Assembly (NCBI GenBank): GCA_002269645.1 | Contig: NIVC01000695.1 | Coordinates: 409,522-473,521, forward strand | Length of the DNA: 64,000 nt | Direction of reading: 5' to 3' | Source: Macrostomum lignano | Taxonomy: Eukaryota | Part shown: piece by piece, positions 1-64,000 of the stretch | How positions within the stretch are numbered: the first letter of the stretch is position 1 | How the letters are laid out: every line of letters starts with the position of its first letter | Notes under the pieces: model-generated | Seen by the model: only the letters and a program-made list of their open reading frames with translations | Databases searched by the model: none | What the model was told of the DNA's origin: nothing | Made by a program: the position numbers and the translations under genes

Positions 1-2072
1 AGGTGCTGCAGCCAACATTATTGAGGATTCATAAATCGACTTCATGACTATTTTGAAGGTGGCTCTTCAAGCCTTCTTCAAGTACGCGGTTCAGGCGCTC
101 CACTCCGGAATTCTTGAGGGTGGTAGAACGGAGTCTGACGATGATGGATGCCATACGCCTTTAGGAAGTCGTTGAACTCCTGGGAGATGAACTGGGGTCC
201 TCCATCGGTGGTGATTACGCGCGGAATGCCCCAGCGACAAAACAGCGCTATGAGACTCTTGATGATAGTCGCAGACGTCGCCGAAGAGAGGCAGATCAGT
301 TCGGGCCACTTTGAATGCAGGTCGTGCACACCGAGGATGAAGCGGCAGTTCTGTGGTGCACCCTCATGCAGCTCTCCGAACAAGTCGATCTGCAGCTCTG
401 TCCACGGCTCCTTCGGCCACTTGATCGGGGTCAGCACTGTCTGGTGCGGCTTGAAGCTCTTCTCACTGATGATGCACGCAGAGCAGCTGCTGACGAACCT
501 CTCGATGTCGCCGTCCATTTTGAGCCACCACTCGGTGTCTCGGCAGTGATGCTTGGTTCTGCTGACTCCCTTGTGACCTTGATGCGCTAAGTCGAGCACT
601 CGCTGACGCAGTTCTTCCGGTATAACGGCGCGAGCTCCCATGGCCAAGCACCTGCCGTTGCTCCAGACAGTCAGATCGTTCCTTACACTCCAGTAAGGCA
701 GCAGGCGCTCGTCGAGCTTTTTCTTGTCTGGCCAACCGGAAACTGTGAACTCTGCGACTCGTGCCAGGAGCTCTTCCTTTGAAGTTGCTTCCGCCATTTC
801 GTCCTCGGTGACCACGGTCAGCGTCCGTCTCGGCCAGGAGCACTCTCTGGACTTCCAGATCGTCAGTTGCATCGCCTTCCGCCGGCTCGGCCGTGACCTA
901 GCAGCGCACGGTGTTCTTGGCATCCGGGACGTACTTGACGGTGAAGGAGTAATTTAACAAACGATCGTTCGTTCGTTAACCAGCGATCCAGTCTGAGTGG
1001 CCTGTGTCCGCATCCAGATGCTGACAGCAGCGTGGTGAGAGCCTGGTGGTCGATGTGGAGCTCAAACAGTCGGCCGTAGAGGAAGAAGTTCCAGCGCTCG
1101 CAGGCGAAAATGCAGGCTAGGGCTTCCCTCTCGCTTGCGGAGTAGCGGCGCTCCGTAGCACTCAGCGACCGGCTCGCAAAGGCAACCGGGCGCCATTGAC
1201 CATCGGAGTCTTGCTGGAGAAGCATCGCACCGAGAGCTGATGCTGAGCTGTCGCAGTTGACGATGATTGGCTGATCTGGGTCGAAAAACTTGAGGCAAGG
1301 TGGCTTGCACACTCCTGTCTTCAGCTGCTCAAAAGCCTGCTGGCACTCGCTCGTCCACTTCCACGGCTCGTCCTTCCTCAGCAGTTTCATGAGGGGCTCT
1401 GCCGTACTGGGGAGGTTAAAATGAAGTTTCCGAAGTACTTTACGACGCCTAGAAACGCAGCCACTTCCTTGGTGCTCGTTGGCGGCTGTACCTTCTCGAT
1501 AGCTTCGACATGTGACTGCAACGGGCGGACTCCAAGCGCTCAGCTCATAGCCTAGGAAGTTGATCTTTTCCTGACGCCAGGTGCACTTGGCCGTATTGAT
1601 GGTCACGTTGTGCGTCATAAAAGCTTGCAGCACCTTGTTACAGGCGCTTGTCGTGTTCTTCTCTTGATGCCGCGTGCACTACGATGTCATCAATAAAGTG
1701 CACTGCGCCTTTGATACCACTGAGGATCTTTGCCATCACCTTCTGGAGCGCAGCCGGTGCAGTACTCAGGCCGAAGCACACCCTCCGATTCCGATATAGG
1801 CCTCACTCCGTCACGAACGTCGTCAGATTTCTGCAGTACTCGGCCAACTCCAGTTGCAGGTAAGACGAATTCAGGTCCAACTTGGAGAAGCATCGTGACC
1901 CGGCAAACTCGGCGGAGAGCTATTCAAAGGTCGGAAGTGGGTATCTGTCCGGTATGATGCTCTTATTTGGGCGTCTCAGGTCGTTGTAGATCCGGATCGA
2001 GCCATTCGCCTTTGGCACCACAACTAGGTTTGACACCCAATCTGACGCGTCGACCTCCTTAATGATACCTTG
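1..2072 (-). mobile_element. Degenerate Ty3/Gypsy LTR-retrotransposon pol fragment (RT, RNase H, integrase)
   Basis: Minus-strand translation gives RT motifs (GIIKEVDASDWVSNLVVVPK, PDRYPLP, HFIDDIVV). RNase H follows (CDSSASALGAML, RPVAFASRSLSATERRYSASEREALAC, DHQAL), then the integrase HHCC finger (HQGH...CSAC) and D,D35E core (QIDLFG, TTDGGPQF, GVERLNR after a frameshift). The RT-RH-IN order is Gypsy-type. Several stops and frameshifts; no gag or LTR at the 2072 end. Confidence 0.93.
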
Positions 2073-3069
2073 CAGAAGAATTCGAGTATCCAGAAGAGTT
2101 CGAGTAAGTGTTCACAGAAGCTGTTCATTTCAAGTCACTAATTGAATCATGATATCACCATTAACTGGTTAAAATCTCGGATATAAAATACTTTTATATA
2201 TTTATATACTTATCACACACACCTTGCAACTCTGACCTCCTGGTAGTAGTAGTATGATATAAGGGGCTGAGTCATCCAAGCGAGCTGGCGCGCAATGCGC
2301 CTGAGCAATAAGGGTGGCGCAGCCCCTTATATCATACTACTACTAACAGTCTCGACAGATGTTGGGCGGCCAGAGGATTCTTAAATTAACGCACACAAAG
2401 CATGGCTTCATTATTGGTATTTTAACCTAGGTTCATGCTTAACTACTAAGTTTCTGATAATTTCATTAGACCGATAGCTATCAGCATAGATGTGCCTCAC
2501 TGCAACAATCAAAAAAAGTTTTTTTCAATTTACCTAAGAATTTTACATAATATTGCTTAAAGTTGGGCAATCAATTTTACTATCTTACATCGTAATATAT
2601 GGATATGCCGATCCAATAAAATAATTCTGCAGCTTCTAGGAAGTCCTACAAGCTGATACTTTGCGGCAGCTCGAATGGCTGGATGTTCCTGGAGCCCATT
2701 ACTGTGGAAAATTCGATGATATCAAGCCAATTCTAAAACTGATCAAACTGTCTGAAGAGATAAAAAATGGCATTGATAATGGCATGTCGTTACGTACTCG
2801 AATCAACAATTTTCAACTTAAAATTGAGAAATGCAACGATCGTTACAAAATCCACGTAGCCAGGGTGCTCGGCGGAGTCAGCTTTGCTAATCCGTAAGTT
2901 TTACCAGATCTACATACTAGTCATGAATATTCATTATTGGAGTAGCACAGACATTGCCAATAGTATTTAAGATTTAATAAATATTTAAATATTCCTTTTC
3001 AGATTGACCCAGCTACCGTGTGGTTGCGCCATTAAAACATGCAACCAAGTTTCTGTTAGACAGAAATAA
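2073..3069 (+). pseudogene. Paralog A of unknown phase-2 multi-exon gene family (disrupted)
   Basis: Exons: 2073-2103 (truncated YPEEF repeat, donor GTAAGT), 2350-2416, 2470-2517, 2633-2893, 3003-3069. Lesions: 1-nt insertion in exon 2, TG|A at the exon 2/3 junction, in-frame TAG at the start of exon 4. Confidence 0.6.
2244..2345. mobile_element. 102-bp hairpin/MITE with perfect 26-bp inverted repeats
   Basis: TAGTAGTAGTATGATATAAGGGGCTG (2244-2269) pairs with CAGCCCCTTATATCATACTACTACTA (2320-2345). Second copy at 10672-10773; absent from the same intron of paralogs B and B'. Confidence 0.75.
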
Positions 3070-3187
3070 AAAATAACCGATCGAATGGTTAATGTTTTGG
3101 AAGTCCAATTTTTCTTTGAATTATTTTTGGCGCGAATAGAAAGTTTTAAATTATTATAGCTCTAAATTAAGCGCGTATCTTCCTCTC

Positions 3188-3442
3188 CAGGGGCGTCCCC
3201 ATCCATTATGGTAGGGGGCCACAAAGCCAAGCATTCCACATGACTAAATTTCAATATTGTTTTAAGGAATCGGTGTTGTTAACACTCATTATAGCGCCAC
3301 AGGCACTCATTTTTGCGCCACATTCAGGCACGAATTTTGGCGTTCTGAAGCAAATTTACTGATTACCATATCGGGTCACAAAGTGGGGCGGAGGAACAAA
3401 TCATTATCATGCCCCATAGCTTTTGCAGGAGCGACGCCCCTG
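3188..3442. mobile_element. hAT-like MITE (255 bp)
   Basis: Terminal inverted repeats CAGGGGCGTC...GACGCCCCTG. Absent from the paralogous positions near 7980 and 19215 (apparent empty sites). The 8-bp TSD is only partly matching. Confidence 0.6.
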
Positions 3443-6400
3443 TCAATCTCCAAACTGTTTAGTGGTAAAAATGATTATGCATATTTTAAGTTCTATTCAA
3501 AAGTTTAGTGGTCTGGTTAATCAAAGTTACTAAATTCACTATCAATTTCTATAAGAAACATGAACCACTTAGTGTGGTAAAACCTGGATTTTGAATTCCT
3601 CAAAGTCCTCAGTTCTTACTCGCTGTCAACTGGTATTATCCGCTGAGCTGTTTTTTGTACACACGATAAGAGATTCGCTTCACTCTCTTCTCTTGGTACT
3701 CTCAGTAGGCAGCTATAATAAAGTATAAATTAGAGGATCGTTCGTGTTTGGGAAGTGCAAGCATACCAATTAATTCGAAATACGAAATCTCCCATTTCAG
3801 CGGTCATGTCACCTACTCACGAATGATTGACGTCACTCTGTCGCCGACACATCGAGTTTGCGACATCACAGACGCTGCAAGTCTGCAACCTGTAATTGAA
3901 GTTAATTTGGCGATATATAAGTCTTGCGTTCTAGACACACAATGCAGTAGTGCATTTTAAGTGAATTATTTTTAATATTTTTTATCGCATTCGTTGAGTA
4001 TGGATTTTCAGCACGAAATGAGCCACTTTCCTGTACTATACATACTACTGCCAGTAGCCATGGAAGTTTATTCTACCATTTTCTTCCCTGCCTTCCCCAT
4101 TTTTTCCTTCCCTCTCCCCCATCTCTTTTTATCCTTTGTCTACCCCTAGTCTACGGTAGCAAAATAAAGAGCATACATACCAGTCATGAATATCCGTTGT
4201 TTGAGTTGTTACCAACTATTACCAACTATTATACAAATATACAAATATTACCAGCAATAGGAATGTAATCCAATATACTAAAATGGTTAGTAAGTGTCTG
4301 TGGTTACAGGAGGGATAGCATATTGCCTAAGCTGTTAGAGTATAATACAGTTAGTGTGTGATAGATACACGTAGCAACATAGCGAGCCAATTGATAAGAT
4401 AAGATATGCGGCATGATAAATCAACCTTTGCATAATTTACTATCCTTTGCAGATGACGACAAGGTGGCGCCGTCATCCGGTCATACCTTTAACTGGAACT
4501 TTCATTAAAAAGGCAGGTGGTCAAAGTTACTAAAGTTACTAGCAGTTACTGTACTATTAGATACGTGAACTCCTAAGTGTATCCAAATCTCAAAAATTCC
4601 TCACAATCAAAAAATCTTATAAAATAGAAATTGGAAATCGCATAGAAAAATCCGGGTCCGGATGAGGTTTATTAAGTAGTCCTATGCATGCACACCAGTA
4701 TTTGCCGGCCTCCCACTAATGGTGAAGCAGCATGAGAAGCTAATTGGGAATTAAGACAAGAGCAATAAATTTGAAGTGCAAAATTTCCCATTTCAGAAAA
4801 CAAGTCACCTACTGTGGTCACGAATGGCCGACGTCACTCTGTCACGATCGACACTGTGCGTGCTCGACATCACAGGCGATGCAAGCAGCATTGAAGTAGA
4901 GAGGATACAGACTTCTGGGTCACCGGGCGAGCCACCATCCACCTATTGGGCTCTCCGGCCAAGGAACCACCCCTGCGGACACCGGCACTTGCGGATTTCC
5001 CTGCGCGACACCGCAGCACCAGGTTAGCGAAAGTGGCGGCAACGCCTCCTCGCTGCATCCGGATGCCCGGATCCCCTGAAGCTGAGTCAAGTAAGTCAAT
5101 GCCATTGATGCATTCAATCCTACTTGCGACAACCAGATTGAGACCTCCAGCTATGACAGCCCCATCTATGAAGCTCTCAACGCAAGGTAGTCTTTGCTTT
5201 CAAGGCCGCTTGAAGATCCAACTCTTACAGTAATGGACCTCGGCGTGCGATCAGACGGGAGGCAGATGGCGTCTTGCACCCTTGTCAATGCGATACGGCA
5301 ACGCAATCTGACTTACTCGAAATGTGAACATCTAACTTTATTCAGCGAATAGCACAATAAGTCAAGCAGACAAAATTATCAGCTGAATTTAAACTTCAAT
5401 TAATTTTTATTATTTACTTAGACTTAACAGAATCGCGATTTGTATAAGAGCTCAGCTCAAATATCAGGAATTCCATTGGGTATTACTCCTATATGTTAAC
5501 TCTGCTTTTATCCCTGACGCTTTTCACAGGAACAATGCCAACTGCATGAATCTGCGCCGTCCAGATTTCTTCAAGACGAAGATGACCGTGAGTTTCTAAT
5601 GCAAGGCCTGCGCGAGGGATTTTGCCTGATCACCGAAACTCGTTCCGCCAATCCGATGTCGAGAATTATGTATGGCTCATGCAAGCTGCATGAACGAGAG
5701 CAAGGTCGAGAAGCAGATCTACTGCTACCGTCGCGCCGCAAAGAGACCCACGAAAGTGTCTGTCAGTGTAGAAACATTTGACGAAAAACTGTAAGAGTTG
5801 TAAGAATCGATCCACTTTTCAGATAAAAATAGTTACAATACAGCTGTGCTGGGTGAGAGATCTTAGTACGATGACATGCTCGAAACTTCTGTGCATTTAG
5901 TTAGAATAGTAAAGCCTCGCTATTTCATCTGGGAGACAATGTGTACAGTATTTTGGAACTACATTCAGGCTTTGCTGATTTTTACAAAGCAAATAAACTG
6001 CAGAATGAATTTTGGAACGTCTTTGACTTCTTCTTTTCGGCGGATATAGCTCGTAGATAGAGTTAGCTAATTATTAAACTTTAACTTACGCGTGTGACTC
6101 TCCAAACTCTTTAGTGATAATTGCTCACAATCCTCAGCTCTTACTCGCTGTCAACTAGTCTTATATGCACTGAGTTTAGGACCTCACCTGTGACCACACA
6201 CAAGTTCTAATTTGACTATCGGTGTAGAACTTTTCGTACACACGATTAGAGATTCGCTTCACTCTTGCTACTCTTCAGTAGGCGATTTCCTAAGATAGAA
6301 ATCGGAAGTCGCATTGAAAAACTCGGTCCTTAATGAAGTTTCCTATGTATAGTTCTATGCATGCACACCAGTATTAGCCGGCCTCTCAATCGCTAATGGT

Positions 6401-6711
6401 GAACCAGGGGGAGAAACTAATTAGATATGAAAAGAAATAAATAGTGGCATCCTATTGTCGCCAACTCTATAGGTCACCGCTTCCATTTAAGAGCCTTAAG
6501 TTTACATAAAATCCCCTTTTCTCATTTATCCCCACCAAAATAGCCCCTAGGGACTGTGGGATTTCGTCAATGAAGGCGTTTCTTTTTTCTTTAGAAGAGA
6601 ATTTTTCGCGTTGGTTCTATTTTTACTTGTTGCTTATAAAATGCTTTGGAGTTCACTTCCTCTCCTGATATGAGCAGTTAAAACTAATTTCAGCACTGCC
6701 GCATAACAGCA

Positions 6712-7698
6712 ATGCCAAATGATACCTCCTCGCCAGTGTACAACTGGTTGGAATTGTACTATGGAAACGTCCAACAACCAAGGTAAGATTTTCTATGACC
6801 TGATGGCTATCCAGTCGCCCTAGAATTACATGTATATTTATGCAGTAAAACTGAAAGATGTTAAGATGTTAAGATACTTTGACCTCGATAACATTCTACT
6901 TAATTATCTATAGTCAGAAATGAGAAAATTACCGATGCGCCTCGTCCCACAAAACATATTTGTGGTTTAGTTAGCATAGAATCAGAGTAAAGATTTTCAA
7001 TAGTCTCGACAGACGTTGGGCGGCCCGAGGATTTTTAATTAACGCCCACGAAGCATGGTTTTATTATTGGTATTTTACCATAGGCATTCATGCTTAACTA
7101 CTAAGTTTCTGATAATTTCATTATGTCGATCGCGATCAGCATATAGATGTGTCACACACTGCACCAATCAAAAATAACGTTTTTTCAATTAAACTACTAA
7201 GAATTTTATATAAGATTGCTTAAAATTTGCCAATCAATTTTACTATCTTACATCTTAATACATGGATATGCCGATCCAATAAATATTTCTGCAGCTTCGA
7301 GGAAGTCCTGGCTTCTGATACTGAGCGTAAGCTGAAACGGCAGGATTGTCCTGGAGCCCATTACTGTGGCAAATTAAATGATATCACGCAACTTCTAAAC
7401 GTTATTGGTCTGCCGAACGAAAAAATTGGCTATGGTAGGCCACTACGGTTGCTAACAAACGATTTTCAACTGACCATTAAAAAGATTGCTGATGGGTATG
7501 AAATCCACCTTGCTAAGGCCGTATATGGCCGAACGTTTTCAGAATGGTAAGTTTTACTGGAGCTACATTACTAGTCTAATAAATATTTATTATTTGAATT
7601 GCACAGATATTGCCAATAGTATTTAAGATGTACTAAATATAAAAACAATAATATTCCATTTCAGATCGGTCACGCTTCCTTGCGGTTGCGCTATGTAG
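6712..7698 (+). CDS. Paralog B of unknown phase-2 multi-exon gene family; potentially intact ~130-aa protein
   Basis: Exons: 6712-6782 (MPNDTSSPVYNWLELYYGNVQQP, donor AG|GTAAGA), 7004-7069 (LDRRWAARGFLINAHEAWFYY), 7295-7546 (FEEVLASDTE...AHYCGKLND...YGRTFSE), 7665-7698. The exon 3 acceptor is mutated (AG>AT), but skipping it keeps frame. TGA is formed across the exon 4/5 junction. Confidence 0.5.
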
Positions 7699-8989
7699 AT
7701 TGACTCGTACCCGGACAGTTCCTGTTGAGATCTGAGAGCTAATGACGATGCACATTGCGTGTGTCTGACCCAGTTTCGATCGGATCTCCGGGAGCTCTAC
7801 CGGAATGTCTTCCATGGAATTTATTTATCCATCTTTTTGCACATTCCATGGAAATGCATTGCATTCGTGTTGTTGCTGTATTCTACAGAAATAAACACAA
7901 ATAATTTTTTGAAAGAATTATTTTTCGTTGACTCTTCATTTTGGCGGGTATAGAAAATTGTTTGATTTATAACTTTAATCTCTTTCCAATCTCTGAAGTG
8001 GTAACTATGAAAATAGGACTATCAATAGGACTTACATACTTACTTTTGATTTAAAAGTTTAGCGGTCTTTAGTCGAAGCTACTAAAGTTAGTGTCAGCTG
8101 GTCTTATCCACTGAGCTGAGGACCTCACTAACTACCTATGCAGAAATTGTGGAGATTCCCTTCACACTCTTCTCTCGCTACTCTCAGTAGGCAAGCTAAA
8201 ATAAATTAGAAACTAAGGAAATTAATTTTTGGGAAGTACGAGCTTACTATAAATATTGTTTTAAAGTGCGTAATCTCCCATTTTCAGCGTTCGTCACCCA
8301 TGCAGTCACGAGTCACGAATGACCGACGTCACTCCGTCACCGAAACAGTGCGTTTTCGACAACACAGGCGCTGTAACCAACTTGATGACTGTTTTGGAGA
8401 CATAAAGCTTCCGTTTTAAACACACAATGCAACAGTGCATTTTAAGTGCATTAATTCTTTTATGATTTCTTATCGCAATTCAATGAGGACTGAATTTCGA
8501 GCCCCTTTCCCTCTACTGTACATACTACTGCCAGTAGCGATGGCATTTTCTTCCACCATTTTCTTCCCATTTCTTCCCCATTTTTCCGTTGTCTACGGTA
8601 GCAAAACAAATAGCATATACATACTATTCATGAATATCTGTTGTTTGAGTTGCACAAATATTGCCAACAATAATAATGTAAATAAGATTGTCTAAATATT
8701 CAACGGTAATTATTTCATTGTACTGACAGCATATTGCCCAATCTACATATGCTTTGCTGTTAGAGTAGAATTCCCCATTTTGCCGATTTCATACTGCATC
8801 AAATGTCTTACACTTGCTTTTGCTGGACCTCTTTTTCTTCAGCTGTGCTTAGTTTATTTATTTATTCTTTATTATCTTTTATCTTTAAGCTTCCGGATGG
8901 TCAGCAGAGCTGACTATGTACCAACAGCCTTTACTGCTGGTAATCTTTTAGAGTCTATGGTAAAAGAAAAGTTATGTGCTGCACAGTAG

Positions 8990-9466
8990 CCGTTCCTGCC
9001 GAGCATGGTCAGCAGCGCTGATCATACGAAAAATGGGTGAAAAAAGTCCTACATATCTGCAATGGAATGCAGCGACTCGGTTTCAGTATTCTCTGTGATG
9101 ACATCATCAGTCTCAGAATTTCCATGCAAAATTTCTATGGTTGTAGCTGATTTACTTTTCAATAAACTGATATAACTGATATACTCTTATTAAGGAGGTG
9201 CAGTGCTTTCTCTTTCAAAAATGCCTGTTTGCAGAATTTAAAGTGAACTGTAGTGTCTATTGCTAGATATCGAGTGTACGCACTGCATAATCTATTCAGA
9301 GAGCATTAAGTGAAATGTACATTTTGAGACTGCTTTTTTCGACCCTAGATTTGTCCAAGCCAAGTATAAATGCTCCATTCTCGGCTAGAAAGGCTTTGCA
9401 CAGCGGCGCATTAAGATTCTAGCTATAGTCTATGGCCAGCCCAGCTGACCATGTCGGCAGGAACGG
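8990..9466. mobile_element. Putative non-autonomous DNA transposon (477 bp, ~24-bp TIRs)
   Basis: CCGTTCCTGCCGAGCATGGTCAGC (8990-9013) pairs with GCTGACCATGTCGGCAGGAACGG (9444-9466). No clear TSD. Confidence 0.55.
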
Positions 9467-10064
9467 AGATTTTGTATTTCTACGAGCGTAGCTCCAGCGC
9501 GAAAAGGATCCTTCAGTATGCTTCACTCATGTCGCCTTGTTGCCTAGTTGGGGGGGGGGGGCAGTTGAGCTATACATCTTTCTTTGCGTTATGGATGTAT
9601 TTGCATCGATATATATAGCAAGTAGCAAGCAAGTAAGCTTTTTGTGCCGCGCTGGGCTGCTCTGCCCTAGCACGCTCATTTTTTCTCCCATTGCCTTTAT
9701 TCATCCCTATTTTTAATCACCGTGTTTAATTAACTACTGTGGAATTGAGTAAATCAAAATAAATTCTGTTTGCCACAGGGGCCCTCCTTCGCCCTTGCCG
9801 CCTCTTCGCCTTCCTTTCTTGGCGTCGTTTGCTAAAGATCGAAAATTTTAATGCCAGAAGTCACGAGAGTCGGCTTTGAGCCGCTTTTAAGCATTTGCAA
9901 AACACTTGGCAAACTAGATGCATTAAATGTATTGCGTATTGTATAATTTTGCCTCAATTAATAGATATTTATTTTCAGTTTCAACTATTATACACTTCCA
10001 GCTTTTATTAAAATATTTATTATTATCAAAAAATAATAAAAGCTGGCTGATTGGCTGAAGTATG

Positions 10065-10531
10065 TATCCAGAAGAGTTCGAGTATCCAGAAGAGTTCGAG
10101 TATCCAGAAGAGTTCGAGTATCCAGAAGAGTTCGAGTATCCAGAAGAGTTCGAGTACCCAGAAGAGTTCGAGTATCCAGAAGAGTTCGAGTACCCAGAAG
10201 AGTTCGAGTATCCAGAAGAGTTCGAGTATCCAGAAGAGTTCGAGTATCCAGAAGAGTTCGAGTATCCAGAAGAGTTCGAGTATCCAGAAGAGTTCGAGTA
10301 TCCAGAAGAGTTCGAGTATCCAGAAGAGTTCGAGTATCCAGAAGAGTTCGAGTATCCAGAAGAGTTCGAGTATCCAGAAGAGTTCGAGTATCCAGAAGAG
10401 TTCGAGTATCCAGAAGAGTTCGAGTATCCAGAAGAGTTCGAGTATCCAGAAGAGTTCGAGTACCCAGAAGAGTTCGAGTATCCAGAAGAGTTCGAGTATC
10501 CAGACGAGTTCGAGTATCCAGACGAGTTCGA
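10065..10531 (+). repeat. 18-bp VNTR (TATCCAGAAGAGTTCGAG) x26, probably coding
   Basis: Direct repeat preceded by an in-frame ATG and ending in GA|GTAAGT. Unit variants are TAT/TAC and GAA/GAC. Confidence 0.95.
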
Positions 10532-10671
10532 GTAAGTGTTCACAGAAGCTGTTCATTTCAAGTCACTAATTGAATCATGATATCACCATTAACTGGTTAA
10601 AATCTCGGATATAAAATACTTCTATATATTTATATACTTATCACACACACCTTGCAACTCTGACCTCCTGG

Positions 10672-10773
10672 TAGTAGTAGTATGATATAAGGGGCTGAGT
10701 CATCCAAGCGAGCTGGCGCGCAATGCGCCTGAGCAATAAGGGTGGCGCAGCCCCTTATATCATACTACTACTA
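10672..10773. mobile_element. Second copy of the 102-bp hairpin/MITE
   Basis: Same sequence as 2244-2345. Confidence 0.75.
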
Positions 10774-11657
10774 ACAGTCTCGACAGATGTTGGGCGGCCC
10801 GAGGATTCTTAATTAACGCACACAAAGCATGGCTTCATTATTGGTATTGTACCCTAGGTAGACATTCATGCTTAACTACTAAGTTTCTGATAATTTCATT
10901 AGGCCGATAGCTATCAGCATAGATGTGCCACACTGCAACAATCAAAAAAAAAGTTTTTTTTTTCAATTTACCTACGAATTTTACATAATATTGCTTAAAT
11001 TTGGGCAATCAATTTTACTATCTTACATCGTAATATATGGATATAATTTTATAAAATAAAATAGATTATAAAATATTTTATTTTATGATTATAAAATAAT
11101 TCTGCAGATTCGAGAAAGTCCTACAAGCTGATACTTTGCGGCAGCTCGAATGGCTGGATGTTCCTGGAGCCCATTACTGTGGAAAATTCGATGATATCAA
11201 GCCAATTCTAAAACTGATCAAACTGTTTTGTCCGGACAGCACTTCATCGTTGCATGTCGTTACGTGCTCGAATCAACAATTTTCAACTTAAAATTGAGAA
11301 ATGCAACGATCGTTACAAAATCCACGTAGCCAGGGTGGTCGGCGGAGTCAGCTTTGCTAATCCGTAAGTTTTACCAGATCTACATACTAGTCATGAATAT
11401 TCATTATTGGAGTAGCACAGACATTGCCAATAGTATTTAAGATTTAATAAATATTCAAATATTCCTTTTCAGATTGACCCAGCTACCGTGTGGTTGCGCC
11501 ATTAAAACATGCAACCAAGTTTCTGTTAGACAGAAATAAAAAATAACCGATCGAATGGTTAATGTTTTGGAAGTCCAATTTTTCTTTGAATTATTTTTGG
11601 CGGAAAAAGAAAGTTTTAAATTATTATAGCTCTAAATTAAGCGCGTATCTTCCTCTC

Positions 11658-11911
11658 CAGGGGCGTCCCCATCCATTATGGTAGGGGGCCACAAAGCCAA
11701 GCATTCCACATGACTAAATTTCAATATTGTTTTAAGGAATCGGTGTTGTTAACACTCATTATAGCGCCGCAGGCACTCATTTTTGCGCCACATTCAGGCA
11801 CGCATTTTGGCGTTCTGAAGCAAATTTACTGATTTCCATATCGCGTCACAAAGTGTGGCGGAGGAACAAATCATTGGCATGCCCCATAGCTTTTGCAGGA
11901 GCGACGCCCCT
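11658..11911. mobile_element. Second copy of hAT-like MITE
   Basis: CAGGGGCGTC...GACGCCCCT; homologous to 3188-3442. Confidence 0.55.
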
Positions 11912-14306
11912 CTCTCACAAAACTCCTTAGTGATAAAAAAGGACTTAAATATTTTAAGTTCTATTCAAAAGTTAAGTGGTCTTTGGTAAAAGTGATTAAA
12001 GTTTCCTATCAGTTTCTATTAGAAACATGAACCACTTAGTGTGTCCAAACCTTAATTTTGAATTCCTCGAAGTCCTCAGTTCATAATCGCTGTCAACTGG
12101 TATTATCCGCTGAGCTGTTTTTTGTACACACGATAAGAGATTCGCTTCACACTCTTCTCTTGCTAGTCTCAGTAGGCAGCTAAAATAAAGTATAAATTAG
12201 AGGACCGTTCATGTTTGGGAAGTGCAAGCATACCAATTAATTTGAAATACGAAATCTCCCATTTCAGCGGTCATGTCACCTACTCACGAATGATTGACGT
12301 CACACGAAATGATTTTCAGCACGAAATGAGCCACTTTCCTGTACTATACATACTACTGCCAATAGCGGTGGAAGTTTCTTCTACCATTTTCTTCCCTGCC
12401 TTCCCCATTTTCCTTCCCTCTCCCCCATCTGTTTTTATCCTTTGTCTACCCCTAGTCTACGGTAGCAAAATAAAGAGCATACATACCAGTCATGAATATC
12501 CGTTGTTTGAGTTGTTACCAACTATTACCAACTATTATACAAATATACAAATATTAACAGCAATAGGAATGTAATCCAATATACTAAAATGGTTTATGAG
12601 TGTCTGTGGTTACAGGGGGGATAGCATATTGCCTAAGCAAAAAAAACACGGCACACTGGCTGTCTCTACAGATCCCCAACCCCCCTACCCCATTGCTCAA
12701 CTTCAAATCGAAAGAGCTAGTTCATTTAGCTTGTTTAGCAGAACTGCCGCCTTGCAACACAGGGATAAAAATGGGGGGTGTTCTATTATAGCTTCCAGTC
12801 CGTATCTCTAGAAGTCCCTGGTCAGACTAAGCGTGAGAGAGAGGGTTGGAATTGTCAGCCTCCCGCTCAACTCAACCCTTGTCAATGCGATACGGCAACG
12901 AAATCTGACTTACTCGAAATGTGAAAATCTAACTTTATTCAGCGAATAGCACAATAAGTCATGCAGACAAAATTATCAGCTGAATTTAATATTATTTTTT
13001 TTTATTATTTACTTAGACTTAGCAGAATCGCGATTTGTATAAGAGCTCAGCTCAAATATCAGGAATTCCATTGGGTATTACTCCTATATGTTAACTCTGC
13101 TTTTATCCCTGACGCTTTTCACAGGAACAATGCCAACTGCATGAATCTGCGCCGTCCAGATTTCTTCAAGACGAAGATGACCGTGAGTTTCTAATGCAAG
13201 GCCTGCGCGAGGGATTTTGCCTGATCACCGAAACTCGTTCCGCCAATCCGATGTCGAGAATTATGTATGGCTCATGCAAGCTGCATGAACGAGAGCAAGG
13301 TCGAGAAGCAGATCTACTGCTACCGTCGCGCCGCAAAGAGACCCACGAAAGTGTCTGTCAGTGTAGAAACATTTGACGAAAAACTGTAAGAGTTGTAAGA
13401 ATCGATCCACTTTTCAGATAAAAATAGTTACAATACAGCTGTGCTGGGTGAGAGATCTTAGTACGATGACATGCTCGAAACTTCTGTGCATTTAGTTAGA
13501 ATAGTAAAGCCTCGCTATTTCATCTGGGAGACAATGTGTACAGTATTTTGGAACTACATTCAGGCTTTGCTGATTTTTACAAAGCAAATAAACTGCAGAA
13601 TGAATTTTGGAACGTCTTTGACTTCTTCTTTTCGGCGGATATAGCTCGTAGATAGAGTTAGCTAATTATTAAACTTTAACTTACGCGTGTGACTCTCCAA
13701 ACTCTTTAGTGATAATTGCTCACAATCCTCAGCTCTTACTCGCTGTCAACTAGTCTTATATGCACTGAGTTTAGGACCTCACCTGTGACCACACACAAGT
13801 TCTAATTTGACTATCGGTGTAGAACTTTTCGTACACACGATTAGAGATTCGCTTCACTCTTGCTACTCTTCAGTAGGCGATTTCCTAAGATAGAAATCGG
13901 AAGTCGCATTGAAAAACTCGGTCCTTAATGAAGTTTCCTATGTATAGTTCTATGCATGCACACCAGTATTAGCCGGCCTCTCAATCGCTAATGGTGAACC
14001 AGGGGGAGAAACTAATTAGATATGAAAAGAAATAAATAGTGGCATCCTATTGTCGCCAACTCTATAGGTCACCGCTTCCATTTAAGAGCCTTAAGTTTAC
14101 ATAAAATCCCCTTTTCTCATTTATCCCCACCAAAATAGCCCCTAGGGACTGTGGGATTTCGTCAATGAAGGCGTTTCTTTTTTCTTTAGAAGAGAATTTT
14201 TCGCGTTGGTTCTATTTTTACTTGTTGCTTATAAAATGCTTTGGAGTTCACTTCCTCTCCTGATATGAGCAGTTAAAACTAATTTCAGCACTGCCGCATA
14301 ACAGCA

Positions 14307-15293
14307 ATGCCAAATGATACCTCCTCGCCAGTGTACAACTGGTTGGAATTGTACTATGGGAACGTCCAACAACCAAGGTAAGATTTTCTATGACCTGATG
14401 GCTATCCAGTCGCCCTAGAATTACATGTATATTTATGCAGTAAAACTGAAAGATGTTAAGATGTTAAGATACTTTGACCTCGATAACATTCTACTTAATT
14501 ATCTATAGTCAGAAATGAGAAAATTACCGATGCGCCTCGTCCCACAAAACATATTTGTGGTTTAGTTAGCATAGAATCAGAGTAAAGATTTTCAATAGTC
14601 TCGACAGACGTTGGGCGGCCCGAGGATTTTTAATTAACGCCCACGAAGCATGGTTTTATTATTGGTATTTTACCATAGGCATTCATGCTTAACTACTAAG
14701 TTTCTGATAATTTCATTATGTCGATCGCGATCAGCATATAGATGTGTCACACACTGCACCAATCAAAAATAACGTTTTTTCAATTAAACTACTAAGAATT
14801 TTATATAAGATTGCTTAAAATTTGCCAATCAATTTTACTATCTTACATCTTAATACATGGATATGCCGATCCAATAAATATTTCTGCAGCTTCGAGGAAG
14901 TCCTGGCTTCTGATACTGAGCGTAAGCTGAAACGGCAGGATTGTCCTGGAGCCCATTACTGTGGCAAATTAAATGATATCACGCAACTTCTAAACGTTAT
15001 TGGTCTGCCGAACGAAAAAATTGGCTATGGTAGGCCACTACGGTTGCTAACAAACGATTTTCAACTGACCATTAAAAAGATTGCTGATGGGTATGAAATC
15101 CACCTTGCTAAGGCCGTATATGGCCGAACGTTTTCAGAATGGTAAGTTTTACTGGAGCTACATTACTAGTCTAATAAATATTTATTATTTGAATTGCACA
15201 GATATTGCCAATAGTATTTAAGATGTACTAAATATAAAAAAAATAATATTCCATTTCAGATCGGTCACGCTTCCTTGCGGTTGCGCTATGTAG
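14307..15293 (+). CDS. Paralog B' (near-identical duplicate of B)
   Basis: Exons: 14307-14377, 14599-14664, 14890-15141, 15260-15293. The one difference seen in exon 1 (GGA>GGG) is synonymous in the proposed frame. Confidence 0.5.
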
Positions 15294-16574
15294 ATTGACT
15301 CGTACCCGGACAGTTCCTGTTGAGATCTGAGAGCTAATGACGATGCACATTGCGTGTGTCTGACCCAGTTTCGATCGGATCTCCGGGAGCTCTACCGGAA
15401 TGTCTTCCATGGAATTTATTTATCCATCTTTTTGCACATTCCATGGAACTGCATTGCATTCGTGTTCTTGCTGTATTCTACAGAAATAAACGCAAATAAT
15501 TTTTTGAAAGAATTATTTTTCGTTGACTCTTCATTTTGGCGGGTATAGAAAATTGTTTGATTTATAACTTTAATCTCTTTCCAATCCAACTATGAAAATA
15601 GGACTATCAATAGGACTTACATACTTACTTTTGATTTAAAAGTTTAGCGGTCTTTAGTCGAAGCTACTAAAGTTAGTGTCAGCTGGTCTTATCCACTGAG
15701 CTGAGGACCTCACTAACTACCTATGCAGAAATTGTGGAGATTCCCTTCACACTCTTCTCTCGCTACTCTCAGTAGGCAAGCTAAAATAAATTAGAAACTA
15801 AGGAAATTAATTTTTGGGAAGTACGAGCTTACTATAAATATTGTTTTAAAGTGCGTAATCTCCCATTTTCAGCGTTCGTCACCCATGCAGTCACGAGTCA
15901 CGAATGACCGACGTCACTCCGTCACCGAAACAGTGCGTTTTCGACAACACAGGCGCTGTAACCAACTTGATGACTGTTTTGGAGACATAAAGCTTCCGTT
16001 TTAAACACACAATGCAACAGTGCATTTTAAGTGCATTAATTCTTTTATGATTTCTTATCGCAATTCAATGAGGACTGAATTTCGAGCCCCTTTCCCTCTA
16101 CTGTACATACTACTGCCAGTAGCGATGGCATTTTCTTCCACCATTTTCTTCCCATTTCTTCCCCATTTTTCCGTTGTCTACGGTAGCAAAATAAATAGCA
16201 TATACATACTATTCATGAATATCTGTTGTTTGAGTTGCACAAATATTGCCAACAATAATAATGTAAATAAGATTGTCTAAATATTCAACGGTAATTATTT
16301 CATTGTACTGACAGCATATTGCCCAATCTACATATGCTTTGCTGTTAGAGTAGAATTCCCCATTTTGCCGATTTCATACTGCATCAAATGTCTTACACTT
16401 GCTTTTGCTGGACCTCTTTTTCTTCAGCTGTGCTTAGTTTATTTATTTATTCTTTATTATCTTTTATCTTTAAGCTTCCGGATGGTCAGCAGAGCTGACT
16501 ATGTACCAACAGCCTTTACTGCTGGTAATCTTTTAGAGTCTATGGTAAAAGAAAAGTTATGTGCTGCACAGTAG

Positions 16575-17038
16575 CCGTTCCTGCCGAGCATGGTCAGCAG
16601 CGCTGATCATACGAAAAATGGGTGAAAAAAGTCCTACATATCTGCAATGGAATGCAGCGACTCGGTTTCAGTATTCTCTGTGATGACATCATCAGTCTCA
16701 GAATTTCCATGCAAAATTTCTATGGTTGTAGCTGATTTACTTTTCAATAAACTGATATAACTGATATACTCTTATTAAGGAGGTGCAGTGCTTTCTCTTT
16801 CAAAAATGCCTGTTTGCAGAATTTAAAGTGAACTGTAGTGTCTATTGCTAGATATCGAGTGTACGCACTGCATAATCTATTCAGAGAGCATTAAGTGAAA
16901 TTTACATTTTGAGACTGCTTTTTTCGACCCTAGATTTGTCCAAGCCAAGTATAAATGCTCCATTCTCGGCTAGAAAGGCTTTGCACAGCGGCGCATTAAG
17001 ATTCTAGCTATAGTCTATGGTCAGCTCAGCTGGAACGG
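16575..17038. mobile_element. Second copy of the CCGTTCC-TIR element (right TIR partly deleted)
   Basis: Left TIR intact; the right end is reduced to CAGCTGGAACGG. Confidence 0.5.
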
Positions 17039-17475
17039 AGCTTTTGCATTTCTAGCTCCGGCGCGAAAAGGATCCTTCAGTATGCTTAACTCATGTCATT
17101 CACTCACTCATTTTTTTTCTCCCATTGCCTTTATTCGTCCCTATTTTAAAATACCGTTTTTAATTAACTACTGTGGAATTGAGTAAATCAAAATACTCAG
17201 TATGTGACAAGGGCCCTCCTTCGCCCTTGCCGCCTCTTTGCCTTCCTTTCTTGGCGTCGTTTGCTAAAGATCGAAAATTTTAATGCCAGAAGTCACGAGA
17301 GTCGGCTTTGGGCCGCTTTTAAGCATATGCAAAACACTTAGCAAACTAGATGCATTAAATTTATTGCGTATTGTATAATTTTGCCTCAATTAATAGATAT
17401 TTATTTTCGTTTCCAACTATTCTACATTCCCAGCTTTTATCAAAAAATAATAAAAGCTGGCTGATTGGCTGAATT

Positions 17476-19011
17476 ATGTATCCAGACGAGTTCGAGTATC
17501 CAGACGAGTTCGAGTATCCAGAAGAGTTCGAGTATCCAGAAGAGTTCGAGTATCCAGAAGAGTTCGAGTAAGTGTTCACATAAGCTGTCATTTCAAGTCA
17601 CTAATTATATCCCCATTAACTAGCTGATAACTAGCTATCAGCATAGATGTGTCACACTGCACCAATCAAAAATGAAGTTTTTTTTTTCAATTAAACTACT
17701 ACGAAGTTTATATAAGATTGTCACGTTATTTGATGTTGGCCGTGACCCTTAAAAGGGCCGTTTTAGTCCCAAAATAAGTTGAAGTCAACTTAGGCGAAGT
17801 GGATGGTGTAGCGGAGCACTTGGCGATAAAGGCAGGAACTGCCGTAGTTGTCTTTATTGTTAATATCAGTATTAAGTTTGGTTGTTACTGGCAATAAACA
17901 GACTATAGCTTTCTGGGCACTGGCGGCTGCAACAATGGGTTCTTTTAAGATAAATTGGATGTGAGTTCAAGCGACAGACGAGTGAGGTAATGGCGACGTA
18001 ACGTGATGATCAATGGCAATGAGTACAGAAGAGGCAGTGAGACGTAGTAGGCAGATGAGCAGTGGCGAAGTTGGCGTCAGTCGTGGCGTGAGGCAAGGAG
18101 GCTCGAGGCAGCCAGACAGAGAGAAGGAAAACAAGGCCGTAAAAACACACACAAGGCCAAGGACAGGCCGGGAGGAAGAGAGAAGCACAGATAAGGACAG
18201 GAGTGAGGAGTGCCCGCCGCCAGGCGGGGTTTAATAAAGGAGCGCAGAGGGGGGGTAGCGCGAAGCACGAGTGATTTCATTGGCTGGCGAGAGAACTTAA
18301 AATTATCGATCGTGCCAATTTTATACGGTCGCGAGAGAGGATAGCAAAATATACAGTGAATTAGAAATTGCCACAAAATCGTTGGCCATTACTACAAGTA
18401 AACGTCGCAATAAACGAATGGAAAAGTTTAGTTGAAACGGTGAAACTGAAGGGTTGAATGACTATGGAGAACAGCAGTCCAACGGCCCTTTTCAAGACCA
18501 CCTTAAACTGACAACGTCACAAGATTGCTTAAAATTTGCCAATCAATTTACTATCTTACATCTTAATACATGGATATGCCGATCCAATTAAATATTTCTG
18601 CAGCTTCGAGGAAGTCCTGGCTTATGATACTGAGCGTGAGCTGAAACAGCTGGATGATATTGGAGACCATTACTGTGGCAAATTAAATGATATCACGCAA
18701 CTTCTAAACACTATTGGTCTGCCCAACGAAAAAAATGGCATTGATAAACTTGTGCCACTACGGTTGCTAACAAAGAATTTTCAACTGAACAATAAAAATA
18801 TTGATGATGGGTATGAAATCCACCTGGCTAGGGCCGTATATGGCCTAACGTTTTCAGACTGGTAAGTTTTACTGGATCTAAATTACTAGTCTAATGAATA
18901 TTTATTATTTGAATTGCACAGATATTGCCAATAGTATTTAAGATGTACTAAATATAAAAAATAATATTCCATTTCAGATCGGTCACGCTTCCTTGCGGTT
19001 GTGCCATGTAG
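17476..19011 (+). pseudogene. Paralog D of unknown gene family, (YP[D/E]EFE)x5 first exon
   Basis: Exon 1 at 17476-17567; exon 2 deleted; exon 3 remnant ~17630-17678; solo LTR in the next intron; exon 4 open at 18604-18861; exon 5 at 18978-19011. Direct exon 1 to exon 4 splicing would be in frame. Confidence 0.5.
17719..18521. mobile_element. Solo LTR (803 bp)
   Basis: TG...CA ends with imperfect terminal IR (TGTCACGTT / AACGTCACA). 4-bp TSD AGAT at 17715-17718 and 18522-18525. The empty site TATAAGATTGCTT is present in paralog B (~7210). AATAAA at 18409-18414. Confidence 0.88.
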
Positions 19012-22000
19012 ATTGACTCGGACCCGGACAGTTCCTGTTGAGATCTGAGAGCTTATGACGATACACATTGTGTGTGTCCGACCCAGATTCGATCGGATCT
19101 CCAGGAACTGTACCGGGGTCAAATAAACGTCAAGTCAATGAATTTTTGGAACGTTTATTTTTCTTTGACTTCTTTTTGGCGTGCATAGAAAGTGTTATTA
19201 AGTTAACTTTAACTCTCTTTCCAATATCTGTAGTGGCAACTAGGACTAAAATATTTTAAGTTTGATTGAAAATTTTAGTGGTATTTAGTCAAAGTTACTA
19301 AAGTTACTTAAGTTTCTATTAGAAACATGAACCACTTAGTGTGTCCAAACCTGCAGTTGGAATTCCTCAAAGTCCTCAGTTCTTACTCACTGTCAACTGG
19401 TCTTATTTGCTAAGCTTTGGACTTCACCTGCAACCACCAACTACTGGTGCAGAGTTTTTTGTACACACGATAAGAGATTTGCTTCACACTCTTCTCTCGC
19501 TACCCTCAGTAGGCAAGCTAATACTAGACTAAAGTAGAAACTAGAGCAAAAATATTTTTGAAGTGCGAAATCTACCATTTCAGAGGCCAAGTCACCAATA
19601 GTCACGAATGACTGACGTCACTTCGTCGCTCAGAACGGACACTGAGCATTCGTGAATCTTCTACTACATGACTATTTTGGAGATATAAGGCCTCCGTTCT
19701 AGACACACAATGCAACAGTGCATTTTAATGCATTCATTTAAATGCTTCTTTATTGCATTTCACGAGTACTGACTTTCAGCACGAGATGAGCCCCTTCCCT
19801 TGTACTATACATACTACTGCCAGTAGCAATGGCATTTTCTTCCACCTCTGTCTTTCCCATTTTTTTCTTCCCTCTCTTCTCATATTTTATCTACCCTAGT
19901 CTACGGTAGCAAAATAAAGAGTCTACACACTAGTCATGAATATCCATTGTTTGCGTGGCACAAATATTACCAACAATAGGAACGTAAATATGATTGTCTA
20001 AATATTCAACGACAATATTCTATTTTGCCGTTACAGTATAATACAGATAGTGTGTGATAGATATCGAGATAGCGAGATAATTGATATTAGATAAGATCTG
20101 ATATAGAAAATGTAAATAATCCTTCGCATCATTTACTCTCCTTCGCAGCTGACGACAAAGTGACGCCGTCATCCGGTCGTAACTTTAACTGGAACTTTGA
20201 TTCAAAAAGTAAGTGGTCAAAGTTACTAAAGCTATTAGCATTTACTATTAGAAACGTGAGCTGATAACTGTGTCCAAATTTCTGAGGTTAAAATTCCTCA
20301 CAATCCCCAGTTATTTTATTCTCTTTCAGCTGGTCTTATCCGCTGAGCTGAGAACCTCACAGCTGCGACCGCACACAGAAGTTATATCGTATACCACGGT
20401 AAAAGACTCTTCTCTTCCTACTCTTCAGTAGGCTCAAAAAAGTCTCAAAAAAGAAGTCGGAAATCGCATTGAAGAAAACTGATCTGAGGCTTGAATGGAG
20501 TTTTCTAAGTAGTGCTATGCATGCACACTAGTATTTGCTGGCCTCTAAATAATGCTGAAGCAGGATGAGACACTTTATTTAGGAATTGAGAGCGATTAAT
20601 TTGAAGTGCAAAATTTCCCATTTCAGAAATCAAGTCACCTATAGTCACGAATGGCCAACGTCGCTCCATCACAGGACGCACTGGGCTTGACATCACAGGC
20701 TTTGCAACTTCGGTATTGAAGTAGAGAATTCAGACTTCCTGGTCATCTGGTCTGACGTGTGACTACATAATCATCTTCAATAAGCAATGCAGTTCCTGTT
20801 CATTCCCCACTAAGACAAGCGAATATCCCCTTTGACATTTTATTGGTACAGACCACTAGACTAACTGTGAGTCCAATCCAATCTTACGAGCGTATTTACT
20901 TACTCAATCAATCGGATCCCAAGCGTCAAAATAAAGAAAAGGAAATCCAACTTAGCACCAGTAACATCACCAAAGCATTGAACTTCCCAACTGGACTCAC
21001 CTGCCTACCGGGCCAACTTGAAACTAAGATGAGATTCACGCTAACAGAGTGCCATGAGGCCGAAATCCCAAATCGTCGAACGCCTACTTTTTGTCCACAA
21101 ACAAAAATCTACAACTAGAAATGGATTGGATGGATGCTAATTTTTACTGAATAGAAATTAAGATTTCATTCAAACATCTCGTCATCGTGAATTGATATTT
21201 TTGGGCAGTGAAAGTACATCGCTGTTTATGAACATGCTACAGAATTTTTTTTCCGTTTTTTTGTAGCAGACTTTTGTCTGAAAGAATTGATCAATCGGCT
21301 CTCTATGTTCACTCGGTACTCTTTGTTTTGATTGTTTTTTGTAATATTTGCGTTTACCTTTCTGATCACAATTTAGCAACGACATTTAAGCTTTTAAAAT
21401 GAGCTTTCAAACAGAATCTTGCTCGTAAATTCATTCATTGATACATGTAACAATCTGCTACCTCGTATCATATTTTTATGCAAGGTTAACAGCAGCTTCA
21501 AGAAAACACGTAGCTAGGGCTTTTAGTGCCAGCCGTTCACTCCGCCTGGGCAATGACCTTGGTTGACCCTCAGCTTCAGTTGGTAGCTCCTGCATGCAGA
21601 TTCCGATCAGTTCTCGTTGGCGAATTGTTATCTCTCGTTGGAGCAGCTTCTCTTGTTGGCGACTCTCTGCTGACTCTGTGGCGCAGACGGTCTCTAAGCT
21701 GTCCTACAGCCAGTTGGTCAATCGATAATTCAGTCATTGTAGATTTGGCAGATTGGAATCACGCATTTAAAAAAAATGGCTTTATTTATATTTTTTTTCA
21801 ATAATAATTTTTAATTTACATTAGAAATAAAACTGAATGATACATTTTGCAACTGCGGTGTTCCAATTTAAATCGATTTATTTGTGAATCATTTTTGCTT
21901 TTATCAAACCAAAACACTATTTAGCTTTTAGTCATAATCCAACGTCAAATCATGATCTGGTGGATTAACTAGTTGCTATTGGAAAGGTATTTTTTGAAGT

Positions 22001-22892
22001 AAGCATACTTTCAAGTCACTGCATCAAGAACTTAAATTGAAGAGATTAAGCTCAATTGGAGCGGGAGAGGAAGAGGAAATTTGAAGCGAAATCAGCGTTG
22101 TTTTCACCTCAGTGTTAAGAGTTTCTCGAGTTTCGCTTTTGGAATGACATCGCCTAAGTACAGAGTGCAAATACAGCAAAATCGTTAAAGCTCACTTTGC
22201 AAATCCTTCCATATGCCTATTAATGCATTTGTCAAGGACTACCCCAAGAAGTTCTTAAATAGTCCTTGATCTTAGAGGCATAGGTAAAAAAGTATGGCTT
22301 ACTTTTGACTTAGCTGCAGGGGGCATTGAATGCAGCGGGGAGGCAAAGGGGGGGGCAGTCCCTGGTGACATCGACTTTCAGTCGGTTGTTGGTCGATGAG
22401 TATAGTGTCCCTCAGTGGAATCCGTCGGTCTCCGGTCTCACACTCGTCGAGGAACCCAGTGTGGTGCCATGATCGATTTGAGTTCTACTTGGATGCTGCA
22501 CTACAGTGCTGGGCTATGGCCGTAAAGAAAGGTAGTTACGACCTTTAAAATCGGTGACTTTAAATAGACATAAGCAACATTTTTGTTCTCCTGAATACGC
22601 AGAGCCTGAATTTACAATCCGAGACAGAAATCCGCGACCGAAAAGGGATGTATGATAGCTGGAAAGTCGGCTTCAACTTATTGGTCTTATTAGCACTCTT
22701 TATATAAGCGGTGTCCGTCTTATTTCTGTGGTTATTCAGCGTCATTTATTGGGGAGGTTCGCAGTCCTACGCTGGTAGTGGGCCATTGTTTTAATAAAGA
22801 AGGATAAATTAATCTGTAGTTTTAATGTATAGTTCATATCCGGAGGCTTAAATATGAATAGATACCGATAGAATATCTGCTTTACCGTCCAG

Positions 22893-23102
22893 CAGGGTTT
22901 GTAGACTAGTGGTTAGACCGTCAGACTCACCACTGAAAGGTCGGGGTTCGATTCTCGACCCATGTGTGTCCTTGAGCAAGACACTTAACTCCGCATTGCT
23001 TCAGTTCATCCAGCTGTAAAATGGCTGCCAGCATTAGCTGGGGTAATTGGGGGTGTGTGCGATGCCCCCCCCCCACCCCCAGTCCTTGGACTGAACAGCC
23101 GT
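22893..23102 (+). mobile_element. tRNA-derived SINE
   Basis: Box A-like TAGTGGTTAG and box B GGTTCGATTC, followed by GTGTCCTTGAGCAAGACACTTAACTC...CCAGCTGTAAAATGG, which resembles the conserved central domains of metazoan SINE superfamilies. A second copy lies at 55681-55875. Confidence 0.8.
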
Positions 23103-23371
23103 ACGCAGCCTTCAGATGCGCCGCGCAATAGCTGCGGCTGAGCTGTCGGTTGCACATCTGGCCCAATTGGGGTGGGTGTAATTAATACGACCTATCGTAT
23201 TATACCGTCTAAAATCTTGCATATGACCGTATTTATATTTCATATAATTTATATTTCAGAACAGCATGCTTCAAGTCACGCAACAACCTATTTACAACTT
23301 GTTTGACCTCACTGACGATGCTTACAGCGTAGAAGTGACTGACAACTAAGCAGTTTAATAATTGTCTAGAG

Positions 23372-23600
23372 TTATCCATCGAGATGCGTAGGTTCCGTGT
23401 ACACCTGACATTCCTCTTAATTCTTCTTTATAACGCCGACACCATGGACGCTGACGGACTCGCTCGAACAGCAGTTGATGGCCTGCTGCATGCTGCGTTC
23501 AATATTGGTGATGTCAGCCTGGTCTGTCCCAAGCCACCTGTTGCGCCGTTGGCGACTCCAGCTGGCAGGCCACATCATCCGCGCTGAATCGTACTCATCA
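23372..23600 (-). mobile_element. Possible 3' fragment of an RTE-like LINE ORF
   Basis: RQRRNRWLG...SVHGV loosely resembles the RTE C-terminus as recalled (RGRQRMRWLD...AIHGV). Weak similarity only. Confidence 0.25.
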
Positions 23601-24326
23601 GTAAAGTACTCATTAAAGTAGCTCATAGTTACAATTATATTGTCTTCTCCAATTTAATGTTTAACTAAAACATTTTGTAATGTCGCTTTCAGAAGTTTGA
23701 GACTTCACAAACTCAAAACTTAATTTAACAAAGCAGTTAAAGCAGTTTTATCCTACTTGTAGTAGTTCAGGCCTGCCAATTTTTCACAGGTCAAAATGCA
23801 TTAACACGGTTCAATGATTTTTTTATTTATCTAGTCTTGTTAATCACTACCTTACAATGTGAGAGTCATAAAAAAGCGCTTTTGACTTCACTGGTAATAT
23901 CTTCACGCAATAAAGCTTGCTTTTTTTTATTAATTTTACTTCTTCAAATTCAAGTAGAAGTCAAGTACAAATTCACAAAACATAATCCTCCAGTACTGAC
24001 AATTATTGCAAGTACATACGATCGTACTTTGTTTCTTTGCAAATATACACGGTTTAACAATCTAATCAGTCTTCTCTAGACACTAAAGTTATTTTAAGAA
24101 ATTAATTTGGTCACGAGTTTAACTTTAGCTCAAAGTTAAGTTGGCATCTATAATTAATCTTAAAGTTCGTTTGAAACACCAATGCGACACACAGACCAAG
24201 TAAGTCTACAGATCTACGTACAGGTCTACAGATTTATTAATACTAATTGTATGTAATTAGAGATCACTAGAAGCTACCGTTACGATAAAACGGCAACTTA
24301 TAATAGTCCTTAATGATATGGTACTC

Positions 24327-24780
24327 TCCGGTCTGACTCCGGTCTGACTCCGATCTGACTCTGGTCTGACTCCGGTCTGACTCCGATCTGAATCCGATCT
24401 GACTCCGATCTGACTCCGGTCTGACTCCGATCTGAATCCGATCTGACTCCGATCTGACTCCGGTCTGACTCCGATCTGACTCCGGTCTGACTCCGGTCTG
24501 ACTCCGATCTGAATCCGATCTGACTCCGATCTGACTCCGGTCTGACTCCGATCTGACTCCGGTCTGACTCCGATCTGACTCCGGTCTGACTCCGGTCTGA
24601 CTCCGGTCTGACTCCGATCTGACTCCGGTCTGACTCCGGTCTGACTCCGGTCTGACTCCGGTCTGACTCCGGTCTGACTCCGGTCTGACTCCGGTCTGAC
24701 TCCGGTCTGACTCCGGTCTGACTCCGGTCTGACTCCGGTCTGAATCCGATCTGAATCCCATCTGAATCCGATCTGAATCC
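24327..24780. repeat. 11-bp minisatellite (G[G/A]TCTGACTCC)n, ~41 copies
   Basis: Direct tandem repeats. Confidence 0.95.
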
Positions 24781-26166
24781 AGTTTCCTTACCTTTTTCAA
24801 TTTACTTCAAGGATTATTAGTTGTGCAGATCTAACCTAGTTCCTCCTGCCTAATATATTCGCATTTAATTGTTTAAACTGCATGTAATACTAATAAGTAT
24901 AAAGTTCCGAGTGCTTAGGTAGAGAATTTTCTAATAAGTCACTCGTGCAACCATAGTGAGGCAAAAAATAAAGAAAACAATTTTTTTGACAAATAAAAAT
25001 CAGTTTTGGAAACTTAAAGCATAAAAGTACATACCATTGCTAACAATGCATTTGTAAACTCATTGTCATTCACAAATAATGATAGGTGCGAAAATTTCTA
25101 TACTGATTAATTTACAGAAGAGTGCAGCTTGTTGTACTCCAATCACCATTTTAGCTATAGCAGCACCCTATCAAAAGATTTTCTTAAAGCGCTCTATACA
25201 CTTAAATGGCAGACAAAATCTAGTTTAAATGAATTGGAAAGCGGTGGCAGTTAGACTATAATAAGTCGAGCAATTTAAACAAATCAGATAGCAAAATAGC
25301 AGCGACGGGCATGCATGTACGAGTATATAAAGGAGTTCAACGTTGCGTTGTAAAAAAGATGGCAAAATTATTGTTTGTACCAATGACGAAAGATGCAGCA
25401 ATATTTAGTCACTGCAAAAAGCACATTTCCATATGGAACTTCGAGCAGAGAATAAATACACGTACGACAAATCAATGATTCGTACGAGATACTTGCTGTC
25501 ATAATAGACTGAGAGCTGAGATTTCATTTTACAGAATTTTGTTAGTTTAAGCTAAAAAATTCGTTTCCAGTGAATCGGGAATCCTAGAAATTTACTGGTA
25601 ATCGTCAACAGATACTACTAATAACTCAGGTAGCTCGCGGTGCCACATCTCAACAAACGCATTTTAGGGGATGATAAAATCTTTCCTTTCAACTTGTCTA
25701 CAGAGTTATCCATTACACATTGCCTCAAAATATTGTTTCTCCTAAACTCAGAAATATTTGACTGTAGGATGTAAAGGTAATTTAAATTTCACAAAAACAG
25801 CAGAAAGTACATTAAACAGCTGAGCCACTACATTTAGATATTGTCGTCAGCAAGGAATGAGAACACTTTAAAGTAGAACATGTACGTTCTCAAGCATATA
25901 TTATCATACTACTGATCTAAAAAGCAACTTAAGAAATGCACAATTCTCAATCAATAGAATTACATCAAGAAATCACTGACATCAGTATCACATCAAGATT
26001 CAATCAAAGTACAACAAACATGTACAATTACATATGTATGTAGATATGTCAATGAAGATTTTAAGTACTTTTTATGTCAATTATTAAATACGAAAACTTT
26101 TTAAAGGCATTTGCGAGATTCGAACAGACAGAAAGCCTAGAAAACCCACAACCAGTACAGGGACTG

Positions 26167-49604
<23,438 letters not shown>

Positions 49605-49949
49605 TGTTTTATCAAACAGTGGTTTAAGTGCTTTGCTAATTGTTAGCTCGTTGCACAGAAGTTCGCTAACGCTGAGCTCCGTCGATTGCCTCTCATTTCA
49701 TTGTCGATAGCAGAGGTCTAATAACAATAAAGTTCTCTTTAGTTAACAGTAAGTACAAATATATGTGCACAAAACCATGGACTGTGCGCTGAGTGAGGGA
49801 TTGAAACAATTGTAAAAATCCAGGCGTGCACACAACTCTTCGATTTTGTCTGGGTCTGAGGGACGGGCTGGCCTAGCAATTTAATAATGGCATGCGTATG
49901 TATAGCGGGAGTTGGCAGTGAGGGGTTTGCCAACGGTTGCGTCGTTGGC

Positions 49950-50150
49950 TTGCGCAAGTTTCGCGTGCAAACATGCGTATAGTAGCTAGGGGGGAGGCTA
50001 GATTTAAATCCTCGCCGTCTGAGGGAGAGGACATTGTGACTGGAGAGGGACAGAGGGGCAGACAGAGAGAAAGAGAACTTTCATTGGCTGACTGCGTTTC
50101 ATGTCCAATCCTATGATCGCGTCGGGAATTTACTCACAAAAATTGGCGGC
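49950..50150 (-). promoter_or_regulatory. Probable insc proximal promoter region
   Basis: CCAAT-type boxes at ~50083 and ~50105 with locally CpG-rich sequence, 350-550 bp upstream of the insc ATG. TSS not determined. Confidence 0.3.
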
Positions 50151-50560
50151 ATTTGCATTTAGTGCTATTGATTGATTGAAAATTTTCGCGATGCTACTAA
50201 CTAGTAGCTTACGTAAGGAATCTGTTTATTTAATTTTTTAAAATCTAAGGATCTAAGCATTTAAGAAGGCGACAGAGCAAGTAAAAAACGTCGACAATAA
50301 CTGTTTAAAACCAAAAGTTTGGTCTGCTCTACTTTTATCAGCTGAAGACAAAAAAATTCTAGTTCTTGAAGAAGTTTTCGGAAAATTAGTTCATAGCCGA
50401 CTGTATCGATAATGCTAAATTTACTACAAATATACTTATTTTAAACTTAAGGCCTGCATTAAAGATTCTTAAAGTTTCTTCATGAGCGCAAAAATAGCAA
50501 TAAACGTTTTAAAACTTATTTCTTTAAGCAGGTGTTCACGGTAATTCAAAGAGCTCTTAA

Positions 50561-53500
50561 TTACTCTTTGTGGATTCCTGCAGTTTTTGCTATCTCAGCA
50601 TTCAATTTGGACTCGCTTCTGATCCCAGTTTGCTTCAGAAGTTCCGGGATGCTAGCCGCATTTAGTTGCTTCATCAGACTTTTAATGCTTCTGATGTTTA
50701 GCTGTGCCATCAGATCAGAGACACTGCGAATATTAAGTTCAGACATCAGACTTTTGACACTTTTCAATCCAAGCGTGTGCAGAAGATCACTTAGTTTTGA
50801 GCTGCCCGTCTCAACAATCAGACTGGAGAGATTTGAAATATGAAACTGCTTCATCAGAGACGTAACATTGCAGATACCAGTCTGTTCCATGAAAGCCTTT
50901 AAAGTTGGAAGACCCACTTTACGAACGATTTGCCGTAGGTTCTTAGCGTCGAGTTGCTTCATTAGTCCTTGAACATCCGAAATTCCCAGCTGACTCATTA
51001 GACATTGAAGATCAGGAATGCGTACTTGTTTCATCAAGCTCTTAAGGTTCTGAAGTCCGACCTCTCGTAATAGTTGGTGCAGACTCTTTGACCCCAGCTG
51101 GTCCATCAGCTTTGGAACGTCGGTAATGTTAAACTTGGTCATCAACTCTTTAAGATCGTCAAATCCAGCTTCCTTGATTAGAGCGCCCACTGTTCGTACA
51201 CCGCAACGCTTCAGCAGTTGACGTAGGTTCTTTGCGTCGAGTTGATTCATTAGTCCTTGAACATCCGAAATTCCCAGCTGACTCATTAGACCTTGAAGAT
51301 CAGGAATGCGTACTTGTTTCATCAAGCTCTTAAGGTTCTGAAGTCCGACCTCTCGTAATAGTTGGTGCAGACTCTTTGACCCCAGCTGGTCCATCAGCTT
51401 TGGAACGTCGGTAATGTTAAACTTGGTCATCAACTCTTTAAGATCGTCAAAGCCAGCTTCCTTGATTAGAGCGCCCACTGTTCGTACACCGCAACGCTTC
51501 AGCAGTTGACGTAGGTTCTTAGCGTCGAGTTGCTTCATTAGTCCTTGAACATCCGAAATTCCCAGCTGACTCATTAGACCTTGAAGATCAGGAATGCGTA
51601 CTTGTTTCATCAAGCTCTTAAGGTTCTGAAGTCCGACCTCTCGTAATAGTTGGTGCAGACTCTTTGACCCCAGCTGGTCCATCAGCTTTGGAACGTCGGT
51701 AATGTTAAACTTGGTCATCAACTCTTTAAGATCGTCAAAGCCAGCTTCCTTGATTAGAGTGCCCACTGTTCGCAAACCACAACGCTTCAGAAGCTGACGT
51801 AGGTTCTTGGCGTCGAGTTGATTTATGAGGTCTGTTAGAGATTTGATTTGTAGTTCGTGTCTCAGGCCACGCAAACTTTTTATTCCGAGTTGCTTCAAGA
51901 ATGCCATTAGGTTTTTGGAGCCCGTTTTTTCCATCAGTTCTGACAGCTTCTTTACATTTAACTCTTTCATTAGCCCATATACACCCTCAATTCTTGCCTG
52001 AGTTAATAAATCTGGAATGCTTGTCACACTTAGCGTTTGAACTAGCTTATTGAGGTTTGGCGAATTCAGCTTTTTCATCAAAGTGGCCAGGTTTTGAGCC
52101 TTAAGGCGTCGCATTAGGTCACGGAAGTTCAGCTGCTTTAGCTTCTGCTGAAGTGCAGAAAAGCTGGACACCTTCAGAGCATTCATCAGTGTTTCGATAT
52201 TTCGGCCATTGGCGAGGTGCCTCAGTCCGGGGATTTTTTTCAGGGCATGTATACTCTTCAGAGGTTCCAAATATTTTGACAACTTGTCAGTTATTCTGTT
52301 GACTTTCTCGACGACTGGAATTCTGGATATCGCTTTTTTAATTAACCTATCGGCAGCTTTGATTTTCTTTAGTCCCGAAATTGATTTGATAACTTTGCGA
52401 ACTTTTTTCTCCATTCTTCTGAGCTTCCGGAGTCCCGGAATCCTGTCCAACACTCCCGGGCCGTACTTGTCAACGAGTTTTCTGAGAACAGGGTTCCTGT
52501 TTACAATGCCTGTGATCTTGGCGTGTACACCTTTGATTTTTGCAACAGCAGGCAGTGCGTTGAGCTTTGCAAAAACTTTCGTCTTTAACGCTGTAAGCTT
52601 TTTTACAATCGACAGGCTCTTCAAATTTGCAGCTATTTTAGACTTTATTAAAAGAATCTTCTTTACTATCGGTACAGCCTTCAATTTTGTGATGATGAAC
52701 GTCTTGGCTGCCACAAGCGGCTTTACAAACAGCGTCTTTGCAGCGGCAGCGGCGACAGCTTTGAATTTAACGACAGCAGCTGCGACAGCTTTGAATTTAA
52801 CAAAAGCGGCAGCGGCGGCTTTGACTAGGAATGGCACAAAGAAAATTTTTTTGGATGCCTTCGTGGTTTCTGAAATTATTATTAATAATTAACTCAATTA
52901 GTTGGGGTGAATAAATTTAGACAATCAGACAATATAGCTGGTATCTCGTAAATGTATTACGTGTTATTCGATAACAACCAATATGAAAGCTAATGAGCGC
53001 TACGGTATCAAAAATGTACTATTGAGCGCATACATGCGCAACCCCCCTGATTTACACTGACCATGCGATTTACTTTTTGACCAAAAAATGTGACTTACCT
53101 GTGAAAGAAACCATACAGCAACATTAACGCAAATTTTGGGTAAACGGCAGGAGTAACTATCACTGTTCTATAAGGGCTAAATGCCTCGTCATCTAATTAG
53201 TACTACGTCTGTATTCTTTGGGGTGGGCATTTTTGCGACCCCTGGTCCACCACAATTTACGGTGACTAGATCGGCCAGGTCGGCCAGCAGTTGCGCATGT
53301 ATGATTGAGCGTGAGCGTGTGTCTGAGTGCATGTCTGGCGCTTTGCATCAGGGTGACTACCAGCCCACTTGCAAACTTCTACTTGTCTTATGCCTTATTG
53401 ATGTTTACTCACATCCAATTCTTGAGGTCCAACGTAGGCGGGCAGATTGGCAGTCTGGAGAGCATCCTTAGACTCTCTGGCCTCCTCGACATCCAAATCT

Positions 53501-53562
53501 GTTGCTTGACAGGCGACTACAGCGAGCAGCAGTGCAAGGCCGCCGATAGAGATTAAGCGCAT
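50561..53562 (-). CDS. Secreted precursor: signal peptide, acidic propiece, ~770-aa Lys/Leu/Ala-rich amphipathic body with 12-aa repeats
   Basis: Exon 1 at 53413-53562: MRLISIGGLALLLAVVACQATDLDVEEARESKDAL...GPQELD|GTGAGT. Large exon 50561-52869 follows acceptor AATTTCAG. It contains three near-identical 288-bp (96-aa = 8x12-aa) repeats. The phase between the two exons is unresolved (0 vs 1). Confidence 0.75.
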
Positions 53563-54162
53563 GGCTTTCTTTTGGAGATTTTAGTAAAATTTTTAGCGAT
53601 AGTTTTTGAAAATATAATTTAATATTGAGTTTTGGGCGTTGCCTGATCAGTTCTTCGGGTTTTAATAGAAATGCCGCATCCGAGAGACCCGCGAAGCCAT
53701 CCACACGAAAATAGCAGGATATGACAGTATAAAATGAATCCTTGATTTTTAGTTTCGCATTTTCGGTGATTCTGCTAAGCAGTGCATTGCCCCCCCCCAC
53801 TCAAGAGTGCCAACACCGTGATTCTGCAAATTTTCTGTCCTTGCTTTTTCATCTCCGTCATTTTTTTACTCCAGGATTTGAAAAAAACACTTTTGCATTG
53901 CTTGATGCTCTCTTTTTCTCTAGCGAGTGCAACCTCAAGAGAGTCAGTGGTTTCAGCTAAAGAGCAATGAGAAAGACAGAGAGCTAACGATACAGTGCAT
54001 AATGTTTAAAAAAGCAGATTTTTATAAAAGCTTTATCAATAAGTTGTGATAAAAAGTCCGAAAGTGGTATTTAAAATATTAAAACACACTACACTCATTG
54101 TATTAATTTTCGTCCTCCAGGCCAAGAACAGATTATAGAAAATACCGATGTGACGACGTACC

Positions 54163-54840
54163 TGGTGCTAAATCCACTGGTGGTAAATCAGCCTGGTGCT
54201 AAATCCCCTTGGTGCTAAATCCCCTGGTGCTAAATCCCCTTGGTGCTAAAGCCCCTGGTGCTAAAGCCCCTGGTGCTAAAGCCCCTGGTGCTAAATCCCC
54301 TGGTGCTAAATCCCCTGGTGCTAAATCCCCTGGTGCTAAATCCCCTGGTGCTAAATCCACTGGTGCTAAATCCCCTGGTGCTAAATCCCCTGGTGCTAAA
54401 TCCACTGGTGCTAAATCCCCTGGTGCTAAATCCCCTGGTGCTAAAGCCCCTGGTGCTAAAGCCCCTGGTGCTACATCCCCTGGTGCTAAAGCCCCTTGGT
54501 GCTAAAGCCCCTGGTGCTACATCCCCTGGTGCTAAAGCCCCTTGGTGCTAAAGCCCCTGGTGCTAAAGCCCCTGGTGCTAAAGCCCCTGGTGCTAAATCC
54601 ACTGGTGCTAAAGCCCCTGGTGCTACATCCCCTGGTGCTAAAGCCCCTGGTGCTACATCCCCTGGTGCTAAAGCACCTTGGTGCTAAAGCCCCTGGTGCT
54701 AAAGCCCCTGGTGCTAAAGCCCCTGGTGCTAAAGCCCCTGGTGCTACATCCCCTGGTGCTAAAGCCCCTTGGTGCTAAAGCCCCTGGTGCTAAAGCCCCT
54801 GGTGCTAAAGCCCCTGGTGCTAAATCCACTGGTGCTAAAG
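54163..54840. repeat. 15-bp minisatellite (TGGTGCTAAA[G/T]CCCC)n
   Basis: Direct tandem repeats with occasional 16-bp units. Confidence 0.95.
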
Positions 54841-55280
54841 CCTCGAGTGCTACTATGTCTCATATGCTCTATGTCTCATAAAAAAACCTTTAAAATCCAA
54901 AATTTGAAACCTATCCGCTCTTGTTTGATATGTTTAAGCAGACACATTCTTTTGCAGGTAGAGTTAGTTGTAAAACTTAGTAAGAGACCCTTTTTATATT
55001 ATACTCTTGAAAATTTGCTATATTTAGCTTTGCACTGAGTCAAAGGACGTCATTGTCATTTGTACGTCATTGTGCACTGGAAAGGCTTTGAAGAAAGAGA
55101 AACGTATTGGCCTTTTGTGCCAGAAGCGCAAAATATCAGCCTACTGCAGGACCCTAATGGAAAAGTAAATCCGTCTTTTTTTCATAATTTCTTGCATCGC
55201 TCCGTGTTACAAAATCCTTGATTACTTAGCGAGCTCGGCCTTCTAAATTCATGAGATGCGCGCAAACGAGAGAAGAAGCA

Positions 55281-55290
55281 TATATATAAA
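55281..55290 (+). promoter_or_regulatory. Candidate TATA box of the 55370 gene
   Basis: TATATATAAA about 80 bp upstream of the ATG. Confidence 0.4.
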
Positions 55291-55369
55291 CTAAAATATC
55301 GTCGATTTACGAGCTAATTTTCGTCCTTGTTATTTTTCTTCAAAAGATTGCTTACCTGCAAATTGAATC

Positions 55370-56350
55370 ATGCGCTTAAGGAGTCAAATATTTTTCGGAG
55401 TCTGTCTAGCTGTGTTGCTAGTGACTCAGGTCTGCTGCGACAGCGAGAAAAGTCATGATGACGATTTCGATGAGCAGCTGGCAGAGACGGCCAAAAGCTT
55501 GGTCGATAGCGAAATTGGTACCGCTGAAGATCCGTTTGCAGATTTCGATGTGAGTCTAAACCCTTGGAGTTTGTTGGCTCAAGAAGGCGGGTAGATGAGA
55601 GAGGAAAAGAGAGGGAATGAGGGAAGGAGAAGAAAGATGAGATAAGATATGAGGGAGAGAGGGATGAGAGAAGGTGTTCACGGCTGTTCACTCCAAGGAC
55701 TGGGGGTCGCCACACACACCCTCAATTACCCAGCTAATGCTGGCACCCATTTTACAGCTGGGTGAACTGAAGCAATGCAGAGTTAACTTTCTTGTTCAGT
55801 GACACAAATTGTTCCAGTGGGATTCGGGAATCGAACCCCCGACCTTCAAGTCTTTGATCACTAGGCTACAACCCTAGCTGCGACACGAGAGGAGAGGAGA
55901 GAAGAGGATAGCAAAGAGGAGAGATAAGATGAGAGAGGAGAGAAGGGATAAGATAGGAGAGAGGAGAGAAGAGAGCTGAGAAGAGACACAAGCCTCAATC
56001 GAACGGGCTTGCTATTGTAAAGTTTCAAAGGACCCGAGGACGGGATAGAGAGGCTTCATGGGCAGCATGTGGCCTTCGGGTCGGAGCTGTTAATCTTGTT
56101 CAATAGATTTCCGGACCAAAGCTAAAGTCTGAAGTTGAAAAAAAGTTCTAACTTCTGCGAGCATCTCCCATGTTTTTTGTCCTATGGTCCGACAAGTGAC
56201 CGATTACATTCGGTCAGCGTCTTTACCTCGGGCTCTGTTTAGGAACTTAAATTGACGTTCCCTTCTATAGCATCAGTACAATACAAGCTATCTACTAAAC
56301 TGCAGGATGCGGAGAGGCTGACAAAGAAGTGGCAAGAAGAGGACGAATAA
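55370..56350 (+). CDS. Secreted precursor 2: signal peptide plus acidic propiece; downstream exon uncertain
   Basis: Exon 1 at 55370-55549: MRLRSQIFFGVCLAVLLVTQVCC-DSEKSHDDDFDEQLAETAKSLVDSE...FD|GTGAGT. Candidate exon 2 at 56306-56350 after CTACTAAACTGCAG. Confidence 0.6.
55681..55875 (-). mobile_element. tRNA-derived SINE, second copy, in the intron of the 55370 gene
   Basis: Reverse complement matches 22893-23102 (GGTTCGATTC box B, CATTGCTTCAGTTCA[T/C]CCAGCTGTAAAATGG, CCCCAGTCCTTGGA). Confidence 0.8.
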
Positions 56351-56599
56351 AGGACGGTTCGGCAAAATGAATAACTTTTCAATATTAAAGTTGTTTGCTG
56401 CTTCCAAATCAGTGAAACATCGGCGCGAATTTTTGCTAAATAACATCTCCTGATAAATTTGTAATTATTATAAATATATAGTCTCGATAGGTCAGTTTTC
56501 TTCTAACTAAAGGCTGTTGGATTGTCGATTTTTTATTTTAAATTTCTGCTACATGTAGCCATCTACCTGTAAATTTGGGTATCTCTATGTTACTCTTTC

Positions 56600-56990
56600 C
56601 CTCAGATTTCTCAGATCTCCCTCAGATCTCCCTCAGATCTCCCTCAGATCTCCCCGAGATATCCCTCACATTCCCTCAGATTCCCTCAGATCTCCCTCAG
56701 ATCTCCCTCAGATCTCCCTCAGATCTTCCTCAGATCTCCCTCAGATCTCCCTCAGATCTCCCTCAGATCTCCCTCAGATCTCCCTCAGATCTCCCTCAGA
56801 TCTCCCTCAGATCTCCCTCAGATCTCCCTCAGATCTCCTTCAGAACTCTAAAATCTCCCTCAGATCTCCTTCAGATCTCCCTCAGATATCCCTCAGATCT
56901 CCCTCAGATCTCCCTCAGATCTCCCTCAGATCTCCCTCAGATCTCCCTCAGATCTCCTTCAGAACTCTAAAATCTCCCTCAGATCTCCCA
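56600..56990. repeat. 11-bp minisatellite (CTCCCTCAGAT)n
   Basis: Direct tandem repeats. Confidence 0.95.
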
Positions 56991-57686
56991 AAGAGGACCA
57001 TCTTCCCCGGCCTTCCCAGTGACATTTGACTGTCAGTGACACTTGACTATCAGTGATATTTGACTGTACAGAGTTCTAAATCTGTGCCTGCAGGGGGTCG
57101 AGACCTCAAATGCGACACTAATAAACAGCGCTAAAATTTCACTCAAATAAATAAAAAAATCACTGAAAAAAACTTAGGAGACAATATATAGGAGCTGATC
57201 AGAGAATATAGCGCTCGATATTCTCTGGAGCTGATTGATGGATGTCTGATTGCAAATGAATCTTTTTCTACCATAGATTGCTCAAATTAGCGTCTCAAAG
57301 CCATCCCCCTTAGCTTCAACTGGCTACCATAGTGACCATGTTCGTTTACTCTAAAAGCATCTGCGCAACACGGATCTTCTAGCAAACTTTAAACCCGGAT
57401 TTGAACAAGTTATTAGTTTATTTTGCTTGCAAATTTTCCAACCGGAGACAACTGAAATAATCAACTCATGGATGCTTTTCATCACAATATTTTCTTGTCT
57501 AAAATGTCAGTGTTACTATTGTCTGTGTTTTTGCTGCACAGTTTTTATTCTCTGAATATTCATTTTACATTGTGCCGAAGGGCGTAGACTATCAATGGCC
57601 TGTATGAGCTAGTTTAGCTAGCAGGTTAAACGATCTATTAGGGGGAGGGGCGAAAGAGACTGAGATATAAGAGCAGGGAGACACAC

Positions 57687-57706
57687 ACAGAGAGAAAGAG
57701 AGAGAC

Positions 57707-57777
<71 letters not shown>
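57687..57777. repeat. (AG)n microsatellite
   Basis: Direct observation. Confidence 0.95.
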
Positions 57778-57780
<3 letters not shown>

Positions 57781-58103
57781 GATGGAGTGATATTATTCAC
57801 ATATACTAAATATTGAATTTACTACCTATACGCTACTATCACGATATGATATCCTCTGCGTAATACATGTTGCAAAGTTATAGCACTTCTATCGTGAATA
57901 AGGTTATGAGAAGTCTTATTTAAAAAAAGTAATAGCTCTTATATAACTACCCATGGAGTAGCTAATATAGGAGAATAGTTTATTTTTTGTATACGAGTGT
58001 ACTATCAATTTTTCAATCAACTATGTTTTTATGGAAAACGGGTCTGATCAACTGGTTAAAAGTATATCACAGTTTTGTAAACGAAATTTTTTTTTGTTTT
58101 TTC

Positions 58104-58759
58104 TTATTCAAACTCGCCAAAATCGTTGCCATCCTCAATCTGTGGAATCGGGCCGGGCGGCGGTGGCGGCCTCTTCGGCGTCGTAGCTGGCGGCGGCGAC
58201 TCAGTAGTAACGCGCTGCGTTGTTGGCGGACGGGCTGTTGTCAAAGACGCTCGAGTATTTTTAGGTGTCGGTAGAACCGCAGTCTTCTTTGGTCTTCCGT
58301 TCCGGCTCCATCCTCCCCAGCGTCGTCCCCAACGGCCGCGACCTCGACCCCAGATCGGCCGACGTCGATTCCACCCATATCGTTTAAAAACCCGCTTGAT
58401 TTGTTTTGCTGCACGCCGAATCCTTCTGAATCGGGACTGTTTCTCCGCTTGATCGATTTCCTGTTTGTTTGTTTTTTGGTATTGTTATTTTATGTAGACA
58501 TGAACTAGCGAAATTCAATACAACGAGTCTGTCGCTAAAAACTTACGTCATCTTCTCCATCTTCGTAGTCGTTAGGAAGGCTTTCCTCAGCTGAATCTTG
58601 ACTTTTAGTGGCTTCTTCTTCACTGTCAATATCGTCGATGGCTTCAGCTAGTTGATGGTATTCACGCTCTGCAGGGTCATCGTGGTAGCGGACGGCGCTA
58701 CCTGTTGCCAGTGGCAGCAGCGCGGCGGCAAGGAGCGCTGCTATGGCAACAAATCGCAT
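58104..58759 (-). CDS. Secreted prepropeptide (189 aa) with Arg/Trp/Gly-rich cationic core; antimicrobial-peptide-like
   Basis: Exon 1 at 58547-58759 (signal MRFVAIAALLAAALLPLATG plus acidic propiece, phase-0 donor GTAAGT). Exon 2 at 58104-58460 (acceptor CAAACAG): EIDQAEKQSRFRRIRRAAKQIKRVFKRYGWNRRRPIWGRGRGRWGRRWGGWSRNGRPKKTAVLPTP...PPPPGPIPQIEDGNDFGEFE*. A 5'-UTR acceptor (CTTCTTTACAG) lies just upstream of the ATG. Confidence 0.85.
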
Positions 58760-59354
58760 ATTCTTGTATTTTCTACCGGCTGTAAAGAAGAGAAAATATC
58801 AGAAATTAACTCGGCTCCGAGATACAGCTTAAGCGAAAAATTATTATAAAAAGATTTCTTTTCGAATTCCCGGATTTTCATACTCAATGAAGTCCTGGAT
58901 ATGCAGAGCCAACAGTTTGTTTTGAATTGGCTAGTCACTATACTAATAGCATCATAAAGTTTTTTTTTCTGAAAAATTTCAAGCAAAACGAACGAGGCAG
59001 AAGATGCATCTACAGTAAAGCTCAAGTACCACCTGTGTCCATTCCAATGTTTTACTCTTTATATAGACATGGCCTTAATAGTCGTAGCCGCGACTAAATA
59101 AAACAAGTACAAGTATTTTTATTCTCCATGCAGTAGAAATAAATGAGGATTAAGGCTGGCGCATTTTGCTCTTAAGTCTTTCTCGTTTTCAAAGTTCTTA
59201 GGACCGCGTATGCGAAAATATTGTCATTTCAGCTTTTTTATTTCAGTCGGACGATCGAAAATAATACGACACCAGAAACCAAGAGATTTAAAGAGTTAAG
59301 TTAGATTTTGACTTAAAGACTTTTACGACGCTTTTCTCGCTGAAGGCAGCTAGG

Positions 59355-61248
59355 TTAGAATGTGCACAGAGTCTTGACAGATCGGCAGCAACCACTCTGA
59401 CACTGTCCGCAGTAGGTCTTAGCGTTTCCAATGTCGTTATTGTCTCGCAGGTACTTGATATAGTCCTTCCATCCTGTGCACGTGTCGCCCCAGGAGTCGC
59501 CCCAGAAGCAGCTCTCGTCGGCTTCGGGAGCGGAGGTGTCGCTAGCGCACTGGCCGTCCCAGTTACAGCTCTTCTTGTTGCCGCAGGGTGTGCCAACGGG
59601 GGCCCGGAGACCGCCGCCAGTCACTCCGCTTGAAGAGCCGGCGGTCGGAGTGCAGAAAATCTTGGCGCAGATCAGTGCCGGATTAGAAGAGACGTCATCA
59701 GTGAGGAAGAACTTGCCCGGACTGGATGGATAGGCGAGGCGACACACCTGGTCCAGGGTCATGCGACCGCCTTCGCGAGTCGTTGTAGCCATTGAGGAGT
59801 CTGGAGAGCCTTGACGCGACTTCAAGCACTCGGCCTTGCCTAATAAGTTGTAAATTTTATAACTCTTTGTAATTTTTCAAAAATTTTGCAAAAAGCCTGT
59901 ATGTTAGATCAAGGACCACTATGAACACTAGGAACAAGTCTAGTAGTCCTTGTGTTAGATTTGTGCTGCGTACCTGTAGCCAGATAGTTTTTCATGAAGG
60001 TCACTGTGCAGGGAGAAAACCTATACGAGTTGGCGACGTCGCTAAGGGAGTATGACCCCGCAGAAGGCGACATTAGGAACTTGTAAGCCACTTTGCATGC
60101 CGGTTGGTCATTGTCGTGATCGGATCCCATGTTGTGGGCCAACTCGTGCGACGCTGTGCCCCAGCTCTGCAAGCCCTGGTCCTCATTGATGCTAACTCGC
60201 GTGTCCTGACAGGCGCCTCCAACGTAAGCCATGCCGCACACTGCGGTGTTGCCGCCACTCTGGATATCCGTGCGCGTAAACGCCATCACGTGATCGGCAG
60301 TCTTGCCAACGGCGTAAGACTTGATGTAGCCGAGGATTGCACTGGCGTCGGTTGCTGTTCAGTAGCGGATTGAGGAAGTGATAATTTAATAGATTTAGCT
60401 ATTTCAGAATTATTAGCAAAATTTATCGTACTTACCGTCAGAGGAACCAGCTGGAGGCATCCATTGCGAATCAGCCTGCGTCTTTGCCACGGTGAGGCCG
60501 GTGCACTTGACACTCATAGACGGGTTTCCGACGTTTCTGAACGCTGTATCGATTCCGTTCAAAATGTGCGTGTAATAGTAGTGAAGCTCTGTCATAGCTG
60601 CAGCATCAGTGCTGTAAATTGTCTTAAACGCGTTCCACACAGTGTGGTCCAGAAGCAAAAGGAGCTCCACCTCAAGATCTGTAGCAGCTTGATTGGACTG
60701 ACGCTTCTTGCGGCTCATTACTTGCATGACCTTCGACTTGTCAATCTGCGACTCAATACCGTCTGGCTGGGCAATGTTGCGTGTGACTTGATGCTCTGAA
60801 GCACCGCTTGGCTTGACGAAATAGGATGTACCTTCGTGCATCACGTGACCGCTGAAGCGTTTCTTTCCCTTCTCGTGTCGAACACTGATGACAGACTTGC
60901 TCTCGATGTCCCTGTAGTGAGCGTGACTCGCGTGGTGAGCTTGGCGAGCTGAAAAAGTCCTGGAGACTCCATTCTCTCTCACGGTCATTGGCACACTCTC
61001 AAAGGCGTCAGTCTTTTCCAATGGAATGCGGACCTTCTTGTTCGTGCTGGGCAGCTGTATTTCGATCTCCATAGACGAAGGATGCGGTCCATCGTTGCTG
61101 GATCGAGTCACAGACACTGAAGCCTGGGCCGCAGCAACAGCGAGCAGAAATATGACTGCAAAATTGATAAGATAATTACACTGAAAACTTGCTTCGATGT
61201 GTGTTGTGACACATGAATGATAAATTACTACTTACCAATGCGCAGCAT
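59355..61248 (-). CDS. Secreted ADAMTS-like reprolysin (M12B) zinc metalloprotease, 4 exons, ~532 aa
   Basis: Exons: 61236-61248, 60436-61155, 59974-60354, 59355-59839, all joined by phase-1 GT-AG introns. Signal MLRIVIFLLAVAAAQA, prodomain ending in furin site RKKR, HELAHNMGSDHD zinc motif, Met-turn FLMSP, and a Cys-rich C-terminal domain. No TSP1 repeats seen. Confidence 0.92.
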
Positions 61249-63118
61249 TTTCAGAGCGCGGGTCTAAAGGACAATTTGTAGGTTTCTGTTCCACTCAGAC
61301 ACAAGGTTTAAGTGGGCTTATCTTTATCGGCAAGGATCAACCACTGACCGTCTTCGTTTTTATGCTTTTGATCGCAGTTGTAGCGGATATTGGTTAAGCT
61401 CAATTAATTCCTGGCCACGACTTTGGCAACAACGATTGCCAGCTTGGACTTGACCAACTATAGTCATTGAAATGCCAGAACTTACCAGTCCGGATATTAA
61501 ATTCCGTAAATAATAAATTACCCTTCCACGACCCACGACGCTACTAGTGATTTTCGAAAAAAAAATGTTCGTGAGACCGCATCTTCTCTGTCTCATAAAT
61601 GCCATTAAAACTAAAAAAATCAAGCACCAGCAATTTCCGGGGATTGTTATTCCAACTGAAGTCGATCGTTTTTAAAAAATTCAATTCGTGTCGAACTTTC
61701 TTGAACACTTCGACACGTTCGAATTTAAGCTGTAGCATAAGATGCAGGGCAAAATTTCAAATCGATAGCATGCTTGATGGATTCGATCAGGCAACGAGTC
61801 AATAAACATTCTTGATTAGTAGAGTATAATTTTTTATGCACTCCCAAATTTCAAAATTTAAGAAATATTACTACTCTATAATGTTAGCATTTTAGCAAAT
61901 CAGTTGCTTCGCAGAAGTTTCAGAGGGTTAAATGACTGGATTTTTCATGCTTGATGATACAACAGACTGTTGAAAGGTTTGAAATAGCCGCACTGTATAA
62001 ACGCTTTGACATATCGTTGACAGCGAGCGTACGAGTCGTATATCAGTTTGAAGCTGTCCAGAGCACCCCGGGAAGAGTATGCATGACGCATGGGAATGCA
62101 ATTTTCTATATGTGAGCGTCCACACATCGCATTTCGTTTCCTGACTTGCACTAATTATTTTTTAACACTGCATCAAAGTATTTATACTTGTGGTTCGTCA
62201 AACCGACCATCGATCAGAATTCGTATTCACGAGCTTGTAGACTGCAATAAAAAAATTACAGACAAGAATTTCTGTAGCATTGGAGAATAATTGTTCGATA
62301 CTTTCGAATTTTCTTGGAAATAATCTATCGAGGTGAGACTTGAGTTTTTTTTAATTTTTTAATTTCAACAAAAACTTCTTGAGAGAAAAAAAAGTTAAGT
62401 ATAATAGAGACAAGTCTAGGCTAAAACTGGATCAATATGATAGATTGGGCAAGCATAACTCCACCCAAAGCTAGCTAGCTGGTAGCACTTGTTCAAGCAC
62501 GAGTTAAAACAAGTTAAACTCAATACATAGAAATTTCACTTCCGTACATTGTCCGCATTCCACTGCGAGAACAGATCTTGCGTTTATAAAAAACTAAAAA
62601 AACGCTACTGGCAAAAAAGTATTAAAGATAATCATTTTATTCATACTTAAGCCCATTCAATTTGAACTTTATAGCAATACAATCCGAACTAAAAGTTTTT
62701 GTACAATCAATTCTATCCAATCAATTTAATGCAGCGTTTGTTAATAAGTTTCGATAACAATACATGCATCCTCTCCAATAAATGTTTCGTTTAATCGTAG
62801 ATTAACTTCATTCAGATACAGCCCAGAATAAATAGCACTAACACAACTAACTAGTCCTACAAGCAACATGCGCTCAAGGACAACTATGTATGTTAGTTAA
62901 GTAGTCCTTGCATGCGCTGCGGCAGCTTTATAATTAATAAATTGCCACAATATTTTTTACCAAAACAGACACGCCTTGACTGATTAGTCTTTCTTTTTAT
63001 GCATTTATTCTCCTCTTTTGTATTTTTCTATCCGGTATGTTTCTATTAACGATGTAATAATCTCTATCTTACGCTTCAGTGCCCGCAGCACGCGTGGCAG
63101 CAAACCGAAAAAAAACCG

Positions 63119-63936
63119 ATGAAAATGCTGAAAATAGGTGAGTTAACCACAGAACTTACAGAAGCTCTGTGGAGTCAACTGCATATGCTTCAGGAAATTA
63201 CGTATGTTTACGAGTCGTACGTGCTCAATATTTTAGCTATATTTCTGGCCGTCTCTGCGGCAGCCCAGGCCTCGGTGTCCGTGACGCAATCCAGCGGTGA
63301 CGGACCTCACCCGTCCTCCATGGAGATCGAGCTCCAGCTGCCCGACACCGACAAGAAAGTCCGCATCCCGCTGACCAAGACTGCTCCGTTGGATGGCGCT
63401 GTGGTCACTGTGACGGACGGTGGAGTCTCCAGGACGTTCTCTGGCCGACAAGCCCAACACGGAGATCAAGCTCACTACAGAAATGTTGATAGCAAGTCTG
63501 TGATCAGCGTTCGACACGAGAACGGCACAAAGCGCATCAGCGGTCACGTGACGCACAAAGGCACCTCGTATGTCATCCAGCCGATCGGCGACTCTGGGCA
63601 CCGCGTCTCCAAAACCAAAAAAACTGCGGATGGGACGCAGCCCGAGCAGTTGCTGAGTCGCAAGAAACGCCGAGTGAACCGAGAGGCTACCGAATACGAA
63701 GTCGAGATTCACATCCTCATTGATCACACCGTTTGGAAGGCTTTCAAGACAATTTTCGGTACGGATGACAAAGCCCTGACTGAGCTGCACTTCTACTATT
63801 CTCACATTGTGATTGGCATGGACACGGTCTTCAGGAAGCATCGGCAGTCCGTCAATCAGTGTCAGGTGCATTGGGTTAACAGTAGCCAAGACTGAAGCCG
63901 ATGCAAAGTGGATGCCTCCGGATAGCTCGGCTGATG
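63119..63936 (+). pseudogene. Inverted paralog of the M12B protease (exons 1-2 in window), with +1 frameshift
   Basis: Exon 1 at 63119-63137 and exon 2 at 63237-63936, with the same intron positions as the 61248 gene. Shared motifs DGPHPSSMEIE and SRKKR. Frame shifts near 63835 and homology resumes in another frame (SIGSPSISVRCIGLTVAKTEADAKWMPP). May be a sequencing error; the gene continues beyond the window. Confidence 0.75.
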
Positions 63937-64000
63937 GTACGCGCTTAGTGTGCTTTTGTCTTACTTGACATACCGAATTAGCTGCAGGGGGTTCTGGGCG

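Follow-up and report, generated by a model that had tools for sequence, protein, structure and literature searches.

In MgtE itself the MgtE_N domain is cytosolic and acidic, and it is fused to CBS and membrane domains. Superhelices of this type, which include the N domain of MgtE, the ARM-like motifs of FliG and the periplasmic heads of FlgY, FlbB and MotE, are built on a 12-residue helix-turn period and comprise about 4 to 10 helices each. In the MgtE_N-type family the superhelix is described as right-handed, with a core of hydrophobic residues (PMC13023049). The Pfam model for this domain also recognizes arrays in bacterial secreted proteins, made of dozens of gap-free 12-residue units with the pattern L-x-x-L-G-x-x-x-L-K-x-L; such arrays occur in toxin-like proteins headed by eCIS_core/DUF4157 (P0002-P0004), in proteins with a signal peptide (P0007, P0024), in RTX proteins (P0020, P0025) and in a protein resembling a phage tape measure (P0005). 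Here we describe a gene encoding an array with the same period, located on the minus strand of a 64-kb stretch of the Macrostomum lignano genome, referred to below as the window.

A single open frame extends on the minus strand from 52870 to a stop codon at 50561-50563, with 0 stops in 769 codons, while the remaining five frames contain 22 to 90 stops each across the 2.3-kb gene region. The first Met within exon 2 is residue 148 and the open frame continues upstream of that residue, thus an upstream start exon is needed. Exon 1 would start at the ATG at 53562 (start context GCCATG), and the 20 residues that follow from this codon (MRLISIGGLALLLAVVACQA, 53503..53562, minus strand) read as a signal peptide, showing a basic n-region, a 13-residue hydrophobic core, C-Q-A before the putative cut and small residues at -3 and -1. 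The exon would end at 53413 (donor GAT/GTGAGT, 53412) or at 53409 (donor GTGA/GTAAAC, 53408). The strongest donor (GAT/GTGAGT, 53412) does not match the phase of the strongest acceptor (TTTCAG/, 52870/52869); nevertheless, two canonical GT-AG pairings keep the frame, both leading to one terminal stop. In model 1, donor 53412 is joined to an AAG/G acceptor by removal of a predicted 554-nt intron (GTGAGT...CGAAG, 53412-52859, minus strand), exon 2 starting from 52858 and the product having 815 aa; in model 2, the GTAAAC donor at 53408 is joined to the TTTCAG/A acceptor, with a predicted 539-nt intron (GTAAAC...TTTCAG, 52870..53408, minus strand), exon 2 starting from 52869 and a product of 820 aa. 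A single-base error in the A7 run immediately within exon 2 was also considered as the source of the phase conflict, an explanation that was dropped since two canonical in-frame pairings exist.

At the other end, frame translation and the register table of the array give a C-terminal tail, AKTAGIHKE, followed by a TAA stop codon (50561..50590, minus strand, stop at 50561-50563), and a candidate polyadenylation signal, identified as a consensus match, lies ~330 nt past the stop (ATTAAATAAA, 50225..50234, minus strand). As far as it can be judged from the DNA, a gene architecture with two coding exons and a secreted product is supported, and all the elements of sequence that had been described for this locus in the original prediction were found, on the minus strand.

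The signal and acidic propiece announced there are among them: the signal-like stretch of exon 1 is followed by a 30-aa piece at the exon end (TDLDVEEARESKDALQTANLPAYVGPQELD, 53413..53502, minus strand) in which 8 residues are acidic and 2 basic, and the in-frame join to exon 2 is possible by either GT-AG pairing. This piece has a net charge of -6, while the protein after it has a net charge of +82, with +47 in an N-terminal basic region and ~+35 in the repeat region; overall, the protein has a pI of 10.4 and 138 K+R vs 56 D+E. The order of signal peptide, anionic propiece and cationic mature part can be read directly from the translation.

The basic region (52211..52858, minus strand) is rich in Lys, Ala, Val, Leu and Ile and has a pI of 11.5 (K+R = 54, D+E = 7, the first acidic residue being at position 130). 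It had been predicted as a K/A/L/I/V-rich region of ~250 aa almost free of acidic residues; the composition stands, with 7 acidic residues and none before position 130, while the length has to be corrected to 216 aa. A 20-aa periodicity was detected (z = 5.2), Pro occurring about every 20 residues in xIPxxxK motifs, so that the region is organized in Pro-punctuated helix units of ~20 aa, and helices of 18 residues appear there in a low-confidence AF2 model. The mean hydrophobic moment of the region, 0.277, is close to that of shuffles (0.244 +/- 0.029, z = 1.2). A 30-bp tandem duplication within it (52746..52824, minus strand; 2.6 copies, 85% matches by TRF) encodes VKFKAVAAA(V/A).

The basic region is followed by exactly 45 consecutive 12-aa helix-turn units in perfect register and with no indels (50591..52210, minus strand; residues 217-756 of the exon-2 protein), in agreement with the ~45 units anticipated. 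The unit consensus is G-I-K-[NS]-L-x-x-L-M-K-Q-L, with five of its 12 positions conserved as hydrophobic (2, 5, 8, 9 and 12), position 9 being Met in 25 of the 45 units, and with K/R/Q/E/S at positions 3, 6, 7, 10 and 11. The lag-12 autocorrelation was 0.27 vs 0.084 in shuffles (z = 16.7), and z was still 13.2 when near-identical copies were removed; the hydrophobic moment on the helix scale was also above that of shuffles (z = 6.6). Among 29 distinct units, pairwise nucleotide identity by codon position was 0.38/0.57/0.30, and the codons found at Leu8 include all six that specify Leu. With Leu8 using every codon available and third positions near random, selection therefore acts on the protein.

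Part of the array is a recent product of duplication at a larger scale. TRF reported a 288-bp unit present in 3.1 copies with 97% matches (50930-51823), and no 36-bp repeat was found by TRF in the array. The three near-identical full copies (50951..51814, minus strand; 96 aa or 8 units each) differ pairwise in 4-9 nt out of 288, thus the higher-order repeat in three blocks that had been noticed earlier is confirmed. About half of the differences among the copies are synonymous (4:4, 5:4, 2:2), numbers too few to show constraint. The diverged flanks of the array still show the same 8-unit phase, an older trace of the 96-aa structure, and, more weakly, a sub-period of 4 units. Unequal crossing-over that involves the 288-bp block would make the array grow and shrink.

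Residues 349-540, corresponding to 16 units, were modeled by AF2 as one domain with a pLDDT of 91.0 and a pTM of 0.81, using an alignment of three rows, all of them from the protein itself. AF2 is generous toward regular repeats. In the model, 16 helices, each 7-8 residues long, follow one another strictly every 12 aa, each unit being an 8-residue amphipathic helix plus a 4-residue turn, G/N-x-x-[S/N/D], which is the turn, N-cap and short amphipathic helix that had been proposed for it. The helical-solenoid repeat suggested in the original prediction is likewise reasonable given the pLDDT of 91 and the amphipathicity of the units, and in the model the tandem helix-turn units keep a constant register and are folded as one domain, as in the alpha-solenoid class. 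Modeling the full-length protein from a single sequence gave a poor result (pLDDT 48). The AlphaFold and Foldseek check that had been recommended returned, then, a confident model for the repeat and no counterpart in the PDB: 41 matches were obtained, the best with E 0.82 and all with TM <= 0.28, MgtE and FliG being absent from them, although Foldseek may be insensitive to short-helix repeats. No viral structure matched the repeat model either. ARM/HEAT matches of the full-length model (TM < 0.22) were discarded as generic and resting on a model of pLDDT 48.

The geometry, handedness and surface charge of the rod are inferred. Hydrophobic positions 2, 5, 8, 9 and 12 would stack into a continuous core, so that the 45 units would form one long alpha-solenoid rod, with the K/R/Q/E/S positions on its surface and the Lys/Ala-rich helical region at its N-terminal side. 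Roughly four helices per superhelical turn would be expected, because of the 48/96-aa sub-periodicity and because MgtE_N-type domains have been described as a four-membered superhelix.

No relative of the protein was recognized by the searches run, in accordance with the initial statement that the family was not recognizable. An orthologue was not found among 1.8 billion representative proteins; a word-indexed search with the exon-2 protein gave nothing at E <= 1e-3, and one with an alignment of the array and 15 bacterial arrays gave nothing at E <= 1e-5. The PDB sequence search showed no match to the whole protein or to a 48-aa repeat profile. Within the 64-kb window there is no paralogue, the tblastn matches outside the gene being translations of minisatellites (E >= 0.07), and a literature search with peptide strings from the protein retrieved no paper. 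A metagenome scan returned a single locus (L001) with a 24% match, which was rejected as spurious because it lies on a bacterial contig whose ORFs resemble, by eye, those of a phosphoglycerate mutase and of a Fic-type protein. Regarding the surroundings of the gene, the window includes an Inscuteable-like exon with 46% identity to a sea-slug protein, and a pair of flanking paralogues resembles reprolysin/ADAM pro-domains by eye, an identity that received no confirmation from Pfam and PDB searches. No RNA families were found in the window with Rfam.

Our preferred reading, to which we give a probability of about 45%, is that of a real animal gene, restricted to its lineage, in which two coding exons encode a secreted cationic alpha-solenoid rod of ~815-820 aa with a structural or polyanion-binding role. 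Arguing from charge and shape only, the protein would most likely be an extracellular structural, spacer or adhesive component, which would bind polyanionic partners such as glycans, mucus, matrix or microbial surfaces along its length; the numerous lysines and the few odd cysteines of the protein could serve for cross-linking. An extracellular precedent is provided by the bacterial proteins with long arrays of this pattern, which have a signal peptide, RTX repeats or an eCIS_core toxin-type head.

The origin of the pattern has to be weighed against these bacterial proteins. Pfam MgtE_N (PF03448) scored 59.5 bits with the exon-2 protein and 63 bits with the array alone, against a gathering threshold of 25.9, aligning 82 residues on 82 model positions without gaps, and TIGR00400 matched over its N-domain part only (E = 1.2e-9, far below the whole-protein cut-off). 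In addition, phmmer retrieved bacterial arrays down to E = 1e-23 in gap-free alignments of ~300 residues, the eCIS_core-type proteins giving 84-102 bits with the forward query vs 30-48 with the reversed one. Such scores speak for genuine homology to the MgtE_N/FliG/FlgY-type superhelix of bacteria, whether a secreted 12-residue-repeat protein was taken over from bacteria by horizontal transfer or the kinship is very ancient. However, the reversed array still passed MgtE_N with 44.7 bits, and on several bacterial matches the reversed query equaled or exceeded the forward one (P0007, 85 vs 67; P0015, 64 vs 60; P0020, 58 vs 55). Column-permuted arrays lost MgtE_N (0, 0 and 11 bits) and gained unrelated matches of 30-44 bits; since these controls reach up to 44 bits on unrelated models, the E-values are inflated by the repeats. 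Identity is just 13-30%, MgtE and FliG are missing from the structural matches, the PDB profile search was empty, and the gene contains an intron and a eukaryotic signal exon and has no domain outside the repeats in common with any bacterial match; besides, no other Pfam or NCBIfam domain reached threshold in the protein, which lacks CBS, MgtE membrane domain, FliG or FlgY-type context. Homology therefore seems to us improbable, and the MgtE_N match, as far as these sequence controls reach, is an order-dependent periodic pattern and not demonstrable ancestry. The repeat had been called novel, and this holds insofar as no relative was found, while the same 12-residue pattern is that of Pfam MgtE_N and builds long arrays in bacterial secreted proteins. 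A new alpha-solenoid architecture of independent animal origin, to which the bacterial MgtE_N-like arrays would be convergent, is possible, and we hold it tentatively: the long polycationic rod would then be an extracellular material or adhesive of a new kind, or a scaffold binding polyanions or microbes. The architecture proposed in that case is one 8-residue helix per 12-residue rung, with 45 rungs and without a solved structural analogue.

Regarding function, the order of signal, acidic piece and very cationic Lys/Leu-rich part is the usual layout of antimicrobial and cytolytic peptide precursors, which together with an amphipathic helix in each unit and a KK pair at exon-2 residues 3-4 would suit a polyprotein whose basic region and/or repeats are cut into helices that permeabilize membranes, as was initially put forward. 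This part of the original prediction was not supported by the analysis. The 18 dibasic pairs of the whole protein are irregular, with one KR per 96 aa and no spacers in the array, and because of this irregularity a peptide polyprotein is unlikely; the regular cleavage sites and spacers of known precursors are absent. Moreover, five conserved hydrophobic positions out of 12 fit the packed core of a folded repeat and not released peptides, AF2 folds the units together as one domain, and a helix of 8 residues lacks the length needed to cross or disturb a bilayer by itself. Amphipathicity of the Lys-rich N-terminal region does not exceed that of its shuffles, and the most amphipathic windows of the region are too polar (mean hydrophobicity ~ -0.6); the propiece is unable to balance the charge of the mature part, an imbalance far beyond that of precursors with a neutralizing propiece. 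That same N-terminal region, with its Pro at unit boundaries, recalls the 11/22-residue Pro-punctuated amphipathic helices of exchangeable apolipoproteins, and a secreted lipid binder or carrier could wrap lipid with these helices and perhaps with the Met/Leu-rich faces of the repeats, where Met is frequent at position 9; a very weak Pfam match to an insect allergen repeat (E = 0.072) points in the same direction. Nevertheless, strong amphipathicity is lacking, the acidic residues of class-A helices are missing (7 in 216 aa), no lipid-binding family reached threshold and the hydrophobic positions of the repeats are accounted for by the solenoid core, thus we find this role very doubtful. A young or decaying ORF without function, arising as a by-product of tandem duplication in a minisatellite-rich genome, or a gene never expressed, would be in line with the 25 strong tandem arrays of the window, many of which have long ORFs in several frames, with the lack of relatives, with the phase conflict between the best donor and acceptor and with recent-copy differences that are too few for constraint. 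Yet this gene, unlike the minisatellite ORFs, keeps a single frame of the six open over 2.3 kb, TRF reports the 288-bp unit and no 36-bp repeat, and the first and second codon positions keep the pattern while the third is near random, which demands long-standing selection on the protein; such an explanation has little probability.

If expressed, the secreted cationic rod that we favor would be unusual among secreted animal proteins, as a very long solenoid in perfect phase with a single helix per unit, a structure predicted with confidence and no counterpart among solved structures. Designers of repeat rods would gain a natural template from it, the question of whether the 12-residue MgtE_N pattern had more than one origin could be tested on it, and it would also illustrate protein building by unequal crossing-over of an 8-unit block. 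For annotation there is a caution to be drawn, namely that the pattern alone can reach the MgtE_N model and phmmer E-values down to 1e-28.

Compared with known systems, the predicted array is similar to ARM/HEAT alpha-solenoids in that short helices are stacked into an elongated whole around a continuous hydrophobic core; in structure searches the likeness came down to weak matches, the sole ones obtained with the low-confidence full-length model, with TM <= 0.28 here, and ARM/HEAT units have 40-47 aa and 2-3 helices and are mostly intracellular, whereas the unit of the array has 12 aa and one helix. MgtE_N-type domains share the 12-residue helix-turn period and hydrophobic residues at positions equivalent to those of the array unit, although their few helices contrast with the 45 of this protein, and MgtE_N of MgtE belongs to a cytosolic, multi-domain protein while the one described here is predicted to be secreted, is basic and has no other domain. 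The bacterial secreted arrays also have dozens of units without gaps; for the most part they are acidic or neutral, E/D-rich as judged by eye, and they are joined to other domains, in contrast to this basic protein, and we take them as an analogy, that of a spacer or stalk, rather than as a guide to mechanism.

The gene lies on the minus strand at 50561-53562, and its frame is open from 52870 down to the stop codon at 50561-50563 (769 codons, no stops), the other five frames having 22-90 stops across the same stretch. The first Met of this long exon is residue 148 and the frame is already open well upstream of it, thus a start exon is required; a candidate was found 540-550 nt upstream, with an ATG at 53562 (context GCCATG), encoding a 20-residue signal-like peptide followed by a 30-residue acidic piece. 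The chain is of the secretory type. The junction implied by the original prediction, in which the best donor (GAT|GTGAGT) is joined to TTTCAG|, the best acceptor, breaks the frame. The frame is kept by two canonical pairings: splicing from donor 53412 to AAG|G at 52858 would yield 815 aa, and splicing from the GTAAAC donor at 53408 to TTTCAG|A at 52869 would yield 820 aa. A ATTAAATAAA motif is located ~330 nt downstream of the stop codon. Within the intron, at 53090-53101 (minus strand), the sequence TTTCTTTCACAG|GTAAGT places an acceptor consensus directly before a donor consensus, a zero-length exon resembling a recursive splice site, which in a 540-nt intron is probably due to chance.

Exactly 45 consecutive 12-aa units, a number estimated correctly from the first reading, occupy residues 217-756 of the exon-2 protein in a fixed register with no insertions or deletions. 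The consensus derived from their position profile is G-I-K-[NS]-L-x-x-L-M-K-Q-L, having Leu at position 8 in 42 of the 45 units and hydrophobic residues at positions 2, 5, 9 and 12. Autocorrelation at lag 12 was 0.27, against 0.084 +/- 0.011 in shuffles (z = 16.7; z = 13.2 when two redundant block copies were removed). The predicted 288-bp higher-order repeat was recovered by TRF at 50930-51823 (3.1 copies, 97% matches), the three full copies being 4-9 nt apart pairwise; TRF reported no 36-bp DNA repeat, therefore the 12-aa period is present at the protein level only. The phase of the 96-aa block survives in the diverged flanks, with an identity of 0.375 in phase vs 0.21-0.32 out of phase, and a second maximum at a shift of 4 units would fit four helices per superhelical turn.

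Ahead of the array there is a basic region that is nearly free of acidic residues, as proposed (K+R 54, D+E 7; pI 11.5; none before position 130), although its length is 216 aa rather than ~250. A separate 20-aa period runs through this region (z = 5.2), its units being bounded by Pro, and part of the region was generated by a 30-bp tandem duplication. The protein has a net charge of +82 and a pI of 10.4.

A non-functional ORF is a minor alternative; the minisatellite ORFs elsewhere in the window lack the codon-position and Leu-codon signature of this gene. Among 29 distinct units, pairwise nucleotide identity was 0.38 at first, 0.57 at second and 0.30 at third codon positions, and the invariant Leu8 is encoded by all six Leu codons, indicating that the amino-acid pattern was conserved while the DNA drifted. 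The helix-turn array is strictly phased and under selection at the protein level. The cytolytic polyprotein suggested initially fares poorly: the 18 dibasic sites are irregularly placed, with one per 96 aa within the array, and spacers are absent; the N-terminal region is no more amphipathic than its own shuffles (z = 1.2), and those few windows that are strongly amphipathic have too polar a composition for membrane insertion. Lipid binding, also suggested at that point, is likewise a minor alternative.

The helical solenoid of the same prediction is supported by the strict 12-aa register together with the AF2 helix-turn model. Full-length AF2 from the single sequence was poor (pLDDT 48), yet a short helix already recurred every 12 residues and the N-terminal region contained helices of 18 residues. 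When residues 349-540 (192 residues) were modelled from an alignment that also included two other in-phase stretches of this protein, pLDDT reached 91.0 and pTM 0.81, with sixteen 7-8-residue helices separated by 4-residue turns; packing of the units against one another is predicted with confidence. Foldseek of this model gave nothing significant, either in the PDB (best E 0.82, TM <=0.28, MgtE and FliG being absent from the matches) or among viral models (best E 0.07). The array may form a single long solenoid rod in which Leu, Met and Ile make up the core and Lys, Arg and Gln dominate the surface, capped by the still more basic Lys/Ala helical region; handedness, pitch and surface charge are inferred. 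Such a rod could act as an extracellular structural, spacer or adhesive element binding polyanions, and unequal crossing-over of the 288-bp block would alter its length.

The 64-kb window resembles nuclear DNA of an animal, with a GC content of ~38-46% across most of it and 25 strong minisatellite arrays (periods 9-125 bp, some >1 kb). Minisatellite density is exceptional at 28500-49200 and 54161-54842; the arrays yield long spurious ORFs in several frames and produce strong local GC-skew swings at 38-44 kb, and those at 48449-49215 and 54161-54842 flank the gene. The stretch at 78-1633 (minus strand) is what is left of a retrotransposon pol with its integrase: Pfam places the zinc-binding and core domains of the integrase at 78-923, and an ORF resembling reverse transcriptase/RNase H was seen by eye upstream in another frame; the remnant is probably frameshifted. 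An exon at 26167-26634 (minus strand) codes for the C-terminal portion of a homologue of Inscuteable (Pfam Insc_C, E = 5.7e-38), whose nearest database relative, from the sea slug Elysia marginata, is only 46% identical; public protein sets thus cover the source animal poorly. Two divergently oriented ORFs, at 60413-61117 (minus) and 63119-63895 (plus), share 59% identity over 191 aa (E = 2e-83), and in both a furin-like RKKR/RKKRR site precedes a segment conserved as 'EVE(L/I)..L(L/I)DHTVW.AFKTI'. Searches of Pfam and the PDB gave no match for either; by eye they recall, unconfirmed, the pro-domain and catalytic-domain start of a reprolysin/ADAM-type protease, and a Cys-rich ORF at 59355-59825 (minus) may be a downstream exon of the first ORF.

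Invertebrate genomes commonly encode orphan repeat proteins. A word-indexed search of 5.8 billion proteins returned nothing, metagenomes yielded no genuine relative, no paralogue was found within the window and no orthologue across 1.84 billion cluster representatives. HMMER over those representatives gave 49 matches at E <= 1e-3 (best 3e-28), all with identity <=35% and each itself a 12-residue periodic array. The few eukaryotic ones, namely a snail degenerin, one mussel and one plant protein and a CH/LIM-domain protein, are unrelated and have 12-aa insertions of their own; the majority are bacterial, comprising eCIS_core-headed toxin-like, signal-peptide, RTX and phage tape-measure-like proteins. 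Seven of the bacterial matches (P0002-P0004, P0006 and P0008-P0010) belong to a family of large proteins. These have an extended helical region and a pair of hydrophobic segments in which the motif 'NLVWGFIWGE...GD(I/L/V)RD' is conserved; next come 20-30 units of the 12-residue array and, last, a C-terminal domain that varies. An eCIS_core (DUF4157) head begins at least one of them (P0002), and one is annotated 'MgtE', apparently from the repeats alone. They look like polymorphic toxin-type proteins using the 12-residue repeat as a stalk.

Bacterial 12-residue arrays are likewise labelled MgtE_N by Pfam. Our array matches MgtE_N at 59.5-63 bits (cut-off 25.9), gap-free with 82 residues on 82 model positions. 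A second match, at E = 1.2e-9, is to the N-domain portion of the MgtE equivalog model. True homology or transfer from bacteria is a minor alternative. In controls, the reversed array still scored 44.7 bits on MgtE_N. Permuting the 12 columns lost MgtE_N and gained unrelated families at 30-44 bits, and the fully shuffled array had no family match. With phmmer, several top matches scored as well or better with the reversed query than with the forward one (P0007, 85 vs 67; P0015, 64 vs 60; P0020, 58 vs 55), whereas eCIS-type proteins favoured the forward query (84-102 forward vs 30-48 reversed). These controls indicate that the resemblance is real as an ordered periodic pattern, with E-values inflated by repetition and common ancestry unproven. 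Since reversed or column-permuted periodic sequences of this kind reach 30-45 bits in Pfam and up to 85 bits in phmmer by pattern, automatic 'MgtE' annotation of repeat proteins deserves suspicion. This lesson, the perfect register and a confident model without a solved analogue make the gene noteworthy. The MgtE_N domain is a right-handed superhelix with a hydrophobic core, of a type common to MgtE, the ARM-like motifs of FliG and the heads of periplasmic FlgY, FlbB and MotE (PMC13023049). We classify this orphan animal gene as carrying a 12-residue MgtE_N-like helix-turn repeat, here in the form of a secreted, cationic array of 45 units.

Follow-up and report, generated by a model that had tools for sequence, protein, structure and literature searches.

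The window analysed here, a stretch of 64,000 nt that matches the final 64 kb of the Macrostomum lignano contig NIVC01000695.1 without any difference, carries a cluster of five secreted-protein genes which, with a probability that we put at roughly 60%, originated independently of one another. On our best reading they are ordinary, fast-evolving, lineage-specific gland-secretion genes, two of which are unannotated. Two ADAMTS-like secreted proteases (proteases A and B) adjoin three lineage-specific secreted-protein genes (genes 1 to 3), and the cluster was compared with two homeologous loci, L001 and L002, of the same M. lignano genome. Gene 2 and both protease genes are secreted-protein neighbours at L001 and L002 too, that is, the adjacency is kept among recent homeologues of one genome. 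Gene 1 is frameshifted in the window and in L001 and is in frame in L002 only (one of three copies), gene 3 is intact in the window copy only and frameshifted in L001 and L002, and protease B is frameshifted in the window and intact at L001 and L002; some gene copies at the locus are thus decaying or mis-assembled. Scans of the region for tRNA genes and Rfam families returned nothing meaningful. The five secreted-protein genes stand in a row, which a shared regulatory domain might explain.

The whole window was scanned on both strands for exons that begin at an ATG, encode a hydrophobic N-terminus, stay open for 35 codons or more and reach an in-frame GTRAGT donor. Exactly three matches were obtained, which are the signal exons of genes 1, 2 and 3:

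53413..53562, minus strand: gene 1 exon 1, signal peptide of about 20 aa and acidic propiece (net -6), phase 0
55370..55549, plus strand: gene 2 exon 1, signal peptide and acidic region, ending in ...ADFD at the donor GAT/GTGAGT
58547..58759, minus strand: gene 3 exon 1, signal peptide and acidic propiece, ending in ...GEDD at the donor GAC/GTAAGT; unannotated

This number is far above the chance expectation (a mean of 0.13 in 30 block-wise dinucleotide shuffles). The signal-peptide exons are real, and the claim of the first-pass annotation that the locus carries genes for secreted proteins is supported. The signal peptides themselves were assigned by inspection only. The product of each of the three exons starts with MR(L/F), has small residues at positions -1 and -3 behind its hydrophobic h-region, and ends in an acidic tail with a net charge between -5 and -17; the exon itself closes on an Asp codon with a phase-0 GTRAGT donor. 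Basic sites lie 4-13 residues into exon 2, namely KPRR in gene 1 (copy L002), KK in gene 2 and RFRR/RIRR in gene 3. The layout of signal peptide, acidic propiece, intron, basic site and payload is therefore present in genes 1 to 3, in the case of gene 1 only in the copy L002; the common layout proposed earlier holds for the acidic signal exon and the donor after Asp in all three genes, but the junction of gene 1 is out of frame in the window.

From this layout it had been proposed that the locus is an island of defence or venom genes. Copies of a single ancestral exon for signal peptide and acidic propiece would there have been joined to various cationic payloads, much as in conotoxins or preprodermaseptins. 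The identical layout with its phase-0 donor after Asp, the MR(L/F) start and the basic doublet 4-13 residues past each junction, all found in three of three genes, agree with such a history, as do the strongly cationic payloads of gene 1 (about +80) and gene 3 (core +22). The payload of gene 2, however, is acidic (a mature peptide of 51 aa with a net charge of -15), and the three exons show no similarity beyond composition. When the complete exon-1 proteins were aligned pairwise, the observed scores were reached by 58-300 of 1000 shuffles; for the propieces alone the figure was 117-681 of 1000, and for the exon-1 DNA, with or without flanks, 17-161 of 200. All alignments thus fell within the shuffle distributions, and reuse of one prepro exon was not supported; lack of homology among the prepro exons is what the first-pass annotation had itself named as a refutation of its proposal. 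As far as such alignments can tell, the three prepro exons appear unrelated; this falls short of proof, and an ancestry beyond detection is possible in very short, fast-evolving sequences. Dermaseptins and conotoxins keep their prepro region, whereas that of the neighbouring genes 1 to 3 is not conserved. We know of no venom apparatus in M. lignano, a diatom-feeding flatworm. We found no evidence for a role in defence or venom, and the sole expression data, those of protease B and its paralogues, come from reproductive (prostate) and pharyngeal glands; we regard the island as very improbable.

A common layout of signal peptide, acidic propiece and phase-0 intron is by itself no sign of exon reuse. 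It probably represents instead a generic secretory-propeptide build, in which the charge of cationic cargo is masked, and not one exon. Processing proteases of the locus's own, as had been suggested, are not needed for the precursors. Dibasic or furin-type sites are found at the junctions (KPRR in the L002 copy of gene 1, RFRR/RIRR in gene 3), and RKKR in the proteases themselves; for this reason proprotein convertases would be the default processing enzymes for precursors and proteases alike.

The remaining features of gene 1 are as follows:

53099..53167, minus strand: candidate mini-exon of 69 nt, phase 0 (NSDSYSCRLPKICVNVAVWFLSQ), flanked by AG and GTAAGT; its use is unproven
50561..52869, minus strand: main exon, an unannotated 758-codon ORF, Lys/Leu-rich, pI 10.4
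52842..52852, minus strand: A/T homopolymer at the start of the main exon, whose length sets the frame of the signal exon relative to the ORF
50930..51823, minus strand: tandem repeats, 3.1 copies of a 288-bp unit (96 aa, 8 x 12 aa), found by Tandem Repeats Finder and autocorrelation

Exon 1 of gene 1 encodes MRLISIGGLALLLAVVACQA followed by TDLD...PQELD, with the donor GAT/GTGAGT. In the window, the acceptor tttcag at 52869 needs phase 1, which puts the phase-0 signal exon out of frame with the 758-codon ORF. A three-way alignment showed that in the homopolymer run at 52842-52845 the window and L001 are one base shorter than L002, where the frames agree and an uninterrupted precursor of 819 aa results. 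Frame 0 of the candidate mini-exon is open in the window and in L002, and the mini-exon diverges about as much as the surrounding intron, with no constraint seen. A start at the ATG inside it (MVSFTE...) was rejected, as L002 has AGG at that place; short products of 64 aa and 87 aa from the window frame were rejected too, neither being in the protein collection.

The ORF consists of some 60 degenerate repeats of 12 aa, a periodicity revealed by autocorrelation, and the 288-bp copies inside it are 97% identical to each other. Between the window and L002 the 758 codons differ by 27 synonymous and 16 nonsynonymous changes and zero indels (pN/pS 0.18), and exon 1 differs by four synonymous changes, no nonsynonymous and no others. 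Because of this low ratio, the lack of indels and the synonymous-only exon 1, we judge from the substitution pattern that the ORF is coding and under purifying selection. An AlphaFold2 run without an alignment gave a pLDDT of 47.8, of which only the secondary structure is usable; with low confidence, the protein is predicted to be all-helical. The product of gene 1 would then be a polycation of about 819 aa with all-helical 12-aa repeats and, ahead of these, a short acidic propiece and KPRR. No close homologue was found in the protein collections: the word-indexed search gave no match to the ORF, and matches from the full HMMER scan were rejected as orthologues, showing only repeat-motif likeness to heterogeneous proteins. 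The repeat region matches the short-helix arrays of MgtE_N (Pfam PF03448; E 5e-16), which occur also in bacterial eCIS_core and phage tape-measure proteins, and about 50 heterogeneous proteins with LxxxLGxxxLKx-like 12-aa repeats match at about 22% identity. Because the matches span unrelated architectures and kingdoms, we take this likeness to be one of repeat motif and not orthology; gene 1, by contrast, encodes a Lys-rich secreted protein of a eukaryote.

Gene 2 is completed by a second exon:

56306..56350, plus strand: gene 2 exon 2, 14 codons (DAERLTKKWQEEDE) and a stop

The spliced model, a product of 74 aa with pI 4.1, matches exactly GenBank PAA78315.1 (BOX15_Mlig004062g3), and the annotated protein was found at all three homeologous loci. 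An alternative acceptor, with which the tail would have 16 aa, was rejected, since the annotated protein fits the downstream acceptor exactly. The only basic site is the KK doublet, and no cationic cargo lies behind it; gene 2 would thus deliver a free, strongly acidic 51-aa peptide.

The payload of gene 3 is likewise encoded by a second exon:

58104..58460, minus strand: gene 3 exon 2, RFRR/RIRR furin-like sites, Arg/Trp/Gly-rich core, Pro/Thr-rich tail and stop

A 59-aa propiece with a charge of -19 stands against a 52-aa core with +22, with RFRR/RIRR between them. Precursors that join an anionic propiece to a cationic peptide are known from mammalian alpha-defensins, cathelicidins and amphibian preprodermaseptins. 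Gene 3 resembles these in its signal peptide, in an acidic propiece matching a cationic core, in the convertase site that separates the two and in their location on different exons; it differs from all of them in having no sequence homology, no Cys framework and a long Pro/Thr-rich tail. Its product may therefore be described as a putative defensin-style precursor whose propiece charge would offset that of the core. The word-indexed protein search gave no homologue. The other copies differ from gene 3 by 5 synonymous and 19 nonsynonymous changes (pN/pS about 1.2), which indicates that it evolves neutrally or faster; they also show internal indels of 3 bp and 12 bp, both in frame, and L001 and L002 have a common 1-bp deletion within the signal peptide. 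Being broken in two of three copies, with this ratio and no homologue, gene 3 may be non-functional.

It could accordingly be asked whether gene 1, gene 3 or both are pseudogenes in decay, or ORFs that arose by chance in GC-rich or repetitive DNA, with only gene 2 and the proteases real. Neither is contained in the annotation of GenBank or UniProt or in a protein database of 5.8 billion clusters, both are frameshifted in two of three copies, and in the case of gene 3 long ORFs are present also on the opposite strand. But the pN/pS of gene 1 is maintained over 2.3 kb, and its frameshift, which falls in a homopolymer, may be an error of the long-read assembly. Gene 3, for its part, has a canonical ATG, a signal peptide and a GT-AG intron, and the indels in its coding body are all in frame. 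We consider this account improbable, and return to the reading of five independently originated genes, in which genes 1 and 3 are probably missing from the annotation through single-base frame problems that arose when a neopolyploid genome was assembled from long reads.

The two proteases have the following gene models:

59355..61248, minus strand: protease A, 4 exons (61236-61248, 60436-61155, 59974-60354, 59355-59839), 532 aa
63119..63936, plus strand: protease B, exons 1 (63119-63137) and 2 (63237-63936), running off the contig end (64000)

That two M12B proteases lie next to the precursors was confirmed by Pfam Reprolysin matches, the zinc-site motif and tblastn, which gave two protease genes only over the window; a primer-like match at 40966 was rejected as chance, because tblastn places only these two. 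Protease A, which is 99% identical to BOX15_Mlig018498g1, consists of a signal peptide, a prodomain reaching to RKKR, an M12B catalytic domain, a putative disintegrin-like region of the ADAMTS type and, at the end, a Cys-rich tail. Its zinc site HELAHNMGSDHD fits HEXXHXXGXXHD, with a Met-containing turn downstream, and it scores above the Pfam cut-offs (in parentheses) for Reprolysin_5 at 49.7 bits (27), Reprolysin_3 at 41.8 (22.4) and Reprolysin at 39.9 (20.8), as well as for Reprolysin_2 and Reprolysin_4. The nearest solved structures are those of the catalytic and disintegrin-like domains of ADAMTS-4, -1 and -5; the alignment to ADAMTS-4 and -1 continues through the disintegrin-like domain (E about 1e-13). 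The snake-venom M12B enzymes are farther away (E 1e-7 to 1e-4). The ADAMTS_CR_2 score (23.1 bits) is under the cut-off of 27.3, and the phmmer alignment to ADAMTS-4/-1 reaches residue 470.

With the ADAMTS/reprolysin enzymes (MEROPS M12B) protease A thus shares the zinc site, a furin-type RKKR ending the prodomain and the reprolysin profile. It differs from ADAMTS in lacking thrombospondin repeats and prodomain Cys, and its short Cys-rich C-terminal tail has no Pfam match. As no TSP_1 match was obtained in Pfam at E <= 0.1, we call both proteases ADAMTS-like and not ADAMTS. A cysteine switch is absent, there being zero Cys between signal peptide and RKKR, and therefore latency, if any, would be by another route. 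All named matches in the protein search were M. lignano proteins, and an orthologue of likewise 532 aa was found in RNA-seq assemblies of another species, which we infer to be a Macrostomum, and is thus transcribed. Synonymous and nonsynonymous differences number 15.5 and 3.5 against L001 and 13 and 3 against L002 (pN/pS about 0.07), a pattern indicating strong purifying selection on protease A.

In the window copy of protease B there is a frameshift near 63835-63840, and the GenBank product there has only 216 aa; the intact copies at L001 and L002 have 538 aa and 542 aa, respectively, and the zinc site of the latter, HELAHNLGASHD, fits HEXXHXXGXXHD. Proteases A and B are about 60% identical and divergently oriented, and we concluded that they are an old inverted duplicate pair in an expanded ADAMTS-like M12B family. 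Both have a signal peptide, a prodomain with an RKKR furin site for its removal, and an intact zinc site. They would most likely serve proteolysis in seminal fluid, pharyngeal secretion or both.

The expression evidence comes from published in situ data, including a screen (Weber et al. 2018, PMC5977470) of M. lignano transcripts from the pharyngeal glands and from the prostate glands, the latter being putative seminal-fluid transcripts. Every primer pair of Table S11 of Brand et al. 2020 (PMC7336406) was mapped against the window and both homeologues. The primers of RNA815_5875.1/.2 map on protease B, at 63489-63512 and 63685-63706. The patterns tabulated for these transcripts are 'prostate;testes;pharynx' and 'prostate;pharingeal glands' (sic), and they belong to the Tail positional class and to OvI_up, that is, raised in octets versus isolated worms (PMC7336406). 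Paralogues of protease B in the screen are RNA815_5404.1-.3, including Mlig-pro43. Protease B and its close paralogues are thus made in prostate gland cells and in the pharynx or pharyngeal glands, and also in the testis. By in situ pattern, Tail class and social response, protease B falls among the prostate/seminal-fluid candidates of M. lignano, and this is the part of the proposed gland-cell module that stands. None of about 230 primer pairs maps on genes 1 to 3 or protease A in the window, L001 or L002 with up to 2 mismatches. The IDs of these four genes do not occur in those parts of the expression tables that were covered; in the full texts and supplements of the papers Mlig001203 was found, and Mlig018498, Mlig004062 and Mlig008682 were not.

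The five genes might nevertheless form a functional secretion module, co-expressed in the same prostate or pharyngeal gland cells, in which the M12B proteases process or assist their neighbours after secretion. Such a module would have a parallel in Drosophila, where ovulin and Acp36DE are processed by the seminal metalloprotease Semp1. It is favoured by the prostate and pharynx expression, Tail class and social up-regulation of protease B and its paralogues, and by the fast evolution of gene 3, as is usual for reproductive proteins. Many prostate-limited transcripts of the screen are short orphans unmapped to the annotation ('FALSE' rows); genes 1 to 3 are likewise short or orphan secreted proteins, of which 1 and 3 are unannotated, although neither genes 1 to 3 nor protease A are in the screen. 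The cluster moreover contains two divergent gene pairs with start codons about 1.8-1.9 kb apart in each, which could share promoters. Against this, protease B alone carries in situ primers, the processing sites are of the convertase type and not obviously metalloprotease sites, and an adjacency seen only in homeologues this recent is uninformative. We hold the module to be unlikely, though the strongest competitor of independent origin.

A bolder form of it, which we consider improbable, would see in the locus a charge-matched cluster of secretory-granule cargo of the prostate, the pharyngeal glands or both: a polycationic repeat protein of about 800 aa, an Arg/Trp-rich peptide with an anionic propiece and the polyanionic 51-aa peptide, all co-expressed with the flanking proteases and matured or activated by them after secretion. 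If true, flatworms would here have an equivalent of the seminal protease cascades of insects and, more speculatively, a source of the release factor for the adhesive Mlig-ap1, a polycationic protein for which a 'small negatively charged' release factor has been postulated (Wunderer et al. 2019, PMC6410801).

On the preferred reading of five independently originated secreted-protein genes, the gain for annotation is two apparently real genes that neither the public M. lignano annotation nor the protein databases contain, one of them gene 1, an unusual 12-aa-repeat polycation under clear purifying selection. The biological gain is modest, in that gland-expressed members of an ADAMTS-like protease family adjoin fast-evolving orphan secreted genes; for this reason the locus is a reasonable hunting ground for substrates in seminal fluid or feeding secretions.

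The first-pass annotation had described genes 1, 2 and 3 as precursors of one layout, in which a signal peptide and an acidic propiece are followed by an intron directly after an Asp codon. The three exon ends (ELD, DFD and EDD, each with a GTRAGT donor) were found in the sequence exactly as described. The gene models and exon ends, in window numbering, are as follows.

52837-50561, minus strand: gene 1 ORF, 758 codons, Lys/Leu-rich, pI 10.4
53413, minus strand: end of gene 1 exon 1, ELD, donor GTGAGT
55370-55549 and 56306-56350, plus strand: gene 2 model, spliced product of 74 aa
55549, plus strand: end of gene 2 exon 1, DFD, donor GTGAGT
58759-58547 and 58460-58104, minus strand: gene 3 model, 189 aa
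58547, minus strand: end of gene 3 exon 1, EDD, donor GTAAGT

Both strands of the whole window were scanned for exons with an ATG, a hydrophobic N-terminus, a stretch of 35 or more open codons and an in-frame GTRAGT donor. The scan returned the signal exons of genes 1, 2 and 3 and no other, against 0.13 matches per window on block-wise dinucleotide shuffles; the three signal exons are real features, confined to a 5-kb stretch. All of them start with MR(L/F); behind a hydrophobic core come small residues at -1/-3 and then an acidic tail. The signal peptides were assigned by eye. A basic doublet lies 4-13 residues past each exon junction.

It had been further proposed that one prepro exon was reused, with a lack of homology among the prepro exons named as a finding that would refute it. 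This lack of homology is what we obtained in both protein and DNA alignments. The local protein alignments of the exon-1 products scored 24, 28 and 37, where shuffles averaged 22-27, and the observed score was equalled by 58-300 of 1000 shuffles (117-681 of 1000 for the propieces alone). The exon-1 DNA alignments, with or without 400 bp of upstream sequence and 100 bp of intron, were within the shuffle range. An old common ancestry could be hidden, because the sequences are short and fast-evolving; the shared layout is the general look of secretory propeptide genes.

Positions 45370-64000 of the window are 100% identical to L003 (NIVC01000695.1:454891-473521), the locus that encodes the annotated gene 2 protein, which makes the window the final 64 kb of this contig. 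Two other copies of the locus, L001 (NIVC01001390.1, reversed) and L002 (NIVC01001630.1), were found in the same assembly, and both are collinear with it at 91-99% identity. Every copy has the same gene order: Inscuteable-like gene, gene 1, gene 2, gene 3, protease A and protease B. The M. lignano genome is described as neopolyploid in PMC10733133, and the copies are homeologues or alleles of this one genome; therefore, their shared order is uninformative on long-term linkage. The relatedness of the three copies is a mosaic when window 50400-53700 and 58050-58820 are compared with L001 and L002. In the gene 1 region, only 2 differences separate the window from L001 over 3.3 kb and L002 is about 2% different, whereas in the gene 3 region L001 and L002 are near-identical (one intron difference), have a gene 3 signal-peptide frameshift in common and are both about 8% different from the window. 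These differing patterns suggest that homeologues have recombined or undergone gene conversion. The Inscuteable-like neighbour (Pfam Insc_C; annotated at 589-604 aa; minus strand, from about 26167-26634 up to about 49600; 1-4235 in L003) has a long repeat-filled span and is the first non-secreted gene adjoining the cluster.

The gene 1 protein has a 12-aa periodicity (LMxQLGIxDLxx-like), and eight of the 12-aa units make up a 96-aa (288-bp) unit present in 3.1 copies with 97% identity. Between the window and L002, the ORF has 27 synonymous and 16 nonsynonymous differences and no indel (pN/pS 0.18), and exon 1 has 4 synonymous and 0 nonsynonymous differences, which argues that gene 1 is a genuine coding gene. 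It was not found in GenBank, UniProt or a 5.8-billion-cluster collection. At the one good acceptor (tttcag, 52869), the ORF is out of frame with the phase-0 signal exon in both the window and L001. The homopolymer at window 52842-52845 is one base longer in L002, and the natural L002 sequence reads without interruption through an 819-aa precursor (...PQELD, then KPRRHPKKFFFVPFLVK...); the shorter homopolymer of the window either reflects an error of assembly or marks a true null allele. A candidate mini-exon of 69 nt (53167-53099, phase 0), in which constraint was not seen, may possibly be used. The exhaustive HMMER search with gene 1 gave only matches to the repeat motif at about 22% identity. 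Among them are eCIS_core proteins of bacteria, a tape-measure protein of a phage and a MICAL-like protein, and the majority of the matches scanned also match Pfam MgtE_N; they were rejected as orthologues. AlphaFold2 without an alignment predicted helices of 7-10 residues throughout, with a low pLDDT of 47.8.

Spliced, gene 2 encodes exactly the annotated protein PAA78315.1 (BOX15_Mlig004062g3), and the gene is intact in all three copies with 2-3 amino-acid differences. Its mature peptide, as taken from the model, has 51 aa and a net charge of -15, at odds with the cationic payload that had been expected. The gene 2 intron contains a tRNA-like segment (55690-55880, minus strand) with a T-arm-like GGTTCGATTCCC and GA-rich repeats on its flanks, which has the look of a tRNA-derived SINE remnant; neither ARAGORN nor Rfam gave a match at 55690-55880. 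A minisatellite with an 11-bp unit lies directly 3' of gene 2, and another, with 45 copies of a 15-bp unit, fills the divergent intergenic region of genes 1 and 2. The window is crowded with minisatellites, their units measuring 11-21 bp or more, and they produce long spurious ORFs in several frames:

54161-54842; 56598-56989; 48449-49215: minisatellites
about 9.9-10.6; 24.3-24.8; 32.5-33.8; 34.1-34.6; 35.4-36.6; 37.0-37.8 kb: minisatellites
about 38.6-39.6; 42.7-43.9; 45.8-46.6 kb: further minisatellites

ORFs at window 78-1633 (minus strand), within a GC-rich segment (56%) that opens the window, resemble integrase and reverse transcriptase in sequence and are probably a pol fragment of a retrotransposon.

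Gene 3 is unannotated and had no homologue in the protein search. Its product consists of a signal peptide, a 59-aa segment (-19), RFRR/RIRR, an Arg/Trp/Gly-rich 52-aa core (+22) and a Pro/Thr-rich tail. A charge balance of acidic segment and cationic core is the design of defensin-type precursors; gene 3 resembles them in this respect (-19 versus +22), and by analogy it may have an antimicrobial role. In L001 and L002, a shared 1-bp deletion in the signal peptide truncates the reading frame. Elsewhere in the gene, 5 synonymous and 19 nonsynonymous changes separate the window from the other copies (pN/pS about 1.2), along with frame-preserving indels of 3 and 12 bp. Together, these data suggest that gene 3 is a coding gene under neutral or adaptive evolution, whose loss is possibly under way in L001 and L002.

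As had been claimed, M12B proteases adjoin these genes, and tblastn found exactly two in the window. Protease A (four-exon model, minus strand, 532 aa) is 99% identical to GenBank BOX15_Mlig018498g1. Its parts are a signal peptide, a prodomain that lacks Cys and ends in RKKR, a catalytic domain containing HELAHNMGSDHD, a region that can be aligned at E about 1e-13 to the disintegrin-like domain of ADAMTS-4, -1 and -5, and a Cys-rich C-terminal tail; no thrombospondin repeat was found by Pfam profile search. Judged from its sequence, it is ADAMTS-like and not a true ADAMTS, and snake-venom M12B enzymes are more distant from it than ADAMTS. It shows 15.5 synonymous and 3.5 nonsynonymous differences from L001, and 13 and 3 from L002, and is under strong purifying selection between copies. 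A 532-aa orthologue with 71% identity forms one uninterrupted ORF on contigs of about 1.9 kb assembled from four sequencing runs (SRR28338163-66), which we take to be mRNA of another Macrostomum species. Since all 12 named matches in the protein search with protease A are from M. lignano (the thirteenth is the unnamed orthologue), we take this protease family to have expanded within the lineage. Protease B shares about 60% identity with protease A and lies in divergent orientation, with the start codons about 1.9 kb apart. In the window it has a frameshift near 63835-63840 and is then cut by the contig end (GenBank product, 216 aa); intact copies encode 538 aa at L001 and 542 aa at L002. The first-pass annotation put forward these enzymes as possible processing proteases of the precursors, but the presence of convertase-type sites, including the RKKR of the proteases themselves, would make a dedicated M12B role unnecessary.

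According to Tables S6 and S11 of Brand et al. 2020 (PMC7336406), gene Mlig001203.g5 is linked to the transcripts RNA815_5875.1 and RNA815_5875.2, which belong to the positional class Tail, are higher in octets than in isolated worms, and have the in situ patterns 'prostate;testes;pharynx' and 'prostate;pharingeal glands' (spelling of the source; Weber et al. 2018, via PMC7336406). We mapped all Table S11 primer pairs (about 230) against the window, L001 and L002. The RNA815_5875 primers lie on protease B in the window (63685-63706, exact; 63489-63512, one mismatch), and L001 matches both RNA815_5875.1 primers exactly. The primers of RNA815_5404.2 and RNA815_5404.3 ('prostate;pharynx'; PMC7336406) have two mismatches to protease B, and the reverse primer of RNA815_5404.1 (Mlig-pro43, prostate-limited; PMC7336406) has three to protease A; these three transcripts are close paralogues. 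Weber et al. 2018 (PMC5977470) characterise this class as transcripts expressed in the prostate with further expression elsewhere. None of the approximately 230 pairs matches genes 1-3 or protease A at two or fewer mismatches. Gland secretion is borne out for the proteases only (prostate and pharyngeal glands) and not for genes 1-3, and nothing supports venom or defence, the expression evidence pointing to prostate and pharyngeal glands. The RNA815_5875.2 forward primer has no match in the window and lies at L002 18202-18222, about 440 bp upstream of the protease B start codon, a position implying that the mRNA has a long 5' UTR or an upstream exon in the A-B intergenic region; this region differs between copies.

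About one third of the prostate-limited in situ transcripts of Table S11 are unmapped to the Mlig_37v3 gene set ('FALSE'; PMC7336406), which suggests that short orphan secreted genes, such as genes 1 and 3, are systematically under-annotated in M. lignano. Overall, the first-pass annotation was largely right in what it observed, and its exon reuse and venom are unsupported. What remains of value is the pair of unannotated genes for secreted proteins, genes 1 and 3, together with a candidate link of fast-evolving neighbour genes to an expanded family of gland proteases.

Follow-up and report, generated by a model that had tools for sequence, protein, structure and literature searches.

A minus-strand locus at the end of contig NIVC01000695.1 of Macrostomum lignano may hold an unannotated orphan gene of two exons that encodes a small secreted pro-protein and stands at the margin of gene birth and death, the copy analysed here being intact and the other haplotype class disabled. 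We give this interpretation of the sequence about an even chance. The window (the whole stretch of DNA that was analysed, 64,000 nucleotides) corresponds to assembled copy L003 with 100% identity. An antimicrobial reading of the predicted product is plausible from its chemistry, and a conserved defence function is unlikely.

Gene structure

The proposed gene and its surroundings comprise the following features (positions in the window):

59058..59065, minus strand: TATA-like box TATATAAA, from a pattern scan, about 300 nt 5' of the ATG
58780..58805, minus strand: pyrimidine-rich acceptor TTTCTGATATTTTCTCTTCTTTACAG, 20 nt 5' of the ATG, a candidate spliced-leader (SL) trans-splice or 5'-UTR intron acceptor
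58759-58547, minus strand: exon 1, 213 nt, from the ATG
58700..58759, minus strand: signal peptide MRFVAIAALLAAALLPLATG, codons 1-20, predicted from n/h/c regions
58742..58744, minus strand: codon 6 (ATA), site of a 1-nt deletion in the other haplotype class
58547..58699, minus strand: acidic propiece, exon-1 part, codons 21-71, from charge count
58461..58546, minus strand: predicted intron, 86 nt, phase 0, GTAAGT...AACAG
58460-58104, minus strand: exon 2, 357 nt including TAA
58323..58482, minus strand: 160-nt identical stretch (intron end and codons 72-117), from comparison of haplotype classes
58437..58460, minus strand: end of the acidic propiece, codons 72-79 (EIDQAEKQ), from translation
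58284..58436, minus strand: cationic core, codons 80-130, net +22
58377..58430, minus strand: predicted amphipathic alpha-helix FRRIRRAAKQIKRVFKRY, codons 82-99, from hydrophobic moment
58107..58283, minus strand: Pro/Thr-rich tail, codons 131-189, ending ...IEDGNDFGEFE, from composition
58104..58106, minus strand: stop codon TAA, from sequence
57979..57984, minus strand: AATAAA poly(A) signal, from a pattern scan, 120 nt 3' of the stop

The predicted spliced product is 189 aa long. The original prediction held that the second exon, which has no ATG and is missing from the ORF track, joins the first in frame, and at the sequence level this is confirmed, with phase 0 at both junctions. The frame of exon 2 is open for 126 codons (58484-58107); it escaped the ORF track because it contains no ATG, GTG or TTG before 58244.

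Between the TATA-like box and the start codon there are five upstream ATGs (59042, 59009, 58955, 58952 and 58881), so that a transcript initiated at the box would probably need to lose its 5' part. The acceptor ahead of the start codon fits the motif [T/C]TNCAG reported for SL trans-splice acceptors in M. lignano (PMC8629364), is kept in copies L001 and L002 with one substitution, and may thus be used in SL trans-splicing. If so, the ATG with which the SL ends would open a 13-codon, out-of-frame upstream ORF overlapping the start codon.

Evidence for a gene at the locus

GC content along the locus changes in steps (0.35 / 0.53 / 0.31 / 0.58 / 0.26) that coincide exactly with the proposed boundaries, the exons standing at 0.53 and 0.58, the intron at 0.31 and the 3' UTR at 0.26. 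The protease gene located 600 bp from the candidate, which is 99% identical to M. lignano BOX15_Mlig018498g1, has exons of 0.52-0.59 and introns of 0.30-0.32; its three introns (81-134 nt) match the 86-nt intron in size class and motifs. This intron also agrees with the consensus GT[G/A]AG / CAG reported for the species (PMC8629364). Three-base periodicity is significant in exon 1 (chi-square 46.5, p<0.0005) and exon 2 (19.3, p=0.0025), and none was detected in three neighbouring non-coding controls (p 0.23-0.75). Taken together, splice motifs, GC steps, periodicity, the SL-type acceptor and the AATAAA provide good sequence evidence for a gene-like locus.

A chance ORF in non-coding DNA that was never a gene would be compatible with several observations. 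The window contains about three further open stretches of 120 codons or more that lack an explanation, the antisense frame is likewise open for 123 codons, and by a codon-usage likelihood trained on exons of neighbouring genes the proposed frame does not stand out. The NCBI annotation calls no gene at the position of the candidate in the window, L001 or L002. The same annotation does call a 74-aa orphan 3 kb from the candidate; nevertheless, its silence is weak evidence, since an adjoining 758-aa ORF, which has 1 difference in 2274 nt between copies and hence no power for dN/dS, is uncalled too. Against chance stand the GC steps exactly at canonical splice sites, a significant codon periodicity not shared by the flanks, a signal peptide at the first ATG past the SL-type acceptor, an exon junction that keeps the phase and a suitably spaced poly(A) signal, and the conjunction of these makes a chance origin very unlikely.

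Exon 1 was also considered as a transmembrane/cytoplasmic-tail exon of the upstream ADAM-like protease. This was rejected because the protease is complete (532 aa, secreted, with a public match) and has its own stop and AATAAA, and because the charge around the hydrophobic segment suits a signal peptide.

The predicted product

The signal peptide has a basic n-region (MR) and an h-region of 15 residues (mean Kyte-Doolittle hydropathy 2.65); positions -3 and -1 are A and G. Among the 123 ATG-initiated ORFs of the window with 50 aa or more, 3 begin in this way, the candidate included. The blocks that follow were described accurately in the original prediction: the propiece (aa 21/22-79) contains 23 D/E with a net charge of -19, and the 51-aa core (aa 80-130) contains 17 R, 5 K and 5 W with no acidic residue. 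The core also has 8 G, and each of the five Trp adjoins a Gly. The 59-aa tail is indeed rich in Pro and Thr (15 P, 11 T), and 4 of its last 10 residues are D/E. The segregation of charge is strong: none of 20,000 shuffles (mean 9.4, maximum 22) reaches the cumulative charge range of 28 seen in the product.

For residues 82-99 the helical hydrophobic moment is 0.99, compared with 0.34 +/- 0.17 in shuffled sequences (3 of 10,000 reach it; p ~3e-4). In the AlphaFold model a helix at 73-98 (pLDDT ~80) is the sole moderately confident element; a low-confidence helix is placed at aa 29-52 of the acidic propiece, and the tail is predicted to be coil. Two overlapping putative furin-type sites, RFRR (81-84) and RIRR (84-87), fit RX[KR]R and lie exactly on the boundary between acidic and basic blocks. 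Five more di- or tribasic sites are found inside the core (93, 97, 103-105, 117 and 129), so the 51-aa peptide may not survive whole. The core was examined as a decayed tandem repeat and rejected as such, the Arg/Gly/Trp stretch not being a tandem repeat, and no DNA-level tandem repeat was detected in the Pro/Thr tail. The composition of the tail suggests that it may be O-glycosylated.

From this anatomy a route of maturation can be proposed. The pre-mRNA would be SL trans-spliced, or would lose a 5'-UTR intron, at the TTTACAG acceptor, and might be co-transcribed with the upstream protease gene; the 86-nt intron would then be spliced out. The signal peptide would direct the product to the ER and be cleaved after Gly20, and the propiece, at -19, would neutralise the +22 segment electrostatically in transit. 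A furin-type convertase cutting at RFRR/RIRR would release the cationic helix with the Arg/Gly/Trp segment, possibly with the Pro/Thr tail, and the freed peptide might bind polyanionic surfaces, for instance those of microbial and other membranes, glycans or nucleic acids.

Haplotype copies and selection

Besides the window copy, the assembled copies are L001, L002 and L004. In L001 and L002 codon 6 reads AT-, a 1-nt deletion that changes the translation to MRFLAMQRFLPPSCCH followed by a stop, and the frame ends after 16 codons. These copies contain no in-frame ATG that would rescue the frameshift, and an ATG donated by the spliced leader, when tried, did not rescue it either. L004 belongs to the same haplotype class, and its contig stops before the ATG. 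In the window copy the frame of 189 codons is intact, the signal peptide is near-ideal, and both the splice sites and the poly(A) signal are retained, despite a divergence of ~4-6% across the block. An intact frame in all copies is thus not a property of the candidate, whereas gene B, the 74-aa neighbour, is intact in 3/3 copies.

Between the copies there are 19 non-synonymous and 5 synonymous changes in the candidate, giving an omega of 1.25. An omega of 0.3 or less is rejected (p=0.002), and 0.6, which corresponds to one constrained and one dead lineage, is compatible with the data (p=0.10). Divergence is similar throughout (pN 0.045, pS 0.036, intron 0.047, flanks about equal). For the protease, dN/dS was computed through alignment columns, as there are intron indels between the copies; in the same copies its pN/pS is 0.07 at an equal synonymous divergence of 0.04, and the two genes differ significantly (Fisher p=5e-5 to 2e-4). 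These comparisons indicate that non-synonymous divergence of the candidate is at the neutral rate, with no detectable overall purifying selection between homeologous or allelic copies. Since synonymous sites and the intron have diverged as fast as non-synonymous sites, there is no signal of positive selection. RNA-seq contigs from SRR28338163-66 contain a relative of the protease that is 71% identical; their source is too distant a relative to be used as an outgroup.

Two in-frame indels (+3 and +12) separate the copies, and these can be explained by slippage of repeat units of 3 and 12 nt and so do not prove coding constraint. A run of 160 identical nt, the longest in the 2.2-kb divergent block (permutation P=0.0024), holds the helix and the first Arg/Trp half. 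It may be due to selection acting on the core, or else to gene conversion.

Homology and comparison with known precursors

The product belongs to no Pfam family. A word-seeded search of 5.8 billion proteins returned no match at E<=10, exhaustive scanning of 1.84 billion representatives with phmmer gave none at E<=0.001, and among PDB sequences there was no relative, the only match to the helix being a designed coiled coil. A match to a described structural or nucleic-acid-binding protein, named in the original prediction as evidence against it, was thus found neither in Pfam nor in the two protein searches or the PDB. In the window, tblastn revealed no paralogue (the matches were translations of minisatellites) and Rfam gave no match. 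The unspliced 74-aa ORF of exon 1 has no record, and no mention of the peptide, the neighbouring gene ID or the contig was found in the literature. By these searches the candidate is an orphan and lineage-restricted.

Cationic precursors with an anionic propiece include amphibian dermaseptins, spider cytolytic peptides of the latarcin and cupiennin type, mammalian alpha-defensins and pro-eosinophil major basic protein. The candidate has the features by which the architectural class of anionic-propiece cationic antimicrobial peptide (AMP) precursors is recognised, namely a signal peptide (by heuristic), a charge-balancing propiece and a putative basic site at the boundary. It resembles such precursors in block order, in the -19/+22 balance, in the boundary site and in the amphipathic helical start of the cationic part, but differs from them in the additional 59-aa Pro/Thr tail. 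The conserved preproregion that defines the dermaseptin superfamily is lacking, and none of these precursors is homologous to the candidate in sequence. The boundary EKQSR/F does not fit the spider processing quadruplet motif (Arg at P1, Glu at P2-P4). Defensins have cysteines and the candidate has none. The original prediction called the peptide cathelicidin-like, which holds for the amphipathicity of the helix but not for the precursor, since cathelicidins carry a cathelin-like prodomain with four cysteines and the candidate is Cys-free with no cathelicidin match in Pfam. Likewise, the description of the tail as mucin-like is apt for its Pro/Thr richness, whereas secreted mucins have a long tandem Pro/Thr/Ser repeat domain and this tail comprises 59 aa with no tandem repeat.

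In its Arg, Trp and Gly composition, aa 100-124 resembles Trp/Arg-rich peptides (indolicidin, tritrpticin, lactoferricin, synthetic (RW)n and penetratin), which engage in cation-pi interactions and seek interfaces. Those peptides are of 9-25 residues and are defined by activity and not by descent; in the candidate the Gly/Arg context is longer, a Gly stands beside every Trp, and there is no homology.

The mussel myticalins and modiocalins offer a spiralian comparison (PMC5577615). Like the candidate they are Cys-free, Arg-rich and cationic and are encoded together with a signal peptide, an anionic region that balances the charge, a putative or known convertase site between the blocks and an intron/acceptor just before the ATG, and they show fast evolution, pseudogenes and presence/absence variation. 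In myticalins, however, the order is signal, cationic region, KR site and C-terminal anionic region, in contrast to signal, anionic, cationic and Pro/Thr tail in the candidate. Myticalins form a multigene family with a conserved signal peptide (MKG..LLLLT...) and anionic extension, to which the candidate has no match in the two protein searches, and they have three exons with a phase-1 intron in the anionic extension, whereas the intron of the candidate is in phase 0 and interrupts the N-terminal acidic region (PMC5577615). Flatworms have been reported to lack myticalins (PMC10414684).

Within the genus, a comparison can be made with rapidly evolving secreted orphans of Macrostomum, such as prostate-limited putative seminal-fluid proteins (PMC5977470, PMC8662610, PMC10092323), which share with the candidate the species, a signal peptide, the absence of homologues and domains, a high non-synonymous rate and presence/absence turnover. 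They were defined from expressed transcripts and in situ patterns, whereas the candidate is known here from genome sequence alone.

Alternative explanations

The same locus could be a former secreted-protein gene that is decaying in all copies, the window copy simply not yet being disabled, with no product made. An omega near 1 together with frameshifted copies fits such a dead gene equally well: pN, pS, intron and flank divergence are nearly the same, the frameshift characterises the whole other haplotype class (L004 included), all copies are unannotated, and GC3 is 0.41-0.49, below the 0.59-0.70 of neighbouring genes. Periodicity and GC steps long outlast the death of a gene and do not argue against it. 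What does is that the window copy has kept its frame, signal peptide, splice sites and poly(A) signal through ~4-6% block divergence, that the cationic core lies inside the sole 160-nt run of perfect identity, and that a model with one constrained and one dead lineage still fits; we therefore regard complete decay as somewhat unlikely, and prefer a gene with one intact and one disabled haplotype class. If that gene is functional, host defence would be the role most naturally expected of this kind of peptide, the acidic propiece masking a membrane-active helix and Arg/Trp tail until release by a convertase. The near-exact balance of signal-led anionic and cationic blocks, the furin-type sites at their boundary and the hydrophobic moment of the helix favour this, and Arg/Trp-rich composition occurs in known Trp-rich AMPs. 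AMP families such as the myticalins likewise combine high non-synonymous divergence with intact copies that are present or absent (PMC5577615). AMPs of flatworms are undescribed, and one large screen took only annotated proteins of up to 150 aa (PMC10414684), by which the candidate would have been missed. Opposed to it are the lack of homology to any AMP family in Pfam, the protein searches and the PDB, the single gene with no multigene family and no paralogue in the window, the missing signal of positive selection, the disabling of most copies, and the KR, RR and RRR sites, at which cleavage would fragment the helix. A real antimicrobial function is thus unlikely. Of the precursor proposed in the original prediction, the anatomy of signal, acidic and cationic blocks and the amphipathic helix stand; the host-defence role and the suggested tethering in mucus do not fare as well, as comparative evidence (frameshifts, the neutral rate and the lack of annotation) weighs against a maintained defence gene. 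That the window-type copy is a functional, first linear host-defence peptide of flatworms, with its core held identical by selection while the rest turns over and most copies are pseudogenised as in myticalins, is a decidedly improbable scenario.

Another fast-evolving gland protein, from the prostate (seminal fluid), the adhesive or releasing glands or mucus, could use its charge blocks for self-association, coacervation or binding to partner tissue without killing microbes. Prostate-limited transcripts of M. lignano are often orphan and secreted (no BLAST match for 31 of 76, a classical signal peptide in 38 of 65; PMC5977470), and both fast evolution and presence/absence turnover are seen in reproduction-related genes of Macrostomum (PMC7336406, PMC8662610, PMC10092323). 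A role in extracellular matrix or secretion would suit a disordered block polyampholyte that ends in a Pro/Thr tail. The candidate is also part of a cluster of three small genes or ORFs, spanning 5 kb, in which the first exon encodes a signal peptide and an acidic stretch; these first exons were compared as possible paralogues, but their similarity is not significant. Published candidates come from assembled transcripts, this gene is not among the annotated ones, and its sequence has nothing specific to reproduction or adhesion, so that a role of this kind, too, seems improbable. A neuropeptide or prohormone would be processed by dibasic cleavage and Gly-directed amidation to YGWNRRRPIW-amide, a W(X6)W-amide like that of MIP/allatostatin-B, and GRGRW-amide. 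The signal peptide, the acidic spacer and the KR/RR sites around Trp-Gly-Arg (FKR/YGWNRRRPIWG/R and ...GRWG/RR) would allow this, and convertases cut poorly at RRR when Pro follows. MIP/allatostatin-B precursors, however, contain several conserved, dibasic-flanked copies of W(X5-8)W-Gly, whereas the candidate has one possible unit, YGWNRRRPIWG, with no repeated peptide copies and no relatives; with five Trp in 22 residues, the W(X6)W spacing could easily arise by chance. Pfam and the protein searches gave no similarity to neuropeptide precursors, and frameshifts in most copies with an omega near 1 are unlike conserved neuropeptide genes, which makes this the most improbable of the functions considered.

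Significance

Were the gene unexpressed, it would be an ordinary decaying ORF of little importance. If it is expressed and its product active, it would provide a first handle on the AMPs of flatworms, a repertoire that has been described as unknown and beyond the reach of homology search (PMC10414684), and it would mean that AMP screens based on annotation overlook such genes. Whatever its function, the locus would offer a compact, testable secreted orphan between birth and death in a genome that became polyploid recently, with one intact copy beside several frameshifted ones and a strongly constrained neighbour as an internal control.

Structure of the candidate gene

The unannotated candidate gene joins two exons, both junctions being in phase 0, into a predicted secreted product of 189 aa.

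58759-58547, minus strand: exon 1 (213 nt from ATG)
58546-58461, minus strand: intron (86 nt, GTAAGT...AACAG, phase 0)
58460-58104, minus strand: exon 2 (357 nt ending in TAA)

As originally predicted, exon 2 has no ATG and is absent from the ORF track, yet would join exon 1 in phase 0. Its frame is open for 126 codons (58484-58107) with no ATG, GTG or TTG before 58244, hence its omission from the ORF list. The charge counts on which that prediction was built are also exact. The core (aa 80-130, 51 aa) contains 17 R, 5 K, 5 W and no D or E (net +22), the propiece ahead of it contains 23 D/E (net -19), and the Pro/Thr-rich tail (59 aa, 15 P, 11 T) has an acidic end (...IEDGNDFGEFE). Neither the charge segregation, which is above that of all 20,000 shuffles, nor the helical hydrophobic moment of residues 82-99 (FRRIRRAAKQIKRVFKRY; 0.99 versus 0.34 +/- 0.17 in shuffles) is at chance level, and a repeat check placed the Arg/Gly/Trp stretch of the core in no tandem repeat. 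The product is no cathelicidin, since it has no cathelin domain, and no mucin, since its tail has no PTS tandem repeat.

A single-sequence AlphaFold model (mean pLDDT 60.6) is for the most part coil of low confidence, the sole moderately confident element being a helix at aa 73-98 (pLDDT about 80). Two overlapping furin-type sites, RFRR (81-84) and RIRR (84-87), lie at the acid/base boundary, and further basic sites within the core (KR, KR, RRR, RR, KK) mean that it may be cut into short pieces. All five Trp of the core (58284-58436, minus strand) directly adjoin Gly (GW, WG, WG, WG, GW), as in Argonaute-binding “GW/WG” motifs; such a role is unlikely in this Arg-rich, secreted context.

Judged from its sequence, the candidate structurally resembles a gene. 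Its donor (GTAAG), acceptor (CAG) and intron length agree with the three introns (81-134 nt) of the adjacent M12B protease gene, and its splice sites with published M. lignano motifs (GT[G/A]AG donor, CAG acceptor; PMC8629364). GC content shifts exactly at the proposed exon/intron boundaries (5' region 0.35, exon 1 0.53, intron 0.31, exon 2 0.58, 3' UTR 0.26); the protease has 0.52-0.59 in exons and 0.30-0.32 in introns. Three-base periodicity is significant in exon 1 (p<0.0005) and exon 2 (p=0.0025) and not in three nearby non-coding segments (p=0.23-0.75). Codon-usage likelihood did not single out the proposed frame, as may be expected from the extreme composition of the candidate.

The start codon is the first ATG downstream of TTTACAG, a pyrimidine-rich acceptor that lies 20 nt before it and fits [T/C]TNCAG, the motif of spliced-leader acceptors in M. 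lignano (PMC8629364). Use of this acceptor would also remove the five upstream ATGs that separate the start codon from a TATA-like box at 59065. The protease AATAAA (59242) is ~460 bp upstream of the candidate, and operon calling in M. lignano used a spacing of <1 kb (PMC8629364), so that co-transcription with the protease is possible. The candidate's own AATAAA is 120 nt past the stop codon. NCBI annotation calls nothing at this position in the window or in two other genomic copies, L001 and L002; in the window it does call the protease and, further down, gene B (74 aa).

Neighbouring genes

The protease lies just upstream of the candidate, on the same strand.

61248-61236, 61155-60436, 60354-59974, 59839-59355, minus strand: M12B protease exons
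55370-55549 and 56306-56350, plus strand: exons 1 and 2 of gene B (74 aa, annotated)
53413-53562 (minus), 55370-56350 (plus), 58104-58759 (minus): cluster of three small genes or ORFs of shared design within 5 kb

The four protease exons form a complete 532-aa secreted M12B (reprolysin-type) metalloprotease, 99% identical to M. lignano BOX15_Mlig018498g1. This gene (59355-61248, minus) and a partial paralogue at 63119-64000 (plus) are a divergent pair of secreted reprolysin/ADAM-like genes, about 60% identical. Both products have a signal peptide, an RKKR site in the prodomain and the HELAHNMGSDHD zinc motif, and are Cys-rich at the C-terminus. The pair is part of a large M. lignano expansion that numbers at least 13 relatives.

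In all three members of this cluster, the first exon codes for “MR”, a signal peptide and a short run of acidic residues, and its last codon, for Asp, is directly followed by a phase-0 GT[A/G]AGT donor. These three, the candidate among them, are the only signal-peptide-like starts among the 123 ATG-ORFs (>=50 aa) of the window. As no pair of them is significantly similar, they count as analogues and not as demonstrable paralogues.

Other genomic copies and selection

M. lignano holds several near-identical copies of the region, the protease occurring as g1-g4 on four contigs; the comparison took in all four loci (L001-L004). L003, identified via g4, is the window's own locus and 100% identical to window 64000-53355; the window accordingly forms the last 64 kb of contig NIVC01000695.1 (assembly GCA_002269645.1). 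L004 groups with the L001/L002 class, and its contig stops 40 nt before the candidate ATG. L001 and L002 contain the candidate, are identical over it save one intron base, and differ from the window there at ~4-6% of sites. The two share a 1-nt deletion in codon 6 (ATA -> AT-), which yields MRFLAMQRFLPPSCCH and a stop, with no in-frame ATG downstream; a spliced-leader-donated ATG gives only a 27-aa dead end. Two further coding indels, +3 and +12 nt (the latter placing PWRR inside the core), were not counted as constraint, because they lie in 3-nt and 12-nt repeat contexts and slippage explains both. Gene B is intact in the window, L001 and L002.

With the frameshift patched, the candidate shows 19 non-synonymous and 5 synonymous changes between window and L001 (pN 0.045, pS 0.036, omega 1.25); its intron, 5' region and 3' UTR diverge by 0.047, 0.066 and 0.028. 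Over the same copies the minus-strand protease is under strong purifying selection (pS 0.043, pN 0.003; pN/pS 0.07, a value for this gene alone), and the two substitution patterns differ significantly (Fisher p=5e-5 to 2e-4). For the candidate, the test rejects omega <=0.3 (p=0.002), is marginal at 0.5 (p=0.044) and does not reject 0.6 (p=0.10), the expectation of one constrained and one dead lineage.

The longest perfect-identity run in the 2.2-kb divergent block (59270-57074) is 160 nt (58482-58323, P=0.0024). It spans the intron end and codons 72-117, which encode the amphipathic helix and the Arg/Trp segment up to its midpoint, and does not fit simple neutrality. Since synonymous sites within it are unchanged as well, and translation from the ATG cannot reach it in the frameshifted copies, a gene-conversion tract would explain the run as well as selection on the peptide. 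Copy relationships are mosaic, with breakpoints near 60270 and 57074. Within about 62520-54750, the window matches L001 over 62520-60270, L001 equals L002 and both are unlike the window from 60269 to about 57074, and the pattern beyond is mixed, which implies that homeologous or allelic copies have recombined or undergone gene conversion. An (AG)44 microsatellite at 57689-57776, ~200 nt downstream of the candidate poly(A) signal (57979-57984), is the most indel-rich stretch between copies.

Searches for relatives

No Pfam family was found in the candidate product. A search of 5.8 billion proteins gave no match at E<=10, and phmmer, run exhaustively on 1.84 billion representatives, none at E<=0.001. 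A PDB sequence search returned a designed coiled coil alone, the candidate helix being heptad-like. The searchable literature contained neither the peptide nor the neighbouring gene ID or contig name. The searched collection includes transcript contigs from another macrostomid whose protease is 71% identical; at that protease distance, unconstrained sequence would be unrecognisable. M. lignano RNA-seq members were not found in the protease's own cluster, so the candidate's absence from the collection says little about its expression.

Other features of the window

49263-49604 (approximate): first coding exon of an Inscuteable homologue
26167-26634: its last (C-terminal) exon
78-1678, minus strand: LTR-retrotransposon pol remnant (RNase H, integrase zinc-binding and core domains)

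The window is minisatellite-rich, with dense arrays, open in several frames on both strands, at about 9900-10600, 24260-24800, 31550-39650, 41500-43870, 45840-46600, 48490-49240 and 56540-57030; most appear to lie inside large introns of the Inscuteable homologue. The pol remnant (GC 0.56 versus 0.43 for the window) is divided between two overlapping frames and thus probably inactive. At 50561-52888 (minus), an open frame of 775 codons, or 758 aa counted from the first listed start, is Lys/Leu-rich and consists of ~96-aa (288-nt) repeats (...LMKQLDAKNLRQLLKRCG...). It has no convincing Pfam family and NCBI does not annotate it, yet L001 matches it at 99.96% identity. The frame and the signal-peptide exon at 53562 may be parts of one gene, with the frame as a later exon; the best acceptor for this link (52870) is out of phase and the in-phase one (52858) weak. 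A stretch of the gene B intron at about 55810-55890 looks like a tRNA T-arm in reverse complement (…GGAATCGAACCCCCGACC…), which suggests a tRNA-derived SINE remnant; ARAGORN and Rfam found no tRNA gene there.

Possible function and evolutionary status

The product would be secreted with its cationic core charge-masked by the propiece; a convertase would then free the cationic segment, whose amphipathic helix and Arg/Trp tail may bind polyanionic surfaces. Signal peptide, anionic propiece and cationic peptide make up the layout of dermaseptin-type, spider cytolytic-peptide and alpha-defensin precursors, to which the candidate appears analogous in design, without homology. The nearest spiralian linear antimicrobial peptides (AMPs) are the myticalins, whose block order is the reverse, whose signal peptide is conserved and whose intron is in phase 1 instead of phase 0 (PMC5577615). 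The candidate departs from the myticalins in all three of their defining features that were tested. Myticalins also form a multigene family (PMC5577615), whereas no paralogue of the candidate was found in the window.

Macrostomum has many secreted orphans that evolve rapidly and turn over by presence/absence, prostate and seminal-fluid candidates being notable examples (PMC5977470, PMC7336406, PMC8662610, PMC10092323), and this class would fit the candidate's evolutionary behaviour at least as well as host defence. We put at about even the chance that the candidate is a real, lineage-restricted secreted pro-peptide gene, dispensable and turning over, with an intact copy here, a broken one in the other haplotype class and no detectable overall constraint. 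The main rival, that all copies are already non-functional, accommodates the shared frameshift and the substitution counts, while the intact frame, signal peptide, splice sites and poly(A) signal of the window copy speak against it; we regard it as doubtful. As special cases of an expressed gene, the antimicrobial function originally proposed and some other gland-secretion function are each rather unlikely. Internal cleavage of the core could also release YGWNRRRPIW-amide, which has the W(X6)W-amide pattern seen in MIP-type neuropeptides, but with a single such unit, no relatives and disabled copies, a neuropeptide is highly improbable.

Big defensins, CS-alpha-beta peptides and myticalins are reportedly absent from flatworms, whose AMP repertoire is undescribed (PMC10414684). 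One large AMP screen took annotated proteins of 150 aa or fewer (PMC10414684), and so would have missed this ORF. If expression and activity hold true, the candidate would be the first linear host-defence peptide of a flatworm.
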